Below, one piece after another: positions 1 through 64,000 of a stretch of 64,000 nt of DNA; within the stretch, counting starts at the first letter, position 1; every line of letters begins with the position of its first letter. The DNA lies in assembly GCF_037042905.1 (NCBI RefSeq), contig NC_087251.1, forward strand, positions 1,054,001 through 1,118,000, in the 5' to 3' direction. The DNA comes from Lytechinus pictus (lineage: Eukaryota). A program made the position numbers and the translations under genes. The notes beneath the pieces are model-generated. The model ran no database searches. It was not told where the DNA came from and saw only the letters and a program-made list of their open reading frames with translations.

Positions 1-46
1 TGAATGCTGATGCTAGGTTTAGATCTTGTTATTTCTGATTCTCGAT

Positions 47-203
47 ATGGCTCAAAACTACGGGAGTCAAATCATAGACATCGACGCTTTTGATATTTCG
101 ATGGATGTTGACGTCGGGAGAGGCAACCGGTATGGAAAGGCATCGCCGACAGCTGGGGCGTCCGGCCAACGCGGAGGTGGACATGTCCTCGGACATGATG
201 TTG
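47..203 (+). CDS. Candidate first coding exon (possibly of SLC30A6)
   Basis: ATG at 47, open frame MAQNYGSQIIDIDAFD...HVLGHDV, ends phase 1 at a consensus donor G|GTGAGT (204). CpG-rich context. Phase matches the SLC30A6 exon at 16159. No homology support. Confidence 0.4.
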
Positions 204-493
204 GTGAGTAGATTTACCGATACTGGCGATAGTGCATATATGCAGCTGCAGTGCAGTGCGGCGCAATGATAAGATCGTAGTCGTAGACGTAGTTTGTCTG
301 TTGCCGAAATGACTCTGAAACATCCTATACTTTTGAGGATTGATGATGAATGATGCAACAAATTAGGCTTACCTTTAGAATCCAATGTCATGAATCGATT
401 ACAAAAATCTCTAGATTTTAAAACGAGAAAACAACGGATACGACGTACCGGTACTCGTTAACTTTTTTAGAAATTACGTTTTTGAGATAAAAG

Positions 494-782
494 CGGATAC
501 ATGGATTCTAAGATACGTGGATACACATGGATACGAGGATACGTGGATACTGGGATACGTGGATACTACTACCGTCCTGATAAATGGATACATGGATACG
601 AAGATACGCGGATACGTGGATACTACTACCGTACTGATAACTGGATACATGGATACGAGGATACGTGGATACGCGGATACGTGGATACTACTACCGTACT
701 GATAACTGGATACATGGATACGAAGATACGCGGATACGTGGATACGAGGATACGGGCAGCTGGGATAATGTTTGTGGATACG
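494..782 (+). repeat. GGATAC-core minisatellite array (left)
   Basis: Repeated (g/t)ggatac(g/a) units plus a longer unit 'ggatactactaccgtactgataactggatacatggatacga' present 3 times. Confidence 0.95.
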
Positions 783-1120
783 GGGGAGGGGGTACAGGGG
801 AGTATCCAGCTTTCGCCAAAGGGGGGGGGGGGTGGAAGGAGGGAGAGTCGTGGGGGTATGTTATACAGGGGAGGATCCATGCACCTTTCGCGAAAAGGGG
901 GAAAAGAAGGGAGAATCAGAAAATATTTTCATCCACATTTCAGTCGGTCGATCTGTCGTTAACTAAAAGTAGAATTTTGTTGGTTTATATTAATATTCTT
1001 TTCTTGGTTTAACATGGCCCAGTGCAGTACGTGTCTCAGTCATCTTATTAAAAAAAAATCATTTTCAAGACAATACAGGCATATAGCTCATTTTTTTGTC
1101 CTTGTTTAAACACTTTTCCT

Positions 1121-2630
1121 TTTCCTTTACGTTTTTTTCTCCTTTCTTTTCTTCTTTTTTTTTAAATATATTTTTCTTTTCTCTTTTATATTCTTCCTTT
1201 CTTGTCCATTCTATTTTTGTTTCTTTTTTAATTAAAAGAAAAATTGTACAGGCCTACCTATTTTTTTTTAAATCAAATTCTTGTGATTTTCGCAGTAAAT
1301 TATAAGACAGAAAACTGGACTTTTGGTTCGTATAATTAAAATAATATATACATGTATATACCCTTCTTTTTAGAATTGTAGAGCAATATTTTTGCTGTTT
1401 TTTTCTCTATAAATCTAGAGATTATGATGAATATGACATGGATTCTGAATGTTTAGGAGGATAAATATGAAGCGATTCGTATAATATAGGCATAGCTCAT
1501 TTTCTGTCCTTGTTTGAACCCCGCGGGGGGGGGGGCACTTACATTGACGAGTGGATACCATGCGCGACCAAAAAAAAACACGTAAAAAGGATGTCTTTTT
1601 CACGATAGGGCACGTTATGTACGTAACGTGATAAGGGTGTCAAAAACACAAAAATAATGAAAAAAGGGTATCTATTTCGCTAGGAAAATTACGTGTTTAG
1701 GGTCGAATTCGCGGGGATGATAAAACAAAATTAAAATGTTTTATAAAGGATGTCCTTTTTGCCCCAACACTTCGTATTTAGAGTCACGATTTGCGCGAGG
1801 TGTAGAAGGTGGGGTCGTACTAAACCAAATAAGGTAAAGCCGACGACCGAAGGACCCGTAACAATAAAACATTCCTGTACTTGTTTTCCTTTACGTTGTT
1901 TTTCTCCTTTCTTTTCTTCTTTTTTTTTTAAATATATTTTTCTTTTCTCTTTTATATTCTTCCTTTCTTGTCCATTCTATTTTTGTTTCTTTTTTAATTA
2001 AAAAAAAAATTGTACAGGCCTACCTATTTTTTTTAAAATCAAATTCTTGTGATTTTCACAGTAAATTATAAGACAGAAAACTGGACTTTTGGTTCGTATA
2101 ATTAAAATAATATATACATGTATATACCCTTCTTTTTAGAATTGTAGAGCAATATTTTTGCTGTTTTTTCTCTATAAATCTAGAGATTATGATGAATATG
2201 ACATGGATTCTGAATGTTTAGGAGGATAAATATGAAGCGATTCGTATAATATAGGCATAGCTCATTTTCTGTCCTTGTTTGAACCCCGCGGGGGGGGGGG
2301 GCACTTACATTGACGAGTGGATACCATGCGCGACAAAAAAAAACACGTAAAAAGGATGTCTTTTTCACGATAGGGCACGTTATGTACGTAACGTGATAAG
2401 GGTGTCAAAAACACAAAAATAATGAAAAAAGGGTATCTATTTCGCTAGGAAAATTACGTGTTTAGGGTCGAATTCGCGGGGATGATAAAACAAAATTAAA
2501 ATGTTTTATAAAGGATGTCCTTTTTGCCCCAACACTTCGTATTTAGAGTCACGATTTGGTGTCGTACTAAACCAAATAAGGTAAAGCCGACGACCGAAGG
2601 ACCCGTAACAATAAAACATTCCTGTACTTG
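1121..2630. repeat. Near-identical tandem duplication, ~765-bp unit x2
   Basis: ~1121-1883 and ~1884-2630 are almost identical; copy 2 lacks ~19 bp (cgcgaggtgtagaaggtggg). Duplicated short ORFs in the ORF track reflect this. Confidence 0.93.
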
Positions 2631-2816
2631 TTTAGGGGTTCATTTCAGGGAACATTTGCCAAGAGTATCGTTTTGTTACCAATTCTTGCTAAGGGTAGGG
2701 TTTCACGCGCCAATACTTGTTAAGGGGCGCATTTTCAGAATATGGAAATTACGTGTTTAGGGTGCTTTTCGAGACCCCATGGTCGCGCATGGTATCCACT
2801 CGTGAATGGAAGTGGC
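2284..2816. mobile_element. MITE with poly-G terminal inverted repeats
   Basis: Left end cccgc(g)n-cacttacattgacgagtggataccatgcgcgac is inverted relative to ggtcgcgcatggtatccactcgtgaatggaagtg at ~2781-2815. A second left end sits at ~1520 through the tandem duplication. Confidence 0.7.
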
Positions 2817-5110
2817 TCGCGCTTCGCGCTCGCATTGCCTTTGTAATGATTCCCATTCAAGAGAATTAAATGACATTTCATATATCCAGTTCTGAAATCA
2901 ATTTGCACACAATGTTTTAGCTCGCACCTCAAGCTTTCATTATTTTGTTTGATTTACACAAATTGTTATATAAAAGTTTCCAGCTCGCGCTGCGCACTCG
3001 CATTGTTTGATTTGTGAGATACCTATCCTCTTTGGAAATTCTTTCCAAAATTTGTCAAAATGCTCCTTTATCATGTCAATATACAAAAAATTAAGCTCGT
3101 GCTTCGCGCTCACATTTAATTGTTCGAGACACACAGCTTGTTTTTTTTAAGGCGGTTTTCCACTAGGGCGCGGACAAGACCAGGAAGGGTTGCGGAAGCT
3201 ACTTTTGTCATTTCGGCATGCTGTCCGCAACCAAATTCCGTAAAAGATTATGCAAATGATCTTGTCCTAGGACACGACCAGGACTGTCTGCGTATTGTCG
3301 TAGGACATTCCTGGAACTGTCCAAGATTATCTAAATCAATTTGTCGGCGTTCGGCGCGGACAGCATGCAGATCGTATTAGGACAGAACCGCAGACATTTA
3401 GGACAACGTCACGAGTGATAAATTTAAGGACGAGGACAATAAGAATAATTTTCGGACAAATTGCGAATACTCCAAGAAAATTATCGTTCATATATTTTTT
3501 TTAAAATGAATTTAGGGGTGTTATTTGGGGTTTGGGGTGCGTTTTTTGTTAAAGAAACATTGATTTTCTTATTAAATCCGATTTAGGAGCAGGCGAGAAT
3601 GAAGTAATTCGTCATGAAAGTACGCTATTAAAAAAAAAAATCGACTACAAAGACGATGTAGGGTTTTCTCTTATTTCAAATCAAATTGCATACATTGGTG
3701 GAAATCCCTGGGGGACAGGGAGACGCTTCCCCTCACTTTTTGGAATTTGATATCAAATGCCCCCCCCCCCCACTTTTTGGAACGAGCAAACAAGAAAAAA
3801 TGGAAAGAGAGGAAAAAGAAGAGAAAAGAGAATAGAAAATGAAGAGGGAAAATAAGAGGAGTAAGACGAGTGAATAAAATAAGATGAGGGGGGGGGATTT
3901 CATGTCACTATTTTAAATTTTCGCTCGCTTTGTGCTCACATTGCCTAATCTATGATATACATAACTTGCTCAATAGGCTTATATTGAGCTTAAAATATCA
4001 AGTTTTGAAGTAAATATATGAAATATTTCTCGGACACTGAGTTTTCAATTTGTTTGATTTACAAATATATTTTATAGTTTTCTGTAAAATGACTATATTT
4101 TATGGTCTAAATATCGACATTTTCCGCTCGCGCTGCGCACTAGCATTATTTAATTCGTCAAGTAACTATTCTCTTCGTGTATTCCATATTTTTTTGAAAA
4201 ATATCCCTTTTTAGGCTTATCTGATTCTGAATAGTATCAGCTAAAGCTGCGCACTTGCATTTTCATTGGGGAGTAATGTATACCTATATCAATTTGTAAC
4301 AAATTATTTTAAATTCCTCTTTCTTGACAGTTTATCAAAATTTTCGGCTTGCAATTTGCGCTCGCATTATTTTTAAAGTATTCTTTAAAGTATATTAACC
4401 CATGCATCCTTTTCATGATTACAAAATATCCAGTTTTTTTACCTTGATATTAATTTCGCGACCTCATTGGGCTTATTAGATTAATAAGTAAGATAATAAT
4501 ATTTTCATTATTTCCTAATAATCATTGTCCGGTTTTTTTTTCAGAACGGAATATCGACAAGTTTCATCTCTCGACAAAAACAAAAATGTCCTTAAAATTT
4601 CCCGGTCGCAACTGGAAATATATGTATTGATAAAAATATCAACTTGCGCTTTGACTCGCATCATTTATTAAGCAGGATCCATATCCAATTCGTAATTGCG
4701 CTTAAATTAACTTTTTTTTTGGGATCGGAAAATCAAATATCTTTAGCTCGCGGATCGCGCTCTTATTATTGATATTATGATAAAGAATGTAATTAGAATG
4801 TCCAGATTCTAGGTTTGAATCTAAACACACGCACGCATATTTATTTAGATACGAATCTTGTTCCAGTTTCAGATCAGATTATCAAATTATTAATGTAGGA
4901 ATGTTATCCATTTATCCACTTATCCATCCTTTTCATGATTTACAAAACGTGAGATGTCGAATTTCGTTTCGGCTCGCGCTTCGCGATCACATCAAGTGTA
5001 TAGTCATACCCCTATCCTGTTCGTGATTTTAAAAGGTGCTTAGAATGCCCTGTATATAGCTGGGAATGTAAGAAATATTCAGCTCGCGCTTTGCGCTCAC
5101 ATTATTTGAT
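2815..5110 (+). repeat. Degenerate periodic repeat with core gctcgcgcttcgcgctcgcatt
   Basis: Core recurs near 2816, 2982, 3095, 3922, 4126, 4242, 4358, 4703, 4747, 4972 and 5082, separated by AT-rich spacers. Confidence 0.7.
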
Positions 5111-5592
5111 TGTTGAAATATGTAGGCTAAAAACAATTGTGTTTGTCGGTGTAATAGTATTCACTTTTTGAAAGCAGATTTTGTGCATTTTATACATGAC
5201 AATAAATTATCTCGGATCTAAGGTAACTTTAAAAAGACTGCATATGTTAATAGCAAAGTCGAGGCTCCCTTTATAACATTACTTTCTAATAGTTTTTTTC
5301 CACAAATTAATACATATATTACAAAAGAGGAAGAAAACGGGAAGTTAGGATGCAAATTGCATTCGACAGGCACATGCAGACCAAGGGGCGAGGTGGTCTT
5401 GCTTACCCCTTTAAAAAAAGTACAAACAGAAGAAATATAAGTAAAATGGAAAGGGAAACTTAAAAAATGATATGGTGGAAAAGAAAAACAAAGGGGGAAT
5501 GTCGTGCTAATACGGCCCTCCTCTCCCTGCTGCTGGCTTATCCCTCCCAGTATTAAAGAGATATACAAACAGCACAAAAGAAATAGGAATTA

Positions 5593-5680
5593 CAGGGGCC
5601 GCGGAACCGGGGGGGGGGGGGGGGGGCTGGGGGGCTTCAGCCCCCCCCCCCCCACTTTGAAAACCGTTCCGCGGCCCCTG
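5593..5680. mobile_element. 88-bp palindromic mini-MITE (hAT-like CAGGG ends)
   Basis: caggggccgcggaac ... gttccgcggcccctg inverted termini around G and C runs. No clear TSD. Confidence 0.65.
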
Positions 5681-6238
5681 GATAAACAAAGGAGATGAAT
5701 GAAATGAGGTGAAATAGAATCAAGTAGGAAAAAAAATCGCGATAATGAACAGACAATAATTGGCCAAGATTGTGAATGTGTAAGATTAGAAATATCAGTT
5801 TTAATTTTTGGACGAACTTGTGAATCCAGTGTCTAATCGCCTTTGCCTCCTCTTGTACCAATTAAAATATAGACTAAAAAAGAAAATGTAAATGGGCAAT
5901 TCCAGGAGGCCGAATGCGATCTCTACGCCCTATTGGCTGCGTAAAAAGGAAAAATGGAATAAATGCAAAGAAGAGTGGAAAAGAAGAAAAAGAGTGAAGA
6001 AATTTACAGACGGGAAGATATCAGTGTTTCAGCTAGGTCAATTTGTTAAAATTATTGGTTCATTTCGCTCTTCATGCTTTTAATACTTTAATTAAGAAGA
6101 TTGTGCACGCTATTCATTTTTACGAAAAATACTTAGGTCTTTTCGTCCTTGATGTTTGAAAGAAGTTCGCGCTCATATTTTATGTTTATGAGAAACATGT
6201 TCTGTGCACGACTTTTTCAGGAAGGCCTTTTTTTTTAA

Positions 6239-6600
6239 GAGTCGTGGCGTATAGTGGTTCTGACTCCCGCCTTGTAAACGGAGAGTCGTGTGTTCGATTC
6301 TCACCGCGGTCTATATACCGTCCTTTGGTAAGACGTATTGCCGGCACACCTTGCCACTCTCGACCCAGGTGCTAAATGGGTACCCGGTTGGATGCGAAAG
6401 TTATTGTATGCTTGAATTTGCAAGCGCCATTTCGAGGCTGCGATGAATGCAAGGAATGCTTCCCAAGATGTGGAAATTGTGCACTTTTCATGCGGGATTG
6501 AAATGAATCATGGGACAATAATATGCTGTAAATCGTTTTGAGCCGTTCTGAGAAAAGCGATATTTATAAACATGCTATCATTTATTATTATTTCTTATTA
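6239..6600 (+). mobile_element. tRNA-derived SINE with LINE2-like tail
   Basis: Pol III A-box-like tggcgtatagtgg and B-box-like gttcgattc, core cactctcgacccaggtgctaaatgggtacccgg, tail aaagcgatatttataaa followed by (tat)n. Confidence 0.8.
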
Positions 6601-8804
6601 ATAAAATATCATTCACGATCAAACAAAGTGCTTAAAATGCATTAGGAATATAAACTTGAATTTCTGTTTTTTCTTATATTCCTTTTTCACATTTTTTTCT
6701 CTTTTTTTATTTCATCTTTCTTTCCTCGTTTCATGCCGGTCTCACGTTCATGCCGGTCATTAACTTCAATAGATTGCGTAATCACTATTAAATCTTAATC
6801 CCTCCTTTCAAGAATTTGGGGTAATAATCTTACACGGTATCCCTATAGTCTCAAAGGCATTCACAGGTGGTTCTTTATCAATGAACTGAAGGAATTCTGA
6901 AGTGACATTTTTTAACATAATTAAATCGAATTACATGTGTTGTGCAAGCACGTCATATTTCAAAATTTCCAATTGTTGAAAATAAGCGTATCTTTAAATG
7001 TCATAACTTTCTTATTTTATATTCGATTTTGATAAATTTTCAGTATACTGCATTCGAGCAAGACGGTATCTAATTACCAGTTTATTAATAAGGTGATGTT
7101 GTAACTGTAGGTATGTCGTGTATGCATTTTTCGTTACAGCATAATCGTAGATGATAATAAATATTTAACGTAAATTACTAAAGAATTTTTAATGCATACA
7201 ACAAGACCCCCCCCCAAAAAAAAAAAAAGCAAGGAATGTCCGTTTTTAGGTCTAAATTTATGTACAAAACGTACTTAAAATATGAAGTTTCCGATCGCAA
7301 TAGGCCCTATAACATATTTTAAATCGCGCTTCGCACTCGAATCAGTAATATTGTTTAGTCAGATATAACATTCCTGTTCACCATTTCAAAAAACGCTAAG
7401 AAAGTCATGTCTTTTCATAAACCGGTCAACTTATTCAATTTTTAACTAGGTCTAAATTCATAAAATATTTATTTAAAAAAAAAAATCATTTTTGATAAAA
7501 ATTAAGATATAGAACGAATCATATAGGACTAATACTTATCCGTATTTATAATCAGAACGAGACATTCACATTACAACCCACCAATTAAAGTTTATGCAAT
7601 TTAATCCAATTTATGCTTAAAAAGAGATATTATATCATAGGCGTCATTGCATGCCGATGTTCTGTTACAATTGCAGTTCTCCATGCTCTCTTGATAGTCT
7701 TCTGGATGTATAAGTAGGAAGATAATTTTTGAAAAGAAGTAAATTATATGCCAATAATGCAATATATCATTCACAAAACTTTGTATTGCACTCCCTTACT
7801 TCATATTCCTATTTTTCTTCATTCTCCTCCTCCGTCTTCTCCTTTTATCCTATTTTCCCCCTTCTGTAATTCCTCTTCTATTTCTCTTCATCAAGTTCAC
7901 TCTTTCTATAATTTTTGAAAAGAAGTAAATTATATGCCAATAATTATAAATAGAACGAGTCATATGAGATAATTTATAATCAGAACGAGACATTCACATA
8001 ACAAGACATAGGAATGAAATTAATTTGTTTAAAAAAAGGATTGTGATATTGGCCCTATGATGTGTCTCGTTGCAATTACCAACAGGAGTGAGTGAAATTA
8101 ATTGTCGAATTGTAACCAATGTTTTGAAATTGATTGGTCATTTTAATATAACCAAAACGTATATCGTTCTTATTATCCCCTTACTTAACTATTTTGTTGT
8201 TCTCTGTTGCTCGTGTCTTATTACTTATCACTGAGTTGTACATGATTGTAATTGTTTTGCGAAATATAAGCGAAAAACTTCCAAATGTCATAACTTTCTT
8301 ATTTTACATACGTTTTTTGATGAAATTGGCTTGTTTCTTATTTCTCTATTGATTCAAATCAATAACTTTTTGGGAAGACTTGACCTTTAAGCTGCATATT
8401 CGTACATGTTATTATATTAGCCTTCTTTTATGTTGACTGAAAAATCTATAATAATCCAAATAGTTTATTTATATTTTGTTTACTGAAATCAACTTAATTA
8501 AATAAAATCAATCCTAAAAAGGATTAAGATTAATTGGTCAAATTGTAATCATATGGGCTTAGGGAATTGATATATGTCTCGTTATAATTATAAAGAGAGC
8601 AGCCAATTTTTAACGATTCACTGATGAAAGTAGCCTTTTCTATCTTTTCTCTCAAGAAAAATACAGATTAAAAGTGACGATGTCAATTATCTGAAAATAA
8701 GGTAATTAGGGTCTGTGATGCTTCGTTCTAAAAGTACACTTAGTATCATGCACTTCTTCATGTGTTTTCCATGTTCCAGAGTATCAAAAACTCCTTGATG
8801 TTCT

Positions 8805-9750
8805 TATCCAAGTATCTATGTATCTAAGTTTTCATGTAGGCATGTGCCCGTAGCCGCGTATCCAAGTATCCATGTAACCAAAGGTATCTAAGATCCCCGT
8901 ATCCACGTATCCGCGTATCCACGTATCCAAGTATCCAAGTCTCCAATAGTATCCAAGTATCCACGTATCCACGTATCCAAGTATCCAATTATCCAATAGT
9001 ATCAAAGTATCCACGTATCCGCGTATCCACGTATCCGCGTATCCACGTATCCAAGTATCCGCGTATCCAACAGTATCCAAGTATCCACGTATCCACGTAT
9101 CCGCGTATCCACGTATCCACGTATCCAAGTATCCAAGTATCCAAGTCTCCAATAGTATCCAAGTATCCACGTATCCACGTATCCGCGTATCCACGTATCC
9201 AAGTATCCAATTATCCAATAGTATCAAAGTATCCACGTATCCACGTATCCGCGTATCCGCGTATCCACGTATCCAAGTATCCGCGTATCCAACAGTATCC
9301 AAGTATCCACGTATCCGCGTATCCACGTATCCACGTATCCAAGTATCCAAGTATCCAAGTCTCCAATAGTATCCAAGTATCCACGTATCCAAGTATCCAA
9401 GTATCCAATAGTATCCGCGTATCCACGTATCCGCGTATCCACGTATCCACGTATCCAAGTATCCAAGTATCCAAGTATCCAATAGTATCCAAGTATCCAC
9501 GTATCCACGTATCCGCGTATCCACGTATCCAAGTATCCAAGTATCCAACAGTATCCAAGTATCCACGTATCCACGTATCCACGTATCCAAGTATCCAAGT
9601 ATCCAATAGTATCCAAGTATCCACGTATCCGCGTATCCACGTATCCAAGTATCCAAGTATCCAATAGTATCCAAGTATCCACGTATCCATGTATTCATAT
9701 CCATACATGTTTTAATATAATAGTATCCAAGTATTCTGTATCCATATATA
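8805..9750 (-). repeat. GTATCC(AC/GC/AA) 8-bp satellite array (right, inverted relative to 494-782)
   Basis: Tandem 8-mers gtatccac/gtatccgc/gtatccaa with 11-mer variants. The variant gtctccaata recurs at ~8939, 9146 and 9359 (higher-order period ~210 bp). Confidence 0.97.
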
Positions 9751-10568
9751 GATATCAACGTATATCATTCCTTAAACAACATCATCAACATAATTATATA
9801 CCATTGCACGTGTCCTCGATCACGCGCCCCCTCTTTGATCCCTTCATATATATCATCCCTTTTTAAGTCCTCTGATTATTATATCACCTGCCATTACTTC
9901 ACTCTCTCCTACTACATCCACCACATTGGACAAGTCGTGTACTCCCTCTACGGGGCCATCCCCCCTCCCCCATCTGCCCCCTCCCCCCATCCTTTATCCA
10001 TCTCCCGATCCGATTCCTGCTTGTCGCCGGGGACTCTTAATTCACTCACGAACGTAGAGGGCGACAAAACTGATATCGCACCACACCGGCAGCAGCAATT
10101 AGTAGGTAATTGCTCTTTTGTAATCGATTCATGACATTGGATTCTAAAGGTACTCCACAAATTATTATTTCCGATGATTTTTCCCCACTTTTTAATGATT
10201 TTTTTTTTTTTTCCTGTGTCGCTCGCTTTTTGCGCGTGACTCATCAAGAGCTTTTTGAATTTACGTGTGTCGCATGCGACGCGTGTTTTCTGCACTGGCG
10301 AGAACGGTGGCGGCGCTAATGCAGTTTCGCACCGGCGGACTTCAAGCAAATTTCTATGTCAACTTCCTTGTATCATGTGTAACTCATTATTAATATTATT
10401 ACGGTACATGAATGATGAAATAATATTATAAGGTTTATCGCTAATCAGAACCGCAATGCGTTATGGGATCAAAAAGGGAGCAATCAAGCTAACTCTGCGC
10501 ATAGCCAGGGCAGGAGGCTCCTAGAGAGTAAAAATCATTTACTAACGTATGCTTACTCTCAGTGGAGC

Positions 10569-12161
10569 CAGTGGCGTAACAGGCGGGGGGGGGGGCAGGG
10601 GGGCAAGCTGCCCCCCTGGCGGAGCTCACCGGGAAAATATAAAAAAAAGGGAAAAAGAAAAAAAAGGGGGGAAGAAAGGGAAAGGGAAAGGAAAGAAAAA
10701 AGGGGGAAGGGAAAGGAAAAGGGAAAAGAAAACTAAGAAAAAACATGAAAAAGGGAAAACGGAAAGATAACGGGAAAAGGAAGGAAAAAGAGCAAGTGAC
10801 AAAAAACAATTCGCCCCGATATACAAATACATTAGCATGATTAGTAAGACAGGGAAATAAATTAAAGATGACAAAAAGGCAAACAAAAGCGGGAAATAAA
10901 GGCAGAATGGAATTAGCCAAAATCTAAATTGGAAAATAAAGAATAGGGACAAGATAACGTACACTACCGGGCTGCCGAGGATTGAGATAACGAGCGGGAA
11001 GAAAAATGGATGGTATATAGCATAATGTCGTCTGAAAGTCTATCATAAACTTGCTAAATCTCCAAAGGCTCTGTCCAAGAGTCAAGACCCCGTGCAGTGG
11101 GGGCTCTTCATCTGTAACCTTCAATGGGTTCTATAACGGGCCCCTATATGGACCCTTCCTGCATTAAGCTTTACGGTGAAGCACTGGCGTACCGGGGGGT
11201 TGGTTCCACAGCCAAGGGGAAATAAAAGAAAATAAAGGAGGCAGCGAAATGAGATGAATGAAAAAAAATATATGACATGATATTTGCTATAATGATGTAA
11301 AAATCTATCACATAATTAGAATTTCATTTTAACAGGCCTTTTTTTTTCTGGCTCGCTTCGCTCGCTGGCGACTTTTTACAAATTTTCCCACATTTGCTAT
11401 GGTGTGCCCCTCACAATATTTGGATGATTACGATACACAACTGCATTGAATTTATGTGTTGTGTTAAAGCTATATAAATATACACGCAATTTGATTAAAA
11501 TAAGTGGCCATCTGTAAGGTTTAAAATGGCTTTGATATCAAGAGGTTCCGGGGCTCTGCCCTGGACCCCACCCATAAAGCACTGTTATATGGATGAGTTT
11601 GGACCATGGCCCCCAAAAGTTCTACAACCAAACAAACAAAATGAGGAAAGAAAGGAAAGTGTATTATATTTTTCTGAATATCACGTTAAAATCTATCTTC
11701 ATGTTAGATTCTCATGAAAAGGTGATTTTTTTATCTCGCTCGCTTCGCTCGCTCAGGACCTATATTAAGCCACTTCTTGCCAAAAGCGCCATACTCGGCC
11801 CCCTCAAGCATATAGAGCTTCGCCCTGATGCTAACAATCATAAGTTCATAACAAAAATCCTGTTCACCGTGGCGTACAAAAAAAGAGAGAAAAAGAGGAA
11901 AGAGAGGAGGGTGAATATGATATCATCTTTTTAACACTATGTCAAAATCTATCACAAAATTTGATTTTTTGCAATAAAGATGTCAAAAAAAATTTGCTCG
12001 CTCACTTCGCTCGCTCGCTTATATATATATATACATTTGCCCGATACGCCATATCGCCCCTTCAAAATTTTTGCCTTATGACGCCATTGCCTGTTCAATG
12101 ATATGACCGGGAAATTTTTGGCTCTTGCCCCCCCTGGCCACCGACCCCTGTTACGCCGCTG
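10569..12161. mobile_element. Non-autonomous hAT-like DNA transposon
   Basis: TIRs cagtggcgtaacagg / cctgttacgccgctg. Imperfect 8-bp TSD agtggagc / aacggagc. Purine-rich interior. Confidence 0.8.
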
Positions 12162-13316
12162 AACGGAGCCAGGAATTCCTTCCCATTCATCTCTGTGTAC
12201 CGCCAAAAAACTGAAAATTTCACCCCCGAGATTTCTACTTCAAAAAGATCTAGCCCTGGCTAAATCATGTAAATGGGATTCAACTTCATTTCAGACATTT
12301 CTACGCTATGGATTTCATTTGTAAACAAGAATTCATTAAAAAAACAAGAAAATGTTATTAAAAGACGGGGGAAACTTGCCACCGTGTTTACGTCGCCATC
12401 TTGATTTCATTGCCTTTCGCTTGCGATAAACCTTATGGCATGAATGGGAACCAGTCTGTATAGTCAGTATGGTACTGATAGTGGATCGTATTACTGAACA
12501 CTTTTCATGAATTCATAATCATCTAACACATTTTTCTCATGAAATTCACCAAACAGAAACTTTCACCATAAATACACAATCGGACCCCTCTTTGCATGTG
12601 AAATATTTTGGTCACTTGATTCTTGAAAAAGGTATCGTATTACCGAACATGTGTTTTCTATGGGAAAAGTTGAGAAATCAACAAAATCACTGATTGAGCT
12701 ATTTTGACCATATTTGATTATTTTTAGAATATTAAGACTTTGAAAATGTGTTTTGGACCGTTTTCATCATCTTTCTCTTCAAGTTCCCTTTTGAAGGATG
12801 TTGCAAAGTTTTGAGCGTATGATGAAATTATTTTCTGACGCGTACGATGCGCGCGTTCGGTAATACAAGGCCGGTTGGTAATACAATCACTTACAATACT
12901 AGGACGTAGCTAGCCAGGCCAGGAGGCTCCTAAGTATTCACTGACGTGCTTAATCTCCATGGAGCCAGGGATTCAGCTAAGACAGCATTCACCTTCCACA
13001 CGGTCATTTTTCCCATGGCCATGCCATGGATAGACTTGTCTCTAGCAACAAACTATCAAATCTTTACTTTTCTAGCCCTAACTTATGTAAATGGGCTACA
13101 AGTATATACCCCCTGTACCCCCTGCAAGCACTAACAGACAGCAAGTTGTGAAAAATAAACAGTGAACTGGGGGGAATTGAGGTCACTGAATCTATTTTTT
13201 GCACTCTCAATCCCCGTAATTGCCGTCTATATCCCGCAGGGGTAAGTGAAAAAAAAAACGTCCCCATAAACAAGGACAATCTCAGTTTATCAAGACATGA
13301 TTAATCTTGGTTTATG

Positions 13317-15035
13317 CAGGCCTCTACAAAAAAAGAATCATCACTTGCCCTGTCGGGCAAGTGATAAAAAAATTTGCTTGCCCGATAGAAAAAACTGCTT
13401 GCCCGATTTTTTTTCAAAAATTCTTTTGCTCTTAATTATTCTTTTCTGTCCTGGCTGAACTTGATTTACTGGCGCTGCCTTTGGCATTTCTTTTTCTTGA
13501 CTCTTGTTCAAGTTGTTCTGGTCGCCGATCACGAAGACAAAAGTCGCCTATTTTAGTCTGACGACTCATTGTTTATTTGGTTTGAAGTTGAAGCCGAGTC
13601 CTGGCCAGGGTGACAAGATTTCACAAAATGAAATACAGGGCAATCAACAAAAAAAAAAGATCAAGAAAGAAGGCTACACAGTGTTAGACTTGTGAAAAAA
13701 AATATTCAGAATTGGAAGGGAGGGTGAACAAAAGAATGAAGGATAGAAAGAAAAGAGATGAATTGAGAAGTAAGAAAGAAAAAATGAAGGGGAAAATGAA
13801 GGAAATATAAGAAAGTTCTAATAAAAGAAGGATGAGAGAGAGAATAAAAATAGATAAAAAGGTTTCCGTCATTCTTTGAATTGAAGATAGAAAGAAAAAA
13901 AAGAAAAGAAGGGAAGATGAATAAATGTGTGCAAGTCAAAATAAAGAAGAGAAAGACAAAAAGAAAGTAAGAAAAAAGGAGGAGGAAAGAAAATGTTTCC
14001 TTCATTCTTGGAAAGAAAGAAACAAAGCAAGAAGAAAACAGGAAGGAAGGAGGGAAAGAATGAAGGAAGAAAGGGAAAGAAAGTATAAGGGAAAATAATA
14101 AGGACAAAATGAAAGAAATAATGAAAGAAAAAAAGGAGGAAAGAGCGGGAGGAAAGAATGAAGGTAGGCCAGAATGAAAAAAAGAAGAAAATAATGGAAG
14201 GAGAGAAAGAACGAAAATAAAAACGAGTGGAAGGGAGAAGGAATGAAGGAAATAAAAAAAAAGGTAATGTAATAAAGAAGGCAAGTAAGAGAAAGAAGGA
14301 AAGAAAGAAAATGGACAGAGAGAGAGAGAAAGGATCAGGAAATAAAAATAGATATGTAACAAAAAAGGGCAAGAAGGAAGGATAGAAGGATAGAAAAGAA
14401 AGAAAGAGGAAAAAGTTCAAACTTCAAGCAAATAAAAACAATCCAATCATATAACCAAAATCCTAAAATGATATTTGATGTTTTTTTATATATTTAAAAA
14501 AAAATAAAAAAATAAAATGTTTTAGAAATGAATAAAATACGGGACGTCTGGTCACCCTGGTCCTGGCTGAGTCAGTCCGAAGCTTGCATGCATTCAGCAT
14601 GATCTAGCTCGAGAGTCGACTGGCTCGCGATCGCTTGTGTACGTCCGTACATGTACTGTAGCGCTGATGTATTAGAGCATGTGCTCAGAGGGCGAGAGAG
14701 GAGTTTCCCCAGCTAGCTCCTTCGTCGATTAGTAGCGCATGCGCACAGTGTAGTTTAGAAAGTAAAATGGCTGCCCCCATCGGCATCGAACGGGACCGCT
14801 GGCGATAAAATGTCGGTAAATTGGCGCTGATTTGACATGTTTCCACTGTTTTTTTACTGGTATGACATTGTATGAGAGATAATTGCAATTTATAAAAAAA
14901 TTATTAAACTTTACTGTCAATTTATCTTTTTCATTTTCAAAACAGGCACTTGCCCGATCGGGCAATTGACTTTGAAAAATGCTTGCCCGCACGTCAATTT
15001 CTCTTGCCCCGGGCAAGCGGGTTTGTCGCGCCCTG
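13317..15035. mobile_element. Non-autonomous DNA transposon with 7-bp TSD and CTTGCCCG subterminal repeats
   Basis: Imperfect TIRs caggcctctacaaa / tttgtcgcgccctg. GTTTATG at 13310-13316 and 15036-15042. Multiple cttgcccg/cgggcaag motifs at both ends. Confidence 0.8.
13606..14559. mobile_element. hAT-like non-autonomous element nested in 13317-15035
   Basis: TIRs cagggtgacaaga / tctggtcaccctg. Exact 8-bp TSD GTCCTGGC at 13598-13605 and 14560-14567. GA-rich low-complexity interior. Confidence 0.85.
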
Positions 15036-16158
15036 GTTTATGAAGATATCCGTGTTTTCTGTGACAATCCCAATTTTTTACCTGCGCCTCTACTAAAAGT
15101 CCAATGTCTGGATGTCCAACACATATCGACCACTTCTTTTGAAACCGGCCACCTTGTCCTTGCGCGCATGAAGTCAGATGATTGCGTATAACAATCACTA
15201 TGCGCTGGAGAGTAGGAACAATATTACGATAAGAATCAATTTTACAAGAGAAAAAGAGGGATAATAAGGTAAGAAAATTGTAGAAATTATCAAAATAATA
15301 TTGACCAGACCCGAACCCCACTGCCAAATAGCTGTTAATACCGGAAATCCAAAAGGAAACTGCTTTTGAACAAATAATCCGTCGTCGGTGGTCGAATCCT
15401 GTGTCGGAGCTTGCGATGGAAGTAGCAAGACAATCAACCAGCATGATGACATCATAGAACTGACTTGGAAGAGTCAAAATATTTCGCCAGCGCGACAAGA
15501 ATCGGCGGTAAATTTAGTGCATGGCGGGTGGTCGGTCCTAAAAAAGGGGTGCAAATGAGAATATTTGAAATCATCGCATTTGTTGATCGCTGATATCTAC
15601 GTGCATAGAATCTGAGTCGTCTAATCATGGGATTCTGATCTGCTCAATTTTCTGCACAAATGAGATAAAAACAGGGTAAAGCTGATGAGTTGAGATGCAT
15701 CTTTTTACTTGCACTATAGTTTAGTTTTGTTCAACTGCACCAAATGTCATACTGTCTTTTTGTGATTGCGGCCTCAGCCAAGTACGACTATACTCTGTAA
15801 AGAGGACTGTACTCAACAGAAGAAGAATATTTTTGCAGATATGATGCTTAGAAAATTAGGGTAGGTCGGTCCAACCATACAACTCTATGGAAAATTCTCC
15901 ATATATTGTACATGCTGGTTCCCAATAAAATGTAAAGAAAGGTACTAGATAGAGATGATTCTGAAGAAATAAATCTTCTTTTTTTTTACAAAATAAATCT
16001 AACCAGTAGATTTGCTTTACTATACTCTCTGTTGAACTTTTTAACCAGCAACAAATTGAAAATAGAAAAGTCTCATTTTTTTCTACAAAATTTTATTTTG
16101 AAAAAAGAGAAGTAACAAACAGATTTTATTGTTATTAATTTGCATCATTCATTCACAG

Positions 16159-19100
16159 GGAGTGGCAGCAATTTTATTCATGGAACAATTCAGCCATTCT
16201 CCAGACCTCAGCATGGGATGATCTCAAGGATTATGACAGAGTTAAGATCACTCGTGAAGGAACATAAAGTAAGTGCTACCAGCGTCCTCCCCTAAACTTC
16301 AGTGTAGATGATCTGTGGGGGTATTGCCCCACCCAAACTGGACTGTTGATCCCAAACCCATAAGAAAAAGGGATATCAGACCATGTGATATACATCCTAT
16401 AATTGAATTTGATTGACGATGCATGTTTCATTCTATAGACTTTCTGTTGCCTTGGCACCAGATGACACAATAATCTTCATTCTACTAGTCTTTGCCTTTT
16501 CACACATGAATGATCAATATAAATAATTTTGACAGCTGTGACACTTAGTCTTTTGTTGCCATATTTCCAACAAGAAAATAAATGATCTCAATATTAAACC
16601 TCAAGTGCTTGAATATTTCTTATTGATTGCAACAAGAAATAAATATGCTTCTGATTGAAAATCAAGGTGCATGTGTTGTTTTTATGAAATATACTTGAAG
16701 ACATATGTTACTGGTACATCTGTTTTCTTTCTTTCCTTAGGCCAAAAGAATCTTTATGCTAGGGTTAATAGGGGCATTGTGTATCATCATCATGCTCCTA
16801 TGGTGCCAATCAACTAACAGTATAGGTAAGACAACACATACCCCTTTGAAAATCTATTATTCAGATTTAAATGGGACATAAGCAATGGTATACATAGAGT
16901 GCTTCCTCATGACTAAAATCACTTTGATTATTAGTAATTAACAAGTGACTAAAGCAGGATTATTAGAGGTACATGTATCAGTGAGAAGATGTGATTATTA
17001 TGCTAACGCAAACAATGCAACAAAAAAAGGAGACTTTTACCTTCAAAATTGATTGGCTGGTGGGGGGGGGGAGAAGGTCCTCTGCATTTTCAATACTGTT
17101 TTTAACCCCTAAACCTGAATATGGCTGGAAGAGAGACGGAGATTATTATTCTCAAATGCGATAGTCATATTTTCAACATATGAAAAAGAGATTTAATGGG
17201 TTCTACACTCTTGTAAATTTAAATATTAAATGAAACTCTATATAATTTAAACTTTTATTCACCAAAGCTTTAGACGGGCTTAAATCAATTATTTTCTTTT
17301 GTATATATATTTTTTAGCTTTGACAGCATTCACCTATATTATATTGTTTGACGTTCTATCTCTTGGTGTTTGTCTCATCACCATCTGGGTCACCAAGCAA
17401 AAACCTTCAAGCATTTATACTTATGGGTAAGTCAATTTTTTCTTTTGCGTAAATGACTATGTAATCAAGCAAAAACCTTCAAGCATTTATACTTATGGGT
17501 AAGTCAATTTTTTCTTTTGCGTACATGACTATGTAATCAAGCAAAAACCTCCAAGCATTTATACTTAAACTATTGGGTAAGTCAAGTTTCCATTTGTGTG
17601 GAAGACTATCTATGTTAATCCAGCAAAATCTTTAAGCATTTGTACTTATGTGCAAGTCAACTTTCTCTTCGTGTGAATGACTGTCGATATTAATCAAGCA
17701 AAAACTTTAGCTTGTAAACTTGTGTTGGTTAATTTTACATTTCAGTGAATGACTATCTATGTTAATCTCAAACCTTCAAGCATTTAATGCTGATAGAGTT
17801 TGATTTGGATGATTATATTAAATGCAAAGAACAAATATGTAAATTATAATGCATTGAGTACATGTATGTGATAATGGATTGTGCTCCTCAATTCTATGTT
17901 TTTGTTTTGATAATGATAATAATAATATTCCGCATTTATATAGCGCTTAATACATCGGAACGACGTCTCTAAGCGCTTTACAGACATATTATTACCCCGG
18001 TCATCGGATCCTTGCATGCCCGCATACAATGTATGCACCTTCTCCACACCCTGGGGAGCATTCCAACAAGAGTTTCAAGACTCAATTGCTAGGCATACTA
18101 CATATAGGCTTTCACATCCTACCGGGTACCCATTTAACACCTGGGTGGAGAGTGGCAAAGTGTGGATTAACGCCTTGCCAAAGGATGCTAGGCCATGGTG
18201 GGATCTGAACACATGACCCTCTGATTACAAGGCTAGATTTTAGGTTAATCACTATTTCTTTATTGCAGGTACGAACGATTTGAGGTCCTAGCAGTATTCT
18301 CAACAACAGTGCTTGCCATATTTGGTTCTATATTCATTATGAAAGAAAGGTAATGTTATACACAATGCTATCATAGTAATTCTTGTAAATTGAAATATAA
18401 TTTCAATGCATGTGAAATTGCATACTGTACTAATTGGTAATATATTAATCATAGAGAAAATATATTTTGTGACCCATTACGGCCATAAACATAAATTTGT
18501 CTCAAGTGTCTTCCATCATATTTTCTTTGTGTCTTTGTGATAAAATTTTTATTTGTTAAAATTGATAATGATTTATACCTACATGTGAAATTGTTTACGT
18601 CAATGATTTATGTCAATCATTGTTTAAACATTTACACAAGGAATGAGCTCATTTAAAATTAAGTGATATTCATGAAATGCATTTTGATAGCCTATACCAT
18701 ATGATTTTACAATGAAGTTTATGAACATGTTTTTCTTATAAAGACTGGAATACTGTCGAGTACATTGAGTCTTTTAAAATTATTGCCTAGTTTTACAAAC
18801 AATTTTATCCTTGATCTTAGGTCAGTAATATACTAGATAACTTTAACTGTAATTCAGAGCAGTAAAATGTATCAACCTAGATTCATTCTTATCATTCTCA
18901 TTGCAGTACTGAGCGAATCATTCAGCCCCCAGAGATACACACTGGTAGGCTAATGTTAGGAGCCATCTTAGGTCTATTCAGTCATCTGGTCCTATTATAC
19001 GGGTCTAGGAACCAAGCTTTTAGTCATGTTAGTACAGCATCTAAGAGCAGCTGGTTACAAGAACACTTTGCTGATATTTGCCAGAGGTGAGAAATATGTT

Positions 19101-22100
19101 GTTGAAAGGGTGGTAGGGTAGAAAGATTCAACGAATATAAACAGTGATGCTTTGCAATGTCAGTTATGATTATGAATCAATCATTTATATTATTGTGTAG
19201 TGAAATTCTTTATCAAACTCTCCTCTTGCTGGCTTGCAATTCTTTTTATTTTATTTAATGATGTTGTGATATATCAGGATTCCACTACGTTTTGTAAAGT
19301 TACTAAAGGGGGGGAAAGTAGATTAAACAAAATAATAGTAAATGGCTAAATGCAATGATTTTTGTGAAAATATTTTCAAGTAATAATTTCTTGGAAACTA
19401 TTTGAGCAAGCCAATAAAATGTAAAAACTTTCGAAAGAAAAGGAAGAAATATGCAAAACTCTTGAGAGTCTTTAAGTAAATTCATATCTTGTATTCAATT
19501 TATGGATTTATTTGATATGAAATTATTAAGATTATCATTTTTTTTCACCTCTTTCTACACACATTCTCATTCAATGTCATGTATTTGATTTGCCGTGTTT
19601 GTTTTCTTTATTTAGTTTTTGTACAGTAGTTCCTGGCTTAGATCATTTACTACTACCGAGAGTGAATCCATTCATTCTAATTGGATTATGCAGTATGTTA
19701 TCACTCTGTGTGACTGACTTCCTGGTTGATATGAAGTAAGTTATTACTGTGTACTAAAACATTTATAGCCATTATAGGCACTGTTTCATTCAATTTTCTC
19801 ATTATTCACTGATAATAATTTACTGTTATGAGCCACTGAAATCTGGCAAACCACCCTCATCAGGTTGTAGTACTAGTATGCAATCACTGGATGTTTCTGA
19901 CTTTCTACTTGGTATGGCATGAATCCTTTTCCATGTGTGTCAACTTTAGGAATCTCCCTTTTATTAAACTACTTCAGTCAAGTCCGGGGGGGGGGGGGGT
20001 ACTCGACCAAAAAATTGGTAGGTGTGTCCCGCGGGCGAGACAAAAACCTTAGGGCCTTGGAGCGAAAGGAAGGTCCTCGGAACGGGCTTCGGAACTACAA
20101 ATGTTTGTGAAAACGGGGGTCCTTGGAACGGGTCACTTGCGTGTGCAACCCTATTGAATGGGCATACGTGTATGCAGCTAGCCCAGCGGCACGGGCGCCG
20201 GGTGCGCTCGCGCAGAGGCGATGGTTGGACAGCGCTCAGCGGCCGCTTTTCGCCAAAATTGCAGCTCATTGTGGCGGATCAATGCGACCGGAACGGCGTA
20301 ACGAAAAATATGCGAAGCTTTGGAGCGGATTTCTTTCTTCTTTTCTCTCGATAAGAAGAAAATGCTATGCTTCGGAGCGGCTTTTTTAGTTCTTTTTTCT
20401 TAATAAGATGAAAATGCTATGCCCTGGAACGGAAAATTGAGTGTAAAAATTAAGCCTGAGTCGAATCGATTTTAAAATCGTTGTTCGATCGATGTCGAGC
20501 GCCGGTGCAGATTTTGCAAAATCGCTGCATCGAAAAAAAAAAATGGTCAGCCGCAGCCGATTCGTTAGGTTCACACAATCATCAAAATAAACAGTAATGT
20601 CCAACTTGACTACTACTTACTTGATTTATATTCCCCCAAAATGAAACCGATTGTGCAATTATGATGCCTATTCACCATTGATTTGAAGTTTATTTCTTCG
20701 ATGATTTCAATCATAGTTCAAGTCTTACTCGTCTGCTCGTGCCGACATAATTTATGCACGATGAATTCATGAATGGAAGTCATCGCCATCGATCGTGCAT
20801 GCGCAGTACTGTGCTTTAATCAAACAAGAAAATTGCCGAGAAATTGACGCGATCAACATAAAATATACCTTGCATTCATGAACAATATGAATATAATGAT
20901 ATTTAATCGTAATATTTAACAATAATTTGCATATGATAATCATTAATATGCATTTAGAGCTTGATGTGAGACGTTTGTATTTCGTTTCAATTTTCAATGA
21001 CGGACATCACATGACGATCGACTTGAGTGAGTGCACTTGTCTAAGAAAAAATTATCACTTCAGAATTGATTCTCGAACATTGTCAATTAACATGCAGAAA
21101 CTCTTTTCAAGATCGTAATATCACCATATAATAACATTTTACATGACAAAACAGAGAAAATTGCGTTTGATATTTTTTTCCATCAATTTGAAGCTAGTTT
21201 GTGCCCAACTTTGGGCTCTGATTTCATGAATGGAAAATATGTCATACGTCATCGAACGCGCATGCGCATTGTGCTTCTTTTCTCGGAGACGTCTTGATGT
21301 AATAAAAATAAAAATAATGACAGTTTTAATACTTCCATATGAACATAACATACTTTGCTGACATCGTCAACTTAATCGTCAATATTTTTAGTATGGCTAT
21401 AAAATCTTATTAAATCGTAATTATTTAACATCCAATAATAATTTATATGAATTCAGAGCTCGATCCGAGACATTCGTATTTATTTCAATCGCATGCTCTT
21501 GTGTCTACAATAAAAAAAATGGATTATCATATCAGGATTAATTCTCGAACATCGTCATAACTCATATTCCACAATCTTTCCTCACAATCGTTATATTAGC
21601 ATTAAATACCAATTCAAATGATCATCCAGAGAAAATTACGTATTATATTTATTCTCATCAATTTGGAGCTAATTTTGGATCCAACTACACGATCTCAGGC
21701 AAGTTACAGTGCTCTCCGCTGGGTGCACTTGTTTGCTGGCTGGCAAGCACGCCTGTCGTTTCGGGAGAGTGAGTGTACGGTATGGGGCTGCGGACGGGGC
21801 GGCTAGGTGTGTGGGAGTCTGGACTGCGAATGCTAGTTGACCGAAAATCATTTGGGTCGACTCTGCGTGATTCATGTCTTTAATATTGTTTCATTTTAAA
21901 CTTATGTGTTGTCATCTGAAAATAACATTGTTGAAGATATTTTGGGAAGAATTCTGCTTTGGTCTCCAGCCTTTTTGTGTGTTTTGTGATCATGGAAAAT
22001 ACAAACGAACTTTGCTCCGTCGTCAGTGCCAGTGCAGTGCGTACATAGCGCATCACGGCCGGAGCAAAATAAAATTGACTCGATTTTCCCCGCCATCAAC

Positions 22101-25100
22101 ATTCGATGCATCGATGTTCGATCGAATTAAAGCTGTCGAACACCGGTTTTCAAAATAATCAATATGACTCAGGCTTAGTAAAAATGGGGGTCCCCTCCGC
22201 GGCACATACCCACTATGCATTATATACTGAGTGCCCCCCCCCCCTCCCCCCCGGAGTCAAGTATTACCAATTATAAGCTACTTAAATTATCAAATTTGAC
22301 GTACATTGTAGCATTTTTTTTTAAATACTTTTTTTTCAAACGAAATATGCCCCCATGTTAGATTGTAACTATAATATATTACCACACAACAATTTTATTC
22401 TTCCATTTACTAAGATGCATATTGTTAGTCGTTATGTTTATGGACAAGCTCATATTTCCTTCCTCTTGTTAATTTCATCCTATCAATAATCAGTTTATCT
22501 TCGGGTATATTCTTTCATCTAAAAGGAAGGTCTAAACTTCATTATGGTTTGCATTTTTACCACTGCTTCAGCTTGGCATGGAAATTGTTATCAAAACTTA
22601 AGCTCTTAAAGATATAATTATGATGTAATGAATTTGCTTCCCCTTATTTTCATTTCATTTCATTTATTCAATACTTTCATTAAAAAAACATATAGCAATG
22701 TAAATATATACACACATATAAAGGAGTATAGATAAAGAAAACATATAAAAACAAGTAATACAAATGAAAGTATTGGGAGAGGCAGAAAGGCAGAGCCTTA
22801 TATTAAAAGCCAATCTCCATACAGATCAGAAGATTTAAATTTTGAATTGTTGATTAAAAGTAGCAAAGTAAAATTAATTGAAAATAGTACATTTAAAGCA
22901 TACACTCATACATCAACACACATACACCATTATCATTGTTATCATTGTTCGTTGTTTTTTTTCCACAGTAATTTTCACATGGCAGACCCCTTAGCAGCCT
23001 TCTGTATAGCTCTGATGACAGTGGGAACAATGTTTCCAATGAGTGTATATTCTGGCACCATATTACTACAAACCACACCATCGCATATACTGGGGCAACT
23101 GGATAAGAGCTTGAGAGAGGTATGCAGGAACCCTACTAGATGGGAAGGGTATTTGACTATATTACTATACATACACATGACCAGTAAAATTCCTAGGAAG
23201 GGTAGTTTTTGTTGAGATGTGTAATGTTATCTTTCTGGAATTAAAAATTGAGAAAATGGGGTATGTTCATGAAATTATTTGTAGGGTATTGTTTTCCCCA
23301 TATTTAATTTTCATGCGATTGAGAATTCATTGATTAGTTGCATGTTTTGTTGGAGTTACAGGTGCATATTTTTTAGGTAAAAATATTTTAAAGAATGCAT
23401 GTGGATACTGGATGCAAATTTGACCCATAGGAATGATTTATTCAGGGATGGTTTGAAAACCTCTGGCCATGTCTGGGTACAACCATATAGTTGAGTCGCC
23501 TGTTTAATTTAGTCATTACATCAGAATTTAACTCCCCTCGGTGATAATATTTGTCCATTAAGAAAAGCCAATCAGACTCTCATCTTATTGATTTTTAGTT
23601 ATTCTTATATCAGAAGCTATATCCTTGATTGTTTCCTGAAATATTTGTCCCATTCATGATTAAGAGGTAGTTTTATACCAAAATGAAAAAAGAAAGCAGG
23701 GACACACCTTTCTTTATTTAGACATTGCAGTTTTAAATTGAACCTAATACTGTTAGATTTTAGATGGCATCATTTCCACGACCTTTGTATTATTAGTTGT
23801 TTTTTTCATTTTGTCTGGCAATGAATTCAGAGTTTTCATATGAATCTTATAGAAATGTACCAAACTTGAATACAGGGTTTTTATTTTCTGTCTGTGACAA
23901 CTTTTTCTGCAGGCATCTACACTTGATGGAGTATTGGAGTTTCGCAATGAACATTTCTGGACATTATCATTTGGTCAACTTGCTGGGTCACTTCATGTGA
24001 GAGTCAGAAGAGACGCTGATGAACAGGTTTGGAGTTATGTTTTTGTTTTATATTTAAAAGCCCCATCACACTTATTAGAAATCAAGCAGATTTGGTCAGA
24101 ATGAAATGACTGTTCGACCACCAGCTGGTCAAGTTTTTATTCCCGGCTATTTAGCTCTCACATATGGTCAATGTGTTTGGAGTGCTGCTTGAATTTTGTA
24201 AGAGTACTTAGAATGCCTTCAGAAAGCGGTATTAAATGTACTTCGAACACTGTTCGATATTCTTTCCACTTCTGAAATCTCAGAAATTTTTAACTTGATC
24301 AAAACATTTGGAACAGCCACAAGAATTGGCCCAAATATTTCAAAAAAATGCACTCAGAATGCAATCAGAATTTTTAGAATGTAGCACAAATTTTTAATCT
24401 GACTGTATTGTGGCTCATTTTGCCTCTAGTGTGAGTGACTAGTACGTGATGAGTCACCTGTTCAATTTACCGTATTTGAACTCCAGTTGGGTGAATTTGA
24501 GCCCCTTCCCCCTATTTTTTCCTTTCCAGTTTATTCCACTTAATTCTTGCTTATTCGGATGGGGCCTTCAGGGGGATGTTTCAAGAAACATTTTCAATTG
24601 AATGCATAGTTCCCTGTAAATGATATATCAATTTTATTATCATTATTTTTTTGGCATCACCTATGCCTGGGAGGTGAAAAGGAAGCCGAATCACTATGAC
24701 CCATTGGTCTCTCCTGATATAACTGATTGGTGGGAGTGCAGGTGGACCACTACACCGGGGTTTCCCCCCTACTATTATATGAATAATGTAGTGGGTTCTT
24801 AACGTGTAAAGGTGGTGACTCTCCTCTACATGGGGCCTCCATTTAACATCCTATCCAAGGGACAGAGTGATTTCCACTGTTAAATAGCCTGCATCTCTGG
24901 AACAAGGGAGAAACGTTTACACACAACGCAGGCTTCAGTCATCCACCCGTGGTGGACTCAAATATATGACATTTGGTTCGACAAGCAGACGCTTTGCGGA
25001 CTGAGCCAACTCACTCTCAAGCAAATCAATTATGCATTTCAATGAAGTGCAAGACTTGTGACTTATTTTGTTTTTGTCACAATTTACTTGGTTCATTTTA

Positions 25101-28100
25101 TTACATTTTAAGCAGGGTCCTTGGAAATGATTCTTTAAGACGGGGTGCTGGTTAGGACAAAAATGACAAGCAAAAAAGGAAGGTGATTTTGGTTAAATTT
25201 CTACCCTTTGGCATACCAACTTGATTTCCAGGGGGTGTTGCCTATAGTGTATAACATACGCAGCAATACAAATCCGGAGGGGTACTTAAGCACCCCTGTA
25301 AGCACCCCTGTTTCCTGGGGCCATGATTTTGATTACTTAATGGTTTGTTTTACTGTACTGTCACATCAGATGTTTCATAAAATTGTTATGAATGCATGAC
25401 TACACAAGACAGGTGACATGTTCTTGTGCTAAATGAGATACCCCACAGTTTCCCTTGTGTTTTTATTTATTCATTTATTCACACATATTTAAACAGGTTC
25501 ACAAGATCAGAGATAAAATTACTGTTTTGCATCTTGGTCCTGGTGTATAAAAACATGATAAAATGGTAATGACAATAATAGGCATATAATAATAGGCATA
25601 TATAGAAAAACAGGGTAAGACATAAAAATATCAGCGTAATAAAAAAACATGGAAACACTATTGATCATCTTATTATTAATGGTAAAAAAATAGATAGGCC
25701 TACATGAATAAAAAGGGTAGGTAAACGTATAACCTTATCAACTACAGTATATAAACAATTGCAAAAAAAGTAGGGGCTGAGAGTTGTGAATAATGATAGA
25801 CAGAATAAAATTGTGATGTAAATTACTGAAAATATATAAGTTCAGGGATGGGATAATTATGACATATTAGATTTAGATTTTTTGTATAGAGACTTAAATA
25901 CATCTAAGGATTGAGCATTTTGGAAATTTTTGGGTAATTTATTCCATACTTTGGCACCGGCATATTTAAAAGATTGACAAAAGAGTTGAATATTAGGTTT
26001 TGGTGGTACAACATTAAGGGAGTTAGCATTACGAGTGTTTTTAAACAAAATTGGACTGAATTTTCTATGAACCCTAATCAAGTTGAAATATCATTCAGAT
26101 GTTTGTTCATAACAAAAATTCTAGTCTTTGATGATCAGATATCATTTGAAGCACACAGGCATCAAATTGATTTAGAATCTGATTTAATACCCAAGAACAT
26201 GCTCCAGACTCTTTTTGCATAACCCAGCTTTATGACATACCCCCTACTGTTTTTAACAGTATACTATGGAAAGGCACAAATAAGCCATTTTGTAAGTAGC
26301 TCTAAAGCATTTTTTGTAAGTGATCTTTTTTTTTTTTTAATAATTGCATAGGTACTCAATTATTTTGTTTATTATGTTATGTGAGCTTGCCATTCAACTC
26401 TAGTAAAGGAATCTCTGCATTGACCAGACACAACTTGTAGGTTACATGAATTTACAATTGGCAAAGCTTCTATGACATTGTCCTCTTAAACTAATTGACT
26501 ATCATTTGACCTGCTGCCATATACCAAAGATGACTGAATTCTTTTGTTGTTCTTTAAATGGGATAACAACCATATTTTCAATTAGCAGATGACTAATCAT
26601 GCTCATCTAAGGGATTTAAATTTAGGGCAAATGATTTTCATTTGCTCATATGCAAATTACAATTACAAATGGCTTATTAATATTCAAGATTATATGCATC
26701 AACCAAGCTCAAGAATTAACAGATTGTATAAAGTGTAGGCAACTGAAATTTTTGTTTACAATTGTTGGTAAAGGATGACTGAGGGTTATTAGCTAATATA
26801 TATACAGGTTTGCCGGTTGAAATAAAAGCTCTTGGGATCACAGTAATCTCCTTGTCTTGGGTGAAATTTGTCTTAGAAGATGTAACCAAAACATGTTTTT
26901 GCAGAATCTGGTCTGAATAAAGAAAAAACAAAACAAACAAGTGCTCACATAGCAACCAAGAATGCTTGTAGCATTTCCATTTATTTGAATATAGGATAAA
27001 AGAGCACCATTGATTAAATACCTTGCTGAAGGGCATAGGTGCCATGGCCAGGGATCTAACCCCAGACTTTCGTGTGTCTAGCCTGGTGTCTAATACTGCT
27101 TTCAGTAATTCGCTGATCCAGACTAGGCCTGGGCTAAGTCGTAAAGCTTTGATTTTATGAATGACATTGACTAAAATAGCCCACGCCATGCCCAGGCTAT
27201 TTTGGTGCTGCCATGCCCAGGGTATTTTGGTGCTGCTTTTATCAGCACTAGACCAGTGCCTTTGTAAAAAATTGCATAAAAAGGAGTGCGGATCTGCAAC
27301 AGTTACTGAACGCTTGCGGTGCAGACTTTTTTAATGTGGGTTTGGTGTGGACAAAAAAATCATGAGTTACTGAAAATGGTATTAGACCTCTCGGCCACTG
27401 CACCTCTACAGGTCTGTAAATTGCCTCCACTTGGGTGAATATCTGACTTAAAGGGGAACCCAGCCTTGGCCATAAAATTTTGTGTTGGGAAGGAGAAAAT
27501 AATTTAAACAGAATGGTGAAAGTTTGAAAGAAATCGGACAAGCAATAAGAAAGTTATATCTGCTTTAAAATTGAGATCATTAATAGTATGTAGATTTCAA
27601 ATTGGCAACTGGGTAAGTAAATTATGACAAGGGGCAAGGACAACTTTCCCATAGGCCATGTACTTTATTATCAGGGATTTGTGGTTTTCTCTTAAGTACC
27701 CATTCCCCTGGGGCAGTAATCTAAATATAATTCAGGTAGTATATTGTTTTATGTCCTCATGAAAGAAAAATATAACTTGAAATGAAACCTTTGGAAAAAA
27801 TGAAATTTTAGCCATAATATGTATTGGAGTACATGAAAGAGTAGTCCTTGCCTTACACCACTATGACATCCCATATGCGGCCAATTTGAAGTCTCCATGG
27901 GTATAGTGATTACCAATATTTACAACTTTAAAAATTCATAACTTTCTTGTTGTTTGTCCAATATTGTTCAAACTTTCACCTATCAACTTGTCTGATTTTT
28001 CTTTTTCTTATAAAAACAAGTTTTTGTCTCACCTGCATAGCAGAGTGAGACTATAGGCGCCGCTTTTCCGACGGCGACGGCGGCGGCGTCAACACCAAAT

Positions 28101-29820
28101 CTTAACCTGAGGTTAAGTTTTTTAAATGACAGCATAACTTAATATGTATATGGACCTAGTTCATGAAACTTGGCCATAAGGTTAATCAAGTATTACTGAA
28201 CATCCTGCATGAGTTTCACGTCACATGACCAAGGTCAATGGTCATTTAGGGTCAATGAACTTAGACCATGTTGGGGGAATCAACATCAAAATCTTAACCT
28301 AAGGTTAAGTTTTTGAAATGTCATCATAACTTAGAAAATATATGGACCTAGTTCATGAAACTTATACATAAGGTTAATCAAGTATCACTGAACATCCTGC
28401 ATGAGTTTCACGTCACATGACCAAGGTCAATGGTCATTTAGGGTCAATGAACTTTGGCCGAATTGGGGGTATCTGTAGATTTACCATCATAACTTTAAAA
28501 GTTTATGGATCTGATTCATGAAACTTGGACATAATAGTAATCAAGTATTACTGAACATCCTGTGCAAGTTTCAGGTCACATGATCAAGGTCAAAGGTCAT
28601 TTAGGGTCAATGAACTTTGGTCAAATTGGGGTATTTGTTGAATTACCGCCATAACTTTGAAAGTGTGTTGGTCTAGTTCATAAAACTTGGACATAAGAGT
28701 AATCAAGTATCACTGAACATCCTTTGCGCATTTTAGGTCACATGACCAAGGTCAAAGGTCAATGAACTTTGGCTTAATGGGGGTATCTGTTGAATTACCA
28801 TCATAACTTGGAAAGTTGATGGATCTTTCTCTTGAAACTTGGACATAAGAGTAATCAAGTATCACTGAACATCCTGTACGAGTTTCAGGTCACATGATCA
28901 AGGTCAAAGGTCATGTAAGGTCAATGAACTTTGGCCACGTTGGGGGTATTTGTTGAATTACCATCATATCTCTATAAGTGTATGGGTCTAGTTCATAAAA
29001 CGTAGAAATAAGAGTAACCAAGTATCACTGAACATCTTGTGCGAGTTATAGTAGTTTTCAAAATCAGCACTGCTGCTATATTGAATCGCGTGATGCAGGT
29101 GAGACGGCCAGAGGCATTCATCTTGTTATTTGGGTTGGATTCCCCTTTAAAGAAAGTTGACTTTACAGACTCTGCTGTATGTGATTAAAACTGTAGCAAA
29201 GCATTTGGATTAGCAGTTTGAAGTCAATGTGTTGTTTTTTCCTTCTTTTTCAGCTGGTCCTGGCTCATGTGTTCAATAAGCTTTCTCACCTAGTCAACAT
29301 CCTTACTATTCAGATCATTAAGGATGAATGGACTCGCATGAACCCTGTCTCTACGGCCATTGCTTCTAATAGATCAACACTCCCAGACTATACTCACGGA
29401 CTCTCCACTCCAAAGTCTATGTACAAGCCACCTGCATCATCTCTTCCATCTCACATGACAAGTAATACCCTTTTTGGTGCTGGAAATTCATATGCACCCT
29501 CAACGCCTCTAAGAGCACATAGCACCCCGTATGGGACGCCACTCAAAGACATCAGTTTCAATACAGACATGGATGATAGACCATCGCATGATGTACCATC
29601 ACCTGTAATGGCTGATCCTAAGTTAAAAGGAATCCTTCGGACAAACCCAAGTGGTGCTTATGGAGGAAGCAGACAAGGCCATCAGTTTATAAAGAATGAT
29701 AGGACATTACAAGGCTTAGCACCTCCAGGTTCAGGAAGTGCTGTCATAGATTTTAGTACCTTGGGTTCCGCGAAATCCTTTCCTACAACCACTAGTGCAA
29801 GGACTAACCTGAGAAGGTGA
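16159..29820 (+). CDS. SLC30A6: Zinc transporter 6 (ZnT6, CDF family), spliced; 5' end uncertain
   Basis: GT-AG exons in consistent phase: 16159-16268, 16741-16825, 17318-17426, 18269-18349, 18907-19086, 19616-19735, 22969-23119, 23913-24026, 29254-29820. Translation has ZnT6 signatures GTIQPF, WCQSTNSIALTAFTY, YGYERFEVLAVF, PEIHTGRL, SWLQEHFAD, MFPMSVYSGTILLQTTP, STLDGVLEFRNEHFWTLSFG, HVRVRRDADEQLVLAHV. Confidence 0.95.
17394..17787 (+). repeat. 72-bp minisatellite derived from an SLC30A6 exon/intron junction (~6 decaying copies)
   Basis: Unit caagcaaaaaccttcaagcatttatacttatgggtaagtc... starts at 17394, 17466 and 17538, with degenerate copies at ~17620, 17695 and 17767. Confidence 0.9.
17910..18237 (-). 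mobile_element. tRNA-derived SINE, same core as 6239-6600
   Basis: accgggtacccatttaacacctgggtggagagtggcaa is the reverse complement of the 6239 core. Tail ccgcatttatatagcgctt plus (aat)n. Confidence 0.8.
19984..22254. mobile_element. Non-autonomous DNA transposon with CCGG-(G)n termini and 8-bp TSD
   Basis: ccgg(g)n-tactc ... gagtg(c)n-ccgg termini. AGTCAAGT at 19976-19983 and 22255-22262. Confidence 0.85.
20451..22177. mobile_element. hAT-like non-autonomous element nested in 19984-22254
   Basis: TIRs taagcctgagtc / gactcaggctta. Exact 8-bp TSD GTAAAAAT at 20443-20450 and 22178-22185. TCGA-rich subterminal motifs. Confidence 0.87.
24640..25012 (-). mobile_element. SINE with conserved central core (Deu/Nin-type)
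   Basis: Core-like motifs gggttcttaacgtg and atttaacatcctatccaagggac. Degenerate reverse tRNA-like head ending gactgagcca. (tat)n tail at the left. Confidence 0.55.
25460..26081 (-). mobile_element. 5'-truncated CR1/L2-clade LINE 3' fragment
   Basis: Minus-strand translation NTRNAN...SFKYAGAKVWNKLPKNFQNAQSLDVFKSLYKK resembles the LINE ORF2 C-terminus; (aata)n-type tail near 25460. Confidence 0.7.
27452..29146. mobile_element. Kolobok-like MITE (TTAA TSD, AG...CT ends), interrupted by a HINE-like element
   Basis: ttaa|aggggaacccagcc ... ggttggattcccct|ttaa. Long imperfect inverted arms (agaaagttat / ataactttct). Confidence 0.8.
28021..29127 (+). mobile_element. Helentron/HINE (DINE-1-like) non-autonomous element, copy 1
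   Basis: Inserted in a T run. Asymmetric subTIRs gtctcacctgcat / atgcaggtgagac, (ggc/gac)n microsatellite, 5 complete plus 1 partial ~160-bp internal tandem units, short 3' tail. Confidence 0.8.
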
Positions 29821-30544
29821 AACAACTTTTGTTCATTCAGATGCAGATATAATTGCAAGAGATTTATTTTCCTTTGTCACAATTATATAAATAGTTATTT
29901 GTATGGGGGTTCGTTTATGTTCTTCAGAAAATTGTTCTTGGGCTGAGTCATGTTGGAAAATTTTGTTCTTTCCAGAATATTTGATGGGGTCTTACCAGTA
30001 TGAAACCTGTATTCCGATAGATGGATGTCAGAAATTTAAACCCAACAAAAACTTTAGTGATTTTCATATTCCCAGCAAATGAGACTCTGAACCTCTCTAT
30101 ATAAAAAAAACCCAATATAAACCATAATGAAATAAGAAACAATTTTAACATGTCATACCATCTTAGTTTTCTATCCCAAATCACAAATGTCTTTGATGAC
30201 TCAGTCATGTTCAGGGAGCCATCATATCATGCACTATCAGTCATATCTTGATCAACTGCATGAAGACTTACAGATTCCAATGTACCTGCTACGTCATGCA
30301 TCAAATAATGCCAACTGTCATTGATGGAAGACAACACCAACGATTCCAGACAAGAAAATGAAAAAATATGACATTAGTGTCAGTATTATGAGAAAGCTCA
30401 AATGAAATGAATACTGAACTTTTAACTCTCATATGAGTTGATATTTATGAGTACAAATTGTGCTACTATGCCTTATTTCATCAAAACTCTGCAATTGGAA
30501 AAATGTCTGACATAATCAGATTCCGGTGTTCTAGAATGCATGCT

Positions 30545-30811
30545 CAGGCCAACTGGTTCTCCAGTGGTTAGAGCATTGGACTCATAATCGCAAGGTTGTG
30601 AGTTCGAATCCCAACTCTGCCATTGTCTCCACTTTGATAAAAAGGCCCAAGAGTGATATCTGTCGTCTATTACGTCAGCCACTATGACTGATTAACTTAG
30701 ACGTAAAATGTTTCCAAGGTAATTGGTTATATACCAGCTTGGCGTTTACCAGCAAAAATGCTGTCCTGCCGAGTTCCTACGGGAGTTACCAAAAACAGAA
30801 ACAGAAACAGA
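30545..30811 (+). mobile_element. tRNA-derived SINE with (acagaa)n tail
   Basis: agtggttagagcattggactcataatcgcaaggttgtgagttcgaatccc resembles tRNA D, anticodon and T arms, but has no acceptor stem and continues into a ~200-bp body and simple-repeat tail. Confidence 0.75.
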
Positions 30812-31762
30812 GGTTTTCATATAAGATTCATGTTCTCACAGCCTGGCTTTATAGGGGTATATTGGACAGCATGTTTTTATGAAGCTTGTATTCATTGTTT
30901 TATATTTATTTAATAGCCATTCTTTCACGTTAAACTTAATACCTTGTTCTGAAATATATAAGGTTCCAAAATAGCCATGAGGTGTGCTAGATTAGTTTTG
31001 AAATTGAATTTTAAATAAAGTTTTCCCAAAATCAATCACTTGTGAAGATGGTGTAACACATTTGCTGCCCGCAGACATAGATGCATACTTCCTATCATTC
31101 CATCAACATACAAGCTGTTGTTCTTGTGTTGCTCACCCCATGCATTCAGAACAAGTGTTTTTGTATGATTAGTATACTTGCTTAACTCTTTATCAGGAAT
31201 CTCAAAGCACTCTTCAATAATACAGCATAATTACCCTGGCTTTGGAATAGCAGCTGTTACACTCTGTTTCAAAGATGAAATTTCTATTAAGTTCCAATTT
31301 ACCTTGGTCGAGTGCAGCAAAATATGGGTGAATATTATTTTTGAAGGAAATTAATGCCTGGGGTAGGATTTGAACCTATTACCCTCCTATTAAGAGACGT
31401 AAATCAGTATATACCATTACACTTCTTTTCTATTTGATGCAATGATTTCTTTTCCAGTGAGAAGCAATTATTTTCCTTTATATTTGAGGGTGTTTCATAC
31501 ACTGAGTGATCATGATAATGAATAAGACTTTAGAAATGATTTGGAGATTTTAAAAAATGGTAATATGTTTAACATAAGGTCAAGTTTAATTGTAGAATTT
31601 GAATTGATTTGAATTATAAACCAGACTAGTTAATGAAAATCAAATTTCTTGCCACAGTTTAATTTTTGTAAATCATGGGAGAAACCCTTACTGTTTTGGC
31701 ATTATTGTCAGGATAATAAAAGGTATTGTCATTCCAGATGGCTTTTTTATGTCCTGTTCAAG

Positions 31763-32738
31763 TTTTTGTCTCACCTGCATAGCAGAGTGAGACTATAGGC
31801 GCCGCTTTTCCGACGGCGACGGCGACGGCGGCGGCGGCGGCGACGGCGGCGTCAACACCAAATCTTAACCTGAGGTTAAGTTTTTGAAATGACAGCATAA
31901 CTTAGAAAGTATATGGACCTAGTTCATGAAACTTGGCCATAAGGTTAATCAAGTATTACTGAACATCCTGCCTGAGTTTCATGTCACATGACCAAGGTCA
32001 AAGGTCATTTAGGGTCAATGAACTTAGACCATGTTGAGGGAATCAACATCAAAATCTTAACCTAAGGTTAAGTTTTTGAAATGTCATCATAACTTAGAAA
32101 ATATATGGACCTAGTTCATGAAACTTATACATAAGGTTAATCAAGTATCACTGAACATCCTGCATGAGTTTCACATCACATGACCAAGGTCAAAGGTCAT
32201 TTAGGGTCAATGAACTTTGGCCGAATTGGGGGTATCTGTTGAATTACCATCATAACTTTGAAAGTTTATGGATCTGATTCATGAAACTTGGACATAATAG
32301 TAATCAAGTATTACTGAACATCCTGTGCAAGTTTCAGGTCACATGATCAAGGTCAAAGGTCATTTAGGGTCAATGAACTTTGGCCAAATTGGGGTATTTG
32401 TTGAATTACAGCCATAAATTTGAAAGTGTGTTGGTCTAGTTCATAAAACTTGGACATAATAGTAATCAAGTATCACTGAACATCCTGTGCGAGTTTCAGG
32501 TCACATGATCAAGGTCAAAGGTCATGTAAGGTCAAAGAACTTTGGCCACGTTGGGGGTATTTGTTGAATTGCCATCATATCTCTATAAGTGTATTGGTCT
32601 AGTTCATAAAACGTGGAAATAAGAGTAACCAAGTATCACTGAACATCTTGTGCGAGTTATAGTAGTTTTCAAAATCAGCACTGCTGCTATATTGAATCGC
32701 GTGATGCAGGTGAGACGGCCAGAGGCATTCCACTTGTT
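31763..32738 (+). mobile_element. Helentron/HINE-like element, copy 2
   Basis: Near-identical ends to 28021-29127. 4 complete plus 1 partial internal units and a longer GGC microsatellite. Confidence 0.8.
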
Positions 32739-33406
32739 TGTATAATAATGCATACTTACATAATCAAGTTGAAATATTGAATCAAATGAAATAGGGGTTA
32801 TTTTTCAGATTACTTCCATTGCATTCATATATTCATAGATTTTAACCATATTTTGGAGGGAGGGGGTCTTTGTTTTTAGTTTAAAAGTTTTTGAATCACA
32901 GCACGGAAAAAAGTAAAAATATGCAATTAACACTTCTATACTGTATATTGATATATTGTGGTGAAAGGTGTACCTTGAGATAAATCACTCTCCTGTTTTA
33001 TTGTCATTCATTAAGTTCATGTTAATTCACCATAATTAAAATGTAACAATGTAACAATTGATGTAAGAATTGTTTGTGTGTAGAATATTGGACTACAGAA
33101 ATTAAGGAAACAACGATGTACTGTGGAAAGAAACACATTTGTGTCAGTAGGTCCATGATAGAACAGAAAAACTTGTTTTTAGAATAAACATTGTCTGTTT
33201 AACCAAGTCTTGCCATTTGTGTTGATGACTTGATGATCAATGTGTAATTTTCCCTTTCTCAAATGCTAGCACTTAGTGAATAGGAATCATACGGGTAATT
33301 TCAAGTATGTCTCAGTCTCATGAACACAATGAAAATACCAATGTGAAATCAGATTAGATAACTGCACATTATTGGAGCTTTATACATTGACAGGATTGAT
33401 AATACA

Positions 33407-33585
33407 GGGGACTGTTTATAAAGCTGTTCGTAAGTACTTAAGAGTGACTTAAGAACAAATGGCGAACCTTTCTTGTGGTAAATAAAATTCTCCATTAAAT
33501 GTTCATTGGTGAATTAGTGTGTAAGGAAAGATCACCAGTTCTTAAAGTTGCTCTTAACTTACAAACAGCTTTATGAATCATCCTC
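33407..33585. mobile_element. Short palindromic MITE
   Basis: ataaagctgttcgtaagt...ttaagaac is inverted relative to gttcttaa...acttacaaacagctttat. Confidence 0.6.
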
Positions 33586-34319
33586 CTGCTTCTTTCTCTT
33601 CTCCGAGTGATTTTAGAGGTTGCATTCTGTACAATGAAATTCAATAAATGACATGAAATTTTGATTATTGATTTTGATTACATTGTCAATGGTGTAAAAT
33701 TGTACAATTAGTTGCTAAGCTTTGTGTTATGGGGCCCATATCTGAATTGATGAATATAATATTTTGAAGTCAACACAATATCAGCTCATTCGATTAAGGA
33801 TTTATTTGGAAGAGGGAAGGCAAGAGAAGTGCTAATCCTCAATACTGAAAGGAAATGGTTTATATGCACTTTGTATTTACACCACACAACAGGTTCTGCT
33901 CAGTTTTCCATTCAAGAATTGAAAGCTGAGTAGACTTAATTATTTTAGATGTGCTCAATCTTAAAACACAGGAGAACACACAAATTCACTTGAATGCAAT
34001 GTTATTGTAAGTATCAAGTATGTAGTATTATCATTGGAAATGCAGACTTATGTTGAATGATTGACAGGAAAGCGATTACTTGCCAACATCTTATCTTACT
34101 AGCCTTTAGGTCATGATTCTGTTTTCATAATCCTAGCATCAAATAATCTTGAGTTTATAATGATTCATGGGGTTTCTTAATTGTATTGTTTGGCTTTACT
34201 CATCTGCTATTGATTTAATTGTTGCTGATCCCTCCTATCCCATCCCCCCCAAGAAAAAGAAAAGGCAACTTTTTCAGATAGTATGAATTAACATATATGT
34301 CAAATGAATGACAATTTTA

Positions 34320-34748
34320 ATGAGGTTTGAGGTTTGCAATGCGGTCTGCAATATTTTTAAAATGAGATTTCATGTTTACAGTGCTTTGCAAAGGAAATAT
34401 GAGGTTTATAAAACTTTGTAAAGATTAACTCATAATTTTTGCAGATTAAAAACTACAAAAAGTGTTATGAAATTCGCAAAAAGAAAATGTTGGAGATAAC
34501 ATTGTTTGCAATACTTTTCGAAAAAGATTTCATGCAATTTGCAAAACCTTGCAAAGGAGATGATCCATTTTCAAAACATTGCAATGAAGATTTCTTGAGG
34601 TGTACAAAACTTATGAAAGTAGATTTCAGTAGGTTTGCAATAGTTAGCACACAAGGTTACACACGGTTTTTAAACTATTTCAAGGGTAATTTCATCAAAA
34701 CAACAAAACTTTGCTAAGGAGATTTCATGAAGTTTACAAAGGAGATCT
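34320..34748 (+). repeat. Degenerate ~32-bp minisatellite
   Basis: Recurrent gcaaaggagatttcatgaggtttgcaaaacttt-like units. Confidence 0.6.
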
Positions 34749-35329
34749 AAATCTTAGTAAAAAAATAAAATAAAAATTGATTATCATTCAAGAAAGGATG
34801 TCAATGTTGTAACTCGTGAAAAGGTTAATATTCCTTTACCCCAAATCACATGTTATATCATTTGGAGATGAATTTCTAAATAAAGTATAGTTTTGAAATA
34901 CAAGTAAATTATTTTCATGTTTGTGTGTTTAGAAAATGAGTTTTTGAAAGAAGAATGCAGTGAAGTGTGCTTTATTGTTTGAAGTTGGATGTATGAAGGA
35001 GTGTCAAAATGATGAGTTTCGTTTTTGTTTTTATAATAAACTGAATTTATGTGATTTATTTAACACCAGGAAGTAGAGGTTTCACCTGATATCATGCTTC
35101 ATATTCATCACTTCAAAAATACACATTCCTACCAAGAATAAGATTTTTTATTTTCAATTTTTACTTTATGAGATTTTTACAGAGCAATTCACTCAGATCG
35201 CAACTTCTACCCTAGCAGTCACACTAATTAGATCACTGGACTCTGCCTCACATTCAGCCATAAATTTATTGAATTACAATAATGCGCTCCCCCTCCAATT
35301 TGACCCTCTGGTCAAGATTATGCCACGCT

Positions 35330-35446
35330 GAGAAAGAGAGAAACTGATCCGAGCGCGTAGTGACGATAGCTAGCTAACTTGAACCAAGACTAGGAAGAAG
35401 ACGACCGGAGCAGGAATCCCACGTCAGTGTCATTCACTCCCAGATT
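35330..35446 (+). other. Putative non-coding first exon / promoter region of GALM
   Basis: CpG-enriched island in AT-rich DNA ending at donor tt|gtaagt (35447). The first coding exon has an acceptor tttttcag at 39198, upstream of the ATG. Confidence 0.45.
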
Positions 35447-38400
35447 GTAAGTTAACTTTCTAGATTTATTATTAACTTTCTAAATTTAAGTTTTTACAAA
35501 TAAATTTATAGTTTGGCGCTATTTGTATAGCCGAAAATATTGTAAAGACAGTCAGATGCACTTTTACATAACAAAGGTTTTTATTCAGCCCACAAGATCA
35601 AGATGGGCATCCATAGGCATAGTACCGTAATCACTAGGCTAGCGGATCGACTCGTGAGTCGTTCACTTGACGGGGGTCCGCTGCACTGCGGTTTGAATAA
35701 CGTTCGTAGGAATAGATCCAGCTCTTCGCTGAGCTAGCTGAGGCTGAGCGCTGACTCCAAAAGAAATAGAATACATAGGTGAGAAGTTGGTTCGGTCTCA
35801 AAATCAAAGGTGATCACCCCTGCCTCTGGATCTGCCTGTGTCTGTTGAATATTATATGTGCATTATTTATGGTTTAATATGTCAATGGTGACGGTACACA
35901 TTTCCTATTCTGCAGACATACTCGTAGTCATACTCAGTACCGTAGCCGCGTAGCTTAAAACTTAGTGAAAGTTTGTCTTTTCACATGTTTCAATTAAATT
36001 CTAAATGAATTAACAATAGATCTAGAGTAGACTAACTTTAATTGTTACTAAATGTTAGGTCTAACTCTAACAAAGTCACTCATTCAATGAACAAGGTTAT
36101 GATATAACCTTGTTCTCACTCAGTTATCTCCATGTGTGGCAAAATAAGGGTGGCAATGTTTGGCTTATTTTCTCTTTTTCTTTGGGACAAATGCTTAATT
36201 TTTTTTACACTAACAGTTTCCATTACACCTATTCGTCATACAACTTGATTCTTAAGTAAATTTAATCCTTTGAATTATTTTTTCTTAATTAAAAATAGAG
36301 ATTGAAAAATGAAAATTTTCTTGCCATATTACTTTCCACCAATAGAGGGCGTATACAAAAATGCCACCGACAGCTGCCTCGTCAAAGGGGGGCGGTCAAT
36401 TATTTTGAACATTTTTTTTCATTCTGTCCTCGATAGGGGAGGGGTCAATTAATTTTATATACATTTTTATTGTTTATGGGGGGGGGGTCTGCTACTGAGC
36501 ATGTTTTTAAAAGTGCTTAATATAACAGAAATTGTATGATTTAACACAATAAAATGTATCATGGAGGTTAATACTAAATTAATACATAATTAATAATAAT
36601 TGTTTTAATTGAAAATGAAAATAATAAAAGCATGCACCCATAGATCTTACAAACATCTCATAAATACAGGCCTAAACCTGTACTTGAAGTTGAACAGGCA
36701 TAAAGTATAAATGTTTAGCTCTAGCTCATGCTTTGATCCCGCAACCAAATAATGTTGGCATAAACTAGCTGTTATATCAGTGGGATAACGAGCGAAAAAA
36801 ATTAAGGGTTATAGATATGGCGTATCAGGCAAAATTTATAAAAGTATATAGTTGCGAGCAAGCGACATGAGCATAATTTAGACGTTTTTGTTACAAAAAT
36901 CCAATTAACAATTTCGCACGATTCTCTTTCCTTTTCTCTTTTTTTTCTTGTTCTGAAGAAATTTGGGGGCAAGGCCCCCCCCCCCATAAAGCACCACTCT
37001 TTGTTATGCCACTGTCTAAAATTGGATTTAAACTTTGAGAATTTTGATTTTCTTATCTAAGTAATCCAAAGGGACAAGACAAAAATATTTGCACATTATT
37101 TATTTCAAAGTATTTTTACCCAACTCCCCAACTCTGCTCTAGCTGCACTGCACGTTGCCCAGCGGCCACCCACCAAAGGGCCAGCCCGACTCGCCCCGTG
37201 CGCAAGTGACCGGGTTCGCGTAAGTTCACCCGAAGCCATGACTAAATTCTGACCATAAACATCACCTAATTAATCACTCTCTGACAATATTTCAAAGTAT
37301 CTTCTATTACAGTTGATCCTTTGGGCCGTTAAACGATAATATTTCCAATGTTATCATGACAAACAATTTTAATGAAATAGTGGCATTGTAGAAAAGAACA
37401 AATTTATAAGCACGAAATCCACCAGATATCTCATCAAACATACAGCACAGCGTTCGGGACTGGTGAGCGGTACGGCTCGCTTGGAGTTTTCGCCCCGACG
37501 AATTCGGCGAAAACGTGACCATTGTGCTGTGCGAATGTTCAACCTGCGGCTCTCAATCAGAGACTTGAATGTCTCTTTTTGCATTATCAAAAATATATCA
37601 TAAACTTCGTTTGATTTGTTTACACGTCTTTGCATATCCGTCATGATAATAAGGAAAATCCAGGATGTCTTCTTCTAATTCTGTAAAAATTACGTCTTCA
37701 AAGTGCCCGTGTCAGAAAATTGCCGGAAATCGTAAAAACTCGCCTAAAATCTCTCTTTTTGAAAGTTCATCCATGATCTTGAAAAAAATGTTATAAATTA
37801 TGTAGACATGTACCGTCAACAAATGCATCCTCGATCACTGAAATGAAGTCTTTGCTAAGCTTTTTTATCTCAGACCGCGTTACCATGGCAACTTGGGAAA
37901 ACCCTTATTTTTTATATAAAAAATTATGGTTTTAAGGGTCATTTTAGAGACATATAACTAACCCTATTTTGAATTATTGGGTTTAAATATCACATAAAAC
38001 TGAATTATCTATGTTTATACTTTCGTATATGAATATTCATATTTCTTGTAGAATCTTAGTTTTTGATTGGTCAATGTTTCAGTCATGGATAATGACTGAG
38101 CGTAAAAAAATCTGAAAATGCGCATTTTATCGGTGACCAACAAGCAAGATGGCGGAATACATTAAGTTGGCGCTATGCACGTACGTGGGCAGGCAAGATA
38201 AGATCACTTTGGAAAAAAGAAATTTATGCAATAACAAGGTAGATCAGTTCATGTCAAAAGAGAGAAAAGTGTCAATGGTTTATAAAACCGCAAAACTTTC
38301 TTTTGAAGAGGTACAACTTTTTTTTCAAGGATTTTGTCGGGCAAGTGAAATAGATATTTGGGCAAGTATATTCCAACTATTTAAAAATTTACTTGCCCGA

Positions 38401-39239
38401 CCAAGCAAGTGCTTCTAAAAAGTTATGTAGCACCCTGCATAACATATGGGGCAGGCAGCTGCTCGTTTATGACATCAAAAATTGAAATTCTAATAACTTT
38501 CTTAATCTTTAATGGATTTTCCTCTATCTTTCACCAATACTGTTATTATTTTTTCAGCAAAGTTTTCGTCAAGGTGAACTTCCCCTTTAACTTTAACATG
38601 TTTAAGGGGCTGGCCCTGCCATAATCTCTGTTCCATTCATTTCAATCGCAATCTGACTCCTACACAGAGATATTCACTCAGCTACTTATGCTGTGGCTCA
38701 CGTGAATTGGTTCTCATCGCAACATAAAATGCACTAAAAATAAAAAGTAATAATAGATCTACATAAAAGCATTTCATTATATATATAAAGTTACATTACA
38801 ATAGCCAATCACAGATCATATCAGATGCTATTTTTATAAAATCTAAATCTACACATTTGTTGATTTTTTCCTTCAAATTTTTTACTGCTGAGGCTCATTT
38901 CAAAAGGACTCCCAGACTACAGCTGTAGTAGCTTTGCCATTAGATCTATGTCATGGTTACAAGGGCTCTGCAGCCAATCACAGCAAAGGTTTCCATGGTA
39001 GTTGAAATAAGTGCAAAGTTGCCTTCAATAAGTTATAACATTATGAAATGGGCCTCTTGCCTGTGAGGTCCACCGTGAAGGTTGAACAGGTGAAACTGAC
39101 CAGATTGAGCAGGGCCAGGGGCAGAATATATTCCCTCCCCCCCCCAAAAAAAAAAGACAATTCAGCAATATTGCATTTTTATTTTTTCATTTTTTCAGAT
39201 TGAGTCCTTTTCTATTCTGATGAAACACAGTCTGTAACT

Positions 39240-42200
39240 ATGCCTGTAACCAAAGATGAATATGGACGTACCAGTGATGGTGAAGTGATTGACCAGTATA
39301 CCATCACTAACAAGGGAGGAATGAAAGCAAAATTTATTGACTATGGTGCTTCACTCATTGAGCTCTGGGTTCCTGATCAACAAGGCAATGCAGTTGATGT
39401 CGTTCTTGGTTGGCCCGATTTGAAAGGTATTTTACAACTTTTTTTTTTCATGGTCAAATAGTATCTTTTTCACACCAACAAAAAGTATTTATTGATTTCG
39501 AATTTTTTAATTTTATTTTAATTGTTCTTTACCAGAACCTCACATAGCAACGGAACAAAGGCACATACCACTGGCAAAATGTATTAGCCACAATCAAATT
39601 CCTCAATATCATCTTGATATTTGTACATTCGTATGAAATATGTGATTACCGGTACATTATTATCATATATGTTGTATAAAATTAATTCATTTCTACTTAT
39701 ATGCTCTGGGGCTGTACTAAAGATCTACACATAGTACACACACACACACATCCTGAGAAACAGCCTAATGGCTGACACAAGGGTTGTTTCTTTTTCAAGT
39801 TTTGACATTCAAATAAAGTTTTAATGATAAGTAGATACACGCATTGTAGAAAACGTTCATCCCTTATTTTATACTACGTTGAATATTATGCACCTCCTTT
39901 TCTGTCCAAACTGTTCTTTCCAGGTTATGAGAATAATTCCTTCTACTTTGCATCTGTTGTTGGAAGGGTAGCTAACCGGATTGCTAAGGGGTCATTTAGT
40001 ATTGATGGTGTCAAATATCAGCTTAACATCAACAATGGTCCAAATACTAACCATGGCGGTATCAAATCATTTCATCTGGTAAGTTGATGGCTTTAGAGAA
40101 AAATAAGTGTCCAGATTCTGCTTTTGGTATATGACAGGTTTTACATTTTAGAAATGTAAAGATTCACAATGTTTATAGGCACATCTCAACATACAAATGA
40201 GTAAATTATCTTGTATAGCATTACTCCAATGAGATGCGTAAGTATGCAAAGTTTCACAAAAGCATTTGTGTATAGATACTTACAGGGTAAGTATCAGAAT
40301 CTTCATTTAATAGACATGTCCTAATAAAACAGTTTTTAGAGTTTTAGTATTTGCATAAGTAGAAGAAAGGATTAAAATCTTTTATGGGACTTCAGAATTA
40401 AGTGTTTGTTTTTTTGCTGGTCAGAGTTGGGATCATCTGGTGGGTGTTTCATGAAAGATGTCAGCACTGACGAAATTGTCAGTGCTGCAGACCTGCCAAC
40501 CAGTACGTTTTAGCCGTATTTAGTACGTTTTTGCAACCAAAATACGTAATTTATTGGGGAAAATAATCTATATCTCCAGAGCTGCCAACATTGGGATGAT
40601 AGAATCCAGTAGATTTCGCGGAGGTATGATTTTGTGAGGGAGCGGCGGAACGTTGTCCCACGGATGGGAGTTTTGGGTAGCAAAACACATTAAGAAACAA
40701 CATTTGATAGTAACCGACAGCTGTCTAAACCATAACAAAAAATTCCGATCAATTAAATGCACATTAGAGAGAATTCATGAATTGTCATTGACTAAATATA
40801 CACTTCAGGCAATACAGTAGATTTTTTTAATAATTCATAAAAGAATGCATTCAACATGAAAATACTTTTAATTGGCCAGAGGGGGAAGGGGCTGCAGTAG
40901 TGGTAAACATGTCATGGTAAATGAGCTTTATATGTGGACTGTTTAAAGACTCTGAGGGATTCCTGTGAAAATTGTCACACGGTCCCATTCTGCTTGAAAA
41001 GTATCTTTATACTTGGTCTTGGATGACTCCATCTCCATGATCTCCATGGCGATGCGATTGTAGTGTGGATGAATCGGGACGGGGCGTGCTTTGCACAGCT
41101 CAGCCAGCCAGCTCCAGGCTAGCTCACTCACGAAAGAGAAAATGTTCGAATCCGATCAACCCAAGTGAAAGTAGGCGAAAAAGTCTCCACTTTGCTTCTA
41201 ATTCTTCAGGATTGTCAATAAAATTATTCCTGAAACTGAAAGTCGAGGTGTAAAAGTAATGCACTTGTTAATCCCATCGTTGATCCACAGTTTCAGCTCG
41301 AATAAGGCGCAAGCAAGCTTACGAAAAATGCCTCGCAGTGCTCGTGAACTTTCCTTCTCGGAGCTTCCTGGCGCAGCGCGGCCGGCTGGAGCCGCGCCGG
41401 GGCGCATCGGGGGCCATGTGCATGGAGTACCGCTGAAGAGTTTTCATCACACACATTGCAGAACCCGGAAATAAAATGGCTTGTTGGACTACTTCACCAG
41501 TCGTTCAGTAAAATTATCTTCATTTACATGGGAAATCAATGTACGATTATACAAAAACTGGTAGAAGTTACTGGGTAAAATGAAAATGTGTTAAGGAGGT
41601 TCCACGTGGGTGTTAGGGAGTTGAACATGCTAGACTCGTTAAACAGTCGTTTGTATGAATTTTACAATTTAACAGCTAAAAATCCTGATTATCCGGGAGA
41701 TTTTGGCATGGGGTCGGGAGAACGGGAGATTGGATTGCAATCCAGTATTCTCCCGCAGGATCCGGGAGACTTGGAAGCTCTGTATCTCTCTATTTCATAA
41801 AACGTACAAAAATATGGTTAATAGATCAATGTAATTTCAGGTAACTTTTTTTTCAATCATTTTGTTAAAACCAGTGTGAAGATATACACATGTTTTAATG
41901 TTTTTTTTTCATCTGCAAGAGCAGTGCGCATTTTAGCTTGCATGCAGCTTGAGCGCCGCGATGAGCGAGTGCGCCAAGCATTTTATTATGAAATACACTT
42001 TTTTTGGGAAAAATACATTTTTTAAAATCACAGAATACAGTTTTTCATTCCTAGAGGTTGGCAGGTCTGGTGCTGACGACTTTAATGAAACAGTTCCCTG
42101 ATGAATAACTTTCTTAAGCACTCATCCATCGTTGCCTTTTATTTTTACAGTCATTGACTAGTTTACTATTTGAACCCTCTTTCTTTATGTAATTTACTTC

Positions 42201-45200
42201 AATGGAAGGTATTTCTATTGTAAGAGAACCCATTTCTAGATGAATTTCTAATCTATTTTCATTCTTCTACTATGCTGGTTAGCATCCTGATACCATCTTA
42301 TATCCTATGTTTTATTGTAGAAAGTATGGAAGGGTTGTATTGAAGGTGATGACAAGGTGACCTTAACTTATGTTAGTCCTGATGGTGAGGAAGGTTTCCC
42401 AGGAGAAGTAACTGCTTCAGTAACCTATCAACTGACGGATGATAACAGACTTGTCATCTCATTTGTTGCCACAACAACTAAAGCCACTCCTATCAATCTC
42501 TGTAACCATTCATACTTCAACCTAGCGGGCCATGTGAGTCAAGGACTTATCAATTTTGTATTTAATCATCCGGTGCATGCATTTTTTTTTTATTGTTTTA
42601 GTAGGATTTGAATACAATCTTTTTTGCAACAGATACCTAAATGGTTACAAATGTACATCATAATCTAACCCTATTATTACTCTGTGTTGTTCTATCTCAG
42701 ATTCAGAAATTAGACTTACATTTACATTCTAACAAAAGAGTAGGCTATTTTGACGCCTAAAAAATACTTCTCTTAAGAGCTTGGCCCTAGTTTCTTTAGG
42801 ATTATTTGTGACAAATGGATAGTGATTAGTAGATATTCCTATAAAGCCTTTTTTTATTCTATTTCAATATATATTTTTTATATGTTATTATATATTTAAA
42901 AGTAAAAACTGATATTTTTGTTCTATATTTTTAGTTCATTCTATTTTGAAAATTTTATGTGAATTGTAATTTTGACCTTAGAATTTTTTCAAATATTTTT
43001 TTCTTATTCACTTTAATTTGATAGAAAACTGGAAGTATAATAGATCATCTAATTCAGATCAATGCTGAGAACTATACACCATTAGATGATACAAGTGTAC
43101 CAACTGGTGAGTGTTAATGTAATAAAAACCAATTCTATTCACAAGGGTACTACATTATCATTATTAACTTAAAAGTTACTTTGTCCAGGATTCAAATCAT
43201 TGATTCAGTTTCTAATTCTCACTGTTCCCTCCACAAATACAAATACATATGGTCAAAGAGCCCTTTCTTTATCTGCCCCTGTACTCTGGAATTCTCTACC
43301 ATTAAATATAAGAACTGCACCATCCTTCTCCATTTTTAAATCTATGCTCAAAACTCACTTATTTTCATTGTAGTCTTTTTATAATGTTGAATATATTATG
43401 TTGTTAGATATTGTTTAATAGTTTTCATTTCATTACTGATGTTACTTTATATATTGATTTAATTTGTTCTAATTTGTATTAAGTATTTTAGGATTAAGGT
43501 TAAGGTTTATTGTATAATTCAGATAAGATTTAATGTATTAGTTATTAAATATATTTTGTAAAGCGCATAGAGTCTTTTTGACTATTATGCGCTATATAAA
43601 TTTCAAATATTATTATTATTATTCAATCATAATTGCAATACTTTAGAAATTCAGAGGCATGTGACTTTTCTTTTTCACAAACCACCCCAAAAATACAGAC
43701 AAATCAAATTCTGCTTAAATTTAGTGCAAGATAGCACAAAGTGACCTGTCGAGACTTGCAGAGACAAACTCATAGCAACATGACTCATAATGTACAAATG
43801 AAATTATGACATCATACTAGTATATCATAAGTCATTGAATCATGATGTCATGGGTTTGTTTGCTTATGCACCTTTGGACCACTTTTGAGACTTGAAATAT
43901 ACAATGCACGTTTATTAGCATATTATCAATTTTTCCATATCTGAAATCTATTATTAAAAAATGCTGAGCTTTGTTTCATACAGTAATACTTTACTCCATC
44001 GTCAATTGAGAAATATGAAAGCTTAACATAGTTTGCTCTTTAATTGCATAGACTGGAGTATTATTCCACCATTCAACGTGATGCATGTAGTGCTCAGTTT
44101 CATGATGGAAATGGTGGGACAGTTATGCAAGCTCTGCCTCCCAAAATTGGTTTCTGAGGTAAAGCCATACAGACAAGAATCTACTCTGTGTTTTAACCAA
44201 AATCACTTATTGAGTAGTTTTCCCCAAAAGAATTTGAATTCAAATTTGAATTTGGATACACATATACCCAAAATTCCTGATTTTGAAATATCTTGTCTGT
44301 TTAATTTATCCTTATTTACAGGAGAGATAGTAGCAGTAAAGGATACTGTATTTGATCTAAGAGAACCAGTAAAGATTGGTGATAGGATCTATGATGTACC
44401 AGGACTTGGCTTTGATCATAACTTCTGTATTCAGTCATCATTAGAAGCACCCTGTGCTAGGTAAGGGGACTCATACACCACTGTCTGCTAGTCATCTTTC
44501 TCCCTTAAAAAGGAAAGTAATATTGACAAGTTGATAGCTTATCAAAATGTATTATGATTGGATTACATTTCTGATAAATATATCATTGTAATCACTTCGT
44601 GTTTGGAGAAAGGTTTGTGGAAAGTTATTCAATTTTTTTAGCACTTTCTTGAACCAATGTTATGTAATAGCAATGTAATTTCTTGTAGTCTACCCACAAG
44701 GCCGAGGGCCTCCAAGGCGAACGATTACATATGTTTACATCAAACATATTTCTTGCCTCTCTTAGCCTAATCTTGCTTTCGGTTTCAAAACATGCCTAGA
44801 AGGTTCATAGTTGATTTTTCATGGTTAAAGTAACTACTGTGTTTTTAGAGTGTATGCTTTAGTTACATTGAAAGTCAGGCTAACTTGCAAAACTCTTTGA
44901 TGTAGACAAACATACGTAACACTTGACCTCGAGGAACCTTTACGATTTCTTTATGTTTTATGGTGATGGTGATGAAGAAGATAATGGCACCTATGATGGT
45001 AATGGCAAATGTAAGATTCAGATGATGATGATTACAATGGTGGTGGTTATGATTTAGATTACCAACCCTAAGCACAATCAAAATTATGACTCTGGCAGCA
45101 TAGGAAACACATGAAGGCGACTGACAATTTTGCCATCAGCACAGCCCAAATTGCCCCTAAAATTCCTCAAATTTCATACTGTAGGGCGACTATTCCTCTG

Positions 45201-46461
45201 AGTCACCCTAAGATCTGCCGCGAACAATATTCAAGATTCAAGAATATTTAGAAAATCAGAATCAGAAAATTACTTCTACTTTAAGAATTTAAGGTTGACT
45301 TTAGCAGACTTGACATGTACACATGGACAGGACTCCTTTGAAAAATCAGCTTTTTAAAAGGGTTATCCTCCCTGTGACAAAAAGTGAATAAATTGAAATG
45401 ATGCAGATGATGAGGTTATATGTAATTGTCTTTAATAACCATGGTCAAGAGACCAACACAAGGTGGCGCGCTTACACTTTGCGATGCAACATCGAATCAT
45501 CATTATAATACAAAAACAACACACTGGCGCTGATTATATTAAATGATAGTGATGATGACTATGCTAATGAAAATATCTACTTATTTTTTTCCAGAGTTAG
45601 TCATCCAGGGAGTGGTCGATGCATGGAGATGTTTACCACTAAACCTGGTATTCAGTTGTACTCTGCTAATTACCTAGATGATACATGTAAAGGTAAAGAA
45701 GGATTTACCTATGCTAAACATGGCGGTTTCTGCTTAGAATCACAGTACTATCCCAATTCAGTCAACCAGGTAACATTCTTTCTTATCTTGCCTGTTATTA
45801 TTATTATTATTACTTCCCTAAGAGGGGAAATTACACGAGACAGGAGACAGCATGTACAGGGTTTCTGGGGGGGATCAATAATTACACAGAAGAGTGCATC
45901 ACATGACAATGGTCTGACCAATGAAATGAAGCATTATTTTGAATAATGCATTTGAGTGTAGAAATACTTCACCCAAATTGGAATTTTAAGTGCAAAATTT
46001 ATTCAGACTAAATATTTGTGAAATTGCCCAGGGTACTCAACATGAAAATCAATATTTACAATTGATCTTAATTTTCTGAGCATGGTTTCTTTTAGGCTTT
46101 CAATTTCATTTACTTGTTTTGATTTTAAATCTAATCTTAAATGGCCTAATCACATGCAGAGAGGGATGATGGAAATGGTGATTTATTATAAAGAAGAAGA
46201 TGATGATTTATACCAATGTCTTTTTCCTTCAATCTGTCTTATCTTGCCTACCTTATTTCTCCCCTCTTCATCCCTCCCCCCCCCCCTCTCTCTCTCACAC
46301 ACACATGCACACATTTTCAATCTCTCCCCTTTCCTTTTATCTGTTTTTCTTCTCTTTTCCATTTCAAAACATATTTTCTTCTCTAGCCTAACTTCTCAAA
46401 GAGTGTTCTTCGACCTGGAGAGCAATACAATCACACCACTGTCTACAAGTTTGCTTGGTAA
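39240..46461 (+). CDS. GALM: Aldose 1-epimerase (galactose mutarotase), spliced, 341 aa
   Basis: Exons 39240-39426, 39924-40078, 42321-42533, 43025-43106, 44322-44460, 45595-45769, 46387-46461 (1026 nt, all GT-AG, in phase). Motifs DVVLG, GRVANRI, NHGG, GEEGFPG, NLCNHSYFNLAGH, GFDHNF, PGIQLY, GFCLESQ, LRPGE. Confidence 0.97.
40488..42069. mobile_element. Non-autonomous DNA transposon with 6-bp TSD (outer)
   Basis: TIRs cagacctgccaacc / ggttggcaggtctg. GTGCTG at 40482-40487 and 42070-42075. Inserted into a small palindromic MITE (~40440-42100). Confidence 0.85.
40577..41782. mobile_element. Non-autonomous DNA transposon with 6-bp TSD (inner, related termini)
   Basis: TIRs cagagctgccaa / ttggaagctctg. 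TATCTC at 40571-40576 and 41783-41788. Subterminal gggag motifs. Confidence 0.85.
43205..43623 (+). mobile_element. 5'-truncated LINE2 3' fragment
   Basis: Translation TYGQRALSLSAPVLWNSLPLNIRTAPSFSIFKSMLKTHLF* followed by tail aagcgcatagag...tgcgctatataaat(tat)n. Confidence 0.85.
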
Positions 46462-47863
46462 CATTTACTTACAGTCGGAGATTGATCCATAATTTCTTTA
46501 ATTAAATGGTGTTATGTGAGTTTTTTTTTTACACAATTGCCCATTGCAATTCGTAAATCTTTGTGTGCTTAAACATTGGCTGAACATGCCCAATTTTTAG
46601 GCAGCTGTTCTTATACTTTTAACACAATCATGATATTGAACTGTGCAGCATTCTAAAATGTTTGTACTTATTTTCATTCTATAGATATAGTGCTAAATAT
46701 CTTTAAAAAAAATTAAAATGTATGATTCAATTCCAAAGATATGTACTGTAATATTACATTGACATAGTTGTTGCAAAGATCAGCTGATGTCTTGACAAGC
46801 TTTGTTATACAGAACTACATGTATTTCAGCTCCCCATGGAATAAACACTGACTGAAATGAAAAAAGGAGGGGCATACAAAATAATTGATAAATGAATGGT
46901 GATTGAATAATTGTAAATATAAAAATTAATTTAAAAGTATTAACAAAATAAAGTAAATATTGATATATGAAGGAAAGAAACCCTGGGTGTATAGCAAAAA
47001 CCTAACTGCTTCCTTGATTCTTTTCAAACATATGGACAAGGCAAACTTACTTGGGTATCTAAAATTGATATTACATTGTTAATATTCTTTAGGCTTCCAG
47101 CTTCTTTTTACCTCTTTATCAATATGTTGGGTGTGGTTTATTTAGAGGTGGGGTAATCTCTAAAAAGAATGGATTTTGATTATTATATGAATGATATCCC
47201 ATACCATTTACTACCAATTGTTGTCTTTATGTTAATAATGTATTAAGTACTCACATTATATTGTCTTACAATTGTAATTAATATGTGCAGGAATATGAAT
47301 GAGATTGTGATTTCGTATTAAAACAATATATTTTTCAATTCTAGATTTCGTGAATCTCATTATATTTAGAGTATTTGTGTCCATGTCAATTCAAGGTGTA
47401 TAACTAAAATTTAGTCAATGAAAACCATAAAGTTCCCATTTCTTTTTAAAAATGAAACAAAAGTGAAATTTTAATGTCAAATGTCTTGGTCTTCAATTCT
47501 GAACTTTAATCTTGTCTTGCTTATTAGGGAAAAATGCAGGTTAGTTTTAATTTTATTCACTCTGAATTGCTATCAATCTTATAGAGAAATCTATGTGTAG
47601 GTTCTTCTAATGTCACTAATTATTTATTACAAAATTATTAATTTTGTTTGACCATTTTTGGAAGTAAATTTCAAGTGCAACTATGATTAATTCAGAAACA
47701 ATCGGGAATGGGTTTAGAGAAATATTACATTGTTGATGAGGAAAGAGAGATTAAATTTATGATGAGGAAAGAGAAGGGTGAGGACAGAGAGGGAAATATG
47801 ACATTTGCTCCAGATATAAATTCCACACACTAATCGAAATATTAAATTCAACCCTGGATGTAA

Positions 47864-48434
47864 AGGACAAGTCCACCCCAACAAAAAGTTGATTTGAATA
47901 AAAAGAGAAAAATCCATCAAGCATAACACTGAAAATTTCATCAAAATCGGATGTAAAATAAGAAAGTTATGACATTTTAAACTTTCGCTTAATTTTACAA
48001 AATAATTATATGCACATCCTGGTCGGTATGCAAATGAGGAGACTGATGATGTCATCCACTCACTATTGCTTTTGTATTTTATTATATATGAAATATTCTG
48101 ATTTTCTCATTGTCAAGTGAAACAATGATTATTTCTTCCCTGAACATGTTGAATAATACTATATGGTTCACTCAAGTTGGTCCTTATTGTCAAATCTGTT
48201 AAAATGAAATATATATAATTCAAACAATAAAAAAACAACAGAAATAGTGAGGTACATCGATTGTCTCATTTGCATTTCACTGAAACAATTAACTGTTTTG
48301 TGAAAAATAAACGAAAATTTAAAATGCTATAACTTTCTTATTTTACATCTGATTTTGATGAATTTTCAGCGTTATGCTTGTTGGATTTTTCTCGTTTTAT
48401 TCACATCAACTTTTTATTGAGGTGGACTTGTCCT
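47864..48434. mobile_element. Kolobok-like MITE
   Basis: gtaa|aggacaagtccacc ... ggtggacttgtcct|ttaa with >100-bp inverted arms. Related single arms at ~7000, ~8280-8390, ~38480-38590 and ~63155-63274. Confidence 0.85.
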
Positions 48435-50376
48435 TTAACACTATAGCCGACCCTAAACCTACGTAAGAACTTATTGCAACCCAAACCCTATATCCTAGAT
48501 GAAATAAAACCTATATTAGAGGTAGGAGGGAGAGAGAGAGAGAGGGGGGGGGGGGAGAGAGGAGAAAGAGAACTTAGGGTGGGATAACCTTGCATCAGTA
48601 AATAGTCACCCCCCTCATTTATAGTGTTGACGGAAGGACCTTTGATTTAAGAAATGTATTGATTTTTCTTTAATAGAATTATGTTGGTAAGTTATTTCAG
48701 AAATGGTGTATATTTGGAAAGAATTAAGATTTTGAAAGAATGAGAGCGAGTTGAATATATGGGCCAAGACACTATACCGGAGAACAAGTACTGGCTAATA
48801 TCAGCACCCCCCTCCACACACAAACGAATGGTAAGGTCGAAGGTCCCCCAATTCTGCGTGGTGCCCCTTGTCTGAGCACACGCCTATCTATGCGATTCTA
48901 ATAAAAGATCGTAAAATGACCACAAAATTTACGCATACAATATATAGAAAAATATCTGACTCAAAATGGAATAATAATAAATTTCTTCAGGCATTTCATG
49001 TGACAGCCTCAAAAAGAAGCCCTTTCCACCAAAAGTCCGATTAACGTTTATTATTACATATATATGGCCCGGGACATATGGTCACCGTTGCCTCCTTCCT
49101 TCCACTTTCATTACCGTACCGCAGCTTCGATCCTGGGCAATATTTTAGCTTTCTTACATAGCGTATATATATATACAATGTATTTCGCTATATATATGAA
49201 TGATTTCAGTGCTCTATCACCTCCCTGCATGTTCTGGCGGCTCCCGCCCAGTGCCGGCCTTCCTCTCCCTAGCTCGCCGGCCCTTCCCACATAAGCGGTC
49301 CGCGCCAGGGCCGAGAGATTGCTTGAGCCCACGCGCGCTGATCCGATCGATTGACGGCGCGGCATGTCGATGTCTAGCATAGAGATGTATACATCTAGCT
49401 ATCTAGCTAGCAGCGCAGCCTAAACATCTCGTTACGTGTTCCGTTTTGTCGTGGCTCAATTAGACGGCAGTGTTATTTGTGAGGGTAACGTAAGGCAATG
49501 TACGTTTATGATAATTTAATAGAAAATTATTGACTAAAATGATATGTGTGAAAATATGAATGCCATTGCAATAATCTATAAATTTTTGGTGCAAACATAG
49601 TGATAGAAATGGAATCATTCATAGATAACCAATTGATTCAGGGTGTCACTTTACTCAAGTCCCAAATGTCCAGATCCGTGTTATGTTTTTTATGTTGATT
49701 TCACGTTGAGTGACTATGAATTATGATGTAGCATGTAGCCAGGTTCATTGAATGAGTGGGTCCAGGAGGCTCCTGGAGATTAATCATAATGTCATATCAT
49801 TGACGTGCTTAATCTCCACAAAGCCAGGGACGGGCCATTGCTCTACACGCACCGAGTATTGACTTATTGTAAACTTTTGGCACTAACATGACTAAATAAG
49901 ACTCAAGAGTTGTATTTTTAAACAAATAAAATTATAGAAAATATTAGAAGTAGAAGTAGAGACTAGAGGAGCATTTACTCACACAGAACAGACAGTCTGT
50001 TAATTTCGCCATCTTGCCGTCTTCATAGCCTACCTACAAGACGCGTATAGAGGGCGACAATATCTTGTCTTGTCTTTCCGTTAATGCCCACAATCATAAT
50101 TCATATTGAGCAGGGGCCCCCCCCCCCCGAATACTTGCATCGGCTGATAAATATCGTGAATCTTACCTAAATTTAAAGTAAGATTCATGATATTTATCGG
50201 CAGATACAATTATTTTTTTTCACATACTATAGGCCTATTTCTAAATCATAAATTAATAATTGAATTCTAACTTTTTTGTGAGTGTGTGTGGATGCAATGC
50301 CGAGTGCAATAGTTTAATCATTGTTTTTCAATCATTATCCTTTTATTAAATCAGTGAAGTCTAATTTGAAGCAGTA

Positions 50377-53300
50377 ATGGGTCACAAAGGGAAAAGATAC
50401 TCTTCTACGTCTTCCGAGATGACCAGTAGTGACTCTTCAAGAGAGAACTCGCTCTCTAGAGATCAAAAGAGAGACAGACAAGCAGAGAAGAGAAAATCAA
50501 GAGAAAGGAGAAAACTCAAGGAAAAGAGAAGAAAGCGACATAGATCAAGCAGTTCTAGTGGGTCCTCATCCTCTTCGTCATCATCATCATCACATGAAAG
50601 AGATGATTCAGCTAAACGACGGCGAAAGAAAAAGACCAAGAAAAGGAAGTACTCATCATCAGATAGCAGCAGTAGTAGCTCATCAGATTTAGGTAGCAGT
50701 GATTCGGACAGTTCATCAAGTGATTCAAGCCTTGGTAAATATTTAGAACTTTTGTTTGGATGTGCATCGGTCTATTGGATAATGCAAAATCATCCCCCCA
50801 CCCCTGAAGTATCCATATCTTTGCATTGACACATTTTCTAGTGCAATGGTATTTTTGTATAAAATGCACATTTAAAATATAATGAAAAGGGTCTTATATG
50901 TTTTCTGAAAAATATAGCCAAAATAACCTCATCGTAATGTAACAACACTGAATCGCTGATTTCATAACAATCAATTTTGTACATGCTTGCCAATGACAGT
51001 AACACTTGATTGAAAAATTAATTTACCTTTGTTTACCTTTTCCAATTCACATTTTGATCTAGTGACACAGATTTCTATATTCTTTAAGTCTTAAGAGATT
51101 TACTTTGATACTAGGCAAACTCACTTTATTTATATTCTTAGTAACAACTATGCGTTCACTGAAAACATATGATTATATTTGTAGAGAGTTCAAGACAATG
51201 ATGTCTGTCTTTTTATTTATTTCTTTTAGAACGACGAAGGAAGAGAAAGAAGCAGAAAGAGAGCAGAAAAGATAAGGTCAGTGTTGCTTGTACCTTGGTA
51301 ATTTGTTCACAAATCTCTTAGTGGTAAATTACATAATACACACAATTGGTGACTTTTTCCAGAAATATAAATCCAGTCTATTTACCTAGAAATTCTTGTT
51401 GATGACAAGCATCTGAGTGCAATGTACAAAATTTGATAGGGTTTGAGGAATTTTACTCCCACCATGTTAAATTGGGGGGGGGGGGGGGGGGGGGGGGTCT
51501 GTCTCATTTAGGCCTGCACTTAGCAAAAGAATGTGTCATCAGTCTTGAATGAAGTCTATGTAACTGACAGACGGCTTTATTAATCACCAGGTGGTTTAAT
51601 AGACTAAATGTATTATTGATTGACAAGCTACTGGGTAGATCCTTACATTTTAAAGATTGAAGCAAAGTTAATGTAGTATTATTGATTGACAAGCTATTGG
51701 GTAGATTTCTTACATTTTAAAGATTGAAGCAATGTTAATGTAGTATTATTGATTGACAAGCTACTGGGTAGATTTCTTACATTTTAAAGATTGAAGCAAT
51801 GTTAATGTAGTATTATTGATGACAAGCTACTGGGTAGATGTCTTACATTTTAAAGATTGAAGCAATGTTAATGTATGCCTTCATGAACAGTATGTTACCT
51901 TTCAGATGCTTGTCAAACACCCAGGGTTGAAAGAGATGTATAAGAAATGTTTTCATTCAATTTATATTGCACATATTTTCTTTCACAGAAACATAAACAG
52001 AAGAACAAGAAAAGGAAAAGGAAATCTTCCAGTGGAAGTGGTCCTGTTAGATTATCCCATGTGAGTACACTTCTTTGCTCTTCCGTAAAGTCTGCTTGAG
52101 TTGAAAAAACACCTTGATTAAAACAATTTTACAAACCAGATTTAATGCCAAAGTGGTATTTACCTTGTCTCAGTGAAATTTCTCTTCAAATCAAACAGAT
52201 TTTTGTATTATCAACAGTCAACTGATGTGATGATATGATTATTAGTAGTAGTAGTAGAATCATTATTGGGCCATAAATACATATGGGGAGTAATAGTGAA
52301 AGCAACTGGGTTGATCTTACTTCAATTTGATTTTAATTCAATTTCCTTTGTCATGGAAATGCGGAGTGGTCACACATATTAAAAATACATACGGTAATAT
52401 GACATAATTAAACATACTTCATTACTAAAAATACACTTTTTACAAGGGCTTTAGTTAGTTATTTACACTTAGAATTGATAGCATTAATAATATATAAATG
52501 AAGAAGGCAATTTATAAATTGAAATTATTAATACAATCCAATGTTGATTAATAATCCAATTATTGCATTGATAAATCTTACCAGAAAGAAAGAAAGTGTA
52601 AAAAGACTTCCAATGATATTGAATTGCAATTGCAGGCTTTATGCATATATTCTCATTTCAATTCTTGATGTCCTATTGTGGTTGCTACCTTTGTCCATTG
52701 TAATACATGTGTTATTCATTGTAAGATTAAAATGATCTAACAATTTTTTTCTTATGCACTTTTGTTTTTGTTTTCCCCTTTCATCCTTTTCCTCCCTTCA
52801 TTTCCATTTTTTTTTTACTCCACTACCTTTATTTCTTTACTATCACTAACCCACAATATACTTAATAGCTTTCCCTTCCCCTGTACTCTCTTATTCTATT
52901 GCTTCCTCTCTCTATCTCTATGTTGGAGTGATATACATTGGTCTCTTCATGTTATATCTGCCTACGTGTGAACTGACTGACTGACCATGGTGACGGTAAT
53001 GACTGCAGTACATGAATGATGAGAAAGATGTTGCTAGAAGCGTAGTGTCAGGTCAGAAGATTAAAATGAAAGTCAGAAAGACAAGCCAGGATAAAGCAGT
53101 AAGTAAAATAATGGAGTGTTTCATAGTGACGTTCATATAGTCAAGCACTAATTTATGAATGACTGGATTATGGCAAGCCGCACATTTGTCTCAATATTTT
53201 ATAATTGTATTTTAATAGCTGAAGTTGGAATATGCAGATGTTGACAAACATTTTTACTGTCATAACACATCTTCAGGCCATATTAAATACTTTGAAATAT

Positions 53301-53779
53301 TCATGGTTTAGGTGAACAATGAAATTGCCTCAAGCTGTCAAATGTATTCTCTTTTCAATAATTATTTGAATATGTTTTAGATGAATCAGTGTGAATTTCT
53401 CATTGAAATTTTCTGTTGAGTGAACTCTTTATCGCCTAAGTAAAATTGCCTTAACTACATATTCTTACCTCAGTACTTATAAATGTTGCTGTTTTTTAAT
53501 GTTTGAAATCTATGAGGAGTCTATAAAGTGTTTGTACTTTGTATACACGACCAATTTTTGTTAATGTACCTTGAATTGAAAGTTGGAGTTATGCATCAGT
53601 GTGTTCATTTGACAGGCTATCAAAGTCATATATGAAGACTACAATTTTTTGTTTTTTATTCAATATATGCAGTCATTTCTTTATTCGGAGATGCTTTCAT
53701 ATCTTTTATGTTTGTTTTTTTACAGCGTGAAAAGAACAGGGAACAATTGCTCCAGTTTCTGAATTCAACAAGGAATTGA
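50377..53779 (+). CDS. Uncharacterised Ser/Lys/Arg-rich (likely nuclear) protein, spliced, 206 aa
   Basis: Exons 50377-50734, 51230-51276, 51989-52060, 53009-53098, 53726-53779 (621 nt, GT-AG, in phase). Low-complexity N-terminus; C-terminus GPVRLSHYMNDEKDVARSVVSGQKIKMKVRKTSQDKAREKNREQLLQFLNSTRN. Confidence 0.85.
51608..51875 (+). repeat. ~67-bp minisatellite x4
   Basis: Unit aatgtagtattattgattgacaagctactgggtagatttcttacattttaaagattgaagcaatgtt. Confidence 0.95.
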
Positions 53780-53811
53780 GACAAGGCTGATGACAGTAGA
53801 GATGGATTATT

Positions 53812-53952
53812 GTGTAGTAGGTTTCACGGTACACCATGTATCTTTCTTGGACAAGTGTTGGTGCTGAAAAGGACCACCCAATCTTGATGTTTCTACAAGT
53901 GTGTTCTTGTCATCCTCAGGAGGTACATGGTGTACAGTGAAACCTACTACAC
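53812..53952. repeat. Inverted repeat (32-bp arms) in the 3' UTR
   Basis: gtgtagtaggtttcacggtacaccatgtatct versus aggtacatggtgtacagtgaaacctactacac: 30/32 complementary. Confidence 0.9.
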
Positions 53953-56900
53953 TATTCTTCTTCGCCATGGAAACCTTCAGAAGATGGATTATTGAATAGC
54001 TTTATACATCATGAGAGTGAACATCCCAAATCAAATGTGAAGAAGACGTATAGAGAGTTTTGACATTTGTTATCTTAGAATTTATAGATAAGATCAGAAA
54101 AAAACTTTCCTTTATTCTGATTGGCTAAGAAGCACTGGATGTCAATTCTTTCATGAAACACTTCCCTGATGAAAAAAGTTTCCACTTGAGACAGGTCACC
54201 TTTCTGAAATGCACATTGCTTTCAATTGGGAGACAATTTTGGTGGCCACTGGAGACAGGTTTGAGTGTGTATAGGATGCCCGAAAATCTGATCAACTTTA
54301 TAGAAGAGGTATTCAAATATCCCACATTGTGTAAAAACTAGACTGAAAAACTGCTCTGACTTGGATGATTATGTGGAAAGTATACAGACTTAACTTAGTA
54401 ATGTGCCTTCTTGATTGAATTGTATCCTGGCCATGATTCACATCCACTATATGTGATTTTAGGGAACAGATTATTTCTTTCAATACCTCAGATAAGGAAA
54501 CATAAATTTACCATTTTGTCATATACTTGCTGTCCAAAATATGAAACACAAGTAACCAACACATTTTAGCACATACAGCAAAATCAAAATATTTTTCTGA
54601 CTTATAAAAATTGTAAACCTAAACTTGTTTACTAAATGATGTGCATACATGATAATGTTGATTTAGAGCTCATAGATGAAGTCAATGGCCCTTCAAATGT
54701 AACATAGGTATGGATTATGGAATTTCCTTTTTATAGTCAGTGTATGATAGGAGTTATTCTATTCAATTGAAATATTAAAAGACAGGAACAACTTTACGTA
54801 TAGATTGTATTCTAATGTATGCAAATTCTATAATTAATTGAAAAAGAAATACTTTTCTATTAGAAAAATACCTGTATCAAATTGTACTGAATTTCCTTTT
54901 AATGTTAAAGTTGACCCTCATTTCTTTATTATTCCAATGCATTAAATGGCAAGTGACAATTCTAAAACCTTGCTCATTAGTTTTAATGATATGAGAATAA
55001 TTTCATAGTTCCAGATACAGTTGTATCTCATTTAAAAAGTAAGGAATTCAAGCAGTTGATCTATCACCCTGAAATAATTTGATTCAAGTTTGTTATGCTT
55101 GAAAAATTGATGTATTAGATTTCTGGGAAGAGCTTTGATGATTCCCAACATTCTGTCAATCTCATTTTCTACAGCTGAAGACCTCATCTGAAGCAGAAAG
55201 AGAAATTAGAAAACTACCAATAAAAAACATCACAACAATGCAAGTTTTATGCATTTTCACCTTTTGTTAGCAGAGTATTTTGCTTTTGAAATTAGAAGGC
55301 ATTGGAGTCCTTTGATGTCATACTGTGTGAGCATGGTTGAGATTACATGTGTTTGTACAGTGTACGAGAAAAAAAAAAGATACATTTTAGTAATTGGATT
55401 TTGCTCACTATTATTACTTGGAAATATCCTGGAAGGTATCCCCTGCTTTGGAAAAAAAAAATGAAACCTTCAGCTCCAGATTATTTTTTTGTGTGATTTT
55501 TTATTTCCCACTTTAATATATTGCACAACTTTCCTTCTGTAAATGCATTCAAATTATGTGTTCAAAACGTTTGCCTGGCATTTTGATTTGTCAAATTCAT
55601 TTTTCGCTTCAGATGGGATCTTTAATGATAAATTCCTTTAAAAGTGTAGGCTAAGCATCATTGTTTTAAAGTGTAAGACAAGAATATGATAATGAATTGG
55701 AAATAAAATTGGTAAAGTTTGATCAATTTACTTCTGTTTCTGATTTTTTTAAAGAAAATATATAATAGAACAGTACCAAAATGTGTGTTTTGAGAGTACA
55801 TGTATATCACTTTATTTTAATAGAGCATTTCATTTGAGTATATGTGTTTAATCATTTCAAAAAATAAATCGACTCCTACAAAGGGCTAGAAGTTTGATAA
55901 AAAAACAAAATTATTTCATAGTAACCTCCAATAATTTTTAGTGAAATTAAAAATCTGAAAATGGTTTTTGCTAGAGAGAAAAAAAGGCTGAAATCCAATT
56001 CCTTCTACTCATGATATTAGTGTTCATTCAACCCTATGCTCAATATACATTACTTTCATGTTGAATGTTTGTTAGAACATTGTTGAGTAAACCCCTATCA
56101 TGCATATACTGCTTAAATTGCGATAAAAAAAAAAGAAAATATTTTCAAAAGGTTGTTCATATATGGACATCAAATTTTATGCAAAAAAAAAAGGAAAAAG
56201 CATCACAGAGAATCAAATATACATATTTTGACTACAAAATAAATCTACTTTGCAATTAAAAATAGTCACGATAAATTTATAATTAATGATGATAATGTTG
56301 AATATTTTACAAAAACTCATCAAAAAAAAAATTGTACAAATCAAATAATTTCTCACACTTCAAGGTTAATGGGCTTTTTAGTAACAAAGCCATACCTGGG
56401 AACATTAAGAAATGTCCGGGAGTAAAAAAAAGGGGGGGGGGACTGAGCCCTAGGCGGCTCAAGAGGCAGATCTCCACGAAGGGGTCAAGAAGGGAGTTTC
56501 CCCTAAAATTCTAAAAAGGCTAATTTCTGAACTTCTGAGTTTACAGATTGGGTTTATACTCAATAAATATTTTGAACTATTTTCTTCATCTCCTCTTGTG
56601 CCTTTATTACATGACTGGTTGAAAGTAAATGTGCAGCAATCAAACAACATAACATTATCTCTGTAAGACACACCTATTTAATGAGAATCCATTCCTCAGG
56701 TGTGGCAAAGGAGCGAGATTGCATCAGTTTATTAAATTCATATGCGTTTGCACTACATGCTAGCGCCTTTACAGAGATTTCTTTAAAAATAATGACAATA
56801 CTCATTTTTAAAAATGTGAATATCACATCATTACAAGCAACATTTCGAAGACAATATTAGTCGAGAAAAGTATCATGAAATGATTCCTCTTTCTACACGA

Positions 56901-57397
56901 ATGTAACGGTATTACTCTAAATAATATTATTTTTCTTCATTTTCATTTCAACATCTGGGGCTAATTAGCATAGAAATATTGATGAAATGGATGTCGCAGA
57001 GATAATATAGCCCCCACCATATTTTAAGGTGATTTTATTGTTTCTTCAAAGTAACATGGGTGCAAGCACATAACCTGCGTAGCTTTGATTAGATACACAA
57101 TGCATGTCTATGCAGGCACTGTTCTGCTGCGTATCATCCTTAAATACGCAAGATCAAAATTTATCTAAGTTAAAAAATCTCAGAGATAAAATGTGATCTC
57201 AGAATACCAATTTAATTCTAAAAGTAAAATAAGATATTTCTAGAGATGAAATCACCTCAGAATACCACCCTAGTTCTTTATATCCTATGATCTAAAACAC
57301 CTGATATATCAAAAACCAGGCAAAAAACAAATTTCTCATGGCCCTTCTTGAATGGGATTCCCTGTATTACATGAAGTTCACATTCAGAGAAGTTATT

Positions 57398-60300
57398 TCA
57401 GGTTGGTTTGTCAGAATCTTCAACTTTGAAATTGTTATTAATTGGATGGCTTTGGACCTTGAGGGCTCGTAAACTGTGTCTGGGTGTTGGCTTTATTGGG
57501 GACGGTGTCTCATTGGCTAGTCTGTGCTGTAGAGGTGTTAAGGAGGCAGCCATCTTGCTTTCATCCGTCAGAGGTTGTGAGATGACCTTATAGATTCGGT
57601 TACTCTTCATTGATGACCTCAGCTGTCTTGCTTCAATCAATCGAGATGCCTTATCCTCCAACAATGGCAGATCCTGAGAAAAACAGAAAATTGAAAATAT
57701 TTTATGATGGAAAATTATTACTAAATAAAATGACCATGGTAATGATTCTCAATAACCAATTAATATCAAGGATTCCATGTAAAATTATATTTTATTTCAT
57801 AATTCTCGGAACGAGAATACATGAGAGCCCGCCCGCTACGCTTACGTCCAATACGTTCGTCACGCTATGAACTTTGTTTTTTCCGCGTATTTTCACAAAA
57901 ATCTTCGCCATCCGGCAGATCAACGTATCAAAATTAGTTCATTAGTAAAGATCAGTTGCTTGTGAACGAGATTGTATCCTTTCTGGACAAATTTCACTTC
58001 GTATTTTTCGAAATGGAGTCTTTTACCACGACTCGACTCACTCCAGGTGTCAGCGTAGTTACAGCGGGCAACAGGCTACCGGCAGCTCCGGGGAGAAGTC
58101 CCCGACACCTCCGCCGAGTAAGTCCACTCACGACAAGGTGATTACAAGTCGCAAGGCAAAGCCGAGCGATCATGATACAAGTAAGTTGCCACAAAAAACA
58201 CCTTCTAAAGAGAAATCTAGTACTATGACCAAGGCTAAGCCGATCGGTGAGAGTAGATCTAAAAGTAAAACTAGTTTGAGTAAGGCAAAGCCGAGCTCAA
58301 AAGGGGGGGGGGGGAAACCCCAGCACTTCTAGCGTAGATTCTAGAATGGACAGGCTTGAAAGCATGTTATCAGTCCTGATGGAGAAGCTCCCTCCAGCGG
58401 GCCCTGTACAAGCTCATGCTTCTGACCAGGCTGTTTATAATGCTAACGTTAGTTTGGAACCCCCGCTAGTTGGGTTTGCCCACGGCTTGCCTGGTGAGGG
58501 CGATGGGAGTGGTTCTCTTACCCCAAATAGTGACATTCTTTTTGACGCAGATGAAGAGGACCTTTGTCATAGACATAGGTCTCCAAACATTAACTTGGCC
58601 AGCTCAGGCAGGGCTCCCTCAACAACTGCCTCTATGGTTGACAAAGGAGAAATTAATCCTGTCCCTTCAACAATCCCCGTAATAGCAGCAAAATTTGCTG
58701 CGCCTAGTGCCATAGGCACACCTTAGAATAAAGACATCGCTCGATCAATATCTTATATGATGAGTAACAAGCTGGAAGAAAAATCCATTGAGAAAGCGGC
58801 TGAAAAATATCTCTCACCCGCAAACTGTGAAATTCTTGACACCCCAAAAGTGAACACCATCATCTGGGAGAATTTGCGCTCCGCTACTAGAAATAAAGAC
58901 CTTAGACTTCAGCACATTCAACGGTCCCTGACTAAGGGCTTATGTGCCTTTGCGCATACTCTTGATCCAGTTTCAATGACAGAGGAACAGCACGATGCTT
59001 TAGCCTTACTGTGTAATGCTAATTATGGCATGAACTTGGTTCAAAAGAATATGATCAAACCAGACCTTAACCCCTTGTATCATCCTCTCTGTCGTCCTAC
59101 TCAACCTGTCACAAAGCACTTATTCGGTGAAGACCTTGGACGCCAGGTCAAAGACCTCCAAGACCAACGAAAGGCTACGGCTGGGGTTGTGAAAGGCCAT
59201 TCCAGACAAGATAAGGCACATTCTTACCACCCTTATCGCAGGGAAACTGAGTATGCGAAAAGCATGATGAAACAAGCAGGGTGGTACACTAGCAGAGATC
59301 AGAGCAATTCACACCCCGCATCAGGGAACTCAGATCGGCCTTTTTTAGGCCAACATCAGAACTACAAGAAAGGGAAATTCAAGCAAGCTCAGCAAGCTTC
59401 CCACACTTACACACCAACAGCACACAAGGACAGAGCACAACACAAGAAATAGTTGTGGAAGTCCCCACATCAGAGCCAAGCACTCAAGAGGTAAGTGCTT
59501 GTAAGGGGAATCCCCCTGAATTATGTGCTGTTGGAGGTCGACTGAAGCTTTTTGTCAATAATTGGCGTCAAATTACCTCAGACCCTTTCCTGCTCCAAGC
59601 CATTCAGGGCTATAAATTGGAGTTTGACCCAGACAAGTTTCCCCCGAGACAGGAAAAACCCATACATATCTACAAGAGGGATAACATGCAGATGGCAATA
59701 ATTAATGAAGAATTAGCAAACTTAGAAGAAAAAATGTAATTGAACGCTGCTCCCATGTAACTGGGGAATTCATTTCAAATGTCTTTACAAGGCCTAAGAA
59801 AAATGGAGGAGTACGCTTGATTTTGGATTTATCTGGGCTAAATGAATATGTAGCCTATCACCATTTTAAGATGGACAACCTCACCACTGCAATCTCTCTC
59901 ATTTCTCGGGGAGACTTCTTAGCTTCAGTCGACCTCCGTGATGCTTACTATACAGTTCCCATCCATACAGACTCTAGAAAGTATCTTAGATTTATTTGGC
60001 AAGGTCAACTTTGGCAGTACAAAGGTTTACCAAATGGACTTAACTCTGCCCCCCGACTTTTTACCAAGCTCCTTAAACCAGTGTTTGCCTCTCTTAGACA
60101 GTCCAAGCACAAAGTTGTCGGGTATTTGGATGACACCCTAATTATTGGGAAGAATGAAGAAGCAACAAACAAGTCTGTGTTGGCCACAACGACACTATTA
60201 AGTTCTCTTGGATTTATAATTCACCCCTCAAAGTCTGTTCTCGAGCCCACTCCAGTAGTGGAGTTTTTGGGGTTTCAACTCAGTACGATTACAATGACAG

Positions 60301-63300
60301 TCACATTGCCTGACAACAAAGGTAAAGACTTAGAGGAGGCATGCATTAGGTTGTATGAGAAAAAGAGTCCAACTATACGAGAAGTTGCTAAGTTAATTGG
60401 GAAAATAGTAGCTGCATTCCCAGCTTCACAATATGGCCCCCTCTATTACAGGGCACTCGAGAAAGATAAAATAGCAGCCTTAAGATGTAATAAAGGGCAT
60501 TTTGATAGAGTCATGTCACTCTCGACAGAAGCTAAGAAGGATCTGGAATGGTGGGCCACAAATGCTACATCAACATTATGCAAAATGCATCATGGGAAAT
60601 TTACAATGGAACTACGTACAGATGCTAGTGGAGAAGGATGGGGTGCTACAGACCTCACCTCCCAAACAGGGGGTAGATGGAATGCCCATGAATTGGTTAG
60701 GGCTAAAAAGAATGAAATCATCTTTCTAGAGACATTAGCAGCAGGGTTTGGTCTGAAAGCTTATTGCTCCCATTTGAGAAATGCACATGTTTTGATCAGG
60801 CTAGACAACATGACTGCAGCTTCTTACCTCAACAAGAAGGGGGGTATTTAATCAAATTCATGCAATGAAATGGCCAAACAAATATGGAATTGGTGTAGAG
60901 ACCGAAACATTTGGATTACAGCTGCCTACTTGCCGGGTACTCAAAATGTTGAAGCTGACCGTATGTCCCGCACATTCAATGACAACATTGAATGGGCTCT
61001 TCATGAGATGGCTTTTAAGGAAATACTTAATAAATATGGCCCACCAGAGGTAGATTTATTTGCAACGAGACTCAATGCTCAATTACCTAAATATGTCTCG
61101 TGGAAACCTGACCCAAATGCATGGGCAGTTGACGCATTTACATTGGACTGGGGGAAACTTGATTTCTATGCTTTCCCTCCCTTCAACCTTATTGCTAAAT
61201 GTCTACAGAAGATTAAAGTAGATGGTGCACAAGGGTTACTAGTAGTACCAAATTGGCCTACACAGGCTTGGTTCCCTTCCCTGGAAGAAATGATGCTAGA
61301 AGAGCCTTTGTTTTTACCATGGAGTAATGTGCTGCTCACTCAGCCAGTGTCTGGCAGATCCCACCCTCTTATTAATCTTGATCTCCTTTGTTGCAGGGTT
61401 GGAGGGCACACTGTGACCTACAAGGATTAACTAAGCAAACTACATACATCATTGGTGCATCTTGGAGAGAATCAACAAAGAAGCAGTACAACATTTACAT
61501 AAACAAGTGGAAAAAATTATGCCAAGAACATAATCTTCCATGGATGCACGCCAGAGCTAGGGATATCTTAGAATTTTTCAGTGACTTATTCTATCGACAA
61601 AATGCAGGGTATAGTGCTATCAACACAGCGAGAAGTGCTCTGGCATCAGTCATGGTTTTAGCAGATAGCAGTTATACTGTGGGATCACATCCTCTCATAA
61701 GCAAGTACATGAAGGGTGTTTTTCAGCTAAGAACTCCAATGCCACGCTATGCAAACGTTTGGGATATTAGTGTGGTACTAAATTATCTCCGACAGCAGGC
61801 ACCGAATGACAAACTCTCATTATGTGACTTAACTAAAAAACTGAGTATTTTGCTTGCAATTACCTCGGCGCAAAGGGTGCAGACACTAAGCCACCTGAAC
61901 ATGGACAAGATGTGCTTAAAGGCAGATTCTGTGGTTTTCCATGTTGACAATCTTCTGAAGCAGAGCAAACCTGGTAAAATTGGATTAGTTGTGAACATAG
62001 CAGCTTTTCCACAGGATGAAAAGGTTTGCCCTGTTCACTGCACTGAGCAGTATATAAACGCTACAAAAAATATAAGGAACTCTAAAAGACAACTCTTTAT
62101 CTCATATCAGAGACCACACAAGAAGGCAACCTCACAAACGATTTCGAGGTGGATTAAGATGGTAATGACGTCAGCTGGTGTGAATACGGACCAGTACAAA
62201 GCCCATTCTACGAGGGCAGCATCCACTTCTCTCGCCAGGAGAATGCATTTTTCCATGGACGACATTCTCAAACATGTAGGTTGGGCAAATGAAAAAACTT
62301 TTCAGGCTTTTTATAACAAACCAGTGGAGGATTAAAATGGTTCCTACACGCAAGCAGTGTTACACCAAGGGAAATAAGTTCTGCAATTTGCAGGTTAGTT
62401 AATTTCCTGGAAGCATGACGCATGTGACTACTGGGCTTTGAAATCTCGTGTATTCTCGTTCCGAGAATTATGAAATAAAATAGGAGGATTAAACGAGAAC
62501 TTACCGTTTGAAGTTTGATCCTTATTTTATGAGTAATTGGAGGTTAGAGAATACGTGCCCTCCTCTCCCTCCCTTACTCAGGATCTTTTAGGTCTGTTCT
62601 CGTAAGCCTCATTTTATTTTCGTTCTCACCAGTAGTCACAGTCGCTTTGAAGATTGAACGTAAGGGGCGGGCTATCATGTATTCTCTAACCTCCAATTAC
62701 TCATAAAATAAGGATCAAACTTCAACCGGTAAATTCTCGTTTAATCCTCCTATTTTATGGTATGAGCCCTATTCCTTGTGATTTCTCAAATTGTTTTTCT
62801 ATTAATATCAATCACAAGATAAGTGACGTTCAGGGCCTCATGACAACAAATTAGAGCTCCAACATAAGAATGATTTTTAAGACGAATTACAATGATCATA
62901 TGGAATCAAGCATACAAGTCAACAGCATTATCAATAGCTTAAAGTTGCGTTACAAGCCTCTCGTCACCAGATTAATTGAAGTATGGAAGAACCTATTGCA
63001 AAGTGGTTTGGAAGTGTAGATAATAATGGCATTGATTACTGTTCGCTAGAAGATTTAGTCGATCAAAGGGAAAGTTGTTCACATGTGACATCACACATCC
63101 TTGTCGCATTGCCAATGGAGGGTCTCTATAGCATTATTGATTGCAATATTCAAATGCTCATAACTTTCTCATTAATTATTTGTCCGATTTTTCTCAAACT
63201 TTCTTTGTTCTTATTCTTTGATTTTTCTGTTTTGACACAAGCCAACTTGTTCCAAAGGTTTCATTTTCCTTTAAGTCATTAAGGGTATTAAAATGAAATT

Positions 63301-63572
63301 TAAAATATTTATTAGAATTGGGGTCTGTTGTTGAGGGAATTTGGTTAATTAAAATCTCTTATGAATGGTTGAAAACCAAGATGTAATTGATTTTAGGAGT
63401 AGTGTTTAATTGCACACATTCTGCTATTTCTGCAATGCCTCCCTGGTTGTACATGAAGTTGAAATGAAACCAAGATAGGATTTAACCCAAGAGGTAATCA
63501 TCTATCTCACCCGTGATATAGCAGATATGTCACATCCTGCTTCCTGAAGTCGCTTGGATTCCTCATCAAGAA
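57398..63572 (-). CDS. Last two coding exons of an unidentified minus-strand gene (partial)
   Basis: Exon 63572-63511 (acceptor ttttttgttcacacag, LDEESKRLQEAGCDISAISR, donor gtgaga, ends phase 0) and terminal exon 57673-57398 (acceptor ttttctgtttttctcag, phase 0, DLPLLEDKASRL...DKPT*). Confidence 0.7.
58138..59452 (+). pseudogene. DIRS gag-like ORF1 (disrupted)
   Basis: ORFs 58346-58726 and 58757-59452 share a frame and are split by TAG. The Lys/Ser-rich 58138-58332 piece is offset at a G run (~58303-58314). Motifs PANC..L..PKVN..IW, D..LQ..Q, LFGEDL, HPY. Confidence 0.8.
59293..61430 (+). pseudogene. DIRS pol: reverse transcriptase, RNase H and DNA N6-adenine methyltransferase-like domain (disrupted)
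   Basis: VGGRL..F...W, DLRDAY, LPNGL.SAP, YLDD (RT); TDASGEGWGA, LE, DN (RNase H); DLFA, DAF, YAFPPF (MT). 1-nt frameshift at the A run ~59729-59735 and in-frame TAA at 60849-60851. Confidence 0.93.
61388..62335 (+). CDS. DIRS tyrosine recombinase (phage-integrase family), intact ORF
   Basis: Catalytic pattern SAQR...K...HSTR...GW...FY, plus CPV and LFIS motifs. Overlaps the end of pol. Confidence 0.93.
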   Translation: MLQGWRAHCDLQGLTKQTTYIIGASWRESTKKQYNIYINKWKKLCQEHNLPWMHARARDILEFFSDLFYRQNAGYSAINTARSALASVMVLADSSYTVGSHPLISKYMKGVFQLRTPMPRYANVWDISVVLNYLRQQAPNDKLSLCDLTKKLSILLAITSAQRVQTLSHLNMDKMCLKADSVVFHVDNLLKQSKPGKIGLVVNIAAFPQDEKVCPVHCTEQYINATKNIRNSKRQLFISYQRPHKKATSQTISRWIKMVMTSAGVNTDQYKAHSTRAASTSLARRMHFSMDDILKHVGWANEKTFQAFYNKPVED

Positions 63573-64000
63573 CTGTGTGAACAAAAAATCAGCACAAATT
63601 AGTTAACATAATCAAATATTGTACGCATATAATTTTTCAAATAATCCATGAGGGAGAAATATCTATATTATATATGGATAACTTATCTACTGAAAAACCT
63701 GAAAACCAATAAACTCTTGAATGACACGCTTGAGATTTCAAGCTTATAATCCCACCAACATATTAAAAAATGCCATAACAAGAAATAATCATTTGATTAA
63801 GATATTGTTTTCAAGCACTGGTTTTCTCTATCTTACAAAATTTTCCCATAGTTATTACAATTTGAGACATTTAGATTTGTTTGTTTATCCTACAATACCA
63901 CTTTGAAATAACAAAATTATATTTCAAATAGAAATCTGAAAAGTATACTGAAATGGCTGTTACTGATCATTAAAAAGAGACTGATAATCATTTACCAATG

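Follow-up and report, generated by a model that had tools for sequence, protein, structure and literature searches.

Positions 57788–62758 of the 64,000-nt stretch of DNA analysed here (hereafter the window) are occupied by a DIRS1-like tyrosine-recombinase retrotransposon, a degraded copy of a family that we term A. The element lies on the forward strand, as do all features described below, and is bounded by terminal and internal complementary repeats. Its left terminus is an inverted terminal repeat (57788–57840) recognized by its complementarity to an internal complementary region (62444–62557) and to the right terminus, an inverted terminal repeat with an extension (62659–62758). Positions 57788–57826 are 97% complementary to 62444–62482 in the internal region (repeat I2), 57800–57840 are 78% complementary to 62659–62699 in the right terminus (repeat I3), and 83 nt of the internal region (62475–62557) are 96% complementary to the right terminus (repeat I1). 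The element thus has the inverted termini of a DIRS element, and its internal complementary region is complementary to each of them.

The gene order, established from open reading frames (ORFs) and Pfam matches, is gag, RT, MT-like and tyrosine recombinase (YR). The gag-like ORF1 (57949–59452, with its TAG stop codon at 59450–59452) matches no Pfam family and is present as three open stretches (57949–58332, 58280–58726 and 58727–59452), being broken by a frame change at a G-run around 58302–58313 and by an in-frame TAG at 58724–58726; the last stretch has 54 matches in the genome. The pol gene (59497–61430) comprises RT, RNase H and the MT-like domain and is also broken, by a frame change near an A-run around 59728–59739 and by an in-frame TAA at 60849–60851. 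The RT/RNase H region matches RVT_1 (E = 1.3e-20; 74.4 bits, cut-off 29.6). The MT-like domain that follows RNase H is matched weakly by Dam (E = 0.0061; 16.7 bits against a cut-off of 28.1) and, again weakly and under the cut-off, by PCIF1_WW (E = 0.0026).

In place of a DDE integrase, the element carries a tyrosine recombinase. The YR frame opens at 61382, straight after a TGA, and its coding exon is assigned to 61397–62335 (stop codon 62333–62335). The ORF spans 317 amino acids and has 127 matches in the genome. It gives only a weak, below-cut-off Pfam match (Phage_int_SAM_4), is 45–49% identical to the YR ORFs of sister families, and displays, by eye, the H-x-x-R and C-terminal Y motifs; PF00589 is found in homologues, those retrieved from databases as relatives of the family B YR. 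The window copy has at least four lesions, is broken in both gag and pol, and is dead, too damaged to express anything. The three signals described below (heptamer, donor and acceptor) are nevertheless still present in it. They are also found in another four families of this genome at approximately 45–50% protein identity, two of these families including copies that are open throughout, and in numerous unrelated contigs from metagenomes.

A slippery heptamer in the gag–pol overlap

The first-pass annotation of this DNA had proposed that pol is expressed by −1 frameshifting at an HIV-like heptamer and YR by splicing out the RT–RNase H–MT block; the heptamer and both splice sites that it named are present, in the phases it gave. 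The heptamer TTTTTTA lies at 59341–59347, where the gag codons CCT TTT TTA GGC place it in the X_XXY_YYZ phase (T_TTT_TTA) of a putative −1 ribosomal frameshift site, inside an overlap with an open −1 frame. That frame is open over 59293–59739, and its first ATG is at 59686 (codon 132), downstream of the conserved VGGRL motif. No in-frame ATG precedes the conserved start of pol, and the first Met of an intact sister copy comes only at codon 192. The −1 frame from its opening to the donor (59293–59490), which we call the linker, has no ATG; it would be common to Gag-Pol and Gag-YR.

The heptamer is conserved in the same phase in families A–E of this genome and in many metagenome elements. An in-phase TTTTTTA sits inside a gag/pol(−1) overlap of 142–175 nt at 14 of 24 gag loci, with all five families represented, and in 12 of 20 distinct metagenome elements; one further metagenome element has A_AAA_AAC. 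Over 80,950 nt (20 related loci) TTTTTTA occurs 30 times, and 17 of these occurrences are the in-phase gag site. The opening of the −1 frame is only 6–153 nt before the heptamer. At 18 of 18 sites, heptamer codons are invariant (Phe as TTT, Leu as TTA) and the preceding codon ends in T, although the residue that it encodes is P, S, H, N or A. GG follows in most elements, and Gag then reads F-L-G and the −1 frame F-F-R. Degraded copies have TTTTTTG, T7A or a deletion at this position; in copy L051, T7A merges gag and pol into one 572-codon frame. Four elements (L085, L086, L098 and L102) have the −1 overlap but no canonical in-phase heptamer.

The first reading had noted no obvious hairpin after the heptamer, and folding agrees: the window sequence gives 0.0 kcal/mol over 45 nt and −0.4 kcal/mol over 50 nt (z = +1.8), and a search for hairpins found no stimulatory one 5–9 nt downstream. 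A GC-rich hairpin starting 7–9 nt past the heptamer is present in families C and D and in L082 and L093, and z falls below −1.5 for downstream structure in only 8 of 18 elements.

Putative splice donor and acceptor in matching phases

The donor GAG/GTAAGT (59488–59496; the slash marks the boundary) would end the exon at 59490, 38 nt past the gag stop codon, and start the intron at 59491; its phase in the pol frame is 0. In a crude consensus count it is unbeaten among the 223 GT sites of the element, with four ties. A GT in phase 0 of pol is found downstream of the gag stop in all five genome families and in 15 elements from metagenomes whose gag/pol overlap is open; in the degraded copy L095 it lies 187 nt past the stop. 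By manual tally, the base preceding the GT is G in 21 of 21 elements, with the residue varying among E, K, Q, M and A, and the Ser codon after the donor is AGY in 11 of 11 cases and TCN in none.

The acceptor (61382–61397), a pyrimidine tract followed by TTGCAG/G, reads TCTCCTTTGTTGCAG/G with its boundary at 61396/61397, and the exon, in YR phase 0, would begin at 61397. Donor and acceptor, including the pyrimidine tract, both conform to the splice consensus, and by the same crude count only 2 of the 361 AG sites of the element score above this one. A pyrimidine tract and TTGCAG/R in YR phase 0 are conserved at 19 of 20 YR loci, across families A–E, and in 5 of 11 distinct YR-bearing metagenome elements. 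The YR frame opens 5–8 codons ahead of the acceptor in all five families (5 in the window). Its first Met in the window, at 61544, is 49 codons past the acceptor, and no ATG is conserved near the YR start: families A, D and E have none there, family D has no Met among the first 75 YR codons, and the ATG that families B and C do have falls within the proposed intron, two codons short of the acceptor. Wherever both splice sites were scored, in five of five genome families and four metagenome elements, their phases match.

The codon choices at these signals point to selection on the RNA: the T before the heptamer and the G before the donor GT are fixed despite varying residues, and Ser after the donor is always AGY. 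However, part of the conservation could be at the protein level, since the donor translates in the pol frame as [E/Q/K]-V-[S/G] and a conserved CCR/ACR motif at the MT end coincides in part with the acceptor.

A predicted intron and its junction

Donor and acceptor together delimit a putative intron at 59491–61396 that would hold RT, RNase H and the MT-like domain. Its length in the window is 1906 nt, as first proposed, and homologous introns in other elements are 1868–1922 nt long. For an intact sister copy of family B (L065), an intron of 1922 nt (positions 1676–3597) was predicted before any junction had been seen. A single contig from X1, a public run that we take by guess to be RNA, joins exactly the predicted L065 donor and acceptor; the junction has thus been seen once, on a copy of sister family B rather than of family A, to which the window element belongs. 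This contig (446 nt, depth 10.1) skips 1922 nt with GT..AG ends and three letters shared at the joint, and its T6A heptamer is unchanged. An unspliced contig and a downstream-exon contig from the same run both meet at the L065 acceptor. All seven genomic copies of family B run on into the intron, and none is intronless.

A model for expression from one transcript

These observations support the frameshift-plus-splicing model of the first-pass annotation. Of the refuting conditions set out there, those on signal conservation, in-frame ATGs and junction evidence were examined, and none spoke against it. We consider it probable that the lineage expresses its three overlapping, ATG-poor ORFs from one transcript in this way. 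Most ribosomes would translate gag and then stop. A fraction would slip by −1 on U_UUU_UUA, approximately 110–130 nt ahead of the gag stop codon, and enter the pol frame, a step that we infer from strong comparative evidence. On unspliced RNA this would give Gag-linker-RT/RNase H/MT. Some transcripts would be spliced from the donor, 2–48 nt past the gag stop, to the acceptor a few codons into the YR frame, with removal of the RT–RNase H–MT block of approximately 1.9 kb. Because the donor lies in phase 0 of pol and the acceptor in phase 0 of YR, the same frameshift on spliced RNA would yield Gag-linker-YR. Ribosomes that do not shift would produce Gag alone, whether the RNA is spliced or not. 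A fusion protein of Gag and YR and the efficiency of the frameshift are predictions of the model, which specifies exact, testable junctions and sites. If it is correct, a protease-less element carries both of its enzymes as Gag fusions, in amounts set by frameshift and splicing efficiency, and it would be a natural system in which the two processes jointly set three protein ratios.

The most serious rival accepts both processes and assigns the spliced RNA a different role, that of a Gag-only messenger that raises Gag output. YR would then be translated otherwise, possibly from unspliced or subgenomic RNA by initiation at an ATG, TTG or GTG located three codons upstream of the exon. Splicing of copia yields such a Gag-only RNA, and the gag ORF here ends before the donor is reached, so that Gag would be encoded in full after splicing. 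The codon in question is ATG in families B and C, TTG in A and GTG in D, and the ATG of B and C could start YR on unspliced RNA, which counts against our model. However, family E has CGC at this position, and the candidate start lies inside the intron of the observed junction. Nor would a Gag-only messenger account for the matched donor and acceptor phases, or for a YR frame that opens only 5–8 codons before the acceptor, as expected if nothing upstream were translated in that frame. We regard this alternative as unlikely.

Less likely again is that YR forms the end of a Gag-Pol-YR polyprotein made from unspliced RNA, with the splice-like motifs as by-products of coding. YR is indeed in the −1 frame of pol, with an overlap of 43–196 nt, in the five families and most metagenome elements, and in a distant family of the genome (L023) a single frame encodes pol and YR together. 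This reading needs a second −1 frameshift or termination–reinitiation in the short pol/YR overlap, but an in-phase X_XXY_YYZ heptamer is found there in none of the five families and in three of eight metagenome elements, with differing motifs and places. Reinitiation would find no conserved ATG, and the intron is removed in the X1 contig.

Two further alternatives are in our view very improbable. RNA polymerase or reverse transcriptase, and not the ribosome, could slip on the T6 run, so that a subset of RNAs or copies gains a T that fuses gag and pol, and the T7A copy with its fused gag-pol frame shows that the run does gain a base; however, it comprises only six T, the spliced X1 contig has T6A with no insertion (although contigs drop rare variants), and the conserved final A and the requirement for gag phase fit tandem tRNA slippage rather than polymerase stuttering. 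That the motifs are kept solely for the residues they encode (P-F-L-G in Gag, E-V-S in Pol and C-C-R at the MT end, each a recurring peptide in one frame), the X1 joint being a deletion or an assembly artefact, is countered by synonymous and neighbouring positions that are fixed while residues vary, by a joint predicted to the base beforehand and with GT..AG ends, by its three shared letters, too few for a 31-mer assembly chimera, and by the lack of an intronless copy among the seven genomic ones.

Relation to known retroelements

The heptamer and its phase are identical to those of the gag–pol −1 frameshift site of HIV-1 and other lentiviruses, U UUU UUA; use of a U6A shift site by HIV is described in the abstract of PMC5737442. 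As in those viruses, DIRS pol is in the −1 frame, with an overlap of approximately 150 nt and no start codon of its own. Unlike them, the DIRS element has a tyrosine recombinase and neither a protease nor a DDE integrase, and a downstream hairpin is evident in some families only and absent in the window. The same gag/−1 pol architecture is seen in animal LTR retrotransposons: a passage of PMC5009743 reports pol in the −1 frame in 28 of 51 elements surveyed, and a heptamer at a suitable place in many of them. The passage deals with LTR elements, and the searchable part of that review mentions neither DIRS, Ngaro nor tyrosine recombinases. The conserved U6A site would extend retrovirus-type Gag-Pol recoding to tyrosine-recombinase retrotransposons.

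Retroviruses express env from spliced subgenomic mRNAs, and foamy-virus pol is made from a spliced mRNA. In retroviruses and copia, as proposed here, the primary transcript serves as both genome and messenger, and a spliced fraction expresses a downstream gene or shifts protein ratios. By contrast with retroviral splicing, the DIRS donor lies after gag and not in the leader, the intron takes the whole polymerase, and translation of the downstream ORF, which lacks a start codon, would depend entirely on a frameshift that fuses it to Gag. We know of no described retroelement with a post-gag donor, a polymerase-removing intron and a downstream fusion reached only by frameshifting; excision of the whole polymerase to fuse Gag with a recombinase would thus be a strategy undescribed for any retroelement known to us.

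With DIRS-1 of Dictyostelium and animal DIRS1-like elements, the window element shares inverted termini, an internal complementary region, a gag-like ORF1, RT/RNase H, a putative MT domain and YR. The ORFs of those elements overlap too, as described in the searchable text of PMC3266345 and PMC5633606, which gives no mechanism of expression. That of PMC3266345 mentions neither introns nor start codons, and its three uses of 'frameshift' refer to mutations; in that of PMC7192593, 'spliced' refers to an artificial marker intron. We found no frameshifting or splicing mechanism reported for DIRS in the searchable papers. The overlapping ORFs of DIRS elements are largely without start codons, and these papers report the overlap alone, leaving the route of translation unaddressed. 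The model also bears on DIRS annotation, in which gene callers now assign YR artificial start codons.

Extent of the scheme among DIRS1-like elements

We lean, with less assurance than for the lineage itself, towards the view that a whole clade of animal DIRS1-like elements uses a U6A frameshift and a polymerase intron of approximately 1.9 kb to make Gag-Pol from unspliced and Gag-recombinase from spliced RNA. The scheme is not universal in DIRS, since 'long-overlap' relatives do not have this acceptor; in databases, their type of YR protein begins with a Met approximately 65 codons upstream. In these long-overlap lineages, a pyrimidine-rich TTTTAG exactly at the YR frame opening may provide an alternative acceptor.

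Architecture and signals of the window element

The window contains a single DIRS1-like retrotransposon on the plus strand (57788-62758), recognized by its complementary ends, ORFs and Pfam matches. Its left end is complementary to 62444-62482, 83 nt at 62475-62557 are 96% complementary to the right end (62676-62758), and the left and right ends are mutual inverted repeats. These inverted termini and the internal complementary region thus give the layout of DIRS1-like elements. Between the termini are, in order, a gag-like region, a reverse transcriptase (RT; RVT_1, E = 1.3e-20), a Dam/PCIF1-like region (a weak match, below cut-off) and a tyrosine recombinase (YR) frame of 317 codons. The copy, from an 812-Mb eukaryotic assembly, is dead. 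Gag carries a frame change at a G-run near 58302-58313 and an in-frame TAG (58724-58726), and pol carries a frame change within RT at an A-run near 59728-59739 and a TAA (60849-60851).

The first-pass annotation had described a slip site, a splice donor and a splice acceptor in this element, and direct reading confirmed these observations (a slash marks the predicted cut). The heptamer TTTTTTA is at 59341-59347 in the gag phase (CCT TTT TTA GGC), and gag terminates with a stop codon at 59450-59452. From 59293 onward the -1 frame is open, and its first ATG occurs only at 59686. The donor GAG/GTAAGT ends the upstream exon at 59490 in phase 0 of pol, and the acceptor TCTCCTTTGTTGCAG/G starts the downstream exon at 61397 in phase 0 of the YR frame, which opens at 61382 and has its first Met 49 codons past the acceptor. 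The predicted intron is accordingly 1906 nt long. No hairpin was seen downstream of the window heptamer, as had been remarked. Upstream of the acceptor, the YR frame reads ATG TCT ACA GAA GAT TAA (M-S-T-E-D-stop) at 61199-61216, within the methyltransferase-like (MT) coding region. This peptide resembles the starts of long YR ORFs in database proteins of other species (MSTE.., MSAE.., MSSK..). It could be left over from an ancestral YR start, or arise incidentally from the conserved K-C codons of pol.

Conservation in the genome and in metagenomes

The expectation that the heptamer, donor and acceptor would recur in other copies was borne out in five related DIRS1-like families of the genome and in metagenome elements. 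Protein searches of the assembly returned 127 YR and 54 gag matches, and the nearer ones were sorted by identity into families A-E. Family A comprises the window copy and three further degraded copies; family B comprises six near-identical full copies and one interrupted copy. Families B-E share about 40-52% protein identity with the window copy. One family B copy, L065, has all its frames open (gag 438 codons, pol 716, YR 331), and one family C copy is likewise open over its two overlapping loci.

An in-phase T_TTT_TTA within a stretch of 142-175 nt where gag overlaps an open -1 pol frame was found in 14 of 24 gag loci, with families A-E all represented. The remaining ten are degraded, with TTTTTTG (three), T7A (one), a deleted site (one) or broken frames (five). 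In families A-E the gag stop is followed, about 20-40 nt on, by a donor in phase 0 of pol, in flanking sequence that is otherwise unalignable; the donors read GAG/GTAAGT in families A and C, AAG/GTAGGA in B, GAG/GTAGGT in D and GAG/GTAAGC in E. The acceptor, a pyrimidine tract followed by TTGCAG/G (/A in family E), is present in phase 0 in 19 of 20 YR loci of these families, 5-8 codons past the opening of the YR frame. In the remaining locus, a copy interrupted by seven stops, the sequence is TTGCAAG. The acceptor is absent from three YR loci of more distant families in the same genome.

Three natural RT segments were aligned and used to scan metagenome contigs, yielding 30 loci. Both gag and pol are matched by 22 of these, three of which are identical in the gag/pol region, leaving 20 distinct elements; the eight loci without a gag match were left out of the junction analysis. 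In 17 of the 20, pol overlaps gag in the -1 frame, and 12 of the 20 have an in-phase TTTTTTA. L077 has A_AAA_AAC, and L085, L086, L098 and L102 are without an in-phase heptamer, L098 and L102 being badly degraded. A phase-0 pol GT occurs 2-48 nt past the gag stop in 15 elements, in a strong context (G/GTRAG or G/GTAGG) in 12 and a weaker one (GTTGGT, GTTAGT, GTAAAA) in three. TTGCAG/R in phase 0 is found in five of the 11 distinct YR-bearing elements (L074, L076, L077, L079 and L085); the others are two degraded elements and four 'long-overlap' forms, whose YR frame opens 65-80 codons earlier. Wherever donor and acceptor are both present, the intron length is 1868-1922 nt.

In L081 (2031-2066) and L082 (5608-5643; see also L083 and L084), the YR frame opens right after pyrimidine-rich sequence (...CCATTTAG / ...CCTTTTAG, ending TTTAG/TTTTAG). 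The MT-domain codons for FPPFS make up this tract, which could serve as another acceptor in phase 0.

Nucleotide and peptide constraint

Since each motif also spells a recurring peptide, we inspected positions that are free of peptide constraint. The codon 5' of the heptamer ends in T in 18 of 18 cases, even though five amino acids are specified there (P 11, S 4, H 1, N 1, A 1). Within these 18 heptamers Phe is always TTT and Leu always TTA, one of six possible codons. TTTTTTA is scarce overall, with 30 occurrences in 80,950 nt, 17 of them at this site. For the donor, 21 elements were tallied by hand: the base 5' of the GT is G in all 21, the residue being E, K, Q, M or A, and the Val codon is GTA in 16, GTG in three, GTT in two and GTC in none. 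Where Ser follows this Val it is AGY (11/11), never TCN, and where Gly follows it is GGT in eight of nine. At the acceptor, the Cys-Arg pair of the pol frame is TGC AGR throughout, which creates the CAG. A slip site and splice signals account for these codon patterns better than peptide conservation does.

A probable spliced joint in a sister family

The intron of L065 was placed at 1676-3597 (1922 nt) from conservation alone, before any joint had been seen. A search for runs that contain L065 gave none on record as RNA; it returned four contig runs that are RNA by guess, along with three raw-read runs of the same species label that are labelled RNA. Contigs of one public run (X1, RNA by guess) and raw reads of X10-X12 (labelled RNA) were aligned to L065. 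A 446-nt X1 contig (depth 10.1) matches L065 1258-1673 and resumes at 3596. The resulting skip of 1922 nt has GT..AG ends once the cut is moved 2 places, and is then exactly 1676-3597. Only 3 letters are common across the joint, which is too short for a chimera of 31-mer assembly. All seven genomic copies with the donor flank run on into the intron; hence this assembly contains no copy in the joined form. A second X1 contig (L065 3444-3622, depth 4.0) is unspliced across the acceptor, and a third (depth 19.3) begins at the acceptor and covers YR, a branching that is expected of coexisting spliced and unspliced forms. X1 depth on L065 is 7-19 over gag and YR and 0 in bins 1741-3306, although such holes prove nothing. 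X10-X12, of which about 6% each was read, gave about 0-3 reads per bin and no joint among those listed, too sparse to bear on the question.

The homologue of the junction foreseen by the first-pass annotation is thus seen in family B, a sister of the window copy's family A, in one contig of one run guessed to be RNA. The heptamer is unaltered in the spliced contig. The annotation had also raised TTTTTTAG as an alternative acceptor; this idea fails on L065, where the spliced contig reads straight through the motif, which is therefore unused as an acceptor there.

Protein and viral searches were negative: among longer database proteins none contains the window linker (59293-59490), the N-termini of 96 YR homologues are Met starts chosen by gene callers with no linker-YR junction in any, and viral contigs scanned with YR gave no match. 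In the 5' flank of L065 (1-348), the RNA runs reach a depth of tens to hundreds of reads at about 145-196 and the X1 contigs one of thousands, and the reads extend into ATT/AAT-type repeats. This is a separate short repeat outside the DIRS element, either highly repeated or highly expressed.

Proposed expression route

Together, these data support the expression model of the first-pass annotation, in which a -1 frameshift gives Gag-Pol and the same shift plus intron removal gives Gag-linker-YR. Ribosomes would enter at the gag start, and on either RNA the majority would end at the gag terminator. A fraction would slip by -1 on U_UUU_UUA and then translate about 50 codons of linker in the pol frame. 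If the RNA is unspliced, the shifted ribosomes would continue through RT-RNase H-MT; if it is spliced, the linker would lead in frame into YR. Judged from the sequence comparisons, -1 frameshifting at the heptamer is very probable. We are equally confident that the splice sites are truly used in this lineage, splicing having been seen once, in the sister family. With the Gag-YR fusion included, the model as a whole is likely, with a lesser degree of confidence; we infer the fusion protein because the phases match, the frames are open and the alternatives are wanting.

Those alternative routes to pol and YR look weak. No ATG is conserved for YR: family D has no ATG in 75 codons, and that of families B and C falls within the intron. 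A second frameshift site in the pol/YR overlap is rejected: in-phase heptamers occur there in only three of eight metagenome elements and are mutually unrelated, and none of the five families has one. Pol has no ATG upstream of its conserved start. Stimulatory structure for the slip is uneven: compact GC-rich hairpins begin 7-9 nt past the heptamer in families C and D and in the metagenome elements L082 and L093, and downstream structure is weak or absent in the remaining elements and the window (z below -1.5 in 8 of 18 elements).

Relation to known systems

Retroviruses routinely splice their genomic transcript to express a downstream gene. The shift site described here is the same heptamer, in the same phase, as that of HIV-1. 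Many animal LTR retrotransposons share the gag/-1 pol layout, according to excerpts of PMC5009743. The present elements belong to a different class from all of these. Their donor is downstream of gag, and the intron takes out the entire polymerase and would fuse an ORF without a start codon to frameshifted Gag. Overlapping ORFs are described for DIRS elements in the consulted portions of PMC3266345 and PMC5633606, where an expression mechanism is absent. Neither frameshifting nor YR splicing is proposed for them in excerpts of PMC3266345, PMC7192593, PMC5009743, PMC6681497, PMC3783388, PMC4157794, PMC5633606 and bioRxiv 10.64898/2026.05.21.726589; the Goodwin/Poulter or Poulter/Butler reviews may hold an earlier mention. 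The proposed scheme would be a variation on known mechanisms in this element class, and is of relevance to mobile-element and recoding research.

Rearranged and divergent copies

In L051, a degraded family C copy (G000:C2:35384213-35387860, minus strand), T7A replaces T6A and places gag and pol in one open frame of 572 codons, which matches at the DNA level what the proposed -1 shift would achieve. The nearest relative of the window copy, L036 (G000:C16:914730-918416, minus strand; 92-95% identical), has lost the heptamer itself by a short deletion and retains the donor GAG/GTAAGT. Two copies of family A, separated by about 400 kb (G000:C6:10758030-10765285 and G000:C6:11156995-11164326), have in common an internal gag deletion and an extra distance of roughly 4.6 kb from pol start to YR start, which suggests segmental duplication of a copy that was already rearranged.

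A more distant DIRS family (L023 and L104, G000:C6:21255200-21260920; 35-38% identity) has neither an in-phase TTTTTTA nor a TTGCAG acceptor. In this family pol lies +1 relative to gag, the two overlapping by 160 nt, and RT, MT-like and YR regions share a single frame (824 codons open within the locus, 952 by the protein-search listing). This is a different expression layout within the same genome.
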